Positions 1-64,000 of a stretch of 64,000 nt of DNA are shown here, one piece after another. The stretch comes from Hyphochytrium catenoides (Eukaryota; Protista; Hyphochytriomycota). The notes under the pieces were generated by a model, which did no database searches, was not told the DNA's origin, and saw only the letters and a list, made by a program, of their open reading frames with translations. The stretch lies in the NCBI GenBank assembly GCA_900088475.1, contig FLMG01002864.1, positions 1 through 64,000 on the forward strand, read 5' to 3'. How positions within the stretch are numbered: the stretch's first letter is position 1; the number at the start of each line of letters is the position of its first letter. The position numbers were made by a program, and so were the translations under genes.

Positions 1-705
1 AGAGAGAGAGAGAGAGCGAGAGAGCGGGGAGAGAGACGATAGGGAATAAGAACGTGGACAGAAAGGGAGAGGAGGGAGTGAGGAAAGTAGGAGAGGACCG
101 ATTTAACATGCAGGAAAGAAAGATCTTCGTAGATGTGAGCGTTCCCCGTCTGCAGTACCAGGAGCGCCGCTCGAAGATCTTCAGTGGAGCTTCTCCTCGA
201 TCGCAAGGATGGAGCCGGAGCTTCCGCCTTCTTCTCCTCGTCCTCTCTCTCTAGAGGTCGTTGTCATGCCTCCTCTTCCTCCTCCTCCTGAAGAGCTTGG
301 AGTTTCTTTCTCTGCGCCGCCAATGCCTCAATCTCCTGCTCTTGAGACACCTACAGCGCCTTCAGCTGGCTTGCGGATCAGTCTGTCCGACTGTTCAGAG
401 GAAGAGGATGGAGTGAGAAGCAGGCTACGGGAGGTCAGTACTCAGAAAGTCAGCCGTAGAGGAGAGCAGCGACACAGAGAGAGAGAGAGAGAGAGTAAGG
501 ACGAGAAGAGCCAGGATTTCTGACAACATCCTTGTCGCTCCAGGCATTGCTTTCCTTCAACAGCAAGGATGAAGAGCTGAAGGAGAAGATTATGCGCATG
601 CTAGAGGAGGACGAGACCCTACTTCGAGAAAAGATAGAGGCAAGGCAGCGCTATGGGAGTGCTTTCTCCGTCTCTCTCGCTCTTCTCTCTCTTTCTCTGT
701 CTGTG

Positions 706-759
<54 letters not shown>

Positions 760-1139
760 TCTCTCTTCCTCTCTTCTCCTTTCGCCTTAACTCCCTCTCT
801 GTCTCTCCACACTCTCTCTTGCCCCCTCTTCTGTCTCTGTTCTCCCACCCCTTGCTCGACTGTCTCCTCGTTTACTATCTCAAGAGGGTCTGTGCCTGGC
901 GCCTTCTTCTCTGTTCATTTCCTCTGTCTTCTTTCCTTTCATTTATTAACCTTGAGAAACAACACCTCTTTCTCTGTTGGTAGAACGCTATCCTGGCGCC
1001 TCCCTCTCCCAAGATCACGAGGAAAGGTAAGCTCTCACCGGGACGCTCGTCTCCAGTCCACCGTCCCCTGCAGGAGAAGCTAAATGAGAGGTAAGAAGTT
1101 CATGGTGGTTCTAGTTGGAAAAGAGAGAGACAGAGAGAG

Positions 1140-1175
<36 letters not shown>

Positions 1176-2677
1176 AGAGAGAGAGAGAGAGAGAACGAAG
1201 AGAGAGAGAGAGAGAGAGAACGAAGAGAGAGAGAGAGAGAGAAAACGAAGGGTAAAAGGAGAAAAAGATAAATGAACAGAAAAGCTAAGAGTGTCCCCTC
1301 TCCCTACATAACCCGCTTAGCAAAATGAAGGGTCAAAATGTGGGGACTGACCAAGAGCTGCAGGTGCGGAAGAATAGTCCTCTCAGTTCTGGCTCTCTCT
1401 GTGTCACAGGTGTCTGTCCGTCTGTCTGTGTCTCTTTCTCTCTCTCTCTCTAGCTATCTATCTCTCCTTCTCTCTCTCTCTCTCTGTCTCTCTGCTGTAA
1501 CTCTCTCCCAATTTTGGTACTCTCCATCCTGAGCTTTTTTCGGAAGTATCCTCTTTCTGCCTCTCATCTCTCTCTCTTCTTTTTGGTCCTATCTCTCTCT
1601 TCTCTCTCTCTTGTCTCTAGCTCTCTGTTCCTCCCTATAGCTGTCTCCTCTCTGAAGGTTGCATTGCTTATGTTAGGGCGAGCCTAGCTCAGAAGGAAGA
1701 CCAAAGCTCACGGTGCCCTGCATCTGCGGAGACCCAGCACCTCCAGGTCAAGACTGATCTCATCACCTTTTCCTCTCTCCTTCTCTTTTACAGACACACA
1801 CAACTCACTCTTTCTCTCTCCGTTCTATCACCCTCTGTCGTCTTCCTTTCTTTCTTCTCTCTCTCTCTCTCTTCCCCTAACTACCTACATTCGTTCTCAA
1901 GGCTCTTCACATTCTTTCCCTTAGTTTAGGTGCCTCTCTCTGTCTTTCTCCACCGTGGATGGCGATTCTTTCTCTTTCGAAGATGTCCGGCGGTTGTCAG
2001 ACGCTGTCAAATGTCATCCTTTCCTCTTCTTTCCGCCTCACTTCTCTCCCATCAAGCTGTTTCTCTTTCCTTTGTTACCCTTGTTAGATCTGCACAGTGG
2101 GCTCTGCGAGAAATATAGAAAGGTAGGACCGGACCTGCGTGAAGACTCTCCATTCATAGCCTTGCCTTAACCATTTTGGGTCTCTCTCACCGTCTTCTCT
2201 CTCTCTCTCTCTCTCTTATTTTGTCTTTCTCTCTCTCTCTCTCACAATTTTTAATTTTTTCTCTCTTTTTTCTCTTTAGCTCTAGCTCTCTCTCTCGCTC
2301 ATGTCTCCTCCTCTCTCCTCGGTTCTTGGTTGCTTTCTCTTCTCTCGTTGTTTTGATTTTGTCTTGGTCAGCCTCTCTCTCTTTGTGACATGATTTATAT
2401 TACTTTCTCTTTTTCTCTCTCTCTCTCCTTCTTTCGGCTGGCTCCCCTCTCTTTTTGACATGACTCTGGGATAACACTCCAGGCCTGTCAAAGCTCAGGA
2501 GTTGCAGAGCGAAATGAGGCGAGGAAACGGTCTGCCGTGCGAAGCGTTGACTCTCTCCTCCGCTATGTAAGACTTCTACATCTCTGTCTCTGTCTCCTCC
2601 CCCTCTCGCCGTATCTTGTCTCTCTCGCCCCTCTTCTCTGTCTAGCGTCTCTGTTAATCTCTCTCTCTCTCTCTCCT

Positions 2678-2727
<50 letters not shown>

Positions 2728-2932
2728 TTAAGCTCAACTCTTAACGTCGCCTTACCCTTTTAGGGAAGACGGAGTGAGGAGAAGGTGTTAATGCTGCAAA
2801 AGGCGCTGGAAGATAAAGAATGGGCCTCATGTACCTTTCGCCCTCGGACTAACAGCAGCACTAAGCTGGTACAGATGAAAGAGAGAGTCCGAGGGAGAGA
2901 GAAGTGCCCGAGAGAGAGAGAGAGAGAAGACT

Positions 2933-2963
<31 letters not shown>

Positions 2964-3032
2964 AACAGAAGTGAACTTAATAAACGGTACAGAGAAAGGG
3001 GCGCCGGGGAGAGAGAGAGAGAGAAGTGCCTC

Positions 3033-3075
<43 letters not shown>

Positions 3076-3513
3076 CAGAAAGAGAGAGAAAGAAAGAGAG
3101 AAGTGAAGAGTTACGTAACAAATAAGACTCTGATGTGAGATAGAGAAAGAGAAGGGAAGGGAAAGAGAGAGAGACAAAGAGACATACTATTGAAGAAGAT
3201 TCTAACGTCCTAACTACATTATTTACATGGCGCGTAGGTCTCCTCTCGCTATTTACTAGAGCGGCCCACACTGAAGGATAACACCGCAAGGTCGCCATCT
3301 CCATCATCAAGAAAGGAGACTCCACTTCAGCAGGAGAGAGAGCCAAAGGAGAAAGAGAAGAAGGCGCTCTCTCTCTTTCTTCCTGAAGCGGGGCCCGCGC
3401 CCAGGACGATCCTCTCGTATACTCCAGAGATGGACTTCATCTTCCACAGCTTCAAATCTTCAGTCCCTTCCCAATGGACTCGAGGGTCCACCGTCATCGA
3501 GCAGTGTTCTTAA
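1..3513 (+). CDS. 3' part of a multi-exon hypothetical protein (low-complexity, coiled-coil), with introns filled by CT/AG microsatellites
   Basis: Exon-like segments bounded by AG/GT, e.g. ALLSFNSKDEELKEKIMRMLEEDETLLREKIEARQR (~544-650) and EEKVLMLQKALEDKEWASCTFRPRTNS (~2765-2865). The last exon-like frame ends at TAA 3511-3513. The full model was not resolved. Confidence 0.45.
660..3180. repeat. Dense (CT)n/(AG)n microsatellite tracts
   Basis: Pure or near-pure dinucleotide runs at ~700-755, ~1120-1245, ~2660-2725 and ~2880-3100. They generate the spurious SLSL and ERER ORFs. Confidence 0.95.
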
Positions 3514-3675
3514 CTCCTTTAAGTTTGCTAATGTAATGACTTGCGTAAACCAAAGCATCACGAGTATGGGGACCGGAAAGACCCCCAACGTCAGGAAACA
3601 GCGCCAAGAGAGAGAGAAAGAGAAAGAGAGAGAACGACACTAGGTGGGATGGCAGGAAGCAGCGCCTATTGGTGC

Positions 3676-6159
3676 TCAGAATACAAATGCCGACCGGTGC
3701 ACCCTAGACCAGAGAGAGCCTGACTCGAGTCTGTCTCCATATTTGTTGAGGAGCATCAGCACCACGCCATTGCTCCAGCCGAACCCTGTCTGAGGTATGT
3801 ACTCTCCGCCGCCGCCGCCATAGCCAAAGGATGACATGTCATACTTCTCAAACATGTGGCTGCCTCCATACTTCCAGTACATTTCACTGTGAGGCTCAAA
3901 GGCTTCGTACCCTGCTGACACCCACGTTCTAGCTATTGCGAAAGCAAGATGCTTCCCTAGTCTATCGCCGGAATTCTCCAGACCCTCGATGAGAAGTGCC
4001 TGAAGTGGAGCCCACGCATTTGGATAATCCCTGAGAAGAGTTGGAAAGAAGCAAAGAAGGGGAGAAAGGGTGTCGTTAAGGAGGCTGAGCCGCGGGTGTA
4101 TCAGGGACGAGTTGGCATCTTACCATTGCTGGCCTGTCCGGAGGTTTGTTGTTGCCACACCGCCAGGACCAAGAAGGCCGCTGGCCAGTAGACTCTTGCA
4201 GATATCTGAGACATCCACCTCCTCAATCGTGCTCTCGTGGCACTTGGACCAAAGGGGAAGCCAGTTAGAGGCAGCAACGACGGTGGAGTGGCCGGTCGGT
4301 CTGCCATTGGAGTCTATCCATAGGTCCTTCCACTGATGATCCTCCTTCACCCAAAGAAGTTTCTCAATGGCTATGGCGCGCTTGGCCGCTTGCATCTTAT
4401 AGTAGAAGCTTTCCTGCTCGTTCCCCAAGATCATGTTGAAATCTGCTAGATTAAGCTCCATTTTGTACAAGAAAGCGTTCAAGTCCACAGGCAAAACGTG
4501 TGTGGCGTCGATGGTTTCAAGAGTCTTCTTGTCCCTCAGCCATCTGCTTGTGAAATCCCAGCCCGTCTCCGCTCCTGCTCTAATGTTTCGGTACAGTTCA
4601 TGTCTCTCAGAGGCTGTTTTGGCCTCAGACCCATTAACTGCAGACAACAAAACGTCAGAGCACGTTTCGCCAAATACAGGATGAGTGAGACTTCCTTACC
4701 CGTATGAATGTCTTCTCTATAGGACTCTGGTCTAGGTGTTCCTAGGCTAGAGTAATATCTGTTTAGTAAGAACTCCTCAGGAGCCTTACCAGGGCTTTCC
4801 AAAGTTACTTTAACTACTCGATGCTGCTCTGGATCCATCCAAAACTTATATTCATTCTGTAGCTGCACCAAACAGTTTTGAAGGAAGCCTCGGTCCTCAG
4901 TTGCCTCATAAATAACGCGCACCATCTCAGAAAGCAGTGGCGGTTGGCTCCTGTCCAAGTAGTAGACTCGCCCACCGTTAGGAATAAATCCGTATCTGCA
5001 CCATTGAGCATGGCAAAATTAGTGCTTTCTGAGTACATCTCAGTCTTATCAATGCACTAAACTGAAGCTTACCTCTCCACATAGTCGCAAAGGTTCAGCA
5101 CCATACCGCGCGCTGTCTTCAGCATGCCAACTGAAAGGAGACCCTCAATCATCCAGTATGTGTCCCAATAGTACGTTTCCCGAAACCTTCCGCCAGGAAC
5201 CACCAAAAGCCGCTTGGATGGCAGCAGCGAGTGGCGCTGTGGGTTCAAGAAGACACCGTATGTTACTCTACGGCCGAGCGTGTTCCAGATGCGGTTGATC
5301 TCCCTGGCCCAATTCCTCAAGTTCGGGTTCTTTATCTTTTGGAGCACAGGCGGTTCAGGGTAGTAATCTGGCAAATCCACTGGCTCCAGGTCACATCCTG
5401 GAGGTAAAAAGTACTTGGTGATAAATTCCTTCAAGCGAAGCTTGTGTTTCTCTGTAAGAGTGACCGCTGGATTAGTCCAGGGATCTCCCTTAGGGAACGT
5501 AACCTCCTTCCACGAATGGAACTCCTGCAGGATGATCTCTGGATCGACCTTCATCGGCATGTCGACAAAGTCTTTGCTGTCCTCAAAGATGTGTGCCTGC
5601 ACGAGCAGTTGAATTGACTGAGAAAACCTACCCCAACGCACTCCTAAGTACTCAGCGATATTACCTCTTGCACTAGCCTTAAAATAGGGCCATGGCAGTA
5701 GACTGTGCTGGCGCGCTTAGTTGGCTGTTCATCCGATGGATGAGTACTCTCCGGACTGATTAGCTGCTGAAGACCAACCATGGATCGAGATCGAAGTCGA
5801 GAGAGCAAGGGTATGGTCATGCGCGGAGACTGCTTAGTACTCACTGGCACGGTGGCAGTGATGCGCTTATTCTCTTGCCGCGAAATGGTACGCGATCGCT
5901 GTCGCGTACGGGCTAGCGGCCCAGGACCATAATTGCCGTTCCCAAAATTGGGGCCGAAATTGATCATGCTCCGCGAATGTACCATAGGGGACTGAGCCGG
6001 CAGCGGACTATGAGGATAAACCATTGCCGGATTATATTCTGGCAGCCCAACAACAGCGTCATCTTCCTCGCTATCGTAACTGTCATTGGCTAGCTGCGTG
6101 TTTACAACTAGGTCAGTGTCCACAAAGAGGACGTGTCGTGCCGAAGAAACGGTAGTCAT
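3676..6159 (-). CDS. TREH: Trehalase (glycoside hydrolase family 37), 5 exons, with a long N-terminal extension
   Basis: Spliced through GT-AG introns it reads VYCHGPILRLVQE|AHIFEDSKDFVDMP, VPGGRFRETYYWDTYW, YGFIPNGGRVYYLDRSQPP, PRPESYRED, GAETGWDFTSRW, QQW|DYPNAWAPLQ and EKYD...GGGGEYIPQTGFGWSNGV. These are the GH37 signature motifs. Confidence 0.96.
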
Positions 6160-6999
6160 GGTTGATAGCTGGGGCCTCGGACTTCAAGATACCCCTGTCC
6201 CACCAGCTGACCAGTCTCAAGAAATGCAGAAGGTAGGACTTGGGTAGAGCTTTTCTTGATACAGACCCAACGATGACCACCAGACAGAAAGCTACTGTCG
6301 AGTCCCAAGCTCAACAGATTTCGCGTCTCGAACTAATCTGCAAATGATGTGGAGAAGAAAGGTTATCGTCTCCAAATCTCTTGCTCGCCCACTGGGATGG
6401 GATGGCGCGGAGCGGTGGCGCGCGCGCGCTAAACGTTATCGTTACGTCTTCTTTTGTCTATTGTCTATCGGATTTCTTTGTGCGCTAAGATCTCCAGGCC
6501 GATCTGCTGCTGTTCCGTTGTGATATTCAGTCCTCGTATCTCTCTCATCCACACTCTCTCTCTCTTCTCTTTCTTCTCCAAGGCCGTTCTGACTGGCGGC
6601 GAGGTGAAAAACTGCTTGGCCGATAGAAAGAACACAATAGAGAGACTGGAGAGATACGGGACAATAGACTAGAGAGACATTTGAGAGCAATGACGTAGGG
6701 GAAAGAGAGCCGACAGACAGACCGGGCACGAGTAGTGAGACAGAGTGACATGATAGGAAGGGAAGAGAAAAAAAAGCAAAAGGAGCGATTTGGACGTGAT
6801 TTGTGTTCTCACAGTCTCCAGAGCCGAGAGGAGCGGAGAGGCAGGCAGGCAGGCGGCTGTTTGGGACCGAAACGAAAATCGAAAAAGGCTCCAAAGCAAA
6901 TACGCGGAAGATGGAAATGGGAGTTGGGAGAACCATTATACGGCAGTAGTAGTATTTGCGAAACGACAAGTAGTATGTCGTGCCAACCATCACTAGTTC

Positions 7000-7520
7000 A
7001 ACCACGCAGTGAAGCTCTATCTCTTCTTTGCAAGGCATAATAATATGGCTTCTGGCAAGTTTGGGGTGAGGGGGGAAAGAGAGGCGATAAAACTTACTTG
7101 AGGCCAACGTTGTCACCACATTTCGTGAAATATTCCAGAAATATTGGCATCGGGAAGCATACGATCTCATCACCAGATTCCCATATTAGTTAGCCCTTGT
7201 GTTCCTGCAAGATTATCAGAGTCCTTGTGAAAGCTTCACCTCTTCGTTGTGGATTTTGCACAGACAAGGCCCTTTTGGGTGGGTCTGTCGTAGTACCCAG
7301 TACCCCTTCAGTCTCAAGCCACCATGTTAAGACAGATAGCTTTGAGAAGGGTGTGGGACCGCACCAGAACCGTCAAAAGGGTGATTACAGGCTCTAAAAG
7401 CCAGTGTCGCCACTTAGGAAGATTATGAGAGGGACAGTTTTTCTATGGACCACACATCCGTTACACCGACCAGTGCAGTTTCCTTCCGTTCACACAGAGA
7501 CAATAATACTACAGCCCGTC
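7000..7520 (-). pseudogene. Possible highly decayed Ty1/Copia integrase fragment
   Basis: Frameshifted motifs in integrase order: DV(C)GP-like (~7450), DGSG (~7370), WLETEGVLGTTTDP (~7290) and NPQRRGEAFTRTL (~7240), which resembles PQxNGxAERxNRTL. Confidence 0.3.
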
Positions 7521-8299
7521 GACGTAGTGGCAGGGTAATATATTGGAGTTGGTCAAGTAATAATATGATTAACTGGCTCCACATTTGGATTTCTGAACTC
7601 GGGATCTCCTTTTCTTCGCTTTTATCAAATTACAGAGAGTATACCTGCACTTTCTAATAGATATATACAGCTCTACAGTTTGTAACTCTATATTCCTCGG
7701 CTTTCTCCTTCCTTATATCGTCGTAATGTGGAGTGAGGTAGAGGCTGGAGGATGACAAGAACTTTCTGCGTCTTTCTCTAGTTCTGCAAGTCACAGGGAA
7801 GCAGGGCGGGTGAGCCTAAGACGTGGTCGCCTTTCTTAACCAATGGAAAACAAAGGTACTGGGCCTGCCCGCCATAGATAACATTCCTGAACGATCGGCT
7901 GTCCGAGAGTCCAGGTCCTGCCTCTGGTCATGATGATGCGGCCAGGCAAGAGAAGGAAAGGCTGGCCAGAAAGGCTGGCGCTTGTCAGGGGGAAAGAGCG
8001 GCGGCGCGTCAAACGGCGGATGAAGATGATTGGATGATATCTGCGAGATCCTCAGACTGGACCCACGAGATGGAGGCGTTGAGCGACAAGGTTTTGGTTG
8101 TTATCGCCGTCACAATGGGGCTCTGGCCCAGAAGTGTGGCTGTGACTCACCGCAGGAAAGGCAGTCCATTCAGATCCAGTTTCTGTGTCATGTGGGAGAG
8201 TTGAAGTTGGACTGTCGATGCAGTGGAGTAGCCCTGCGGGAGTCCAAGCTTCAGAGATGGCCCAATCCCTTACAGCTTGAAGAAGCCATAACCAACCAG

Positions 8300-9110
8300 C
8301 GCTGTGAATGAATGGCCTCCATCAGAACCTGCAGTTGCTCTTCTGATGGCGGTAAGATTTCTAACGTGAATGACAGCTTTGGTGCCACCACCTGATCTAG
8401 TCATAGGTGATTGTACCTCCAACAACTGAGATAACTGCGATGAATGATAGAGAGATAAAGTTGTCACCCGCACCCATGTTTCTATGCGAGGAGCAAGTCC
8501 CTCTCTTCTGCTACCACTCCTACTTCTCTACGGCTGTTGGCCACAACTGCTTGGAAGCCATCTTTCTTTATCTGAAAAGCTCCAAGCAAATGGGCCACGT
8601 ACGATAAAACAGGCTGAAGAGAACCTGGACTGTCCCAGATACAGGATGGCAGCGGCCGCTCCAGATGATAGGGCGTTTTCGCTTCCCATTCTTCATCAGG
8701 TGCGTCCAAGCTCATTCAACATGCGCCGTCCTGCTGCCAGAGGCCTCCGACTCTGTGCGAGGGGCGTTCTTGAATGTCCTAAGAACGGACAGAAGTAGAA
8801 ATATGAAGTGACTGTACTTGTAGGCGAGAGGGAATGGAGCCCAATGTCCTAGCAGCTGCACCATTTGAAACACTTCTATATCGTCCTCCGCAAAGTATTG
8901 AGCACGACTTGCTTCCTTATCACACTATGAGTGACTGTGAAGCGAGAAGACCAGCAGACTCAAAATCAGAAGAAGGACATTGCGAAGCTTTTGATAGAAC
9001 GTAGGACGATTCTTAAGTCCATTAACAGGTGTGCAACGTGTGGCGACACACGACCATCAGATGGTGTGCAAAGTTTGCAACGGTCCCATCGTAGTGCCTA
9101 ACAGGTAGGG
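8300..9110 (+). pseudogene. Possible decayed DNA-transposon remnant(s)
   Basis: VPLFCYHSYFSTAVGHNCLEAIFLYLK (8500-8580) loosely resembles the Tc1/IS630 PxYSPxLNPIExxFxxLK motif. A frameshifted RCATC...CKVCNGP Cys cluster lies at ~9025-9095. Confidence 0.22.
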
Positions 9111-10481
9111 AATGGAAAGTATGGGGAAGGGAGAAGAAAGGAAGAATGGATTGGCCGTGAGACCTCAGAGACAAGTCCAAGAAGTGAAGCGGAACCTAAA
9201 CCTCATGGGAGATGGGGCTTCGTAGGTATTGAATAGGACACAAGCAGTGTTGTCTTGACCAAAGCCGCCGTCGATCTTCCCCACCAACTCCTTCATTCCC
9301 GCCAGCTCCTTCATCTCCGTCTCTAGGAGCTTGTATGAGGGCCCTGTGGAGTCATTGTATCTGCCACCGCGAGCACGCTGAAAAATAGCAGTGCCGAATG
9401 CTTATGAAGAAGCCTTCCGTGCATCTCTAGGACCCTCTCTATGGGGAGCAACTTTCAAAGAAATGACCTTGACCAGAAGGGTTAAGGAGGGAAAACATTG
9501 AGCATTAACGACTGGACTGAGCCCTCACGCAGCTTTAACCTTGGAGATGCCTAAGCTGTCGTTCCCTAGAAGAACTTTCGTACGGATACATACCGCTTAC
9601 CGATCCTACTCAAGATGTTCTATAAGTCAGCCGCATAAGCTCAGCATGGTCACAGAGCATGAAGCTGGGCCAGCGTCCCCCTACATCACCTAATTCTGCA
9701 GATATTGAGCACAGCTGTCATCAATTCCCATAGATATCGTAGCAAGCGAGACGATTCTCCCTTCATATTCAGTGAGAGATGAGGAGAGCTGGGATGATGG
9801 ACGGATTAGTTGTCCTAAGGGCTCAGATGGAGCGAGGGACAAAGGTCAATGATATCGGATGTTAACAATCATAATCGAGACGCTAGCAATTGTGACGACA
9901 GTGCGAGAGAACTCTTCCGAACATTGTTCGATTCCTAGCGTTCTCGTACAGGCCTTCAAAAGTGTCTACCATAGTCGATTGAACGCTACTACGTATTCCA
10001 CGGATCAGCTGTTCTCTAAGCTGCTGGCAGGACACGCTGAGAGATAGAAGGAGACTGCAGCGTTAGGACCAACGTAATTGTCCTGCCTTCTTCGCTTATT
10101 CTGCTTATAGAGACAGCCACCTCCCACCGATCCACTAACCCGCAAGCTCCTGAACATGTCAGCGGACTGAAAAGGGCAGTGGAAGAGATAGCGGGAGATT
10201 GGGGAATCTTCTTCAGCAGTAAGCGTGTCAGTAGCACCAGGAGATAGTCTTAAACCAGTACCATGCCACCGCCCTCGTAGATCTCAGGGAACACCTGCCA
10301 TGGCAGAGAATGTGTGAGAGAGAGAAAAGTAGAAAGACAGAGAAAGAAGGAGAGGTGACAGTTGTGCCGGCAAAGCGAAACTGCAAGACACGGGCTATTA
10401 CGTCCTCAAGAAGCAAGAACAACCATCAAACGCAAGCAGAGGCCAAGTAACGAGCCAATTAGAACCCAGAGAGAGCGAGAC

Positions 10482-10910
10482 ATGGTCTACCTTCAGATCC
10501 TTCTGATTGGCTTAGTACTCAGCATCGTAATAGGCGCTGAACGTGGAGGGGTGATGTGAGAGGACGGGGGCAAAGTGGGCGTAGAAGGCAATGATCACTC
10601 TCCCAACGGATAATCGCAGGAGAAAGTGTTGCATACATTGCTATAGAATGAGTCAACCGCCTCTTTGGGGAGAACTACTGAAGAGCCAGTACTCTTGCTG
10701 CGGACAGGGACAGAGAAAATGAACTTCCATCGTAGAGAGGAGAGCTGAGCGGTAGAAAGTGGTGGAGGACAACAAAAGAGTTCAGAGGGGTCACAAGGTC
10801 TGGACCCTAGCACCGGACATGAGAAAACCCCGCCGGATGGTGCAGGACGGGACTTCAATGAAAGATCCAATAACCCGAAGGCCAAGCAGGATGTCAGCCG
10901 CGGGGGCCAT
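10482..10910 (+). pseudogene. Signal-peptide-bearing reading frame broken by several in-frame stops
   Basis: MVYLQILLIGLVLSIVIGA is a hydrophobic leader. The same frame continues as protein-like sequence through TGA (10557) and later TAA, TAG and TGA codons. Confidence 0.3.
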
Positions 10911-11859
10911 CCCTCGAGCTGTTAGTGCTCCACATGCTCTTCATGCGCATCTCACATCTCCTTCTCATTGTCTCTTGGTTGCTCTCTTCAACCACGGCAC
11001 CTGGCCAGCTCACGAGCCTCCACTTTATGCTGCTCTGCTAAGCTATCCATAGCGCTGTAGCCATGTAGGGTGTGTCAGAACTTCAAGAATCCTCATTTTC
11101 AACTGATTAAAGCTCTCTCTCATGTTTCTCCTCAGCTTGGTAGACGGTGCTTTGACTTAAGGTTGACCGTACGGCTCTTAGACAGGTGATATGCCCGCAC
11201 CCTCAGTCGATATCATTAGGTTGATACATCTTCTCACAGAGCATGCCATGGCCCGTGAGCAAATTGAGAAGCTAAGCGGTGCACTGCTTTTGGAATGCAG
11301 CGGCTAGGACAGGTTTCTTGTTGACTTTACCTGATTGTCGTCACCACCGTCGCCCATTAGGTACGGGAGCTGCTCACTCCGCGGTGACTGTAACGCCGCC
11401 GGAGGGGTTCCCCCAATCGCTCTCCTCCGTTCGACCATATCAATCATGGCCGTTCACCCCAGGCCCTCACGGACGCAAGCCTTACACATGCATCGCCATC
11501 TCACAACAACCTATACGCAGAAGGCACTCTCTAGACGGCTGAAGAGCAATCCAACCCGCCACTTTCCTGGGCTGTCTCAGAAATCAGATCTTCAGAATGC
11601 AGCCAAAACCTGCGGATAATAACAGAGCTTTCCTGAAGCTTCAACTGCAGTCTTCAAAAGCCATGATCAAAGCACCGAATATACCGCCGTTACTTTCGTT
11701 CAGAAGGCTGCTGCAGAGTTCCCCCGGGACTTATTATATCCGTTAGCGTACTAAATGGTCGTTACGGTGGGGTCAGACGCGGTTCGATGATGGGTCAAGA
11801 TGTTGAGTTGATGGATGGACGCAGCCAGCCAAGGATCTTCAGAGTAAAAGCGGAGAAGT

Positions 11860-11900
<41 letters not shown>

Positions 11901-12140
11901 AGAGAGTGAGAGAGAACACGTCTGTTAGCAGGAGCAGTCCTGGTGGGAGGACGTTTAAGCAAGGGCTGGACGTCTATAGTGGCCCCTGGTTGAGCATGAT
12001 AGACCCACTGGAGACGGAACAACGAAGCCCTCTGACTCTGCGACTAAAGTGTGCGGAGGTATCTGTTCTTCTCGCCAAGCGAGACATTGTCTGGTCCTGG
12101 TGAAGGGGCAACAGGACTATCAGAGGCTGCAGGCTGAAAG

Positions 12141-15100
12141 ATGGTTGAAGGACACATGTCCACCGAGGGTGGAGGACCAGGAGCTGTAACAAAGGCCCGT
12201 AAGTCATCACTAACTCGTGTGAAGCATTGGATTGGGAAGCGAATGTCCCCTCGCCGACGAGGATCTACCGCCAACCTGGATAGTAGGACTTATAAGGCGC
12301 TTAGCGATATTGATGGCGCAAAAAGGGCTCGGAGCCAGTCAGCTTCCGAGCTCAGAGAAGTTGAGGATCTGCGCCAGCCATGGGACGACGCAGAGCCCTC
12401 ACCAAGCGCTACAATAACACTAAGCCGCCTACCAGACGACGATGAGCTTGACCAGTACACGGGCGAAAGCGAAGGTCGACAGTCTTCTGTAGATAGTTCT
12501 GAGGATGTGCTACCGCCAGAGCCGTCTTCTATCTCCTTGCCTCAACCTTCCCGTCCTCTCTCTCCAGCAGCGGCTGTCTCTGGGACTGCTAGACATCAGC
12601 CAAACCCGACCACGGAACTGGCACCAAAGCGAGATCCTTCTCGCAACTCCATCAACCATCAGGAGCCCAAGCAGTCTGTTCCAAACGTCTCAGAGATGGG
12701 TCACTCTCTCCCGCCTCGCCGGAGGACCTCGCAGACAAACACTCATCCTCCTGCGAGGAGAGAGCTTGAAGCGCCCTCTGCTAACAATCAGCCATCAGAG
12801 CACTATGCTGAGAAGCCAGAAAGCTTCCCGTCCAACAGATCTAGCATACACACTGCAGACAGCAAGACGGGGCTTAACCAGCAGATAGATGAACCTCCGG
12901 GGTCACTCAGTGAAACACTTCGTCCCGACTTCTTAGCTGAAGATATGGAGAATGCTATTTATAGACTGAGACAGTCACTCACCCAGCCCGAGAGGAGACG
13001 TGATAGCCTAAGGGACAGTAAAGAAGATGGGTTCATCTTTGGGTCGAGACCAGGAGAAGGCCGTGAGGGCGAGGTGGAGGAAGAGTATAGGCAGTCATTA
13101 TCAGAGAACCAGGAAGGGCAGGAGGGACCAGCGAATGTCCAGGGCTTCTCAAGGAGCAAGAAGGAGATAGGAAGAGTTGAGATAGCTGAAAAAGAAGAGG
13201 TAATGGACAGCGAAGTCTCCGAAAGAGAATATGGAGACGATGCTCTATCGACAATCTACGAAGTAACGGATGACGAGACGACGTCGATCGCGCGCCATGA
13301 CTCAGAAGATGGAGGTTTTCTCGACGTTTCTCTTCCCTCGCAGGATAGAAAGATCCTGCCTAGTGCTGAACCTGGAATGGCGAGAGAAAAGAAGGAAGTG
13401 AACAAAAGAGAAGAGGAAAAGAAGATCGTGGAAGAGATAAAGAATGGACTCCAGCCCGTGAAGGTGCTGTCAGTCCAGAGGCCCGGAAATGATCGGGAGC
13501 AAGGTGGGCTCCCAGTTTCTGACGGACCCAAGGAAAAGAGCACCCCAACGAGACCCAGTGGACAGGGCTGTCAGGAGAGAGATCCACGCACTTTCCAGAA
13601 AGGCACTGCTTCTTCTCTATCTCCCAGACCGTCTAAGGCAGGTGGTGGAGACCTGGGAGGAAAGATCACCAAGGGAGTGGAGCCAGTTATTGGGTCCGCA
13701 AGTGAGAGAAGCTGTTCACCGGTAGAGAGTTGTTCTGCCGCACCGACAGTAAACAACAAAGCGACGCAGTCAGCTGACGTTTCTAAGCTTGGCGATAAAC
13801 CTGCGTGCGCTATGCCCCTCGCGTCCAAAGCAGACGGCACAGCAAGGCAGGAAAAGACCATTATTGTCACCTCTGGACCGGTAAAAGAGATAGTAAGCCA
13901 GGATCGCATCCCAGCTGTAGAGCAGAGTCAGAGAGTTTCAGACTCTAGAGTTTCGGAATCTATCGCTGTGTCAGTCCGGAGCGAACGCGCTCCGGAAGCA
14001 GCTGTCAGCGGCGGAGGATATATTGTGAGAGGGAATGAGAAGCATGCAGAGCAATTTGGAGCATCACTTTCAAGCAAGACGCTCTCCGAATCTTCTCTCC
14101 CTACACCACGGGCGGTTGGTGAGCTCCAAGCTGCCTCACTCTCGACTCAAGTAACCTCTTGCCGTGTCCCAGGCGTCAGTTCGGCTCCTCTTCCAGTCAC
14201 TCCTACTCATCTGTCGTCATCCTCGCCTCAGAGTTGTCCTCCAGCCGCCAAAGTAGCATCTCCCGCTAGTTCATCTTCCGTAAGAGTGTCTTCTGCACTG
14301 AGCAATGGCGTTTGTTCTTCACCTTCATACAATCATTCGCTTCCCCTTCCCCCTCCTCTCACTTCTCCTGTAGCTCCTTCTCCTTCTGCTGCTGTGAGCT
14401 CTCGCCCTCTCTCTTTCTTGCCTGCACCTCCGGCCGCTCCACATCATGCGGGAAAAGAGAGCCAGGAGCAGCCTATTCTTAACGTAGAGTTTGAGGTGGT
14501 GGACGGTGTAGTCGTGCAAGTGGTCCACACAGACACGAGGGCCGGCGTCAGGGGAAGCTCTTTCTTTAGGTTAGCATATGGACGTGCGCGAGAGAGGAAG
14601 CAGGAGACACCAAGAGAAACGGAGGGACGTGGCGTCAAGGATCCCAAGCCCGTCACCTCTTCCTCGAAGTCCGTGATGACGCTTACTCCTGCCACTTCGT
14701 TGCCTTCAGCCTCTCTTCCCTTACATCCCGACACTTCGTCCACCGTTTCCCTGCCAACCTCTTCGGTTGTCCGCCGGATAGACGTCGATGTCCCGTCTAC
14801 AGGGGAAGATCCGAGGGACACAACGACGAAAGGTAAAGAAATCCTTCAAGTGGAAGCTCTGTTGCATCCGGTCTTAACGCTATCTGCCCTTGTTCCTCCT
14901 GGGCTGTCATGGTACGGGTGTCTCTCTGTCTAAAGTTCCTCAGTCTGAAAAATCTGAAAGGAAGGCGGAGCAGAGCCCCGCCAGTATTCCACAGCTTCTA
15001 AGTGAGAGAAAGGTGAAGACTGTTCCTGCTCCTATCCGCACCAGCTTTGAGCCTCCCGACCAGCGACAGCACGGTGCTACCCGGCCTGGCGCAGGTACTG

Positions 15101-16064
15101 CCATCGCTGCCACGCGTGTGACTCTGGATCTGAGGAATCTGGTATCGGACTCACCTTCTGTAGCATTTGAGGAGAGATCCAGAGGTTAGCTTTTTTCACT
15201 CTCTCACTTTGTCTGGGTCTGCGACAAACTTCCTCAATCACTCCTCCGACCACGTCTACGCTACCTGTTTTCCTAGCCCTTGGTCGCTGATCTTTGTAGC
15301 TTTCCAACCTCCGATCTCTCTGTCTCTCTCTGCTTTCATCAACCCCAGCTCTGACTTTTCTATCTGTTGGTCTACCTCCTCGCCTCTGGTTAGGCGCCAC
15401 TGTGACACTGAAGAGTGCCCAGGTCGTGAATGAAGCTGCTCTCAGGGTCCTGGCCGACTCGCCCGTGCACAAGATCCAGAGCATTGGCGCTCAGTGGGTC
15501 GGCCCATCACCACGCCGGCCCTTAGTACCGAACGTAGATCGAGATCCTGCCATGAAAGAAACCAAAAAGCTCTTAGCTCTGTGGAATGAGGCCTCCTCAC
15601 AGGCTCTTCAGGACAGATTACATTCCTCTCCTCTCCTAGTGTCTACTGCTTCTACTTCCAAACCTGCGGCCCAGACCGTGAAGCGACCGGAAGGAAGAGT
15701 GCAGACATTGGAGGCAATAGCGCGAGCGATAGAAGGAGTGAAACAGAGGCGGAATGATAGTGTGAAGGATAGAGACTTTTCACTATCGCCTCCTTCCCCG
15801 ACCTCCAGGAACAGTAGGAGTACGGGCCCTCCTTACGTCTCTGGCGCCGCCACAACGAACTATGAAAGCTGGTTGGCAGGAAGAGTCAAGGAAAGAGAGA
15901 AGAGCGCCAGGCTCGAAGGAGAAGTAATGTCCCTAGCACCACGGAAGAAACGAGAGCAGCTCTCGCCTAGTCCAGAGTTAGAGGTGATGAAGAATACCCT
16001 CAAGTTAGAAGCGAGCGCGCAGAGAAAGGCAGTGAGACGGAAGACGGGAAGACCGTGGAAATAA
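12141..16064 (+). CDS. Large Ser/Pro/Glu-rich, probably disordered hypothetical protein (at least 2 exons)
   Basis: A 930-codon ORF plus a 220-codon ORF. They can be joined through a donor AAAG|GTAAAG near 14832 and an acceptor GGTTAG|GCG near 15394. No recognisable domain. Confidence 0.7.
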
Positions 16065-18206
16065 CTCTCTCTCTCTCTCTCTCCCTCTCTTTCTGCGTCT
16101 GTCTATCATCACTCCGTATCTCTCTAACTATTGGGAATTATACACTATTTAGCGTCATCTATGACTTCGACTTAGCCCGGATGGCTTGTGGCTCGCCGCG
16201 TCCTCCCTCATCGCGTTGAAGCTCTGATGGGGAACCGTCATCGCTTGGTTTTTAAGCACCGCACCATCGAGAAGGCAAAGCCTTTCTGTGTGTCCTACTT
16301 TCAATAGCATCGGGCTCCCTCTTCTGACGCCATCATGCGCCCTTTTCCTCTGCGGCCTTTCTAACTATTGCTTTACCCTGGCATCCATTTCTCCTGATGA
16401 TGAGTGTCTCCTTCATGATCAATGCGGCGCCCGAGGATATGAGGATCCGAGATAATGGTGAGGTCAAACTCTGTCTCCAAATTCTCGGTATTGGAGAACT
16501 TAACCAAGGAGGTAACAAGAAGGTTGGCCAGGGGCTGAGAGCCAGGACAAAGGGCTGAGCAGTGTGTGGCATTGACTATAGCAGCTAAGCTTCGAAGCTA
16601 AGGCAGTTTGAAAAAGAGATAAGATCAGGTGAAAGCTGCGCTCAAGCTTCCTCGTTAGGTACATACTCCTGGCCTTTGAAGAGATAACCGAGTAGGGAAA
16701 AGACCTTCGCAGATGCTTAGAGAGACGAGCGCCCGTCAAGGCGGCGCACCGTCAAACAGCCAATTTCCTCTCTTTCGCCACATTGCATTTAGCCATTTCC
16801 GTCGAGATCATGACCAGTCCTCGGTGATCGTTGAGCCTGCCTCCATCCTTTTGAATCTATAGCAGACACAACTGGGTAATGGGAAAGAGAAGGGTGAGGA
16901 GAAGAATTCCAAAAAATCTTCCTTTTGAACGCCGGAGCACAGGGGAAAGAGATGATGAGGGAAACGGGGACGAGCAAAAGATCTTGAGAGGGGACCAGAC
17001 CGACCTCATCACTCACACTCAAAGCAATCTCATATATCACTACCGAGTCCCTTTGTTATCGTCTCATCTAGATTGTACTCCTACAGAAGCTTCAGCCATT
17101 GCCATTCAGCTCTGGAAACTCATCATGTGCACAGGATGGATACGAAGCAAGTGGCACAGAGACCTTCCCAACTATGTGACGCAATCTACACGTTGTAGTT
17201 AGCTGTAATAGCAGCAAGAGCCTGGCAGGCCCTTCCCCAAGAGGTGACGATTTTATCTGTCCAGCCGCGTCCCTGCCGAGGGCTACCTCGTAAAAAACTT
17301 GTTTCCTAATTGTTAAGAACTCTGTGACAGCCATGTAAACAGGCCCTTTTCAGCAGCAGTCCAGCTTTCTAATCTAGAAGGACTAATAAGCAGTCACGCT
17401 AGGAGACCGCAATTGCTATTCTGCCTTGTTTATAGGGTCTCCGACATTCTTCGTGGCAGGAAGTAAATGGTTCCTCTGCCCTGGATGTACAGCAGCAACC
17501 TGCCTGGAGACTTTGTGTCGGCCTCCATTCCCTTTCAAAGAGGCGCCAATGGAAGCTGTCGCACCTGGAGAAGATAGGCGATGGATCCTCGATCATCTGG
17601 ATCTGGATCTTCAGATGGATCATCTGCATCTCTGTCTTTCTGTCTCTTCGCAATAATCTCTGCTTTGGTTAGCATTTCAGAGCTCCTCCAGGAGCAGTAG
17701 GTTAATGCACAGCTCCCCCAGGAGTAGAGGGCTCAGGTTCTGATGTGATGAAGAGAGAGAAGAGAAGAGAGAAAGGGCACACACAGAGAGAGAAAGGACA
17801 GCAGCAGTGAGGAGAAGGAGGAGAAAGGTTCCATCGTCATCGCCAACGAGGGAAGTGCATCAACAGAGTGAGCAGCCGACGAGGTTGGAAAGAGGCAACA
17901 GGAAGAGCGCGACAGAGCAAGCGAGAGACGCAGAGACGGATAAGAGAGCATGAGTGAAGTGATTAGGCGAGAGCTAGGTTGGTGAGGTGTAGCGGCGGTA
18001 CAGCTGACTCACGAGCTGCCGTCTGTAAGCAAAAGAGGGAATGATTAGATTGCTTATATGAAGATCCGCAGCTGCCAAAGATGAGGGCAAAGTAACCTGT
18101 GTGTGTGCCCGCACGGTCTTCTTCTCTTTCGTACACCGCGACTGTCCTATTTTTTATTCTGTCTCGTTCTTTGGGGCCCTTGTTGAAGGTCTAGCAAATC
18201 TGTGTC

Positions 18207-21200
18207 ATGGATGTTAGCGATAAGGGAGAGAGAAGTGCGGCCGCTCGAACGCCCGCAGTTCGGTTTCGCTCCGGTGAGAGCTCGTCCCAAGAGCATGCCA
18301 CAGGTATAAGCAGCAGGGGCAGCACCCTAAGGATCTACCACATTCAGACCCCGTGTTACCGCCTTCTGATGCCTTCTCATGCTGACTCCTACTTCGGAGT
18401 CTTTCCCGGGTTCCTCTTCACCTTCACTTCCATGTCGCTCTGCCTTGCTTGGTAGTGCTGCAAGTGACCACCTTCTGGTGCCTCTGTCTCTTACAGTCAG
18501 GTCTGTCATAGATGGGCCGCTAGCCAGAGGGGCTGTTGACGGTGCTAATCCAAGGGCAACTGGAGAGGTGCTTTACACGGAGAGCTCTATGCGTCCGCTG
18601 CTTCGATCCTTCTTCTGTACCTTTGGCTATCCTCTCAACTTAATCTGACTGTGTGGGTGTACCCCTCTCTCCTTGTCTCTCTTTGGCATCTCTCTCTCTC
18701 TCTTTCTCACGGTCTCTCTCTCTTCCGTGGTGTTGTTTGCTTCTATCATTTCCTTCTCTTCACCTGTCCCACGCTATATTGTTTCTCCTTCTGATAATAG
18801 ATTAGGGTCCATATCACCCAGCCTGCTGCGCTCTCTTCTCTTGCTCATCTGACTCTTGTTTTCTGTGTCTCTCTCTCTGTCTTCCTCGTTCCATCTCTTC
18901 CCGTAAAGAGTCTTCTCCAAGTTCCTCCTCCGGCGGAACGGATCCTTGTGAGCGGATGGCTAAAGAAGAAAGGCGACCATGTCAACATATGGCGTGACCG
19001 CTACTGCATCCTTAGCTTTGCGGCTGGAGCGGGCGGAGGAGGAGGAGAGGGAGGAACCGGTGGAGCCGCGGCGGTTCTTTCCTATTATAAGAGAAAGGGA
19101 GGAACCATGAGAGGAATGTTTGTCTTGGGGCCGGGCTGTGTGCTGGAAGAGGTGCATGCGAGCCAGAGTAAGATTGAAGGCAAAGCTATTTATAGCTTCA
19201 GGTTGAGGGTAAGGGACCAGAGTGCGCTGTCCAATTTATTGCTTTACTTCCTTTCTGGCTTTGCCTGCTTTGGATGCCTTGTGGTCACCTTCTCCGGCCT
19301 CCCTCTGACTTCTTGACGAACTACACTTCTCAGTCTGTCAGGGTCTCTCTCTCTGTCATATCTCTATCGCTCTCTTTCTTCTCTATTCAGCCTAAAGTGC
19401 CCTTCATGGGAGAGTATATCGCTGACAGATCTACTGTTGCAGGGCCATGAGCATATAGAACTTGATGGGGAAGGCGCGTCTGTGGGAGGAGAGGCAGAAG
19501 AAGAAGAAGGAGAGGGAGTCGGGCCTGCTACTCCCGCTGCCCTTCAATCTGCTCGACCCCAATCTGCAGAGCCATCAGGCGAGGCGTCAAAGCTTAGGAA
19601 GCAAGCAGGGAACAAGGTGGCGCGTAACGCGGCGGTAGCTGTAGGAGTCGGGGCCGCTCTCCTGCTTACAGGTGCAGATCTTATAGTTTCAAAGCTTGGG
19701 ATAGGAATATCGTCTATACATTGTGTTCAAGAAAGAGAGGAGAGAGAGTGGCAAACAGGCAAGAAGGGGATCAGAGGCGAGTTGCCTGCTTGGAGCAAGC
19801 TTGACCCTTACATTAACCGTCCTGCACCAGGAGGGATCGCGGGCATGGCCATGACTGCCACGGCTGTAGCTATGGGCGCAGGCGCAACAGCAGCAGCCAA
19901 ATCCCGAGGTTCGTACCACCTTACTTTCTGTNNNNNNNNNNNNNNNNNNNNNNNNNNNNNNNNNNNNNNNNNNNNNNNNNAGTCATTTTGGGCAGTGAGT
20001 CCAAGCAAGAAGCGGAGAAGTGGCGAGAAGCAATTATGCGTTGCATCGTACAGGTGCTGTCCCGACCTTATGTTATTGGAAGCGTGAGCTTCTCTTGATC
20101 TTCTTCCCCTTTCTTAAGCTTCCCTCCCATATGTCAATTTTTAATGGCCGTTGCTCAGTTGATAAAGACGCCTCGCCCTTATCTACTACTTGTCTTTCAG
20201 TACTAAGAAAACAACATGCTTACTATGCCTCATGCTCTTTCTCATACCTCAAGGCAGAGAAGGCATGGAAGGATCAAGTGCAGCGTCAAACGTCGCAATA
20301 CCTCCAGACAATCGAGGCGCCCCAGCCTCTGACTCTGAAGAGCGAAAAAGTCTTATCGCCAGCAGAGCAAGCGAAGTCAAGAAGAGACAAGGGTGCAGCA
20401 GTAGAACAGGAGCAATTGCGGCACACCAAGATCAAGCAGCTTGGTAGGCCATTATCCCAGTCCTCATATTCTCATGATGGTTTCTTTCACTCTAGTCCCT
20501 GAAAGTTATGCTTCTCAGTTGTCTCTTGTCTAGCTCTCTCCCGAGCTGATGGTTCACTGTTACTCCTGAACACTGTCGTGCCTCCTGCTGCATTTTTCTA
20601 CCTGACCTATCAGTCAACCAACTTTTTGCGTGCTTACCTTTATTACCGTGGGCAATTCCCGTCTTTAATCAAACACTGCATTGCCTTGTCTCACTCTCAT
20701 TGTCTGGGGTCTTACATTTGGGTTCTTCATGGCGATCAGCTGGCCTCTCCGGTCCCGTTCCTCGCACAATTGCCCGCTCTTTTAAGCAGTCAGACAGCCT
20801 GGTAGAACGGTCCGACTGGATTATGGTGGGTTCTGCAAACGGCCTCAGGGTTTTGAAGCACGATGCGGGCTCAGACAGTCTCTCTACCTACATGACGACT
20901 GTCCAGGTTAGTGATACCTTAGGAAGAAGAGACAAAGTCTTTGGTTGGCTTGACATATCTCTTCCCAGGTGTCCGCTCATCCTGATGAGATCTTCGAGCA
21001 CTTAATCTGGCTGGACGGGCGTGGACTCCTCTCTTGCTATGGGCTCGTCGTGACAGAGGTCAAACTCTTAGAGACGAAAGACGCTCACACTGACATTCTC
21101 TATATAAAGGTCAGACAGAGAGAGAGGAGTGCAGACGAGAAGGGGCCAATAGATAATAGACAGGACGTCTGAAGGCAGAGGATGTGACACTTTTTGGGAG

Positions 21201-24200
21201 AGCTGGAGAAGCGCTTTGCAAATAGGGTTAACTGTTCTTTGACTGCGACAGCTTGGGGTAACAGTGAATGGGCTGCCTGTGGGTCTTCCTCGCGATCTCT
21301 GTGTGATTCGCTACTGGCGGATGGAGGAAGACGGAGGCTTTATCGTCTGGCTGCAGTCTACCCAGCATCAGGACGCTCAACCCTCCAGAGGGACCGTCAG
21401 GGCTCATCTGCATTACAGTGTCAGTGCCTTGTGCTCGCTTGCAAACCCCACATTTCCCTCTTCCATGCTCCCATTGTCTGTCACTGACCTAATATATGTT
21501 CACGTAGTCACCTCCCTTCTATGGTGGTGGTAGCTTTGCTTTAGCTCTTTCTCTTTCTCTGTCTCTCACACTCTATCTTTCTCTGGCTCTCTCTCTCTCT
21601 CTATGCCCTCTCCTCTCTGTCCCTTTCTCTCTCTCTTTCTTATATCATCCTGTCCTCGTTCGCCTCTGTTTCTCCGTGTCTCTCGCGTCTGGCTTGGTGA
21701 AAATTGCTCTTCGCTCCGGAATATGCCTCTAACAGTCGCAGCACTTTTTCTCGAGCAGTACGATTGGCTCCTCTTGTGTTATCCCAATGGTGTTTCGGTC
21801 GATGATGCTTGGTCTCATCCACACGTAGATAGAAGATGACAGAGTTAGCAAGGAAGGCTTATATCTATCGCTTTTCTGTTTAGGGGTTCACCGTGGCACC
21901 CAGCAAATCTGATGAGAGTGGAGGCCCCATGCCGAACTCACGCCAGTGCTTGGTCACACACATGCTGCAGTTTGACCCTAAAGGTTCCGACTGACATTGA
22001 ACTATAAGCTCATATGCTGAAGGGAAAGATAAGAGATCATAGATGCAGCCAAAATCTAGTACCTAGGGCAAGAGATGAAGAAGCTACAGACGGAAATGGG
22101 CTTTGCTCAATGGCTGAGCTCTATTCGATTTTACCTTTGCCGCAGGGTCTCTGCTTCCTTCAATCCGCGAACAGTATTTGGCAGAGCTGCTCACCTCTGT
22201 GGCTTATCTAAAGCACGCAGCTGAGGCAGAGGACGTGATCTCCAGAGGACTGCTATTACCGACAGAAGAAGGTGCCTGCTAAGAAGAACTTTCACTCCTA
22301 TTGATACCTTCAGTCCTCTTAGATCCTTCTTCACACTAGAGTCTGAGTACTGAGTCTTCTGTTACAGAAGCTCTGGCGGGTGGAAAGACCAACGATGGAG
22401 CGAGTACGCGAGGATCTAACACCAGTCCAGCAGATGAGGTGATTTCAACTTCTCTCTTTGGTGGTAGAGCTTTGATCCGTCCGTTGCTCTTTCTCTATCC
22501 AAAAGCTGTGCCCTGCTCGCAGGGGAGCCTTAGTTTTAATCAGACATCTCAAGTTCTCATGCTGTGAGAGTGGCTTGTCCTATCGCTCTTCGTCCTTTCT
22601 TGACGGCCCGATCATTTCTATGATTAGGTGGACTCTGCTCCCCGTCTTGACAGTCCTCAAGGCAGAACTCATGCCCAGCTGCCGAAGACCACAGGGGCTG
22701 TCCCCAGCATTGTAAGAGAGTTCTTGATACTATATTGGATTGAAACACCACTGGATAACTTAAAACTGGCGTCGTCTTTGCAGTTCTGGGAGAACCTGTC
22801 ACCCAATTCTTCTCCAATACAGGCCTCTTCCGGTGAGGAACAGCCTCTATCTCCGCACTCCGTGATCTTTATGTTTTCTTCTTTTTTATCTCCTCTTCTG
22901 CCTACGTTGGAAAGGAGGCGATGGGGAAATGGAGTGTGGCAGGCACCGCTTGCCTGGAGCTGAGAAAGGATTTCGACCTCTCGCTGCGGGGCACCCACAA
23001 GCCTTTATAGGCTCTTACGCTGTCACTTTCTAACTCTAGCTCGTTGCTCTACAATCCCTACCGTTATACAATCTTGTGCTCTCGTGGCGGAATCTCTGTC
23101 GTCTTCCTCGCTTTTTAATATCGTCCACGCAATTTTCTTAGGAGGTATCGACGGAGAAATTTCTCTATTCCGCCTTCGGGGCGTGAATCTCTGCATCCTT
23201 CCTTCACCCATGTATCATATAGCCGCTGACCAGCGAAGCTTGCTGGGGGTCCTGAGGAGAAACGCTGTAGGAACTACTGGAGACGATACGCACTTCCTCG
23301 TCTTTCAACTTCTCTGGACCGTGGAGAACTATCAATATGCCAGGTAACAGACTCATCTCGCCGGTTCTTTATACGTTTAACCATCATGGTACGGATCTTT
23401 TATCGCCTGGATGTGGAAGACTGTATCATATGTTAAGGCGATAGCTTTGTAGTCGCGTCTTTTTTAGATGAATCTGCTAATGCCTGTCATTGATGGCCCT
23501 CTGCAGCCTAACGTTTACTTTTGCAATGGAGGCGGAGGATCCCCACAAGAGCACGGCCGCAGCCGAGCTCTATGCAGATTTTATCGATTGGTAAGATGCA
23601 GAGGAGGAAATGGAAACAAGTAGAGAAGAGCTGATTGCCCCGCTTTAGAGTGAAGAGCGTTTGTACGGCAAGAGGCAGAAAGCTCAGAAAGGAGCTAACA
23701 TTCACCTACTATAGTGACGAAGATCTACGATCTAGTACTCTAAAGGTTGTGCCTTCCGTCCTACGCGGAAACTGGATGCTTGATGCTCTTGCAGGGTCAG
23801 ACATATCACTCTCTGACCACTGCGCTGTCCAGTACTTCAGGCAAGACCCACCCTCTTCCCTTACTGCCTCGCCTTTCTCCTAATCCCTGCACCGTCCATA
23901 ATGCTTGCCTTCCTTACCTCTTTCTTCATCAGTGGAGACAAATATGTGGAGATAGATATCACTTTAGACTCTAATCGGGGCGAGGCCGAGCTTTGGAGGA
24001 TGGTCAAAGAAGAACTGCCCAGCGCTATTCTGGACTTACAACTCGTGTTGGAAGGTACGCAGTTCATCGAGCGCGTCGTACCTTCTAGTTCGCTAAGTAC
24101 GCTGCGAACGCTATCCTGCATGTCCAACCGTCCGTGTAACTATCCCACTACCTTTCGGATGAAAAGAAAGTGTCATTCTGAAATGTTGTTACCTGCCGAC

Positions 24201-24379
24201 ATCCTGCCTTCGTGTTCCTTCTGTTGTTTTAGCCATGAATAAGGATGATAAGCACTTTTTGGTCTGTTCCGCGTCTTAACCTCTCGTCATATGCAGGACC
24301 TGAAGGGCCCTGGGATCGGCACACATTGGCTTCTGTACGGCTGAAGAACTTCCCGCTGCAAGACGGAGTAACGCTTTGA
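18207..24379 (+). CDS. EDR2-like lipid-binding protein: PH domain, START domain and a divergent EDR2_C/DUF1336 domain; many exons
   Basis: PH: SGWLKKKGDHVNIWRDRYCIL. START: PRDLCVIRYWRMEEDGGFIVWLQSTQH and GFTVAP...CLVTHMLQFDPK. DUF1336-like: LKVVPSVLRGNW, YF|SGDKYVEIDI, ILDLQLVLE|G and ...LASVRL. Stop TGA at 24377-24379. Confidence 0.8.
19932..19980. other. Assembly gap (N run)
   Basis: Run of N in the sequence. Confidence 0.99.
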
Positions 24380-25942
24380 GACTTGCACCGGCTGCTCCAT
24401 CCGTGGCCACTCCTACGTACGGTGGCAAGGCAGCTAACCCTGGCAAAATGGCGTTCAGTTGAGATACTGCCGCTTCAGCGGCCCTGCATGTACTCTCGAT
24501 GGGCGCAGTCATGACTTACCAGAGCTGACAGTTTATTAAGGACGAATGTGGGGGGAAGGGTGAGAGTATCTGTTCAAAATGCAGATTTTCTGCGATTCTC
24601 CTGACCAGCCACTCCAAGACGTTAAACGTCATAGGCAGTTGTTTGGCTGTCACTTGTAAAAGAGACATTTACTGAAGCAGAGTGAAATGCTCCATCCGAT
24701 CTAGGCTGTGCTGCTGCACTGTAACTCCTACAAGGGGATATTATCAAGTTGTGTCTTCATCTCTTTTATCAAGGCCCTCGAGATTGCAGGCCAGCATCAC
24801 CATTGTGGTGCTAATTGAGACGCGATACATTGAATTTCATTCTTTACTCAAGACTGTCAGGACGTAAAGGCGAGGGATGTGGGAGACTATATCAAGTGCT
24901 GAGAGGTACATAGATACTAGGATGGCAACGCAGTGTCCCGCATACAGGGGCGTAAGCATGACATGGGTAGACGCACCGGACCGACATTTCATATATGGTT
25001 TCAGGGAGAGCCCACGTTTACTAGACAGGTGCTCTAGTCTATCCTCCTCAATATAACTGACGGTTGGTGTCTCCTCAGTGGCCACAGTGTGTGGGAGCTT
25101 CCGCCCCATCATTGCCAGAAGTGCAGTGGGGAGATTGTGAGGTCCCAAAAGCCAGGATGGATATCAGCAGTGTTAGACTGCCGGGCAGGTGCGAAAGAGA
25201 GAACGTAAATGATAGTAGACTCGCTGAGAGGTTTGGACAACAATATAGACCTATATCTCCTAGACGACAAGACAAGGTATTGATGGGAATACAATGCTCC
25301 TTGGCAGCTCACCGATATCACGATGTTATGTGAGACCTAGCTCTAACAAGAGGCCCAAGAGGCAGTCGGTGACTGTAGGCATAGAGAAGGAGGGAGGGGA
25401 GTGAGCCACGCAGCAATAATGGACATCAACACAGCCGCTCGGACTCCGCGCATAGAATGGCGGCAGCAGGTCCTATGACCCAATCCGCTGCGAACCGTTC
25501 GCAAGCTACACCAGGCAGGGTGATACGTGATACCTTGCGTTGCTACTACCAAATCACTATCCATATTTAGGACAGTTCAGCAAGAGGGTCCCTGTTGACG
25601 ATAGAAAGCGAGGTGTATGCTGCCTTGCAGAACCAACCGTCATTCCAAGATCTGATCCTTTCTTCAGCCTGCTGACGCTGCCCTGCTGCTGCTCAGGAGG
25701 CCAGGTTACCTTCGGGAGAGTGTCGAGGTGGCTTTTGTTTGTTGTCCTATGCAGCTTATCATATTGGCGCGCTGCACCCTTGTATACTCTTCTTAGGTAG
25801 CCTCTTGTCATTCAAGCAGCCCAGCAAGTAACTTGGGATGTGGCAAGGAGGACGTCACGCTCGCTAATAGCTTCGACGACATTGTTGGTCTAGCATCTTC
25901 GACTCCTAGATATAGCAGCCATTGCATCAGACGCTCGTCAAG

Positions 25943-25991
25943 TGTGGAGCCTTCTTACTATCGACTAGTGGAGCCTTCTTACTATCGACTA
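25943..25991 (+). repeat. 24-bp direct tandem duplication
   Basis: GTGGAGCCTTCTTACTATCGACTA occurs twice in tandem. Confidence 0.9.
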
Positions 25992-26304
25992 TGCAGCGAA
26001 GAAAGCCTGGCATCCAACGTCCTGAAGCAGCAAAGCGCATGTCCATCATTGCGCCGAGCGCCGAGAGGAAGGCAAGATGTTACCTTTCGGGGCACCTGCA
26101 GCACCAAGGACCCAAACGCCTAAGATAATAACAGCGCTACGCTATGAGTACACCTCCCTCGAGTGTTAGAACTGGTTCTCTTGAGAGAGAACCATGAAGG
26201 TGGAACATGCACATACCACTGAACAGAGCCCATACAGCGTTGTACAGCAACTACGCACATCGACCATCTAGTATGTAGGAGGTGACCGGTTTCATAACTT
26301 CTCA

Positions 26305-26376
26305 TCCTCGATAGTATAGTGGTTAGTATACCCGCCTGTCACGCGGGTGACCCGGGTTCAATTCCCGGTCGGGGAG
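26305..26376 (+). tRNA. tRNA-Asp(GUC), copy 1
   Basis: TCCTCGA/TCGGGGA acceptor stem, A-box TAGTATAGTGG, anticodon arm CCCGC-CTGTCAC-GCGGG and B-box GGTTCAATTCC. A TTTTT Pol III terminator lies a few nt downstream. Confidence 0.98.
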
Positions 26377-27344
26377 AAATACTTTTTGGATATGTTCAGG
26401 CTGAGTCTCGGAGTATTTCCCTAGCACACAACCAATGGGTTGTCATGACAACGGAAAATTTTTGGTAAATGGTCGCCACAGCGAGCGATAGAAGATTTCG
26501 GGAATCGTCGGGTTATTCTTATAAGAAGTGTGCTATCGGAGCTTGTCTGAAGGCATAAGGGAAAGTGGCAGGAGGAGAGGGGAGGCAGGTAACGGCAAAA
26601 ACGAGAGGAGAACCAGCAACATGAACTAAATAAAGGAGGTTTGTTATTGATTATCCTGCTGCAAGAGAGAAGAAAATTCCTCCTTATCATTCATTCAGGA
26701 GAGAGGAAAGAAGTGGACCGAATGGAGTAGTAGCCAATAACTTTGCTTCTACTTTCATAATAAGTAGCGGGCATTTACTGATTTGCTAATGAAGTCAGAG
26801 CGACCTGAGAGGGACGGGAGGCTCCTTCTCCTCTTCAGCTAGCTCATCACCTGCTTGTGTAGTAGCTGCGTGCTACTATTAATGTTCTTTTCTGCTAGCT
26901 GCCGCAAAAATGAGGTTATTATCCTTCGACAATTACCCAAGAGAAAAGGAAAAATAAGGATAAAGGGGAACTACTAATCATCACGATGTCGTCCATCAAC
27001 TCCCTGTAGTGGCCATCAGAAGATAAAATAACGCATTATTACGTAGCCTTGTTTTCATCTTTTTCCCTTAAAAGTCATCATTAGAAGTCATCATGAGAGG
27101 ACGGTTCATCTTTATTGATCCTCAGTTCTCACACTTTCTGAGTAGTAGTTCTGCTTCGGGCAATTCTTCCTCGCCAGCAGGTGGCATGAGCTCGACTTGT
27201 TGCAGGACAATGACAATATGACAGGGCCCTTACCACTTGATGTGATGCTCTTTTTTGCTTGTCATAACGTGAAGGGAGAGAGGGCAGCGAATACTCTATG
27301 TCAGCTTCTAGACCTTTGATGTTTCCAGCCGTTTCAACAGCTGA

Positions 27345-27416
27345 TCCTCGATAGTATAGTGGTTAGTATACCCGCCTGTCACGCGGGTGACCCGGGTTCA
27401 ATTCCCGGTCGGGGAG
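27345..27416 (+). tRNA. tRNA-Asp(GUC), copy 2 (identical to copy 1)
   Basis: Same 72-nt sequence as copy 1, followed by AAATCTTTTT. Confidence 0.98.
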
Positions 27417-27759
27417 AAATCTTTTTGCCCGATTGATCTCTCTGGGTCAGAGATCTTGCGAAGCGATGCCAGTCTCTGTGAACTATTATGAAGCTTCATC
27501 GCTTTCAGGGTCAGAAGTCGTATGGGGACCGAGTCTGCCTTGAGACCGCAGTCTTCTCTAATGTACGATAGAGTGGAGAGAGAGATGATCAACAGGTCAC
27601 AGATCCCCGCTTCCCTTGCCATTGACGAAGGCATCTTATTGGATGCACGTGATTATTGACGGTACTTGGGACAGAGCAGGATCGAAGGCCAGGTAGACAT
27701 CATCTCAAGAGCGGCAAGGACCCGCTGCGGTGTGCACGACCTTCTTTTCTAAAGAGTGG

Positions 27760-29682
27760 ATGCTAAGAATGAAGTCATCTCCCCTCATTAGCGCTCTCAA
27801 GTTAGCACATACTAGCGCTATCAGGTCAGGAGCTATCAGCAAGCTGTCAACCTCACCCGTCACCATAGAGGATGGCACAATCAAGGTAAGCAAATGCCCA
27901 TAGGCTTTCAACTTTCAGCATTAAACTTGTTGCTGGCTTTCTCGTGCCCTGTCGTCAGGTTTAATGCCAACTAATATATGATCTCACTCTGCAGTTCGTT
28001 GTTTCGATCCTTGACAACGAAGCGTTCAAGAATAAGCCAAAGAAGACTGAAGGCTCTAAAGGTAAACCATCAGAATCTCAATTGTGATTATTAGTAGTCC
28101 AAACTCTTGGGCCCTGCCTGTTGACTCTATCTCCATCAACCTCGTCTTAGCTCCTACAAGGCTGTCGCTCTTCTTTGCCTTTTCATTTGCTATCTGATGG
28201 CTGTAAGCGTCTTCAGGGACCAGCATCCGTTCATCCTTCTTGCCCGCTAACTCTTGTTCTGAATGACGAGCAGCTCCCGCAGACCCATTCGACAAGGACA
28301 ATTTAGATCGCCGTCTCTGGGTAACTGCTATCGGTTCAGAGCACACACTGATGCTCAACAAGTTTCCTGTGCTAGACTACCATGTAGGCACCTTTGCTTG
28401 ACTCGCAAATGATTCTCCGTGGTCCTTGGACAGGTCCTTTTTCTCTCTCCTTCTCCTGCACCTCCGTACCACAACTCCTCATGCTTTGCCGCCATCCTGA
28501 TGCTAACTTTGCTGTTAACTCAATGCTTTCTGGCTCTATTTCTCAGACAGTACTATGCACGACGGAGTTTGAGGAGCAATCTTCTGGGCTTACTCCAGTA
28601 GATCTAGGAGCACTGATGGAGTGCGTATATAGCTTCAACGGTCTGGGGTTCTATAATTGTGGACCACAGTCTGGAGCAAGGCAAGTGCCATGTATCTCTC
28701 TATGCGCTTGTTCGGTTAACCTCAGGCTCATGGAGTATTCTCTTCCTTCTCTGCTAAAGTGTGAAGCGATCGTCTCTACCCTGACTTTGTAGACTCTCTT
28801 CCTCTCTGTAAATTGACCTACGGACCGTCTTCAGATGCATCTTCTATCCTGGTCATTTCAACTCTTAGGCTTCTATCTTGTTCCTTCCTTCCTTACTGAC
28901 TCGCAAACTGGATCCTACGCGCGCCCTCCTTTGCCTTTCTAAAGTCAACGCCATAAACACATGCAAATTGTGCCTATAGACCAACTTGTTGGCAAGAGAG
29001 TAGAGGATGGAGAGATAGCTGGCCAAGACTTTGAGCAACTGGTAGAGTAGGATGGTTCTTAGCACTATTTGGGGCCATTTTCTGATAAGTCGTTGTCTTT
29101 TTTTCCTCCTTTGCTCCCCGCGTTCATGTCTTCTCCCGACTGTTTGGTTGCAGTCACTGCCTGTCGACCACCTCATCACGCAAGCTGCACGAGACAGTAG
29201 GGGCACGCCGTTCCGCCTCCCAGCTTTCCGTTTCTGTCATGCGGTCTGCTTGAACAATGACCTTGCCTCTGACGAACACCCGTTGGCATTAGGAAGTAAG
29301 TATTGCCTTCTTCAAGCTATCATGTGGTTTCTATCAGTCTTTGTCAGCTTAAGCTCTGACCTCACGTGTCCTTTGTACTATCGCTGGCCTGCCCTTCCAT
29401 CCATTGACTGTCTAATTCGCTATAGGTAAACTCCATGCTAAGCTGGAAAGTCTGCTCTCGGAGGCGGGAGTTTGTCACAAAGAAGTCGAAGAGTCCTATA
29501 ATGTGCTGGTCACGCCTAAGTGGACAATGGTGGCCAGACGAAGGGAAGACTGCTACCTGGGTGTCAGTGTGAATTCCCTAGGCTTTGCAGGATACTTCCT
29601 CGTGAAAGACGAGGAAAGTTTAGAAACCTTGAGACGGGATGGTCCTCTTAGCGTCCTGGCGAAAGTCTCCATGCCTTTATAA
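27760..29682 (+). CDS. Ap4A phosphorylase / ATP adenylyltransferase (APA1/APA2-like), about 7 exons; start uncertain
   Basis: Spliced motifs DPF, HTLMLNKFPVLDYH, GFYNCGPQSGAS|QRHKHMQIVP (HxHxQ), SYNVLVTPKWTMVARR and GVSVNSLGFAGYFLVK. Stop TAA at 29680-29682. Confidence 0.92.
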
Positions 29683-30607
29683 GGTGCTTCTGAAGCCGAT
29701 GATGGCGGAAGAATACCTTTGTGAGGGAACAAGAACAACACATATGCATGGACGCAGGGTAAGGAGAGAGCACACGCGCGCGTGAGAGAGAGAAACAGCG
29801 AAAGAGAAAGAAAAAGCAACCCTAAGTGCACATCTGGATTAGGTTCTATTCGGGTTGCTACAAAGTTCAGATTCTGGAGCAGCTGAAGTGACGCAAACGT
29901 AGAAGAGAACGGTATATATACAGCTACAGGCTCGACAAGAGTGCTTAAGACCTTCACTCCGGGACGGTTCGAAGAGGGATATGGTCTAGCTTATAAGATG
30001 TACTTGCCCAGTACCTAATATAGGGGCTTTCAGCCGCCAGGCTCAAAGTCCTGGCCGGATCTACGCTGAGAAATTGGTGTGCTTTCAATCCTCGTCCTGG
30101 ATACCTCACTTCCTTGTATAGGACCAGGAAAGTCTACTCAGCGCGGAGAAGTAAGCAAAGAATAGAAGACGCAGGAAGAGATAAGATATATTGCTTTCAT
30201 TACCAAGTTAGTACATCAAAATGAACTACGTCTCTTTCGTCATTACCCAGAAGCAGACAGCGGGTTGTAAGGTTGTAAATGTCATGCGAGCGCCCTTCCT
30301 TACGCTGCCATCTAGTAGATAAAGTCCGACAGTGGCACTCCCATCTTTCGAAATATCATCTGGATCTGAGCCGCAATAACTGACATGTCGTGCTAGTGCA
30401 AGTATAAGGGGTTTGTGTGCTTGCAGTCACAGTGTGTGATTGTTGGTGAAGAGGAGAAGCATAAAATTTGACCACACCAGACAGATTGTTTGGTGAGAAC
30501 ATTTCTCATTGGATATAGGACAAGCTTCGATAGATCTGAAGCCTCTCCGTCCTTAGTATATACTCCTGTTGAAGACATCGCAGCCGCATGAGCCTCTCTT
30601 GTCAAGC

Positions 30608-33600
30608 TTAATCATCCTCAATATCGGTGGACCTCCTGAAGCTTTCCTCAGGCTCCTTCAACGATACAGAATCAGGGACGGCACCGAGAGGAAAGTACTC
30701 ATGTTCGATACATCCGTAGAAGACCTTGAAGATCCGAAAGCCCTATCAATCCCGAGGCAGAAAGTGCGTTAGAGGCAGGAGAGTTTGATGTATTGAAGTG
30801 TGCTAGTTAGTCTTTGAAAGTAAAAAGACTAACAATGGATCCGAGGTAAAAGGACTTGAAGGACACTGTAAACTAGCTGCAGACAGGAGGAGAGGCCGTA
30901 GTGGGTTACATCTACCGGCTGTCTGTCCAAGTTGGAGCCGCAGGCAGCCCCAGTGGTCACCATATCCACAGCTGCTAGAGGACCTTCATCTGCATCTTCA
31001 ACTCTCCTGGGCCTGGGGAGCTCTCGGGCTGGGACGCGTCCTTCTGAGTTGCGGAGAGCGTGGCCGGCAAGGAGGGCTTTGGCCTTCAATTGTTGCAGCA
31101 GGTCCATGGTTATACCTCGCTCCTAAGAACAGACCCATTCAATATATCAAGACCAAAGGCACGTACACAGGGACGGTGCCTGAGGTGGTTACCTCTGGGG
31201 GAATGTTTAGCGAACCAGCAGGAGTGTGAACCGCGTTTTCGCTCTCGGGTTCCTCGCCCGGAAACATAACTGGCTCCTCACTGTCCTTGAGGAACCAGGG
31301 GTGGTGTCTACGTGCAGAGGGTACATTTCAAAGTCCAGGAAGAAAATCATCGTGGAGTACTATAGAGTGGACCACCAAGCGCTCTTAGTAGAGAAGTGAA
31401 AGTGCGAGACGCCCCACTTTGCACTTATGCAAGAGGGAAAGGTGGGGACCACGGAGCCATGAAGAGGATGTAGGCCCTACTCCGAACAGAATCAAGACTA
31501 GGAGAGAAAAGTGATAAACATATCGACAGGAAGAAACGGAGGTGAAGGAGGCGTCGACTCACCCCGCGACGATTATATGTTGAGAGCCGACTTTAGCAAT
31601 CTCCAGTTCACGTCTGAGCCACTCTAAGTGCAAGCATCAGCTAGCCTACTCTCTTTTCATGAAAGAGGTCATAATCCTACCGCTCTGTCTGGCACGTTTA
31701 TGTTCCGTCTTTTTCTGATAGATGAATAGCGATGTATTCAGCACTAAGAGACAGAGGCCCTGGAACCTGGCAAGCCGGTTAGCTTTTAAAGTGAAGTATG
31801 GACATGTTTGCGTCACAAGAAGGGAGAGCAATAAGACACGAGTGAGAAAGACGCAGCCAAACAGGAGACAGATCCAAACCAATATAAACTCCAGGATGAT
31901 GGGGAAGACCAAGAGCCAGATCATGTATGCCAGCTAGACGAAGAGTTAAGAGAAACTCTAATCGCAAGGAACAGGAAACAGTGATCTAGACCATGTATGT
32001 GCTGAGCAACAACCCTGAAGAGGAAGAAGAACAGTCGGCCTTACCAGAAGCAAAAATAATCGTCGCCATACCAATCCCTGTATGCCTCGAGGCCCTCTTC
32101 AGTGAGACCCGAGCCACTAGCCCCAATGTCCTGATCTCCACAAGCGAACAGCTGAAGAAGCGAAATGAAAAAGGGAAGACTTAACGAGTCCTGGAACTAA
32201 TGGACTTCCCCGTTCACCATGTCTACAGCCGTACCATGGGTATGGTCTCAGAGATGTTGCACATGACCCTTCTGACTTTCTCTGCCTTTTCCTTAACGTC
32301 CAGTGATTAGTGGCGCCTGCAAAGGTGAAGGACATACATTAAAAGTACCTGATGACTGGCGTGCTTGGGATCGACATTGGTCAAATCCCCAGTTATGAGT
32401 ACAAAGCTTGGCCTCAAACGGTTAACATGAGCCACGGTCTGGGCCAAAAGCGATTCATCTTCTGCCGTCGCACCGAATTGGATGTCTGATATCTTTTAGC
32501 ATCATAACAAAATAATCAGTTCAAGGGTGAGGCCATTTCTCTATCTAGACCACTTTTATGGCGTTCTGGAAGATCACTCGTACCGCCAGTCAAAGATTTC
32601 CCTAATCAATCTCTCAGCATCAAGTCACTGAATTAGAGCTTTGGACATGCCTGAATGAAGAAAAACGGCTTCTCCTTCCATCCTATCTGATTACTCATCG
32701 TAAAGGGCGGATATCTCCTATTGCGTGTCCGCTGGAAGCGCCAACGAAGAGGGTCCTCGTGAAAAAGCTGAGCCACCACTATCAGAGGCATGCCACGGGC
32801 ATCAGCAAACCATTGGCCTTCTCCTTTTTCATATCCTTCTACTAAGGGCCGGTCTTACAACCTACTCACCTGGAAGGTGGAGGATGTTATGCCTCTCTAA
32901 CAGGTGGAGTACTTCGTTTCGTTCTCTTGGACCCAAGTTGCTTAAAGCGCCCGGCATAAAGTTGAATTGGCCATCCTCATCAGGTACTGACGGGGACTTG
33001 GCCGCTGCATACTCTCGGATCCGAGTCACGAGCTTCCTGACGCGGAGATAAGACTCTGATGGCTCCGGCGGTCCTTCCAACATTCTCTGCCTCCAATCTA
33101 CGCCTTTGAAAAAAGGATGTGCTGAAAATGTATCCAACATGTCGATTAGCAATTAACAGCTTTCTTGGGACCATTAGATTGGACCCAGAGGCGGCACTAC
33201 CTAAGATCGAGGTCATATCGTCATCCAGGCCCAATCTATCCGAGATGTTCCTGGCAAGCAAGCCCATTATTATGCTTTTCGCCTCTTCAGAAAAGTGGGA
33301 AGGCAGATCGTCGGTCGTCAGGCCCTGCTTAGCCTTGAGCATGGTCGTATATACTCCACTGGTTTTGAAGGGAGGAAATCCATCTAAGAGCTGATAGAAT
33401 GGAGAGAGTATCAGAGTCCGCTATACCCTAGTAGATCCACCAGTTCACTTGTTCCCTTTTCCCTATTAATCTCTTTCTGCTTCCATCAAAGTTTGCTTCC
33501 ATCGCTTTGTAGCGGCGGGGAGCACTCCACACACTTGGATACGATGTATCTATTCTAGGTTCCTCTCTATCCTGCCTGATCAGCTCCTTATTCGGTGGGT

Positions 33601-34818
33601 CCTACCTGAAAAATAATGTTCCCTAAAGCCCATGCATCTGCGTCGTACGATACATTCTTGGAGTCAATTGTCTCTGGCGACATGTACTCCGGCGTCCCTT
33701 AGTTCCACCCTTTGTTAGTTATCTACCAAGAGAGGCTAGTTAATGGCCCAACCGCTGGCTAAAGAAGAATCAACTCACCGACAAAGTTGGGCCCGTTTAA
33801 AGAGGCATCTCGCAAATCTTTTGCCGTGCCAAAGTCTATCAGTTTGAGATGGCCATCCCTCCCAATTACCATGTTCTCAGGCTTTAGATCTCTTCGGTAC
33901 ATTCACGGTTAGCAGGTGGGGAAAGAAGTAATGAGTTAAAAGGTAGGAAGGAGGTAGGGAGGACAAAGTAGTGAAACGGAAGCGAAAAACAAGGAGGGCA
34001 GAGAGAGAAAAGTGAGCGAGGCCACCGGCATCCGATGCCAAGTGTTAGACAGACGTTATTTTTCACTTCTTGGACATAGGGGTAGGCCATGTCAGACGCA
34101 GTGTTACCTATGAACTATTCCTTTCGAGCGTAAGTAGAGCAACGCCTGCACAATATCTGCCGCATAGAACTGAGCCAACCTCTCCCCGCAACCCACAGGG
34201 ACACCATCGTCCAACAAGCGCTCCCATAAGTCCCCTCCACCAGGATATTCCATTAGATAGTATAGACTTTCTGCATCCTGTGAAGACGGTGTGTGTGTTA
34301 GGAGTCAGGGGCCAGTCTCATTCACTAGACGGAGACATTCCCCTAGCAGACTACGTTACCTGGAAAGTGCTATACAGTTGGATGATGAATGGACTCTCCA
34401 ACTTATTTAGCACTTGCTTCTCCATAAGAAGCTCATTATGTAGATTCTTATGGCGGATCTTCAGCCGTGAGACTGTCCTTTTGTCAACCACTTTCAGGGC
34501 AAATTCTTCTCCACTCTTCTTGTGGATTGCATACTGTACTTGGGAACAGTTTCCCTAAGCCAAATATATGAATGTTAACGATCAAGAAGTACTATTCCTG
34601 CGGATAATGACAGAGTAGAGTTTTTCTAGACCTTACCGTGCCCAGGACCTTGCGAAGGTCAAATTCCTTGAGGAGCGGCTTCCTAGTTTTGTTCTTCACT
34701 GCAAGCAGAAGATGTTTCTGAGTACTAAGCATCCACACGGAAAAAACGAGGCCCCCATACCGCTTTCTATGTCATCGTCCGCAGGAGGGCTTGCAGAGGC
34801 ACCTGACTGTAGAGTCAT
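30608..34818 (-). CDS. PDK1-like AGC kinase fused to a CPPED1-like calcineurin-type metallophosphoesterase domain (17 exons)
   Basis: Kinase: LGT|GNCSQV, FALKVVDK, HR|DLKPEN, KLIDFGTAK, FV|GTPEYMSPE, DAWALG and HPFFKGVDW. The linker exon HLP|VVAQLFHEDP continues in frame into PFFFIQ|ISDIQFG, ITGDLTN, IPM|LFACGDQDIG, YGDDYFCFW, LVLNTSL, WLRREL, AG|HHPWF, LAGHALRN and GFRIFKV...IEHEYFPL. Stop TAA at 30608-30610. Confidence 0.85.
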
Positions 34819-35489
34819 GACCACTTTCCTCTGTACCTTGGGGCCTTTACTTCCCAGAGGTGTATCAGGTTCCTCGATACCACTTCCTCTGTATCTTTAA
34901 GCCTTTACTGCTTGGATGCGTATCAGGTTCCTTAGTGTCTTTGGTTCATTTCTTGAAGGCTAGAGGGCTGCTAATGGCTGGCCTTGGAGCTAACGACGGG
35001 ATGACGAAGCCTAAGCCAGAGCTGCATCCGGCGCAGCTGGCGTCTGGACTGTTGAAGCTAATTCTGAAGATTGCATCAATACGAAGCGGCACATATGTGA
35101 TAATCATCACTAAAACCGATACATTGATTCTTTTGTGGATGTTGTTCAAAATATAGCTCAGGCCTATCAACAATAGTCGGATCTGGGGAAAGATTCATAG
35201 ATCTCCACAAGTGGTAAGTTACGGTGCCGCACTCCTTTAGCTAGTCAGAGAGACAACAATTGAAAGAAACCTCAGCTTTCGTTGTATCTTTCATTGCGTT
35301 CTTTCTGATTGTTACGTGGAAGAACGGCAGCGCAGCAGAAGAAAAGGAAAGATCCTCCCCTCACATTCTCAGCCTTCAAATAGAGCCTTCTTTCTGATCT
35401 TCAACAGTACGGCGCCGCTCATTCTGCAATCTCCGCGAAGCTCCAGACAGTCTCTTCCAAGGATAACTGGACGGTCGCCTTCAAGAAAC

Positions 35490-36400
35490 ATGAGGTTCTT
35501 CAGTAGCATCGCCGTCATAGCGGCGCTGGTGGTAGCGATTTGTACTGCGCCAGCTGATGCAAAGAAGAAAGGCCCCAAAATTACCCATAAGGTCTATTTC
35601 GATGTCTCCATTGGAGGCAAGGATGCTGGTAAACGTCCTTATTGCTCTACACGCTTTAAGAGCTACCTTTGGGACTAAACGAGAACTCCCCCCTTCAGGA
35701 CGTATCGTCATGGGGCTTTACGGCAATACCGTGCCCAAAACTACCGAGAACTTCCGTGCTCTGTGCACTGGTGAAAAGGGACTTGGCAAGTCCGGCAAGC
35801 CTCTGCACTACCAAGGCAGCAAGTTCCACAGGGTCATTCCTGACTTTATGATTCAAGGCGTAAGACTATTTCAGTGAAACATCTAGGCCTGTACGAACCA
35901 CTTACCCTGTCCTGCAGGGTGACTTCACACACGGCAATGGCATGGGTGGCGAGAGCATCTACGGCGAAAAGTTTGAGGACGAGAACTTTAAGCTGTGAGG
36001 CGATCACCACACCTTTAATGCTCACTGCGCCTCTCTCACATGTTTGTCTCTCTTCTTTCCAGCAAGCACAAGGAGCCTGGTCTTCTCAGCATGGCAAACG
36101 CTGGAAAGAACACGAACGGCAGCCAGTTCTTCATCACAACTGTCAAAACCCCTTGGTTGGATGGTGGGTCTCTATGATCTTCTCTCTATCTTAGTCAAGA
36201 GTGGCACTACAAACTCTTAAATTTGCTAATCCGTAGGCCGCCACGTCGTCTTCGGCAAGGTTCTTGAGGGCATGGACGTGGTCAAAGCCATTGAGGCCGT
36301 GGGCACTGGTAGCGGCTCTCCCACGCAGGAAGTAGTGATCAAGAAGAGTGGAGAGCTTATGGATGAAGTACCGGAGGAAGGCGCTAAGCAGGACCTATAG
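35490..36400 (+). CDS. Secretory-pathway cyclophilin (peptidyl-prolyl isomerase, CypB-like), 5 exons
   Basis: Signal peptide [24 protein letters not shown], then [37 protein letters not shown]|[21 protein letters not shown] and WLD|GRHVVFGKV. The C-terminus is KQDL. Confidence 0.97.
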
Positions 36401-36859
36401 GCTTTCCACGTGCCTTCTCGCATCTTGCGAACTATGGGTCCCTGTAAGTCATGGGATGAAGCCTTATGCCTTCAGCTAGTAATCACGCCTGCACGGCGGA
36501 CGTAAGCAAATTATACTTTACATTGATTTTGATCCAGCATATCATACGAGAGATTCATTTGGTAGGAGCTTGTGGGAGGCGGGTACTTCCGTCGCTCTTT
36601 CATGACAGCAAATAAGGCTCCACCTAGCTCCTGACAACATGAATAGTGCCTCGACGCGGCAGAGACCCAAAAGAATGCACAAGCGATCCACAATTATCAT
36701 CAAGGTTCTTCCTTCCAACGCTGAGTGACGTAGAGAAGAACTGGACAGGGGCTTAGTTGCCGCACCCTCTTTCTCATAGTACGGTTTGCTGTCCTGTGCA
36801 GTGCCGTCTGCCGACGTTGTAGCACCCCCATTGGGGCGAATGAAGCTATGACATTAACG

Positions 36860-38990
36860 GCCTCCTAGTGGCCGATGTATGTAATGAAGCCATAGGAGTT
36901 GACGGCGACTTCCTTCATCAAACTGCCATTCCCTATGTAGATGTTTGAAGTACCAATGACCTTGAACGTCTCATCCCTACAACGCCGCTGGTCTGCCTTG
37001 TCAGACGCTGTGTAACAGCTTCCACCGCAGTGACTGGTAACGAGTCCATTTTTCCGCACGCATGCCCTCGATGTCCTCGGTTGCGGCCGGAATTACAGGT
37101 ACATACCCATATTGGAGGTCAGCATTCTCACGGGTTTCTTGAGGTAGTTGGTCATGGCCTTGACATTGTCCTTCGTCGAGAGGTAAAGGCTGTTGGCAGA
37201 AGAACCGTACCATTCTCCATCGGTCTTATAAGATCCAGGCACTCGCGAGGTAGGATTGTCAATGTACGGAGGGCGTAATGCTTCCCGTCGAGCTCGCACA
37301 GCCATAAGGTGATAAAGTGGCTTGTAATATACTCACGACTTGTACCAGTCATGTTATAGTCTCATAGCCAATCAGCACTGGGTCAGGATTAGCCCATGAT
37401 CCCGTTTTTTTTTCCTTCCATGTGCTGCTGTATCGCATGCATCAGGAGCGTTATAGCTTCATATCTTTGTGCTGGAACGAAGGGGTAACCAGAGTTGTGT
37501 CAAAGATATTATCTCCTACGTCTTCGATTTATCGATGATGACCAACCGAGGCAAAGTCCTTAGCACGGGACCCAGGGAACTTTCCAAGCGCCGCTATAGT
37601 AACGGAACCAATCCTACATCGACAAGCTTTCTTTGACTCTCGTAGGTAACACCAATCGATTTTCCCTTATCATGGTGAATATGAGAGGCCGTCGCAAAAG
37701 GAATGATGACCTGTACGTTACTCCTATCTTTCGCTTGGTGTGGAAGGTTTTCGCCGAAGATTCGCGCAGGCCCGAGTTGATAGCGTCGGGAGGGTGGTTA
37801 CAGGTTTTGCTTTTGGTGTTCCGAGCTTTGGATTCCTTTAGCTCTGTCTCCCTGTATCCGTTGGCTGTCAGTGTTCTGGCCACGATATGGAAGGCTGCCT
37901 GTAGGTAGTGCCGTTATCTGAGGAAGGTGTGCAGTCCAACTAAAAAGTTCTCAATCTGCTCGAAGCCTTGTCTCACTTCCTCAGGGTTAAAGCCCACGTG
38001 CTCTCCTTGGCATAAGCGTCCGGGGAGCAAAAGTATAGGGCTCGTTTAAGAAGGAGCATTCCCGATGCGCTTTCGAAGCCACGTCCAGGGGCTACTAAAT
38101 CAGTCTATACGATACCTGTCCCTTTCAAATTCGAACGCACTCTAGCATATTCTCCAGGTATGGCAAAGACCGTGTCCAGCCCATTCCGCTGGCGTAACAT
38201 GGGGCCTCCTTGCACCGCCTGAAGGGAAGGCCCACCTGCCTCTATTGCTAACACCCGGATTTAGAGGTTACGTGAAAGGTACTCTACTACGGTCCTAGGC
38301 CCCCAGGCCCACTCCCGACTATAATAACATCGTACTCAGTAGTTCCAGAGTCTGCGGACATGGCTTGAACCTTCCAGACTAGATGCATAAGGCCAGCAAA
38401 AGAGCCGATGCCCTTGGATTCGAAATTTCTTTACACCCTCCTGCGGGTCTATCTCTATTGAAGGCCGCAGCGTCTGGGGTCGCTTCCGCGGTAGAACTTG
38501 ATAACTGGGATGCGACAGCATATCGGAGGAAGTCAGTCATCTCTGCTACTGTTAGGCTCTGCAAGACTGCGGCGGCTTCCTTCTTCAAGGCATGCTACTA
38601 GGTTATGATGAGCTTCAGAGATGGATCAGCGCGCCGGAGGAGCTGCTGGAGGGTTCTTCTAGGGTTCTGATGTGCGAAAGGCGCGGGTCAATAATAATCA
38701 GTGCCCTTTCAGCTTCACTGACTGGAGTCTGACAAGTACAAGTTTTCCAACTCCAACAAGTAGGAAAATTGATATAAGTAAGTGAATATACTTGGACTTG
38801 AGCTTTTGCCAGCGATCCCCTGGGACTTGGCCAGAGTTTAGGGAAAAGCGGCCAAACGGCCAAAGAAATGGGGCGATTATTTTGAGAAGAAAAGCAGACA
38901 GCGGCAAGCACTTCCCAAGACAAAAGAAGAACGCAGCTAGCTCAAAGACGGCTGATGAATGAAGCTCGCCACTAGCGTCCGACAAGTGGA
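36860..38990 (-). pseudogene. Intronless, frameshifted coding-like tract of unknown origin
   Basis: A chain of short same-strand protein-like fragments separated by stops and frameshifts, with no microsatellite introns. One fragment reads LPRLVIIDK (~37545), which is Walker-B-like. Confidence 0.25.
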
Positions 38991-39312
38991 AGAACGATAG
39001 AGCAGATTTCCAGACAGAGAGGGTCGCAGGTCGTCAGTAAAGGAGATAGAGTGCCTTGTATGGTCCAGTTGTTGTGGTGTAACTCTATGTTCTCGATGGA
39101 AGTGTGATCCACCTGGGTTCGCTTTTATATTGGTTTGCTACGAGACGTCGTCGTTTGATATCGAGACTCCTCTAGACTAAAGAGAGTCGATTGAGCGTCC
39201 TCTTGGGATCCAAGCATCAAGTTCGTGCAATAGTGTGGTGATTTGCACTATACAAAGGTCGTACGCGGCTTGCGATCTGCAGTCTTTGTCAATCAAAAAC
39301 TAGCGTGGTTAG

Positions 39313-40346
<1,034 letters not shown>

Positions 40347-41900
40347 TGCCTCCTGAGAAGCTGAGAAGCTTTCTCTGGGGACAACTCGTCCTTTATCTCT
40401 CTCGCCTGCTGAGTTCAGAGGCGAGGTAGCTACTTCGCCTGAGCACGGCTCCTTTCACCCTATTTAGGGAAAGGGAGATATATATTCTTTATAAAGCTTA
40501 GTGCTTGGTAGGGCTTCCATAATGAAAACCGGTGAGGATTACAGCGTAGCAAGAGACGAATCATCGCTGCTAATAGGAGGTCTAAGAATGCGATAGAAAC
40601 ACCCATAACACTAACTATTACCATCCATACTTCATCTTGGCTGCGTATGACTTGTCTTCGACCCGATAAAGGTGGAGGTTGAATAGGTCTCCCATGCCGG
40701 ACCATGGCACAACGCGGAAGGGGCACTACTTTCAACCTCATCCTTCACAATATTATATAAAAATTCTCCAGGAAGGGAGCTGTCATTGTTCAACCCTCCT
40801 CTGGTCAAGGGCTTGTCTTCACTCACTATCATCCATCTGGACGTAGCCTTTTGGAAGAAAGCTCTATCCTCTATGAAGAAAACAACCATAGGCTTCTCCT
40901 CTCTCTCCCTTATCATTATTATCGCTGTATGTAGAGCTCTTCCAGATGGAACTTCAGTTCATCAGTGATCCGTTATTTTTGTCCAGGAGGTGGACTGAGT
41001 TATGGGCTACCCAGGCTCAATAGCATATTAACCTGGGTCGACTAATGTGCTATTTGGCGAAAGCTGATTGGCCATCGCCTCTCTAAATAGCCAATCAAAC
41101 TGCACCGCGAAGGCTATATGGGTAACCAACAACAGGATTATGGGTAGCAGCCAGAACTGTGACCTGATAATCAGATAGTGATTCTTTCACTTCCTAAGCC
41201 TTTCGGGGATGCTGCAGTGATCAAGGGAAAGGAACAAAAGCGCCTGACAAGCTCGCAGGGAGGGCAGCGCTGGTCAGGCAGCTGGCCATCGCCGTTCCTT
41301 GAAGAGGAACATCTTGCTCTCTCTCTCTCCCAGCTCTCTCTCCCTTCCTCTCCTGCTCTCTCTGTTACCCTCGCTCTCTCAACTCTCTCTCTCTCTGTCC
41401 CCTTGATCTCTTAGGCTCTCTCCCACAGGTCCCTCCCGCGCTCTCTTGCTCCATCCCATAGTGCTGTCTCCTTGAGTGACTACTACCTCCTCTTCGCTTG
41501 CCAAGGATCTTCCCAGTAGATCAGCGCACTCTAAGATAAAGGCTGCTGGGCTTTCAGGATCTTGCCTCCCCATGTTTCGACGGCCTCTCTGAGCGTCATC
41601 AGAACGTTTCATAGAAGGAGCATGCCAGGCCATCGAGACCGTAGATTGAGCGTCTCACGCGCTGTCTGAGCTCAAGACAGATTCTGGCTTTTGGAGGAAG
41701 ACAAGAAGCACTAGCGATCCTCTTACAAAGGCTAATGAGCCCCATCCAATAGCCAGAAGGGCCTCCTGAAGCCCTAACGGCCTAAAACACATGGCCTAAC
41801 GCTACTACTTATCTATGTACTGCTCTTGGCTTCATAGCTAGTAGCTCCCCTCTCAATCCGGCTCCATACTCAGCCTACTAGCTGGTGCTGCGTTGGTACG

Positions 41901-44665
41901 ATGCCTCTGCCAACCGCTAGAGATCTGCAACTAGGCTCGTCAGAGGAGCTCATTGCTGGCAATGTTCAGGATGAAGACTTCTCAATGATGAACGGCCATC
42001 ACCACCATCAGCAGCAGAGCAATGGGGCTTATTATCTTGAAGCTACAGATGAAAGCTATTCCGACAGCGAAGACTACCTGGTCTTTAGCTCCATAGATGG
42101 AGCCGAGACTACCGGCATGACTTGGAGAAACTCCATATCCTCCATGGGGGCTATCCTTGCCTCTCTTAAGGCTCTCTTAGCCAAGAGCTTTGCAGAGAAG
42201 CGCCCTCCTCCTGTGCGGAAGCTATCAGAACACATCTCTTCTCTTACGCGGGTCCCTAGCCGGTTGCTTGTGGAGGTGGCCACAGGGGCTACACGAGCAG
42301 CAGAGACCGCTGTGAAAACTGCTGCGAGCAGCACATATGAGTACATGTGGAGCCTTTATACCAGCACTGCTGCTGTGTGGGCGTTTGCCACCTTCTTTCT
42401 CCTCATTCCCGTCGTCTGCCTCTATGCTGCCACCTCGGTCACAATAGACTGGGAATCCCCTTATGTAAAGCTTGTTCTAGATCCTCTTTGGACAGGAGTG
42501 GCTGTCTTTGACTATTATTGCGCTGCTCTACTCCTGAACTATCCACTCTTCTGGCTGCTCCAATTTGCTGTTCAAGCTTCACGGTTCCGTAGCTTTAGAC
42601 AGGTGACCGTATAACTCTCTCATTCTTTGCCCCTTCTGTTGAATGCCGCCCTATCTCACCCGCGCATCTCACCTCCTCTTTCTCTTTCTTCTCCTCTCTC
42701 TTCCCCTCTCTCTCGCGCGCTCTGTCTCTCTGTATTTCTCTCTCTTGCTTCCTCTTCCTTCTAGCTCATTTCTTACCGGCATGTTGGTTCCTCCTCCGTA
42801 GCTCGCTACCCTTTGCATTGCTTTTATTTGCCTATCTATTTTCTAACCCATCTCTTCCCCATCATGCCCACATCTCTAGGTTGGACTGTCGATTATAAGA
42901 ATTTCAAGCGCGGTGCTACTTGTCTTCTCCACCTCCGCAGTCGTGGCTCATGCCTTATCCCGGCCTGTCCTTCTTGGAATGCTGATGACCTATCTAGGTT
43001 CTACGGGGTTTTGGTACTGCATCACTGTGGACTTCTGGCGCTTCTATAAGTACACCGTCTTGACTGTAAGTCTATAGGAAATGGAAAGACTCTCGCGCTG
43101 AGTGTCCTGAGGGGTTATGAACTATGTTTCGGCCACGTCTGGGTCTATCTCCTTGTCTAACGTCTATCTACTACTGTCTCCGTGTCAGAATGTCTCTCTT
43201 CATGACAAGAATGCATCCACTGACATGCTTCTACCTGTCTTTATAACCAGGAGGGTCTTCTGCAATACCTACCTCAGTCTCTGCAGAGCTTGCTACTGAA
43301 TAGAACGCTGTTAGAGTGGCTCACGGATTCTAGCTTTCTTGAGCAGATGAAGATGTATGTCCCCTTCTTCCTCGGACTTAACAAGCTTGAGACGAGAACG
43401 GCATTGAAGAATATGCCACAGACTGTACGGAAGAGGCTCATGAGGAGAGGTCTGCTGGGGGTGCTGCCTAAGTGGCTTCAACGCGTTCTCTATCCAAAGT
43501 ATGAGGAAAGAGACACTACACGCTCGAAACAGCGACGGTCGAGTCCACCGAGAGGCGGCCCTCTTGTCGTAGGCAAGGAGGCAGAAAAGGCAGTAGATTT
43601 GGCACCAGTGCAAGAAGAAGAGGATAGCAGCGAGGGCTTCATCTTCTCTAGAAAAAGGTCTTCTGATGCGTTGTTGCTGTCTATGACTGAACAATCTGTG
43701 ACAAAGACACCGACCAAGACCTTTGTGTCAAGGAAAAGACGATCAATCGTGACGACGGAGACCTTTTTAATGAAGCTTCTTCACGATAGGATCTCTAGGT
43801 ATCGTCTTCCTCTGATTCTGACCATCTCATCGTCTACTGTCATGCTTTAAGTCTTTGGGACGCTTCTTTCTTGCTCTTCCAACTTTCTTCCTCTCTCTGT
43901 CCCGGTACCCATATCTTCAGCTTAAAAACACGGTGAAAGTGCTGAGCCTCTTCTCTACCCTCTCTATGCCGTTAGAATCACAAGAGGTTTCTTGATGTCC
44001 TTCGATGAAACAGCAGTAGAAAGCATAGCAATGGCTTCGGTGGGCTTGATGCTTCTGCAGGTAGAAAGCAGGACCCCTGGAAAGCTCTTCCTGTTCTTTG
44101 TTCTCCCACTCTCTCTTGCTACCTAAGAACCTATGAACTCTTTGTTTGGCTCAAATGGAGCTCCTTCCTTCGGCCTCACTAAATTTTGAATGGTGTACAG
44201 CTCATGACCTCCAAGCATGCCCGAGCGACACTTGTCAGTGTGGCACGAACCGCCAGCATTGCAGGGACAACATTTGTCGCCATCTCCACGATTTGGCTCC
44301 GGTTGGCGCAGATGTTTATTGACCCACACTACGCAGAGGAGCGGCGGCAGATCACTCTGTTCGCCATCCATTTGTATGGCAAACTGAAAGGCCTAATGTC
44401 CACATCAGGCAAGGCACTTGCCATTGAAGGCGAAGAGCACCTGCAGGAAACGAGAGATACTTCCGAAGAAGCCCGGAGGTCTAGTCCTCAGCTGACCCCT
44501 AGAAAAGACCGACCAGGTTCCTTTTCCGCTGTTCAGTTCATAGTCACGTTCTGGCGCCGGATAGCGCGCACGCAGGTCCCTAAGGGCAGCAGTGCCGCCA
44601 TAGCCACTCTTGTTCTCTGCGGCTTGTTGGCAGTCAGAGGTAGAAAGAAGAGACTTTCCGGGTAG
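41901..44665 (+). CDS. Multi-exon hypothetical membrane protein
   Basis: The 237-codon first exon has two hydrophobic helices. Small exons splice into EGLLQYLPQSLQSLLLNRTLLEWL...RRGLLGVLPKWLQRVLYP. The last exon has hydrophobic segments and a basic tail. Confidence 0.7.
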
Positions 44666-44785
44666 TTCCGCAAACTCATAGAGAGCCATTCGTGCCGTCT
44701 ACGCAGCTCACACAAGCCATAAATTATCATTATAAAGCAATAAATAACGTGAGGAATACTTTTCTAGCTCTATGGACTCATTCCC

Positions 44786-47132
44786 TTAGGTCAAGTCCAA
44801 GACACTCCGCACTCTCATCGCCAGGTGGTCAGGATAGACGGTCGGTCCCTTTTCTCCCTCTCTTGATCGGCCGGAGACTGTGACCACACGGTAGGCGGTG
44901 TTCCAGAAGACAAGGATGATGGTGGAGCCGATGGCAAAGAAAGCCAATGAATAGATCAGTAGCAGCGTCTGGAAGAGGTAGGATGTAGACATGTACGAGC
45001 CAAGCCCAAGTAGCCAACAGTCTGCCCGGTTCATTTTAATCAACGGTTAGAGTGAGAGAGTGTTAGAAAATGGCAGAATTCAACGAAGGGTTGGAGCTTC
45101 TTACCAGGAGAGAGTGCTGTAAGAACGCTTCCTGGAAGAGGAGAGTAGCCCAAGAAAACGAGGAAGACGGAGAGGACGAANNNNNNNNNNNNNNNNNNNN
45201 NNNNNNNNNNNNNNNNNNNNNNNNNNNNNNNNNNNNNNAAGACTTTCTGCAGCAGGAGAGTTTGTTGGTAGAAGAGCCAAAGCAGGATAAGCGAAGGAGT
45301 CTCAAAGCTTGACTCTTGAGTTTGAGTCCCAAAGGCTATCAATGAATGAATGGCGATTGCTCCCAGGAAAGCACCGATTGACTCAAAAAAGTGCTTCCAT
45401 GCCTCTTTGTCCTGTTACACAAGGCAAGAAAGGATATAAGAGCGTAGTGAGAAGGGAGATCAGAGGTCTGGTGAGATTCTGGCAGGACTAAAGCTACCGA
45501 ATCCTAGCGTAAGGCTAGGTTGGTAAGAGCAATGACAGACAATATGCGGATCGCCGTCAAGCAGAAACCAAGTACTAGAACAAGGGCAGTGGGCGGACAG
45601 ACACATCGAAGCAAACTAACTTCACGCGCCTTAGATACAAGCGACGAGAGTATGGGCATAGGATAATACTAAGCTGGCCAAATGTTCAGCAAGAAAGAAC
45701 AGGAGGCTTTGGGTGGATTCCTACAAAAAGAGAGTCCTTGCATTACCTGCCAGGAGATGCGGCAAAGTTCCTCAAAGGAGAGAGGGAGTCGCAATCCCAC
45801 TTCCAATGGCTTCCCGCAGCAGGGGCAATCCCCTATCCTCTGTGACATGATACGCGCCTTCTCCTCCTGAGAAGCGAAGAGGGAGCACCACTGCCGCTTC
45901 ATGTGCAACCGCTTTTCCAGGCATAGGCGATGGGCCGCAAAGGCGCAATCGCAAGGCACGACCCAGAGAGTAGAAGAACCCTCCGTGATAGATTGGGCTG
46001 CTTCCCAAACGCTCATTGCGCTAAAGATATCGAGCTCATTGCAGATGCTGTCACCAAAGAAACAGGGAAGGAAGCAGGGAGTAGAAAGAATATGGGCGTA
46101 AGACTCGGTGGCAGTCCGATAGCATTGAACATAAAAATCTGCGTACAGCAGACTCAACCCCAGGAAAGGCCATGTAGGGACAGCCAACTAATTCTACTGA
46201 AGATACATTCGGGACTGAGGAGCCCGACGCATTAATGAGGAGGATAAAGGGCGAGAAAAGGTAAAGCCACCTGCAGGTCAGAAGGTCTCGACCCTGCTCT
46301 CTAAGGACAAAAACCAGCTTCCAGGAGCTCATCTCTCGACAGTGTCCTCGGCCTGTTACAGGCAGCTACGGAAAGGCATGCCTAAGGTCAGCCACCAGCA
46401 AGCCAATCGGACAAAGAAGTACAGGCAAAACCCGAAGTGGCGAGGACGAAGCGGGAGCACTAAAGGGATTGAGAGGAGAATAAGAGGCTGAAGAACTATA
46501 GGGACATAGGTTAAAATAGCCAAATACAAGGGCGTAGCAAGTCAGAGCCCAGGCACGGTGGTAGGGATACATGCTTGGTAGATCTCAACGTGGGTGTGGG
46601 CAGCATAGAAGGCCGTCAAAAGTAAGAGAGATCTTAGTGCTAGAACCCGTTATAACTATCTGGTAACCTGTTTCTGGTGATCGCCCTTATAGTTTCTGGA
46701 TATAGTGGGCGAAAGGGTAAACGCTCGCTCCACCGTCGCCCAGAAGCTGGTGGAGGAGATCATAGAGTACAAGGTAGGTGACACTTTGGTTGACGGGTCC
46801 ACCCGATACTCGGAACCCCAACGAAGAAGAAAAAGAGACCTCCAGACATCCTGAGAGGAAAGATGGGCATGGAAGGACGACGACACCGTGGTGAGGACCA
46901 GCAGATCCTGCACTGAGAGGAAGGACTCAAAATGTAGAGTCAGGTCTCGGGAAAGACGACTGAAAACGTCTTTATCGGAAGCCCAGCCATCACTAGCAGA
47001 GACGCAAATGTGCCCCGCTTGGTGCCTCAGCCTTAGCACGGTCTCCCCTCTCCTGTCCTCTGTCGTCTTAGTTGGAGTTATCCCGGGCCGTGATAGGTCT
47101 CGGGCAGAACCGTAACCACCTTCTTGCATCAT
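44786..47132 (-). CDS. F-box + RING-CH (C4HC3) + multi-pass membrane protein, putative E3 ligase
   Basis: F-box-like RLSRDLTLHFESFLSVQDLLVLTTVSSSFH...WRSLFLLRW. Spliced LTCS|ICN...WVVPCDCAFAAHRLCLEK...CPCCG. C-terminal TM segments end in FWNTAYRVVTV. Confidence 0.72.
45181..45238. other. Assembly gap (N run)
   Basis: Run of N inside an intron-like region. Confidence 0.99.
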
Positions 47133-47902
47133 TCCCCCGGGCTATTCACTTCACGTTTGACATGTAGGCACCCAACCGCCTAAGGACGAGGACTCTCTTA
47201 ACATAGGATAAGCTGCATGTGAGCCTCCAGGAGTATCTCTTATAATGTAAGGAGAGAGAGGGATGAGGACATCTGGCTCCAGCAAGGAAGCCGCCCCGAT
47301 ATTTGGCCTCTATCGCGGGTGCGAAGCTCAATAATCCGCCGATCTCAAGCGCAGCTGCAGAGGAACCGCGGTCCTCCTGCCCACTGTCTTTTCACCCGCT
47401 ACACACCAGCGTTACCGGCTCCCGCCAACAGCTCTTGAATTCTAAATATCTACCTCTCTGATTTCGGAAAAGGTCAACAACGTGGATTGATTGTGGAGTG
47501 TACAGGACAGGGGCAATGGGCAACAGGACCGCTATTCAGGATACTGTTAGGATCCCCAGAGCTACCCCTGGAGTCATGCCGCTTGTGTTGACGGTGTTCT
47601 GATGGCCGCATCCTCCTCCCCACGTCGGGAAGATCTTTTCGGACACTGCAGACGCTCGTCATCTCTTCCATCGCTCCTCCTCCCGGGCCCACGAAAGTGT
47701 GCTGCTTCTGCTGCTTGTGTCTCATGCTTCTAATAAAGCCCAGGATCTGTTCATCCCTAAAGCACCAGGCAGTCCATCCTCCGTTGCGCTAAACTCTGGT
47801 CTAAACAAGAGCTCTGCTATTGGTGATTACGGCTGATTGAGTTCCTAGGGAAAGCTATCGCAGCTCCTTTGACAAGACAGTCCAACTCTATCACTAGTAA
47901 GG

Positions 47903-49068
47903 ATGGCAGTCATTGGCTGCTTGGTCAGCTATCTGATCTATGGGCTCGGGATATTGGCGATCATCCACCTCGCTTTCTACGTCCTTCCCTTCTTTCTCAT
48001 GGCAGTTCTACCTGTGCCAAATCTGAAGAAGAAGTACAATGCGGAGTGGGCGCTAGTGACAGGTGGCAGCAGCGGGATAGGCAAAGCTCTGGCAGAGAAA
48101 CTGGCAGGTCAAGGGCTGAATGTCGTGGTGGTGGCAATAGGTGACGATCTTCTGTCTCAGACCGTCCAAGAGTTGAAGGAGAAGCACCCTAACCAGTCCT
48201 TCCGCTCGGTCGGTGTTACGTTCTCTCCTAATGTTAACTATATGGAACCCATCATTGAGGCTACAAAGGACATCAAGGTGCAAGTTATCTTCAACAACGC
48301 GGGCTACATCGTCACAGGATTCTTTGATCAGAGCCCCGTAGAGAAGCACCTGGCAAATCTTGAGTGCAATGCTACCGCCGCAGTGCGCATCACCCATCAT
48401 TACCTATCGAAGCTGATCAGAACCCAGACCAGAGGCTGTGTGGTCTTTACGTCGTCTGCTGCAGGGTACATTCCCTCTCCGTTTAGTGTGCTGTAAGTTC
48501 AGTTCTCGTTCTCCTCTCTTGCTATGTCTTTGGCTCACTATCATGTTCGCCTTCTCTCTCTTTCTCACTCTCTGTCGCTATCTCTTTCTCTCTTTTGGTC
48601 TCTACGTGTGCACATGTGTCTGTCTCTCTCACATCCATCTCTACTCTCCTACGTTTAATCGTCTTGACCTAACTTTTGGTTATGTTCATTTTTAGATATG
48701 GCTCTACCAAGGCTTTCCTCTCAGAGTTCGCTGCCTCGCTCGCTGTTGAAAGTACCGCCAGAGGCGTGGATATCGTGTCCATTCATCCTTCTCCTGTTTC
48801 GTCCCGCTTCTATGAGGGTACGCACAAGCTTGAGAGCCTTGAAATGGTACTTCCTCTCGCTGTGAAGCCTGAGCAGCTCCCAGACGAGATCTTCAAGAGC
48901 ATTGGGCGCTGCCATCTAAGGGACATCGGTGGCTTTGCGGTCGTCGCACGCCTGGCCATGGCTGTGCTAGGACTAAATGGAGCCACGACCCTCTTCTCCC
49001 TGGGTGCCCCTTTCATGGGAGACTTCAATAAGTACAATGATCAAGGAAAGAAGGAGAAGACTTCGTAG
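47903..49068 (+). CDS. Short-chain dehydrogenase/reductase (17beta-HSD / 3-ketoacyl-CoA reductase-like), 2 exons
   Basis: N-terminal TM anchor, WALVTGGSSGIG, NNAG, TSS and L|YGSTK (YxxxK). GT-AG intron at ~48493-48696. Confidence 0.93.
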
Positions 49069-49122
49069 AATAAGCAGAGAAGGGAGAGGCGAGGCCTTGA
49101 AAGTCTCCGTACTGTACTCTGC

Positions 49123-49272
49123 GCCCCAGGCTTATGTCTAGCCTAAGAAAGTTATGTTATTAACATGTTCGCGACAGCTTTACATAGTGCTGACACTGCC
49201 CCAGGCTTATGTCTAGCCTAAGAAAGTTATGTTATTAACATGTTCGCGACAGCTTTACATAGTGCTGACACT
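49123..49272 (+). repeat. Perfect 75-bp tandem duplication
   Basis: GCCCCAGGCTTATGTCTAG...GCTGACACT occurs twice without mismatch. Confidence 0.95.
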
Positions 49273-49645
49273 GTGCGGCTTCTATGCTATCTGCTCTTTC
49301 TCTCTCTCTACTTTTTAAGCAGCAGATGGCTTGTCCTCTTACCCACTCTCCACTTTCCAGACAAAAGAACACGATGGGTCTTACAGTACAATAATCCTAG
49401 CGATTCACCGTTGTAGAGTACAACTACTGTCTAACCGGCTGTTCAGCGCACACTGGACATGGGCAGGCGCTGTTCCCTTTCCGTCCTTCAATGTTCAATT
49501 CTCCTCTTTCAAATGCACACCTGGCCGTTGGTAGGGCCTTTTGTTGCTGTTGGCCAAAGAGATCCATTTCAGTCCTTCTTTTCAGCGCTCTTCTACTCAT
49601 GTGCCCTGACTTAGCTCCCTCTTTTTGCATGCCGTTTCTCCGCTT

Positions 49646-50972
49646 CTAAGTTAGATGAGTTCCCTGTGCTGGTTGCTCTAACGTCTTCAGATATTGGAGC
49701 AGGAGGTTTAGATCAACCACCGAGCCCCAGCCCGTTGTGTCCACTTCTTTAACAGTGTGGCAGACATCTGACGCCATGTCAAGCCATCGATGTAGGTTTG
49801 TACTCTCCCCTATTGAAGGTGAGAGACAAGTGAAAGCGATAGAAGCAAAGACAGGAGCGGGGTGAGACTGGCTGCTCCGAACGACAGGAGCTGGCAGAGG
49901 CAGAGATGGGGACGCACGGAGACAAGCGCAAGGACAGATTGAGAGCGTAAGGGGTCAGAAGCAGAGAGAACGATTGCCAAGGAGAGGCTGTAATGACAGA
50001 AGAGGTGAACGTCAGGTGGTCAGAGGAGGGTCAGCATCACCTAGAGCCTGGATTGGAGGGTAGGAGGGAGGAGGTGCGCTCCAGCCTCCACCAGCCATCA
50101 TATGGCTTCGGTCTGAGGAGAAGAGCTGAACATAGCTCTGAGCGTCCACAAGACGGAACCGCCTGAGATGCCATCATTATGTTAATGAAAGAGGAAGAGA
50201 ATCGATAGAGAGCAGGCAAGAGATAACGACTGCCACAGCGGGAAAGAGTGACAGCAATAGAGGGGAACAGAGAGGAGAAAGGACGACCAAGTAGCATAAT
50301 GTAGCCACTCCGATAAACAGAAAACTGACTAAACGAGCTGAAGAAGAAGACGACCTGGGCGGTAGGAGCTGGCGGTAGCGAGGGAAGTGCTCTTACTGTT
50401 GCATGTAAGCGGGGAACCTTGACATAAGGTCGGGCCTCATAGAGTTCGCAAGATACTTCTCAGCAAGACAAGGGAACTCTAAGCGCGAGTCCAAGTCATA
50501 GACCCACCATTCCGACCGCCGCCCTCCATCTTCCTCTCCTTCCTTCTGGACCGGCCGGCCCGATAACAGGATAACCTTAAGGAGACAAGAAGGCAGACCG
50601 AGGATTGGCAGAGGAGGAGAGAGAGAGGACACGGGTGCAGAAAGGAGAGAAGGGAGGAGATGCCTCAATGAGAATAACTTCTAAGGAAAGAAGGTTCCCG
50701 GTAGAGACTCCGAGTGCGCTAGGGTGACGCAGACGGAAGAAAGAGCGAATCAACCAGCTTTCCCTTACGTGGTAGTCCCAGAAAATAGGAACGCCGTCGG
50801 CCTGCTGTGCTCTCTGCTGCCATAGTGGCGTTGCCTTGCTCTCATTAGAAATGAAGAGGACGAAGCATCTCTCCGTGAGAAGGAGCTGCTGCTGGCAGAG
50901 ATGCCAAATGTTCTCCTCACAATAGCAAGAAGTGTAGACGCAGCCTTCACGGAGGAGCTCTCTTCCTTCCAT
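49646..50972 (-). CDS. NTAQ1: Protein N-terminal glutamine amidohydrolase, 4 exons
   Basis: YTSCYCEENIWHLC, VLFISN, WDYH|VIL, VYDLDSRLEFP, FSSDRSHM...WSAPPPSYPPI and TNLHRWLDM. Stop TAG at 49646-49648. Confidence 0.94.
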
Positions 50973-51438
50973 CCCTCTACGTGCTATCTCGAGTAACAGA
51001 CTCTGTCTCTTCCATGATCCCTTGGTCTTTGCCTCTTAGAACATTCGTCTACCTCTCTGTCATCCTTGCCTCTTCTTCTTCGGTACGCCTTTGGATCTGT
51101 GGCCTCTTCCTCTCTCTGAGACGTCTTGTTTTCCTTCTCTACTGATCAGCCTGAGCTTCCTCACCAACTCAGCATCAGGAGCAACAAGGACGAGTGAGAG
51201 ACAGAGCACGACAGAGACACTGAACAAATGTACAGATCAAGAAGTAATAATGTCAGATTGAAGAAGAGTAAATGCGGTTAAAACCACGGTTAGAGGATCA
51301 AGTTCTGTAGTAATACGTCTCACTGAGGTTCTTCAACTAGAAAGACAGAGAGTGAGAGAGACAAACAGCTGGCCCAGCCGATGATACTTTTGACCACCTC
51401 ATCTCCCTTGAGATGAACCGTGCTCAGGGATCTTTTTC

Positions 51439-51836
51439 TGAAGACGAGCGTGAGCTCGATAACGATTGAGAAGCTAACTACTTGCTATCGTGCTTACTAA
51501 TACGGTGTCTGAGTGTGTCTTCTTAAGCTTTTGATGAAGCTGGGAACTGTGAAGAAGAGTGTGAGCTCGATAACGATTGAGAAGCAAACGACTTGCTATC
51601 GTGCTTACTAATCAATACGGTGTCTGAGTGTTTCTTCTTAAGCTCTTGATGAAGCTGGGGACTGTGAAGAAGAGCGTGAGCTCGATAGCGATTGAGAAGC
51701 TAACGACTTGCTATCGTGCTTACTAATACGGCGTCTGAGTGTGTCTTCTTAAGCTCTTGATGAAGCTGGGAACTGTGAAGAAGAGCGTGAGCTCGATAAC
51801 GATTGAGAAGCTAACTACTTGCTATCGTGCTTACTA
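51439..51836. repeat. Tandem repeat, 111-bp unit, about 3.5 copies
   Basis: Units start at 51439, 51550, 51665 (after a 4-bp insertion) and 51776, with few substitutions and no variable spacers. Confidence 0.95.
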
Positions 51837-51899
51837 CCACCGGTGACTAACAGTGGTAAGTCCTAGTTCTTCAGTTAAGAGGTGAAGAACTGGTGAGGA

Positions 51900-54123
51900 C
51901 CACTCTCGATAGAGCCTCTCCACGGAGACGAGGAGTTGGACAGCAGTTGATGAGAGAAGGAAAGTAAGAGGATTGAGGGCTTTCTTTAAACGTTCAACCT
52001 CTACAGTCAACTCAGCTAACCTTACCTTTTAGCTATTGTATCTCGGTGTTCAGTGCTGCCTCCTTGCTTTTGAATTTCTCACTTCTCGCTGCTTTATCTT
52101 TGCTTGCTCTTGCTCAACTAGCTTCCTTGCAGCCCCAGCCTTTGAAGTTATAGCCAACGCCCTGCCTTCGTGTTCCTTGATTAGCTTTTGAAGGTGTTCA
52201 TCAAAATAAGTCTCTCAGCGTGTTCTTCATGATCCTTGAGTGCCTGTTGATGTTGTTCGTTTAGCTTACTGATCTCTTTGTCATGCTTATCACGTTCATT
52301 TGCAAGCTGCTTTCGTAGAGACTCAAGCTTCCCCAGGTCAATCCTTTCTGTCCCCAGGACTTGCGGCTGAGTCTGACTGGTCAAACGCTCTGCACGTAAC
52401 CTCTCAACCTCTGGCTCCAACTCCGCTAGCTTCTTTCTAGCGGCTTCCAGCTCTTGTCCGGTGACTTGTTGATTGACTAATTTCGCTTCCAGGTCCGATA
52501 CCTTCTTCTGTTAGGTTTCTAGATCTTGGGCTAGCTGCTTCTGTGTCACTTCTCCCGAACCTCGTAGCTTCTGAAGCTCTGCCTCTAAGCAGCTACCTTC
52601 TTTCTAGCGGCTTCCAGTTCTTGTCCCTGTCTGGTTAGAATCTCTTCCTGATCTGCTACTTTCTTCTTTTGAATTTCTAGATCTTGGACTAACTGCTTCC
52701 GTGTCGCTTCTCCTATGTCCAGCAAGCTCTGAACTTCGAGCCCCTTGTTGGTAAGCTTGTTATTGAGCTCGATGGCTTCTTTATCATGACGTCTTACTTC
52801 TTTCTAAAGAGTCACCTTGACCTTCTCATATCCCGCCAGCTTCTCCTTTCCCTATTTCTTGGAGCTTTACGTTACACTCTTGGAGTTGCTCGGCACAATT
52901 CTCTTTATTGGTTCTTAGATCACGGAGTTCACTTGCCAGCCTTTCCTTGTCGTTCGAAATGTTGTCGTATAATGCGGTCATACTCTTGAGTCTACTTTCT
53001 AGACGTTCGGACTTCTGCTGGTTCTTACTAAGCTGAATCCCATCTCTGTCTGTTCTCTCTATCGCCATTTCTCAATTCTTTACATTCCTCCAGTTTCTCT
53101 TTAAGCTCCTCCAGATCATCCCTAAGTATCCGTCGCTCGGCCTCAAGCTCCTCCATTTGTCCTCTGAGGAGCTGCTCGTGAAGCTCAGCAATGGCTCTTG
53201 CCTGCTCGATGTGGCTCTCGGAAGAATTACTACCAGGCGCCGATGCTGTCTCAATATCGGCCTCAAGTTGATCTATGCGCTGTCTCAAAACGTTCATACG
53301 GTCGAGGTACTGTTCATATACTAGTAGGTCTCTCGTGAGTCCACTATTCTGTTGTCTTCACTCGCTTGTGGGAATTCGGCCACGGCATTCTCGATGCTTT
53401 CATCGTTTCCCATTCTCTGTGCGATGCTAACAACAAAGTTATCGCGGTTGCGTGGAGAGGCGTAACGATAGAGTGAGAAATCACCTTTGACAATATGGCT
53501 TTCAACATATTTCTTCAGTGGATCCTCGATAAGCTTCGGTACCGTCTCAGCAATAAGATCTAGAATCTCCTGACGGTCATCAGGTACGAGCAAAAGTATC
53601 TTTCTGTCAATACGATCTTTGTATCGCTTAAGTCGCGTGGAATTCATGTTCGGTGTATGACCATACGAGACGCCTTCTACAAAGCACTTATTCGCAGTCT
53701 CGTAGAGCAACTTATCAAGATCTCCCAACTTGTTGTTTTCAAACGTTCCCTCATTCTTTAGCAGCAACTGCTTTATTTTCTTGGGAGTTTATAGCCCTTA
53801 CCAGGTGGACTTTGTAGGTCAGTCAGCATGGCTTTACCAAAATCATATTGCTCGTCTCTGTCGGCACCACCATCGATCCCTTGCTGTTCTGTTGCTATGG
53901 CCATTTGACTTCTTGTTCCCCCTTGGTTCCGTAGACTCTGACAGCCACCGACCATCACGGTAGGGCCATCACAGGTAAACGAGACCATCCGTAGAGCATT
54001 TGGAGCTTCATCACTGCATTGTCTGAAGGCAAAATAGAGAATTACACATGCCACAAGGACAGTGAAGCAGACAGACAGGTGGAAGATTCCATCATTAGTC
54101 TCATGACTAGACTCATTGTCCAT
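51900..54123 (-). pseudogene. Disrupted intronless gene: N-terminal TM segment followed by long coiled-coil
   Basis: Abutting same-strand ORFs 53773-54123 (hydrophobic helix), 53321-53767, 53028-53297, 52826-53068 and 52181-52420 lie in shifting frames. The distal parts are E/L/K/Q heptad-rich. Confidence 0.6.
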
Positions 54124-54228
54124 GGAAGCACAAAAATGTTGGAAACCTTATATCCAACGTCTTCGTTGTTCCTTTTATATTTATAACAAGATCTAATACC
54201 TATTTTGAGCCACAGACTTTATTCTTCT

Positions 54229-56520
54229 TCACACACTACTAGTGTCATCACTGTCGCTCGCGTCCGTTAAGTCGTCAGAGCTTTCATTATCTGGTTCAAA
54301 CCAATCTAGGTTTCTTTGGATGTCCGCATAAGTTCTTCGGCATTCTTCTATGGTCCTCTCCAGTACCGCAATTTCATTCTGAGTTACTCGTTGTCTTGTT
54401 TCATCCTCTTCCACTTTCTTCCGCACCGCTATCAGCTTAAGTTGAGCATCTTGAAGTTTTGCCTCACCAGGTCCGACATCTATAAGGCGTTGGAGAGTCT
54501 CCATTTGTCCTTGCTCTAGGACTATCATCTGGTTCCTCACTTCCAATTGTTCTTGTAAGGTCTTCAGAAGCCGTTCCTCCTTTTCTATATTCATAGCGAT
54601 TCGCTGCCGCTCTTGCTCCAGAAACTGGCTGGCCAAATTCTGCACCCATAAGATACGACAGTTTGCCGAGTCGAGATTGTGACTGACTATAGCTTCGTCG
54701 TCTAGAAGACGAGTAAGGATGTCCTCTGCATAGCGCTTCCTCTTCTCAAGCAGTAGCTCTCCAAAAAAGCCGACAATCCGCTCTTTAAAGGCCGCCTTCA
54801 TCTGTTGCCGTTCTGCTATCCATTGATCTCTCAAGCTGGTAGCCTGGTCCAGCGTTAATAACCAATACGCAAGATTCCAGAACTCGCGCTCCAAACATCT
54901 ATGGATGTCCTTTATTTCGAAGGGTAGCTCCCCGTTGGCGAGACCGAGCTCGTTCCAAAGAAATTTGGCAACATGTAGATGACCGTACTTGATAGCCGTC
55001 CGCCACTGATCAAGATTGTAAGAACCAAGGCCCCTTCCATGTAAGTGCTTGAGGAGACTTAGGTGCCCTCCAAAAATGGTCTGAAGTATAAGCGCAATAC
55101 CCATGCAACGTCCACCAGTTCTCTCCAGAAAGTAGTCAATGACTTTTGGATGCCCCATAGATGCGGCGGCTTCCATTGCACTGTGCATTGAGAATAAAGA
55201 GGCCGCACCCTTGTAGTGAGTGTACAATAGGTCCAGTAGTTTGAGATCTCCATTGTGAGCCGCATACTTCCAAAGCACTGGGATCGATTCATTAAGAGAT
55301 GACCCTTCCTGCTCAGTAAGAATCCATTTCACCGTTTCATAGTGGCCTCCGTAGACTGCCTTTTCCAGCGCTGCCCTGTCAAATGCGGAAGCGTCTAGGC
55401 CCTTCTCTTTGATCCACTTAAGTACATGGACATGGCCCTTTCCCGAGATACAGCTCAGTGTAACTGTGTCAAAGGTTAGCCGAGTGCCTGACCGTTTGTC
55501 TTTCTTGGGCTTGATCTCGTAGAAATACCTCAGCATATCAAGGTGACCCTCCATTGCCAGTGCATACAAATCACCTGAAAACTGAGACTGGTGCGGAAGT
55601 ACTTCTTCCATCCACTGCACGGTCTGCAGGCTACCACTTGAGACAGCCCTATGGTAGCATCTATCCCACATGCTATATCGCGGTTGATTAGCTAGAATCC
55701 ATTGGAGGATCTCTAAAGAATCAGTCTGGATCTCGCAGGGTATATACTCTCCATACAGCTCCATTGCTTTCCCTTGTAGCCAAAGAAACGTAGCGGCGGC
55801 TCCAAATATAGCAGCAACCGTAATAGCTTTCCCATGAACCGTCCTTAATGCTTTAGAGGACCGCAGCCGCTCAAAGAGATGCTCTACCAGCTCTACATGT
55901 CCACGCCTAACAGCCATGTAATAGCATTTGATGACTTGCTTCTGCCAACCGAGAGTATGTGTCATAAGCCACTTCACAATGTGCAAATGACCACGCCATG
56001 TCGCTACCAAGAGAGGATGCTCAAGGCGCTCTGCGTCGTTGCACATAAATTCAACAGCCATAAGGGGCTCAATATCCTCAAACTGGTTAACACCCTCAAA
56101 CTGGTCGACATCCTCAAGCTGCTCAGCATCCTCAAACTGCTCTCGCGCCTCAAAGCTCATTTCTTCCAGGTCCACACTCCATGGATCTCGATCAGGCATA
56201 CGTATCAAACTCCAACGGATTGTCTCCGATGCCAGGCCTGCGAGCGTTGAGCCATTCACCGTGAACTGGTTTTTGTTTGACCTCAGAATGAATTGCAATA
56301 TGGGTAGATCTCCGTTTTCTAGTGCCGTCCATGTCGCTCTCGAGGTGTAGAAGAAGTCCTTGGCCTCCACATCCTGCTTCAATCTCATGAGATTGTAATA
56401 ACCAAGCTTCATGGATTTGTCTCCATCGGCCCAATCCTTGAACTTACTCCCAGGTTGAAATTGGGTGATTGACTGAAGCAGATCAGAATTATAGAGGACC
56501 TCAGCCGCACTGCTGACCAT
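54229..56520 (-). CDS. Intronless ankyrin-repeat protein with C-terminal coiled coil and acidic tail (763 aa)
   Basis: Repeated A..GHL.+++WL motifs (WRGHLHIVKWL, RRGHVELVEHL, MEGHLDMLRYF, YGGHYETVKWI, KYGHLHVAKFL) and an N-terminal VLYNSDLLQSITQFQPG leader. Confidence 0.9.
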   Translation of the reverse strand: MVSSAAEVLYNSDLLQSITQFQPGSKFKDWADGDKSMKLGYYNLMRLKQDVEAKDFFYTSRATWTALENGDLPILQFILRSNKNQFTVNGSTLAGLASETIRWSLIRMPDRDPWSVDLEEMSFEAREQFEDAEQLEDVDQFEGVNQFEDIEPLMAVEFMCNDAERLEHPLLVATWRGHLHIVKWLMTHTLGWQKQVIKCYYMAVRRGHVELVEHLFERLRSSKALRTVHGKAITVAAIFGAAATFLWLQGKAMELYGEYIPCEIQTDSLEILQWILANQPRYSMWDRCYHRAVSSGSLQTVQWMEEVLPHQSQFSGDLYALAMEGHLDMLRYFYEIKPKKDKRSGTRLTFDTVTLSCISGKGHVHVLKWIKEKGLDASAFDRAALEKAVYGGHYETVKWILTEQEGSSLNESIPVLWKYAAHNGDLKLLDLLYTHYKGAASLFSMHSAMEAAASMGHPKVIDYFLERTGGRCMGIALILQTIFGGHLSLLKHLHGRGLGSYNLDQWRTAIKYGHLHVAKFLWNELGLANGELPFEIKDIHRCLEREFWNLAYWLLTLDQATSLRDQWIAERQQMKAAFKERIVGFFGELLLEKRKRYAEDILTRLLDDEAIVSHNLDSANCRILWVQNLASQFLEQERQRIAMNIEKEERLLKTLQEQLEVRNQMIVLEQGQMETLQRLIDVGPGEAKLQDAQLKLIAVRKKVEEDETRQRVTQNEIAVLERTIEECRRTYADIQRNLDWFEPDNESSDDLTDASDSDDTSSV

Positions 56521-56787
56521 GGTGCTCGGAAGGCGGGAACTCGTTTTGCTCTACGTTAACGAATAGATTTCCCTGTCCGTTCGATAGCCCATAACTGAAG
56601 ATGTGGTGGAGCTCAACAGAGCTCTTTCGGTGGCAATTCTAGAGATGCAGATCTCTCTTACAGGGAAAATTGCAGAAGTTCCGCTCTTCCAAGGACAGAA
56701 GCGGGGCATCAGAATCCGATGCCGCCTTTTTAACATCAGAACAACGGCCCGCACTAGAGGGAGTTGACAGTATTCTGGATAAGAAGA

Positions 56788-56842
56788 ATCTGATTGGTCG
56801 ACATTGTATAGCGCTCGTCTGATTGGTCACATTGGCCAATAG
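56788..56842. promoter_or_regulatory. Cluster of CCAAT boxes about 270-320 bp upstream of the ankyrin ORF
   Basis: CTGATTGGTC occurs twice and CATTGGCCAAT once, all within 55 bp. Confidence 0.4.
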
Positions 56843-57403
56843 GATGCATACCCGAAGGCCGTGATAATACTCTACAATCATAGGCCATGACCCTCAACAG
56901 TCATCGTCCATCATCACACACCCTTATTTTTATATTCTGTTGTTTATTCCTGTGGTCTTTCTGTGTATTGGAGACTAACGAATCTAACGATCGACCTATC
57001 ATTATCTTTAGCATTTGGCTATGATTAGTGTACGTTCTGTACCACAGATTAGGTGAGAGTGATGGTAGATGGTACGTTATATGAATGTTTGGCTATTGAT
57101 ACTCTTGCGCAGGTTCCTGCCCTGCTATTGTACGTAATAGTCACCGTCAAGGATCTATGATGACCCGTACAGAAGTCATTAGTCATTACAGGGACAAAAG
57201 AACGACGAAGCAACTATTCTATAAAACACTGTAAGGCCTTACATCCCGGCAGAAGACTATTAAGTGGATAAACGACAAACACTACTGGCGACTTGCCCGT
57301 AGATAGAGACTAGGAATTCATGATGTGAGCACGCACCCCAAATCTCTGTAAGGTAGTAACAGTCACCCACGATAGCTGGCGCACTCTTCTCCAAACTCTA
57401 TTT

Positions 57404-59200
57404 CTAGGATGAGGTCAGAAGGTAGTCTTGGTTCTCGCGTGAAGGGAGAGAATTGCGCTGTGCTGTGCTGTGCTGCAACATTCGGTAAGCACTCATCAAA
57501 GAATTGATGTTCTCATCCCAAACAGTATGGTCCTCGTTGACAGTCTTCTTCAGGAAGCGGCGAGTTGTCCTGATCACCCTCTCTGCTGCTGCGGAAGCTC
57601 CGTCTGAGTAGGCGACGCCTGCCTTTCCTTGAGGTCCTAGCAAAGCATTGACCTCCTCCATAGTCGTTGACCGATTCAGAGAACTAGCATTGTCCGTAAG
57701 GATCATCTTAGAGACTGAGTACCCAGCAATCCATTCACCAATGATTATCCTGACCACCATTTGGCTTCAGTGCTCCTCACTGCATACACTTCAGCCCATC
57801 GAGAGGAGACGTCAATGATCACTAGAATGTAGATGTTGCCAAACCTGGAGCACTCGAGAGGACCGATGGAGTCCACCTGGATGCTCTAGTTAGGGTAAAT
57901 GGCCTTTCATGACGTTATTTCTCCTTGCGTCTTCCTGCTCGATGGGTGTTTAGCACAAAGCAAACTTCCTTTTTGCGTCTTCTGGTCAGTATGAACTGCT
58001 TCAGGCCTCGGTACATATTCGGCCAATAGAAATGTCTACGAAGCTTCTCGGAAGCCTTTGTAATGTCTAAATGTCCTCCAGCAAGTGGACTGCAGTGAGT
58101 CTCCTTCATGAGCCAATGTCTCAATCTTGCTGGAATTACCACTCTGAGTTGCTCTAGAAGGGGAATCACATCATCTAATACCGGTTCAATGACATTGGCG
58201 TTCCCTCCTGAGCCTTGCATCTCTTCTGCCACAAAGCTTGCTTGTTGAACTCCCGATGTCTTTCCTCCATCGCTCACAGAGCTGGAGGACAAGCTGCGAG
58301 CTTCACCAGAGAGCTGTGACGATCCAGCTCCTAGTCTATCCTTGGTGGATGGCAATCCTCCTTTACAAGCGCCAGTCCTCAGCTCTAGTGACCTATTGTC
58401 ACTTTGAACTGCTTTGACAGAAGCTTCAGGAGCTAAGCTCATTCCACTTGCATAGATAAAAACCTTACTCGTCTTTCTGTTCTCTTCGTCTCTCACCTGT
58501 CCATCCCGCTGCTTCTCCTGAGAGGCAGCCATCTTTGCTATGACCTCTTGTCTAGCCACTGACAGAGACACCGTTTTAGCTGTACATCGGGGGGTTTGAG
58601 GTAGTTTAAACTCCAAACTGCTAGACAAGACATCAGTCAGATCTTCTCCCCCCAAAGATCTACCTGGCGTCCATGGCTATCAGTGAGGCACCTCTTCCTT
58701 CTCTTTGACTAGGCCTCTTTTTCCCTCGTCAGGCTAGGGATCAGCACTAATATTACCATCTTTGAATGTAGGAGCTTCCTGGCAGGGCCGCTGCCTCTGT
58801 CTCCTTCATCAGAAGCAATACCAGCACTACTCCCCCGCTGAACGCCTCGGACCTCCCGCCTCTCTTCCGTCGAAAAAGGAACAATGGCCAACCACCTGCC
58901 CCAGCCTCTTTGCTTTGCAGTGTCTTGTTGGTCATCAGCCAGAGAGCGCTTTGCTCCCTATCGTCTTCGGGTAAGCCTCTTTCCTGCTCCCCGCTTCTTT
59001 TCTCAACACGAGCTCTTTCTCGCGTATAATAAGCACGAGCTCGTTCTGGCAGTTCAGGTAACGGGCTCTTCTCTGGACGACGAGCTCTTTCTCTCATCCA
59101 ACCACTACGAGCTCTTTCCTGTAGCTGAGGTATGGGCTCTTTCCCTTCCTCACTTTGACAAAGCTGTGCTGCTTCTCCTTCTAGAGCCTGAAGCAATGGA
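57404..59200 (-). mobile_element. Decayed Ty3/Gypsy LTR retrotransposon: gag-like remnant plus integrase; no RT/RNase H seen
   Basis: Integrase Zn-binding region LRVVIPARLRHWLMKETHCSPLAGGHLDITKASEKLRRHFYWPNMY. Core IQVDSIGPL...GNIYILVIIDVSSRWAEVYA, ILTDNA and AERVIRT...WDENI. Stops and frameshifts are present. Confidence 0.88.
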
Positions 59201-59379
59201 TCTATTTGCTTCCTTCGCTCTGCAGGAGCTATATATACTATAGAATGCCATTACGCAGGACAAAAGTTTTGGTGCATTGAGCAGGCATTTGTCCAGTACA
59301 GCGTTGCAATAGACAGTCTATGGTCTCCTTCATCCAGTTGTCAGTTGACAGTTGCTGACAAAGCCATTCATGTTGGTGC

Positions 59380-61010
59380 TGTTCCTGAACATGAGATTGC
59401 GGGTGCATGGCTAGACTCTATTTTTCTGGGCTAATCTTCTGGAGTTCATTAACCGCCTCAACAGCAGAGCTTCTGGGCTTTTATTCCGGTGGAGATATGG
59501 CTATCCCACTATGGGGCCAGTCCAGAGGAGTACTTCAGTAATGATATTATGTTCCTAAACCGTATACTTACGCGTCGGTTGGGATGTCAAGGAAGCGCCA
59601 TATGGAGATCGTCCGTGCAAGAAGTACCAATCATAATGCCAATGATGATCCCTTAACCCTGCATTGGGAAGCGCCTATGGAGCATGACAGGCGTATAGCT
59701 GATGACCTATAAGCAGGTGCGCAACGTTTGTGCAAGCGTAGGCTGTGTCAAAGGTTTGTCCATTCTATCGCTAGCCGATCCCTGAGGACCATCTAAAGGC
59801 TTCTCAGCTACAAGTTGAAGTTGCTCCACGTTCCGTATACCCCTAAGTCTTCTCTTCCCAGTACTGATCCAACTAGATGGTATTTATTGAGGACATGCTC
59901 CATCAGAAGAGGATTCCAGAGTTGATGGACATCGGCTGGACGCGATTGTTGGCAGTGTTAGGGACCAAGCTTCTACTGATTGCCCGCGTACTTCAGGCTC
60001 AAGAGGCTGCACGGACAGGCCGATCAGAAACATCAAGGGTCGAGGATATGAACGCTCTGTTCGTGGAGGCATGGTTTATGAAAGTGATGACGAGCTCGTC
60101 GTCTTCTGATTTGAAGCTTGGCTCGAAGAACGAGTCTAACGTATTGACACAACTTCCTGCCTTTCTGCTGTCCATTATGAGGAACCGAAAGAAGAAGCCA
60201 GTGGAGCAGGAGGACCACATACCCTTGAAGGCCAGAGCCACGCTGCTGGTCTAGTAGTAGAGGTCATAAAGGAAAACGGATTGCTCTGCAGACGAGGCCA
60301 ACCGGAGGCAGCTTTTTCTCCACCAGATGACATTGCTCCACGATGCAGGGATTCCTCTTTGCAGTTTTCCGAGAGTGGAGAGACGGAGTGAAGACCAGAC
60401 AAGAGGAGAACGAGCCGCTACTTCCTTATTACAGAGCACCGGGAACACTGAAGAAAAAGACTGTCTATAAGATGCGACAAGTGTTCAGTACCGACCCAGA
60501 AATAGCAAAAAGACTGGACGGATCAAAGAAGGCGATGGTAAGGGGCTAGTGTGGCCTGCCAAGTTCCACCCACATGACTGCCCTTCCTCGGCTATATTGG
60601 TTATAGCCTCTAGTTTGTATCTCGATAAAGTCCTTTGCTCGGCTCTATCGTTCCTCTCTTGCAGGTCACCCTACCTGGTTCTGCGGGCAAAGAATTGCAG
60701 CTATGTTGCATCTTGTGCTGCACACAAGTGCACGGCGGAGAGGGAGAAGGCTTTCTTGATTAAAGGAGAAGGGGATTTAAAACCAGCAAGATGTGCTTGA
60801 CGTGCCACGATGCCGGGATCCCTCTTTGTGATTTTGCAAGAGACTGGGAGAAGACCTGCTTTGAACTCTTCCACACCCAAAGAGTTCTTAAAGACCCCCT
60901 GCCAAGGGATCGGAAGAAGGAGCGCTTTGCCTATCGTTGCTATGGCAGAACGGCGACACGCAAATAACCCTATCGGTGTGCCCCTATTGGAGCAAAGAAT
61001 ACCTAGGAGT
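59380..61010 (+). mobile_element. Decayed piggyBac-like DNA transposon, copy A, with YqaJ-like motifs and a C-terminal Cys-rich domain
   Basis: Read across frameshifts: TAELLG..PVEIWLSHYGASPEEYF...GMSRKRHMEIVRA (piggyBac N-terminal pattern), LKLGSKNESNVL and ENGLLC..QPEAAFSPPD (YqaJ-like), then CILC...RRGFKTSKMCLTCH..IPLC......TCFELFH. Confidence 0.65.
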
Positions 61011-61761
61011 CATCGGCATCATCACTTCTTCTTCACCCGCCAGTTCTGCCCGCCTTGCTTCTTCTGCTGCAGAAAGAGCAATAGCAGTATTTATAGCCTC
61101 CTAGGGGTTCAACTTCCTCGTTCCTCTTCATCTCTCCTAGTTATTTTTTGCTCCAATAGGGGCACACCGTTGGAGTTGTTTGCACATCAACGCCCTGTCA
61201 TAGGCAAAGCGCTCCTTCTTCCGATCCCTTGGCAGGAGGTCTTTAAGAACTCTTTGGGTGTGGAAACGTCCAAAGCAGGTCTTCCTGCGGTCCCTTCGAA
61301 AATTGCAAAGAGGGATCCCGGCATCGTGGCAGTCAGGCACATCTTGGTGGTTTTAAATCCCCTTCTCCTTTAATCAAAAAAGCATTCTCCCTCACCGCCG
61401 TGCGCCTGTGTGCGGCACAAGATGCAACATAGCTGCACTTCTTTGCCGGGAGAACCAGGTAGGGTGACCTGTAGGAGAGGAAAGATAGAGCAGCAAAGGA
61501 CTTTGGCGAGATACCAACTAGAGGCTATAACGTATTTAGCCGAGGAAGGGCAGTCATGTGGGTGGAACTTGGCTGTCCACACTAGCCCCTTACCATCGCC
61601 TTCTTTGATCCGTCCAGTATTTTTGCTATATGTCCGTCCAGTCCTTTTGCTATATGTTCTGGGTCGGTACTGAACACTTATCGCATCTTATATACAGTCT
61701 TTTTCTTCAGTGTTCCCGCTGCTCTGTAATCAGGAAGTAGAGGCTCGTTCTCCTCTTGTCT
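60397..61761. repeat. Long imperfect inverted repeat: arms ~60397-61010 and ~61134-61761, spacer ~125 bp
   Basis: The arms align as reverse complements along ~615 bp with scattered mismatches. The right arm has a ~22-bp internal duplication near 61610-61655. Confidence 0.95.
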
Positions 61762-63150
61762 GCGCAACGCCACTCTAATCTGGCTAAACTGGGGAGCGGA
61801 GGGCACTCTAGCACAGAAATCGAGTGAAGGTGCCAGCCTATGATTTCCTTTGATTGTGATAGCCCCGGTAGCTAGTACACGCTTCCCCGTCCATCAAGAC
61901 ACTGTATGCCCTAGAACGAGAACATCAATTTCCAGACAAGGCGTCTCAGGGATAGGCTGATACCTTAAAAAGTATGCTTGACTGATGAGCAATGTAAACC
62001 AATGACATGATCATCCACAACCGGATCCTTCCACGGGGGAAAGCCGGCAATAGGTATTGTTATTGGCAAGAAGCCTCCTGACGCCCCCTTCGATGCGGTT
62101 CCAGGCTGCAAAGAGAGGGTACCAGATGCTTGGCAGGCGGAACCGGTCGACGCGTTTCTTTTGCCCTTTTTGAAAGCGCCATCCATAGACCCAGCGTCTG
62201 CTAACTGTATAAGCGTCCACCGCATTACTGAGATCTGCATTCTCTCGCTGCAAGCAGGATCTTGGGCCACTCAGCATCTCGGTGGTAGACCCAAGAGAGA
62301 TAAGTTTGCCTCACGAAGGTGAAAGCGGCTGAATAATGGCCATTAATAGGGCAAGCTGGACTACCCTGATGATGTTGGTTGATGAAGCCCCAACATAGAA
62401 CCAGCTTCTTAGTCCAGAGCATGCCATGGAATGTGAGATCTGGGTCCTCTAACGACCATCTGGAAGTCACCTTCTTGAGGAGATCAGGCTGTTCGGAGCA
62501 GCTTGCCAATATGAAAAGGGTTAGTTTGATAGGTACCTCTTGCACGAATGATCTCCATGTAGCACTTTTTTGACATCCCGATCGCCGCGTACGTATACGG
62601 GGCAGGAATATCATTACTGAGGTACTCCTCTGGACTGAACCCACAGTAGGATAGCCATAGCTCCACCGGAATAAAGCCCACAAGCTCTGCTGTTGAGGCG
62701 GGTTCTGGGTTCGATAAGGTGGCGGTTAATGAGCTCCAGAAGATTAGCTCAGAAAGATAGAGTCTAGCCATGCAGCCGCAACTTATGCTCATGAACATCT
62801 TCTGGCCTTCCTCTCCCTGCTCGGCCCTGAACATGTTGATCTTCAAACTCTTGACCACCAACGCAACCTCCGCTCTAGCTTTCACCAAGGAGAAAAGCAT
62901 CTGCAGCGTCGAACTGGATCCTATTCTCAAAATCTTGAAGCTGCTGCCAGCCAACCGATGCAGCATCGATTGCGTCCTCTTCCATGTCTTCTTCATCATG
63001 ACCATCTCACTCTAGATTTTACCGTCAGCTCCAACTTCTCCATAGAAAGTAGTTTCTGTGGCTGTAACCAAGCCGACGATAAAGCCTCCAAACAAATTGG
63101 TCCTTGGATTTGGTCCTTGGATTACAAGATCTGTGACATGTACATGCCCT
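61134..63150 (-). mobile_element. Decayed piggyBac-like DNA transposon, copy B (inverted relative to copy A)
   Basis: Acidic N-terminus, then TAELVGFIPVELWLSYCGFSPEEYL...GMSKKCYMEIIRA (homologous to 59380-59640), LGLWMAL...PVPPAKHL, AAWNRIEGGV (compare piggyBac YNxxxGGVD) and the same Cys-rich tail as copy A. Confidence 0.65.
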
Positions 63151-63472
63151 GTCAAGACGCGGCACCGTTGTAGGTTGTAAGCGCCTAAAGATCGAGTGAA
63201 CAGCAGGGAGGGAGACAGGAGGAGAGAGAGAGAGAAAGAAAGAGAGAGAAAGAAAGGAGAGAGAGAGAGAAAAGAGAGTTGGACGTCATTGTCAATCTTT
63301 GCTTTGTTAAATTACTTTTACTCGATTTGGCGCTCTGTCTCCAGCAGACCATAGAAATAAAGCTCCTATCACACTTATGTCCTCGCTCTCTCTCCTTTTA
63401 AGAGAGGACACCTTTGCTTTCTCTCTTTCTCCTCTTCGTCATCCTCTCCCTGTCTCTGTCCTGGTGCTGCTG

Positions 63473-64000
63473 TTAGTTGTTAATGCACCAGTGGCAAGCC
63501 GCGAGAGCGATGCCAAAAGCCTGAATGGGCGCTATGGGATGCCTATAGTCGAGAACGAACTTCCCTCTCCGAGCCTTGCCAAACTGCATGATACCTTTCA
63601 ACGCTAGGGAGACAAAGAAAGAACATCGGGAGATGTCAGTCGCTATGTCGAGATCAAAGGGGTGTAAGAGAGAGAGAGAGAGAGAGGAGAGAGGAGAGAG
63701 GAGAGAGGAAGAAACAGAGATCTACAAGCTCTACTAAGTCAAGGTAAATCGTTGACGTTAGATCCAGATGACTGGCGGCCGCCAAGTGAGAGACAGAGAG
63801 ACAGAGAGAGAGAGCTGGAAGCAACTGTTGGACTTACTGTCTGCAGAGGTGGTGAGCATAAAGTTCTTGGAGGACGCAGCCAGCACTCTGCCGCCGTTAA
63901 ACTTGAGAACCAAGCTCTTCAGCTCTGGATTCCACTCAGGCAGCTTGCTCCTCAGCTCCACCTTGTCGTGGTCTAACTCCGCTACGTCTCTCGTCTCCTC
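63473..64000 (-). CDS. Tubby-domain protein, last two exons (5' part lies outside the window)
   Basis: LRSKLPEWNPELKSLVLKFNGGRVLAASSKNFML and MQFGKARRGKFVLDYRHPIAPIQAFGIAL. Stop TAA at 63473-63475. Confidence 0.9.

Follow-up and report, generated by a model that had tools for sequence, protein, structure and literature searches.

Do the protein kinase and the phosphoesterase encoded on the minus strand at 30608..34818 of the window (by which we mean the whole 64,000-nt stretch of Hyphochytrium catenoides DNA analyzed here) belong to one polypeptide, and what would such a protein do? A sequence-only reading of this locus had joined the two into a single product resembling PDK1 at one end and CPPED1 at the other. 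We rebuilt the gene, compared both halves with their homologs and weighed the other ways in which the locus could be read.

A 17-exon gene that is missing from the ORF track

Rebuilt from the sequence, 17 minus-strand exons (34818..30608) splice to 2172 nt, giving 723 codons that run without an internal stop from the ATG at 34818 to the terminal TAA at 30610-30608 on the minus strand. The spliced product aligns in a single HSP (query residues 17-671, E 2e-148) to P0032, a 670-aa protein from Aphanomyces stellatus. The sequence-only reading had described one uninterrupted frame leading from the kinase through a linker into the phosphoesterase, and this frame is indeed open; our model also supplies the gene that, as had been pointed out, the ORF track misses. 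Fifteen of the 16 introns are of the GT-AG type and intron 9 is GC-AG, and all exon junctions sit in ungapped stretches of the homolog alignments. We regard it as confirmed that this unannotated 17-exon gene is real and that its single frame specifies a PDK1-like kinase followed by a CPPED1-like phosphoesterase (MPE) domain.

The first eight exons, all on the minus strand like the rest, encode the kinase and most of the linker. Exon 1 (34761..34818, aa 1-20) contains the initiating ATG, and the oomycete alignments, which start at aa 17-19, span its junction with exon 2 (34637..34698, aa 20-40), where the spliced translation and the motif positions place the beginning of the Gly-rich loop GTGNCSQV. 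The Pfam Pkinase profile, run on exon pieces of the protein, gives collinear matches in exons 3-7, which cover profile positions 10-68, 71-121, 123-152, 160-188 and 193-255, respectively. Exon 3 (34360..34554, aa 41-105; Pkinase E 5.3e-08) covers the kinase N-lobe with Lys61 of FALKV and, as seen against canonical PDK1, a family-specific five-residue insert (RLKIRH), and exon 4 (34108..34277, aa 106-162) extends from the hinge to the start of HRD. Exon 5 (33779..33891, aa 162-200), assigned by its Pkinase match, alignment and motif positions, contributes RDLKPEN, DFGTAK and the activation loop LNGPN; exon 6 (33606..33697, aa 200-230), assigned by profile match and motif positions, contributes TPEYMSPE; and exon 7 (33201..33390, aa 231-294), also matched by Pkinase, forms the C-lobe. 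Both of the motifs on which the PDK1 comparison was originally based are present, DFGTAK at aa 181-186 and FVGTxEYxSPE as FVGTPEYMSPE at aa 198-208. By translation and homolog alignment, exon 8 (32870..33121, aa 294-378) contains the kinase end HPFFKGVDW, followed by a family-specific linker that runs to ..ERHNILHLP.

The remaining nine exons complete the linker and encode the phosphoesterase. Exon 9 (32651..32778, aa 378-420) comprises the end of the linker and the N-terminal phosphoesterase strand ..KPFFFIQ, and aligns both to fused homologs and to free-standing CPPED1-like proteins at their N-terminus. Intron 9 (32493..32650, 158 nt, CAG|GCATGT..AAAAG|AT) produces the junction FFFIQ|ISDIQFG, which matches FFFVHIGDPQFG of the metagenomic homolog P0115 without gaps. 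Exon 10 (32349..32492, aa 421-468) holds MPE motif I (SDIQFG) and the GD of motif II; besides these motifs, it gave a weak Metallophos match (E 0.14) and, in an Atlas search, neighbors in Metallophos clusters at 0.89, which we treat as a lead only. Exons 11 (32235..32291, aa 469-487), 13 (31681..31766, aa 523-552) and 14 (31563..31623, aa 552-572) are placed by translation and homolog alignment. Alignment and motif positions place exon 12 (32045..32151, aa 488-523), with a degenerate motif III GDQD (32139-32128) and WYGDDYF; exon 15 (31193..31307, aa 572-610), with motif IV HHP; and exon 16 (30916..31122, aa 611-679), with a degenerate motif V GHAL (31065-31054). Exon 17 (30608..30742, aa 680-723 and the TAA) encodes a C-terminal strand common to CPPED1, GFRIFKV..YFPLGAVPD, and aligns to the C-termini of the CPPED1-like proteins of Ciona and Oppia.

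The gene model requires a rare GC donor at intron 9. Only one GT-AG alternative exists for this intron (donor +4, acceptor +7, in frame); we rejected it, as the resulting FFFIQAYIQFG no longer has the Asp of motif I and is one residue shorter than the homologs at this point.

A stramenopile family of kinase–phosphoesterase fusions

At least 127 distinct proteins can be aligned collinearly with both halves of the encoded protein. All those with a named source are from stramenopiles, namely oomycetes, eustigmatophytes, raphidophytes, diatoms, labyrinthulids and Cantina, and in P0033, P0100, P0115 and P0065 both Pkinase and Metallophos score above the Pfam cutoff. The earlier guess that similar fusions might exist in other SAR kinomes was therefore a good one. 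Judged by homology, the architecture is not new, and the gene is an unannotated member of an existing stramenopile fusion family, many of whose proteins are already called 'AGC/PDK1 protein kinase' in databases. Our search of the literature found no paper on a kinase–MPE fusion family, and the P. infestans kinome paper mentions neither PDK1 nor a phosphoesterase accessory domain.

The fusions of Aphanomyces stellatus (KAF0718849/VFT78664), Bremia lactucae (XP_067814752), P. infestans ('3-phosphoinositide-dependent protein kinase, putative') and Saprolegnia diclina ('AGC/PDK1 protein kinase') have the kinase, the conserved linker and the MPE domain in the same order. With these stramenopile proteins our sequence is collinear over 650 residues at 35-38% identity and has an identical activation loop, LNGPNFVGTPEYM. 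Like the oomycete fusions it lacks an N-terminal TPR, and it shares with the P. infestans gene an intron at the junction of the two halves, in the same position and phase. It differs from the other stramenopile fusions in that its best identity to them is only ~38%, that it branches beside and not inside the oomycete group and that its gene has 16 introns. Unlike the oomycete fusions, it keeps more of the MPE motif residues (D, GD, HH and the first His of motif V). A representative search and a profile search drawing on the window's exons returned no protein more than ~54% identical.

The phosphoesterase domain has lost key motif residues

The C-terminal 345 residues (379-723) match free-standing CPPED1-like/CpdA proteins from one end to the other (E 9e-56 to 9e-35), the best of these being P0171 (E 9e-56); the match to the CPPED1-like protein of Ciona (E 9e-35) covers residues 3-294 of its 297. 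In common with this group (the 'CPPED1-like' proteins of Ciona and Oppia and the IMG 'CpdA' proteins), the domain has DxQ in motif I, FGxDYYxFW and a C-terminal GLRVVKV..Y..L..P strand. It departs from the group in being fused behind a kinase, in the changes of GNHD to GDQD and of GHxH to GHAL and in an insert of ~20 residues after motif V. Pfam recognized Metallophos in the exon pieces only weakly, in exon 10, and found no match in four MPE or linker exons. Among PDB entries, phmmer with an intact MPE domain of the family gave no match and no CPPED1 structure was found by sequence, and the only structures within reach of an MPE profile were those of purple acid phosphatases, GpdQ and Rv0805.

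The sequence-only reading had placed a writer and an eraser or reader of AGC-kinase phosphorylation in one polypeptide. As writer and eraser, the kinase and the phosphoprotein phosphatase would both have to be active, one adding and the other removing AGC-type phosphorylation. The homology to CPPED1 speaks for such a pairing, as do the reports that CPPED1 dephosphorylates AKT1 and PAK4 (PMC8366450), and part of the catalytic residue set is still in place. The class III PDE signature is D-[x]n-GD-[x]n-GNH[E/D]-[x]n-H-[x]n-GHxH (PMC8366450), against which our protein reads D..GD..GDQD..HH..GHAL. D423, GD455-456 and the motif IV His (H573/574) are thus kept, but GNH[E/D] has become GDQD (aa 492-495), with the His lost and the Asn changed to Asp, and GHxH has become GHAL (aa 630-633), with the last His lost. 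Against a complete loss of activity it may be said that a metal can be bound by Asp instead of Asn and that substitutions are tolerated by some MPEs. A few relatives do retain all five motifs, but these are only 5 of 127; most have decayed further than the copy in the window, and so have the MPE domains of the oomycetes, its nearest clade.

Because of the GDQD and GHAL changes and the scarcity of intact relatives, we consider the combination of writer and eraser unlikely for this protein. We rather expect, with reasonable though far from full confidence, that its MPE domain would be a poor or dead enzyme retained for a structural, regulatory or ligand-binding role, a putative pseudophosphoesterase tethered to the kinase. 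In the few ochrophyte-side relatives with all five motifs, kinase and phosphoesterase activities may still be coupled.

The kinase half resembles PDK1 but falls outside the canonical group

All kinase catalytic motifs are intact in the encoded protein, which predicts a complete AGC kinase. When compared with the PDB on its own, exon 3 scored 25.8 bits against PKA and 21 bits against PDK1, a piece too short to classify; we therefore used the closest full-length homolog for this comparison. The kinase domain of P0032 matches human PDK1 structures best, with 214 bits versus 182 bits for the next kinase. The kinase had been called PDK1-like from its motifs, and the homolog agrees, its domain being closest to PDK1 among characterized kinases.

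With canonical PDK1 (human PDPK1 structures such as 3QC4 and 1H1W; the oomycete Pkinase+PH_3 proteins P0399, P0401 and P0416) the protein shares its AGC kinase type, DFGTAK, FVGTxEY, a GxGxxS Gly-loop and the lack of a C-terminal hydrophobic motif. The PIF/phosphate pocket of human PDK1 comprises K115, R131, T148, Q150 and L155. Alignment to PDK1 places K, K (for R), T, Q and L at these positions, the canonical Lys, Thr, Gln and Leu thus being conserved, and since the pocket residues are largely kept, the kinase probably still docks partners there. Unlike canonical PDK1, the protein has no activation-loop Ser (Ser241 of human PDK1): in the alignment, Asn197 takes the place of the Ser in the vertebrate PDK1 sequence ANSFVGT, and most members of the fusion family have Glu at this position. 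The family motif is NGPEF in 58 alignment rows and NGPNF in 33, and the window carries the family loop DFGTAK..LNGP[E/N]FVGTPEYM together with an RxxxRH insert before helix C; relative to canonical PDK1, five residues are inserted between helices B and C. Given the Glu in most members and the Asn here, we think it somewhat probable that this kinase would need no activation-loop phosphorylation.

Could the gene be this organism's PDK1 orthologue, with its PH domain swapped for a phosphoesterase? The database names of its relatives ('AGC/PDK1' and '3-phosphoinositide-dependent protein kinase'), the best match to a solved structure and the conserved PIF pocket would all fit. The PH_3 domain (PF14593) was found only in the canonical PDK1 group, and the C-terminus of our protein is an MPE domain. 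However, a canonical Pkinase+PH_3 PDK1 is present as well in oomycetes that have the fusion, as in the fusion and canonical pairs of Bremia (P0006 and P0416), Saprolegnia (P0311 and P0401), Pythium (P0317 and P0415) and Lagenidium (P0316 and P0404). In a tree of kinase domains, our sequence lies inside the fusion clade and adjoins the oomycete fusion members (support 91/65). A branch with 100/100 support separates this clade from canonical PDK1, and the canonical PDK1s of oomycetes cluster with the other canonical PDK1s. Kinase-domain identity is 34-41% to canonical PDK1 versus 42-53% to members of the fusion family, with the diatom Nitzschia lower at 37%. Considered with the missing activation-loop Ser and the family-specific insert, these data make an orthologue with a swapped domain improbable.

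The 100/100 split and the presence of canonical PDK1 in the same oomycetes instead point to the fusion family being a paralog of PDK1, although the only AGC outgroup in the tree is distant and long-branched, which leaves the root uncertain and makes a paralog of PDK1 and a sister family indistinguishable. Because oomycetes kept a canonical PDK1 with its PH domain, the orthologue there has not exchanged this domain for an MPE domain. The idea of a phosphoesterase in place of the usual PH domain thus survives in part: the protein has no PH domain, but it does not appear to be a modified orthologue.

A conserved intron position at the junction supports one gene

That both domains form one chain depends on the splicing of intron 8 (32869..32779, 91 nt, GTGAGT..GATAG, phase 1), whose boundary sequences are those given in the sequence-only reading, CCAG|GTGAGT...GATAG|TG. 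Translated past the donor, the frame has two more codons and then a stop (..HLPGE*, TAG at 32864-32862); the intron also holds an ATG (32791-32789), 13 nt ahead of the acceptor, whose frame continues into exon 9. Because of this stop and this start, the sequence by itself also permits two adjacent genes, one for a 380-aa kinase that ends at the TAG and one for a free-standing CPPED1-like protein of ~350 aa that begins at ATG 32791, and homology is needed to exclude them. In keeping with two genes, the CPPED1 homology begins only ~14 residues past the junction. Yet the donor is the consensus GTGAGT, the gap between the two genes would be only ~70 nt and the residues around the junction, ..LHLP|xxxxxF.., form one conserved block that in relatives lies within single ORFs and transcripts. 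Across LHLP|VVAQLF (exon 8/9), the spliced protein shows no gap against full-length homologs, and both the exon 8/9 and exon 9/10 junctions are gapless against Aphanomyces, Bremia and P0115. The last of these has TPR, Pkinase and Metallophos in one continuous 2748-nt ORF on a 2923-nt contig, and complete transcript-derived fusion ORFs come from Rhizochromulina, Cantina and Phaeomonas. In P. infestans, an intron interrupts the same codon in the same phase (CTG CAT TTG CCG G|gtaagt..acag|GG). The stop and the ATG in intron 8 would also allow an intron-retention isoform.

A search restricted to RNA runs gave none; without this restriction, we considered three runs of the organism's DNA, two metagenomes from soil or rhizosphere and one run that is probably RNA. 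Among these there was one spliced contig, over intron 7 (33122..33200, 79 nt, GT-AG), and none over introns 8 and 9, so that two genes can also appeal to the lack of a junction-spanning RNA read in these runs. The 162-nt contig, which is RNA-derived and from run X6, skips exactly 33122-33200, the skipped segment having CT..AC ends on the plus strand, and thereby confirms the splicing of intron 7 and the 3′ junction of exon 7. Haplotype differences listed for the gene span are concentrated in the modeled introns, which contain 12 of 12 indels and 28 of 35 substitutions (34 from X1 and one from X6); exons make up 52% of the span.

For the gene studied here, the fusion of kinase and phosphoesterase is supported indirectly, by the homolog alignments, the intron shared with P. 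infestans and the ORFs and transcripts of relatives. On this evidence we judge two separate genes very improbable. A decaying pseudogene or chance open frame, as might be suggested by the motif loss in the C-terminal domain and the missing annotation, can practically be dismissed given 723 codons without a stop, intact kinase motifs, a spliced RNA-type contig, intron-centered haplotype differences and the conservation of the same decayed domain across the fusion family. It is highly likely that the locus is a single expressed gene for a 723-aa protein composed of an AGC kinase, a conserved linker of ~80 residues and a CPPED1/CpdA-type MPE domain, and that it belongs to a stramenopile-wide family.

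Discussion

In the arrangement that we propose, a catalytically complete AGC kinase, paralogous to PDK1, would occupy the N-terminus and be connected to the MPE domain by a conserved linker that is predicted to be helical. The few relatives in which all five motifs are intact suggest that the ancestral fusion probably joined the kinase to an active MPE domain, which would then have undergone repeated catalytic decay with its fold retained. A more speculative possibility, which we put forward only tentatively, is that stramenopiles have a second master-type AGC kinase beside PDK1 that is permanently primed by its Glu or Asn and is controlled by a tethered CPPED1-type pseudophosphoesterase acting as a sensor or docking module. 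The protein described here, with three of five motifs left, would then be an intermediate of the decay. In the literature that we searched, we did not find such a regulatory design described for AGC kinases.

Our analysis provides a correct 17-exon model of this gene for the genome, including its GC-AG intron and an intron position common with Phytophthora. It also implies that in oomycete and algal proteomes the label 'PDK1' covers two kinds of protein, one of which has an unrecognized and mostly decayed CPPED1-like domain, and that the two are to be kept apart when PDK1 biology is transferred to plant-pathogenic oomycetes, diatoms and Nannochloropsis. The fusion family as a whole offers a natural series for the transition of a phosphoesterase to a pseudoenzyme while it is fused to a kinase.

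A single gene spans the kinase and the CPPED1-type domain

We read the minus strand of the window over 30300-35200, anchored the splice sites, and joined and translated the exons. The resulting model comprises 17 exons from an ATG at 34818 to a TAA at 30610-30608, and its 2172 spliced nucleotides form 723 codons with no internal stop. Fifteen introns are GT-AG, and intron lengths range from 57 to 278 nt. Intron 8 (32869..32779, minus strand, 91 nt, phase 1) is bounded by CCAG/GTGAGT..GATAG/TG; intron 9 (32650..32493, minus strand) is GC-AG, with donor CAG/GCATGT and a junction fixed to the residue by homology. The sequence-only reading had proposed a hidden fusion of a PDK1-like kinase to a CPPED1-like phosphoesterase at this locus, and our rebuilt splice model agrees with its coordinates and junction strings. 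In a Pfam check of in-frame exon pieces, Pkinase was collinear across exons 3-7, and Metallophos gave only a weak match, in the exon 10 piece (E 0.14).

The whole fusion question turns on intron 8. Read-through meets a stop after two codons (HLPGE, then TAG at 32864-32862), and the ORF list contains an ATG at 32791, within the intron and in frame with exon 9, so that the sequence by itself fits one gene or two equally. Homologues break this tie. An exon 3 query against 1.84 billion representatives returned 132 matches (self match absent), about 30 of which align across both halves of the spliced protein by local BLASTP. The best, a 670-aa protein of Aphanomyces stellatus (P0032), does so in a single HSP (query 17-671, 38% identity, E 2e-148). 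At the exon 8/9 junction, the window protein (ERHNILHLP/VVAQLF) aligns without gaps to its Bremia homologue (RRKSVLHLPGIYPRF) and to P0115 (ERKGELKNPRIFRLF), a relative with an intact metallophosphoesterase (MPE) domain; the exon 9/10 junction (FFFIQ/ISDIQFG) is likewise gapless against P0115 (FFFVHIGDPQFG). Pfam places both Pkinase and Metallophos above cutoff in P0033, P0100, P0115 and P0065. Because P0115 is encoded by a continuous 2748-nt ORF on a 2923-nt contig, and members from Rhizochromulina, Cantina and Phaeomonas derive from complete transcript ORFs, gene prediction cannot have created the fusion in those relatives. Finally, Phytophthora infestans has an intron after base 1 of the codon following LHLP (CTG CAT TTG CCG G/gtaagt..acag/GG), identical in position and phase to window intron 8, and we read this as strong evidence for an old intron lying within a single gene. 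A two-gene arrangement, with the phosphoesterase gene standing free about 70 nt beyond the kinase gene, would account for the stop just after the intron 8 donor and for the in-frame ATG, but the gapless homologues and the shared P. infestans intron make this arrangement very improbable. The fusion is thus confirmed as one gene encoding a kinase, a conserved linker and a CPPED1-type domain.

Retention of intron 8 would yield a 380-aa kinase-only product, and initiation at 32791 a possible CPPED1-only product; if retention were regulated, the kinase and phosphoesterase parts could thus be made separately. P. infestans does not share the read-through stop. At the P. infestans locus (L002, 2110-3264), the annotated model drops some 22 residues (GNLNTARHEDCLLTGGMPFVCT) immediately ahead of HPFF, through which the genomic ORF continues in frame; the gap could mark a short intron or a decision made in annotation.

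Transcript and haplotype data

An RNA-only search for runs of the organism found none. A search of runs of any kind recovered near-identical sequence in three DNA runs of the organism, two soil/rhizosphere metagenomes and one probable RNA run (X6). Among the runs aligned to the region, a 162-nt X6 contig skips 33122-33200, which is intron 7 exactly as modelled, indicating that the gene is transcribed and spliced; no spliced contig among these runs covers introns 8 or 9. Pieces 95-99+% identical to 33067-33342 occur in X4, X5 and X6 (the two soil/rhizosphere metagenomes and one 2025 run), and the soil and rhizosphere pieces place the organism in soil.

The DNA run X1 resolves two haplotypes, each at about half depth; over 30300-35200 they are separated by numerous substitutions and small indels in introns, which fits a heterozygous diploid or mixed-nuclei organism. 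Modelled introns hold every one of the 12 indels listed for the gene span and 28 of its 35 listed substitutions, although exons make up 52% of the span, and three of the seven exonic substitutions are synonymous; 81 further differences lie beyond this listing. The concentration in introns fits selection on the modelled exons.

The kinase belongs to a family apart from canonical PDK1

Aligned with vertebrate, plant and oomycete PDK1, the window kinase retains complete catalytic motifs (Lys61, HRD, DFG and SPE) and appears to be a competent PDK1-like kinase. The P0032 kinase domain matches human PDK1 structures best (214 bits, versus 182 for yeast PKA, 175 for SGK1 and 169 for AKT2). The residues that we take to form the PDK1 PIF/phosphate pocket are mostly kept (K, R to K, T, Q, L). 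Unlike canonical PDK1, the fusion family carries a five-residue insert before helix C, and the canonical activation-loop Ser (ANSFVGT) is Asn in the window and oomycete members and Glu in most others (NGPEF in 58 rows, NGPNF in 33). Kinase activity probably does not depend on phosphorylation of the activation loop.

Canonical PDK1 with a PH_3 domain is present in the same oomycetes as the fusion (canonical/fusion pairs: Bremia P0416/P0006, Saprolegnia P0401/P0311, Pythium oligandrum P0415/P0317 and Lagenidium P0404/P0316). The window kinase domain is 42-53% identical to the fusion family (37% for Nitzschia) and 34-41% to canonical PDK1s. An IQ-TREE phylogeny of 46 kinase domains set the fusion family apart from canonical PDK1 (100/100). 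Within the family, the window kinase pairs with the oomycete members as their sister (91/65), the ochrophyte members are united in one clade (97/91), and Mucochytrium and Cantina branch deeper. This branching approximately follows stramenopile relationships and suggests that the family was inherited vertically since an early stramenopile. We regard the family as an old stramenopile paralogue of PDK1, in a tree whose root is left open by its lone, distant AGC outgroup on a long branch. In this tree the organism adjoins the oomycetes and is not itself an oomycete.

The phosphoesterase half lacks two key residues

Residues 379-723 align along the whole length of free-standing proteins (best E 9e-56; Ciona CPPED1-like, E 9e-35 over residues 3-294 of 297), so the label "CPPED1-like" is right. 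The intact MPE of P0115 (residues 545-900) best matches free-standing "serine/threonine-protein phosphatase CPPED1(-like)" (Ciona, Oppia) and "CpdA". Sequence-based searches turned up no solved CPPED1 structure; a profile reached only purple acid phosphatases, GpdQ and Rv0805. Human CPPED1 has the full class III PDE signature D..GD..GNH[E/D]..H..GHxH (PMC8366450). The window protein instead reads D423, GD455-456, GDQD492-495, HH573-574 and GHAL630-633, having lost the His of GNH[D/E], whose Asn is now Asp, and the final His of GHxH. In this superfamily, the former His is catalytic and the latter is a metal ligand. All five motifs are kept in only 5 of 127 relatives (P0115, P0320, P0033/P0133 and P0100); structural motifs such as FGxDYYxFWxGG..VLNS are kept in the family.

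The C-terminal domain of the window copy, which by its motifs lacks two key residues, probably serves in regulation, docking or ligand binding, with weak catalysis or none. The sequence-only reading had inferred a writer and an eraser/reader of AGC-kinase phosphorylation in one polypeptide. Its single gene, PDK1-like kinase and CPPED1-like domain stand, but with GDQD and GHAL at the two motifs a "writer plus eraser" of AKT-type sites is unlikely in the window copy. It is possible for intact members, and these rare relatives may still couple kinase and phosphoesterase activity.

The fusion is widespread among stramenopiles

With family members and window exons as seeds, a profile search found oomycete members in Phytophthora, Peronospora, Hyaloperonospora, Bremia, Albugo, Pythium, Globisporangium, Lagenidium, Aphanomyces, Saprolegnia, Achlya and Thraustotheca, and others in Mucochytrium, Chrysophaeum, Nitzschia and Pseudo-nitzschia. 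Looking up clusters extended the range to Heterosigma, Chrysoparadoxa, Phaeomonas, a chrysophyte, Cantina and Nannochloropsis. The sequence-only reading had allowed for similar fusions in other SAR kinomes, and both halves aligned in 127 distinct fetched proteins, every named one from a stramenopile. Public databases thus already contain this architecture, under names including "AGC/PDK1 protein kinase", with one record giving both domains. Several members carry N-terminal TPR repeats (TPR-kinase-MPE in P0115, P0047, P0065, P0096 and P0054, from the ochrophyte side and metagenomes), unlike the window protein and oomycete members. Another exon 3 match, P0036 (1615 aa), contains six tandem kinase N-terminal segments, each about 27% identical to window residues 32-186.

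Literature searches found no paper describing a kinase-MPE fusion, and the paper on the P. infestans kinome says nothing of it. One possible reason is that in oomycete members the MPE domain escapes Pfam altogether.

The ORF translations of the plus strand also show two neighbours. One, divergently oriented at 35490-36200, was recognised by eye as a cyclophilin-type peptidyl-prolyl isomerase that has several exons and appears to carry a signal peptide; the other, at 39331-39675, is one exon of a small GTPase resembling Rab6.

The kinase-MPE arrangement is not a new architecture; the window protein adds a new member, unannotated and fairly divergent, to a family that already exists and is apparently unstudied. 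Our analysis yields a corrected gene model and shows that stramenopile proteins called "PDK1" are of two kinds.

Follow-up and report, generated by a model that had tools for sequence, protein, structure and literature searches.

A gene on the minus strand of the window, the 64,000-nucleotide stretch of the Hyphochytrium catenoides genome analysed here, most probably encodes a single polypeptide in which an AGC-group protein kinase is followed by a metallophosphoesterase domain with a degenerate catalytic centre. Most likely this domain is a pseudophosphatase without activity that has been retained for a role other than catalysis. The gene model runs from 34818 to 30608 and has 17 exons encoding 744 amino acids, or 723 in an alternative version, with the kinase in exons 1–8 and a complete CPPED1-like metallophosphoesterase domain in exons 9–17 (32841–30608), and neither a stop nor a frameshift was found in any exon. 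As a whole, the explanation that an intact gene carries a dead CPPED1-like domain, retained as a non-catalytic module with the kinase, is considered probable; that the gene is real, intact and nuclear, and that its host is a stramenopile rich in introns, is part of the explanation and is held with the same reasonable but limited confidence.

Results

The presence of a phosphoesterase domain had been proposed in an initial annotation made from the sequence alone, and the family identity of the domain was confirmed by phmmer and by the family HMM. Judged by sequence similarity, a CPPED1-like metallophosphoesterase domain of class III phosphodiesterase type and calcineurin-like fold makes up the C-terminal ~330 residues. 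Joined across its exons, the domain matched planctomycete CPPED1-like proteins in local phmmer searches with E-values of 1e-48 to 6e-51, the best match being P0021 (E 5.6e-51, 166 bits), and planctomycete ORFs named 'Ser/Thr-protein phosphatase CPPED1' by UniRef and JGI were matched at E 1e-48. The joined domain scored 170 + 22 bits with the family HMM. When single exons were searched with Pfam, only exon 10 matched Metallophos, and weakly; the relatives of the domain pass the cut-off of this family (PF00149). The comparison set consisted of 289 relatives from planctomycetes, diatoms, animals and a plant, and the alignment with relatives is collinear over every exon junction, with gaps confined to loops. 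Identity of the domain is 36–40% to the bacterial type and 28–32% to animal, choanoflagellate and diatom members. The solved structure nearest to the relatives is that of Rv0805, in which GD, GNHD, HHP and GHxH are aligned.

The kinase half (32870–34818; all features given here are on the minus strand) was modelled with GT-AG introns and Pfam Pkinase matches on exons 3, 4 and 5, and comprises exon 1 (34818–34761), exon 2 (34698–34637), exon 3 (34554–34360), exon 4 (34277–34108), exon 5 (33891–33779), exon 6 (33697–33606), exon 7 (33390–33201) and exon 8 (33121–32870). By its sequence it is an AGC-group protein kinase in which Lys, HRD and DFG are intact, as the initial annotation had stated: the catalytic Lys61 lies within ALKVV (34494–34492), HRD161 starts at 34112 and is divided by intron 4, and DFG181 lies within DFGTAK (33836–33828). 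With these catalytic residues in place the kinase is apparently active. The kinase domain is trailed by a tail of ~75 amino acids. Its exon-level PDB matches were PKA, RSK/S6K, PKC, PKG, AKT, ROCK and PDK1, and PDK1 was never the top match in these searches. What the kinase has in common with PDK1 and other AGC kinases is these exon-level matches and the sequence DFGTAK, which is typical of PDK1 and is the sole pointer to PDK1 in the kinase half. PDK1 differs in having its own PH domain and an activation-loop Ser, whereas in the window's kinase the PH domain is absent, the phosphoesterase domain most probably stands in its place, and the activation loop reads N-F-V-G-T, with Asn at amino acid 197 instead of the Ser of S-F-V-G-T.

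The phosphoesterase half opens with exon 9 (32651–32841, or 32778–32651 if the junction intron, placed by splice signals, is the 91-nt version at 32779–32869), which supplies the linker together with the first, N-terminal strand of the domain. The ORF of this exon matches positions 32–63 of the family HMM and, in alignment with bacterial relatives, carries the family-conserved R-F-x4-N-R-x-[FY] and W-x2-P-F-F-F-x-Q. Intron 9 (32493–32650, 158 nt) has a GC donor (gcatgt...aaaag), and its splicing joins FFFIQ to ISDIQFG without a gap against every relative. Motifs I and II are found in exon 10 (32349–32492; 39.9 bits with the family HMM), a short connecting helix in exon 11 (32235–32291), and the degenerate motif III, followed by the conserved YGDDYFxFW stretch, in exon 12 (32045–32151). 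An in-frame stop after FCFW was rejected, being the donor of intron 12. Exon 13 (31681–31766) encodes the core strand LLVLNTS and the next loop, and exon 14 (31563–31623) has as its last residue the Gly preceding motif IV. Exon 15 (31193–31307) contributes motif IV and a 17-residue insertion unique to the window's protein, and exon 16 (30916–31122) the degenerate motif V with a 19-residue insertion directly after it. Exon 17 (30608–30742) supplies the conserved C-terminal strands (GFRIFKV...HEYFPL...VP..VSL), corresponds to family HMM positions 290–321 and ends in the stop TAA at 30610–30608.

Degeneration is confined to two of the five catalytic motifs. Motif I, DIQ (32486–32478), and motif II, GDLTN (32390–32376), had been recorded as kept, which is right with the refinement that both represent the family norm without any degeneration: D-x-Q and GDL[TV][NHD] are the usual motifs I and II of the CPPED1-like family, in nearly all members of which the motif I His is replaced by Gln. 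Only motifs III and V are therefore deviant. Motif III reads GDQD (32139–32128; codons GGA GAT CAG GAC) and motif V reads GHAL (31065–31054; codons GGC CAC GCT CTC), where the initial annotation had placed the changes from GNHD and GHxH. Motif IV, HHP (31306–31298), of which G-HHP straddles the exon 14/15 junction, retains the His that is strictly invariant in the family. The alignment with CPPED1 relatives that had been suggested as a check showed the changed residues to be invariant in the relatives and the substitutions to be unique to the window's gene: none of the 289 relatives lacks GNH[D/E], and GHxH occurs in each of the 285 whose sequence extends over that motif, with the window's gene alone having GDQD and GHAL. 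Among the 13 columns strictly invariant in relatives, 10 are kept and three are changed (Asn to Asp, His to Gln and His to Leu), all at the metal/phosphate centre; in motif V the first His and the following R-N are kept and Leu takes the place of the second His. To arrive at the two altered motifs, no fewer than five separate base changes are needed, spread over two exons that lie about 1 kb from each other, which makes an assembly error unlikely. A family HMM scan of the locus detected no alternative exon within the introns that would carry the canonical motifs.

Mutagenesis of homologues agrees with the earlier statement that the Asn and His of GNHD and the last His of GHxH are metal ligands or the general acid. 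In yeast Dbr1, Asn to Asp (N85D) leaves ~5% activity and H86Q has lost all action on the natural substrate, whereas on bis-pNPP, an activated substrate, H86Q retains 26% and N85D 5%; any substitution of the GHxH histidines, H231 and H233, abolishes activity (PMC5113202). In Rv0805, where Asn97 binds Mn and His98 contacts the phosphate, N97A is catalytically inactive with reduced metal occupancy (PMC3776917). Human CPPED1 requires Mn2+ and carries the full signature (PMC8366450). Because homologue mutants at equivalent residues are crippled or inactive, the prediction that the domain is catalytically dead or severely impaired, which the initial annotation had put forward as a possibility, is well supported. 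It has the make-up of a pseudoenzyme, with homology to an enzyme family and three of 13 invariant residues replaced, all three of them catalytic. Some residual or altered activity is possible, as Asp can bind metal and Dbr1 H86Q keeps 26% on an activated substrate.

No orthologue, paralogue or other kinase fusion turned up in the searches made. Exon 12 (36 aa) found no match at E<=1e-3, and not even itself, in an exhaustive representative search, which excludes close orthologues only, since the query is too short below about 60% identity; the same exon found no match in the PDB. Searches of the organism's own genome with exons 10 and 12 returned the locus itself and neither a paralogue nor a canonical CPPED1 copy, and a six-frame Pfam Metallophos scan of the genome gave 44 other matches and missed the window's locus. 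A metagenome scan with exon 16 gave 600 pattern matches and no relative. No kinase fusion was seen among the matches listed in two length-windowed searches of long proteins (37 and 145 found), and the kinase half matched none of 264 fetched proteins. P0135 was rejected as a fusion relative, having its phosphoesterase N-terminal and no kinase. Nor do published kinome and phosphatome studies of oomycetes, or papers on Blastocystis, report a kinase-Metallophos fusion. As regards origin, bit scores of 158–166 versus 52–112 and a tree split with SH-aLRT 96 are pointers to a bacterial source, but an AU test allows a placement on the eukaryote side (p = 0.43), and transfer from planctomycetes is therefore not claimed.

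Discussion

The three substitutions would deprive the domain of the chemistry of its family. The Asn that would bind the second metal has become Asp, the His that would contact the scissile phosphate and serve as general acid has become Gln, and the GHxH His expected to bind the first metal has become Leu, while the fold-defining residues and the Arg-Asn after motif V are retained. One nearly complete metal site would be left, made up of the bridging Asp of GD, the new Asp, the HHP His and the first His of GHAL. A folded domain is predicted whose hydrolysis of ordinary phosphoesters would be nil or very poor and which might retain the ability to bind one metal or a phosphate. Such a domain could have been retained for a function without catalysis, most probably joined in one chain to the apparently active AGC kinase that precedes it; there it might bind a phosphorylated partner or fix the kinase in a particular state. 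The more specific role named in the initial annotation, regulation of the kinase by a domain that senses a phospho-ligand or serves for docking, is conceivable but gains no support from these results.

The physical fusion is read from splice signals. The kinase frame closes with a perfect donor at 32869 (CAG|GTGAGT), after which the phosphoesterase frame opens immediately, with seven in-frame acceptors giving introns of 28, 31, 34, 46, 49, 52 or 91 nt. The 91-nt version fits the gene's own range of 57–278 nt and is compatible with the mean intron of 208 bp in H. catenoides (PMC5795050). Without splicing at this donor, the kinase frame would reach a stop two codons further on (...HLPGE, TAG at 32864–32862), and the first possible phosphoesterase ATG (32791–32789) follows 70 nt downstream, in frame and just before the region homologous to bacterial proteins. 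Both products would then be complete domains, and the kinase was found in none of the 264 fetched relatives, so that two adjacent genes or one bicistronic transcript, with the degenerate domain acting in trans or independently, must be given some weight. Yet a gap of 70 nt would be too small to accommodate a promoter as well as a terminator, genes in this genome being spaced roughly 3 kb apart, and with the perfect donor and its acceptors the two-gene arrangement appears unlikely, if the strongest of the alternatives. Splice signals thus indicate that kinase and phosphoesterase are most probably fused.

Slightly less likely is that the domain is still an enzyme of altered chemistry, mononuclear or differently metallated, acting on an unusual or activated substrate or having acquired a new activity. 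Four plausible ligands remain at one metal site, one that Asp514 might strengthen, the Arg-Asn after motif V is retained, the motif I His is already Gln in nearly all CPPED1-like members, some active members of the wider family, such as YfcE, lack the motif III His, and the partial activities of Dbr1 H86Q and N85D on bis-pNPP set a precedent. Against this, three invariant residues have changed together, a ligand of the first metal has been replaced by the non-coordinating Leu, Dbr1 tolerates no substitution of either GHxH His, and none of the 289 relatives tolerates even one such change. The opposite possibility, that the phosphoesterase part is a functionless decaying remnant, a set of unexpressed pseudo-exons or an artefact of the gene model, draws on its divergence. 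Evolution of the domain is accelerated: its branch is the longest in the family at 3–7 times the family median (terminal branch 2.41 versus a median of 0.35 in one tree and 1.1 versus 0.32 in another), and 27 of 36 near-invariant columns are kept, the nine differences comparing with a maximum of five in any relative. Six of these differences are at non-catalytic columns, and the catalytic losses could therefore belong to a general relaxation rather than to a specific switch. An orthologue was not found in the searches made, and splicing is unusual in the GC donor and the doubtful 28-nt intron. Nevertheless, nine consecutive exons are in frame without a stop or indel and can be aligned with relatives over their full length, gaps occurring only in loops, the core hydrophobic and glycine positions are kept, and at least one change per site without nonsense or frameshift would be very unlikely under neutrality. 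Decay is hence regarded as improbable, and the reading of a folded pseudophosphatase kept beside its kinase is preferred.

A bolder version of the pseudophosphatase reading makes the dead domain a built-in phospho-substrate trap for a PDK1-like kinase, recruiting phosphorylated AGC-kinase substrates or sensing a phospho-ligand. The idea arises from the action of human CPPED1 on the hydrophobic motif of AKT phosphorylated at Ser473 and from the docking of PDK1-type kinases onto phosphorylated motifs of this kind; the silenced domain would take the place of the PH domain. It is a long shot; if true, the gene would be a natural 'Rosetta stone' that connects CPPED1 with signalling through PDK1, and its domain the first pseudophosphatase known from the CPPED1 family. 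To our knowledge, the link between CPPED1 and AGC kinases is known in animals only in trans, through AKT Ser473. If fusion and expression are confirmed, the gene would be a natural experiment on the CPPED1 fold without catalysis and a hint of a functional link of CPPED1-type domains with AGC/PDK1-type kinases; should the domain prove to be no more than a decaying one, the case would be ordinary.

In the tyrosine-phosphatase and PP2C families, a regulatory role of pseudophosphatases is well established, and we know of none in the CPPED1-like branch of the calcineurin-like fold. The inactive calcineurin-like folds of Vps29 of the retromer and of the B subunits of DNA polymerases alpha, delta and epsilon have scaffold or binding roles and resemble the window's domain in being metallophosphoesterase folds without metal-binding or catalytic residues, but they belong to other families that are ancient and universally conserved, whereas the present case is lineage-restricted, CPPED1-like and most probably attached to a kinase. 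The CPPED1/CSTP1-like enzymes, such as human CPPED1 and planctomycete P0002 (L014:6520-7491:-), are alike over the whole domain end to end and share the D-x-Q motif I, GDLTN, HHP, PFFFxQ and GDDYFxFW. They have GNHD and GHYH and are standalone or placed after a signal peptide, whereas the window's domain has GDQD, GHAL and loop insertions of 17 and 19 residues and is placed after a kinase. Human CPPED1 dephosphorylates AKT1 Ser473 and PAK4 in a Mn2+-dependent manner (PMC8366450), and phosphatase activity of this type is not expected of the window's domain. Rv0805, the class III cyclic-nucleotide phosphodiesterase of M. tuberculosis (PDB 2HY1, 3IB7), provides the family's nearest structure and is alike at the GD and HHP positions, but it is active as a binuclear enzyme and only a remote homologue, with an E-value of about 1e-5 to bacterial CPPED1-like proteins. 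Its inactive N97A form was engineered, whereas the window's protein is naturally changed at the same Asn and at two more residues. Hyphochytrids are sister to the oomycetes, and the P. infestans kinome literature reports no Metallophos accessory domain. Oomycete kinase-phosphatase fusions, in which a Ser/Thr kinase domain is joined to PP2C and which are described as active phosphatases (PMC10925823), are alike in that a kinase shares its chain with a phosphatase-type domain, as is most probably the case in the window's protein, and come from the sister lineage (Pseudofungi); they carry the PP2C (PPM) fold, whereas the window's domain is calcineurin-like with a degenerate centre.

Gene structure and family of the phosphoesterase domain

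No long bacterial-style ORF was found in region 30608-34818, and the minus strand of the locus consists of short coding blocks split by GT-AG introns. Splice signals and reading frames give a gene model of 17 exons and 744 amino acids, running on the minus strand from 34818 (ATG) to 30608 (TAA), in which 15 of 16 introns have a GT donor and one a GC donor, and intron sizes range from 57 to 278 nt except for one doubtful intron of 28 nt. The gene carries 16 introns, compared with a genome-wide mean of 3.64 per gene in H. catenoides (PMC5795050). Divergent from it, about 500 nt from its ATG, lies a plus-strand ORF (35316-35678) in which a cyclophilin-type start comes after a stretch resembling a signal peptide; it probably represents exon 1 of a cyclophilin B-like gene whose product is secreted or resides in the ER.

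Single exons were too short for public libraries: in an exon-by-exon Pfam search exon 10 alone matched Metallophos, and weakly, Pfam scanning of the genome in six frames missed the locus, and exon 12 had no match in an exhaustive representative search or in the PDB. Relatives were therefore sought by searching bacterial genomes for DNA that could code for G-D-D-Y-F-x-F-W, a characteristic stretch, which yielded about 25 planctomycete ORFs of about 320 amino acids each. These pass Pfam Metallophos, are named 'Ser/Thr-protein phosphatase CPPED1' in UniRef and JGI, and have as nearest solved structure the class III phosphodiesterase Rv0805, with GD, GNHD, HHP and GHxH aligned. The joined exons 9-17 matched them at an E-value of about 1e-48 (local phmmer), the alignment being collinear between the R-F-x4-N-R-x-F stretch at the N-terminus and the strands at the C-terminus, with no gaps at the exon junctions. 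This alignment validates the exon model and confirms the splice of intron 9 (32493-32650, minus strand), which has the GC donor (CAG/gcatgt). Several planctomycete ORFs (L014, L049, L070 and others) have hydrophobic, signal-peptide-like N-termini in the place occupied by the kinase in the probably fused eukaryotic copy, and the bacterial relatives are therefore probably exported enzymes.

Substitutions in the catalytic motifs

The CPPED1 family has the signature D...GD...GNH[D/E]...H...GHxH, and CPPED1 shows Mn2+-dependent activity on AKT1 Ser473 (PMC8366450). Three word-indexed searches seeded with bacterial and long relatives gathered 289 relatives, among them diatoms, MMETSP and EukProt protists, animals and one plant, which were aligned to a family HMM before motifs were counted. 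GNH[D/E] was present in all 289, and GHxH in every one of the 285 that extend over its site. The initial annotation had read these motifs as GDQD and GHAL; both are indeed present, GDQD at 32139-32128 (exon 12) and GHAL at 31065-31054 (exon 16), and no relative covering these sites shares either. It had also listed DIQ and GDLTN as kept, which they are, but as the normal forms of the family: nearly all CPPED1-like members have D-x-Q where the canonical motif is D-x-H, so that one classical first-metal histidine is missing even from active CPPED1-type enzymes, and motif II is GDL[TV][N/H/D] throughout. Ten of the 13 strictly invariant columns are retained (Asp of motif I, Gly-Asp of II, Gly of III, His of IV, Gly-His of V, and one Gly, one Pro and one Arg), and three are changed (N to D, H to Q, H to L). 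The family HMM matched every phosphoesterase exon once and in order at the locus. Alternative 'active' exons were excluded, as no other frame, introns and flanks included, encodes a canonical GNHD or GHxH.

The kinase half and its probable fusion

Exons 1-8 code for a protein kinase: exons 3, 4 and 5 match Pfam Pkinase, and the Lys, HRD and DFG reported initially were located in the exon model as Lys61, HRD161 and DFG181. The solved structures matched by individual exons are AGC kinases (PKA, RSK/S6K, PKC, PKG, AKT, ROCK and PDK1), which supports assignment to this group; one C-lobe exon matched PLK4 only. A 'PDK1-like' label would have the sequence DFGTAK as its sole basis. The activation loop N-F-V-G-T-P-E-Y-M-S-P-E (residues 197-208; 33800-33779 and 33697-33670, minus strand) has Asn where the AGC consensus S/T-F-x-G-T has its phospho-acceptor, the position of Ser241 in human PDK1. 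The kinase may for this reason not need, or not allow, phosphorylation of the loop.

That kinase and phosphoesterase form one protein appears likely from the sequence of their junction. The kinase frame ends in H-L-P at a perfect CAG/GTGAGT donor at 32869, which if left unspliced leads to a TAG two codons on, and the phosphoesterase frame opens directly beyond. In-frame AG acceptors allow introns of 28, 31, 34, 46, 49, 52 or 91 nt, the last of which fits the gene's other introns, has by eye, some 23 nt before its acceptor, a branch-like CTGAT, and was judged compatible with the mean intron of 208 bp in H. catenoides (PMC5795050). The alternative is two separate genes, which would leave just 70 nt between the kinase stop and an ATG at 32791-32789; none of 264 protein relatives has a kinase part, and no kinase-Metallophos fusion is reported in the oomycete kinome and phosphatome literature searched, where kinase-PP2C fusions are. 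Other fusions of CPPED1-like domains were encountered, with a GNAT acetyltransferase in protist transcripts (P0144 and P0147, EukProt), with ABC/AAA-type ATPase domains in a diatom (P0164, Nitzschia, 1145 aa), and with glycosidase-like, GDPD, D-aminopeptidase and PF22244 domains in bacteria (P0038, P0059, P0121-P0141); a kinase was not among these partners.

Possible origin and maintenance of the domain

The phosphoesterase domain (30608-32841) scores 158-166 bits against planctomycete-type proteins, with which it has the HHP and GDLTN forms in common, and 52-112 bits against diatom, MMETSP, choanoflagellate-type and animal members. In the tree it lies on the bacterial-type side of the split (SH-aLRT 96), but forcing it onto the eukaryote side lowers the log-likelihood by only 1.6 units, and the AU test does not reject this placement (p = 0.43); bacterial transfer is consequently a lead rather than a result. 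The domain may have been acquired from bacteria long ago and later have gained introns and been fused.

The domain could also be decaying. No family member has a longer terminal branch (2.41 under LG+C20, where the median is 0.35; 1.1 against 0.32 in the LG+G4 tree), and near-invariant positions outside catalysis are altered too: over all 37 near-invariant columns, catalytic ones included, the model differs at 9, where relatives have a median of 0 and a maximum of 5. It is single-copy in the 61-Mb genome, and a search of protein collections and metagenomes found no orthologue. Decay is a possible explanation, but the nine exons are in frame with no stops or indels, insertions (3, 17 and 19 residues) occur solely at loop positions of the relatives, and core residues are kept. 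We read the domain as fast-evolving but apparently maintained.

Probable consequences for catalysis

Mutagenesis of homologues agrees with the initial view that Asn and His of GNHD and the last His of GHxH belong to the catalytic centre. In Rv0805, Asn97 coordinates Mn, and the N97A mutant shows no catalysis and a lower metal occupancy (PMC3776917); His98 touches phosphate (PMC5113202). Yeast Dbr1 belongs to the same superfamily. There, about 5% of activity survives the change of Asn85 to Asp; with Gln for His86, 26% is left on activated bis-pNPP, but the allele is null-like on the natural substrate, the general acid being lost; and His231/His233, the GHxH pair, tolerate no substitution (PMC5113202). 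All three kinds of change tested in Dbr1 are naturally combined here, and the first-metal ligand, the last His of GHxH, is a non-coordinating Leu. It is thus reasonable to infer that phosphoesterase activity is lost or nearly lost. One metal site is left, made up of the Asp of GD, Asp514 (of GDQD), the His of HHP and His652 (of GHAL), as is the Arg-Asn after motif V, and the domain could conceivably still bind one metal or a phosphate group. Of the initial proposal of a pseudophosphatase, a CPPED1-like domain with catalysis abolished or crippled stands as the best reading, held with moderate confidence from the unique substitutions and the Rv0805 and Dbr1 mutants; the sensor or docking role is a hypothesis. 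The protein would combine a pseudoenzyme within the calcineurin-like fold with a fusion of kinase-phosphatase type, each of a kind already known.
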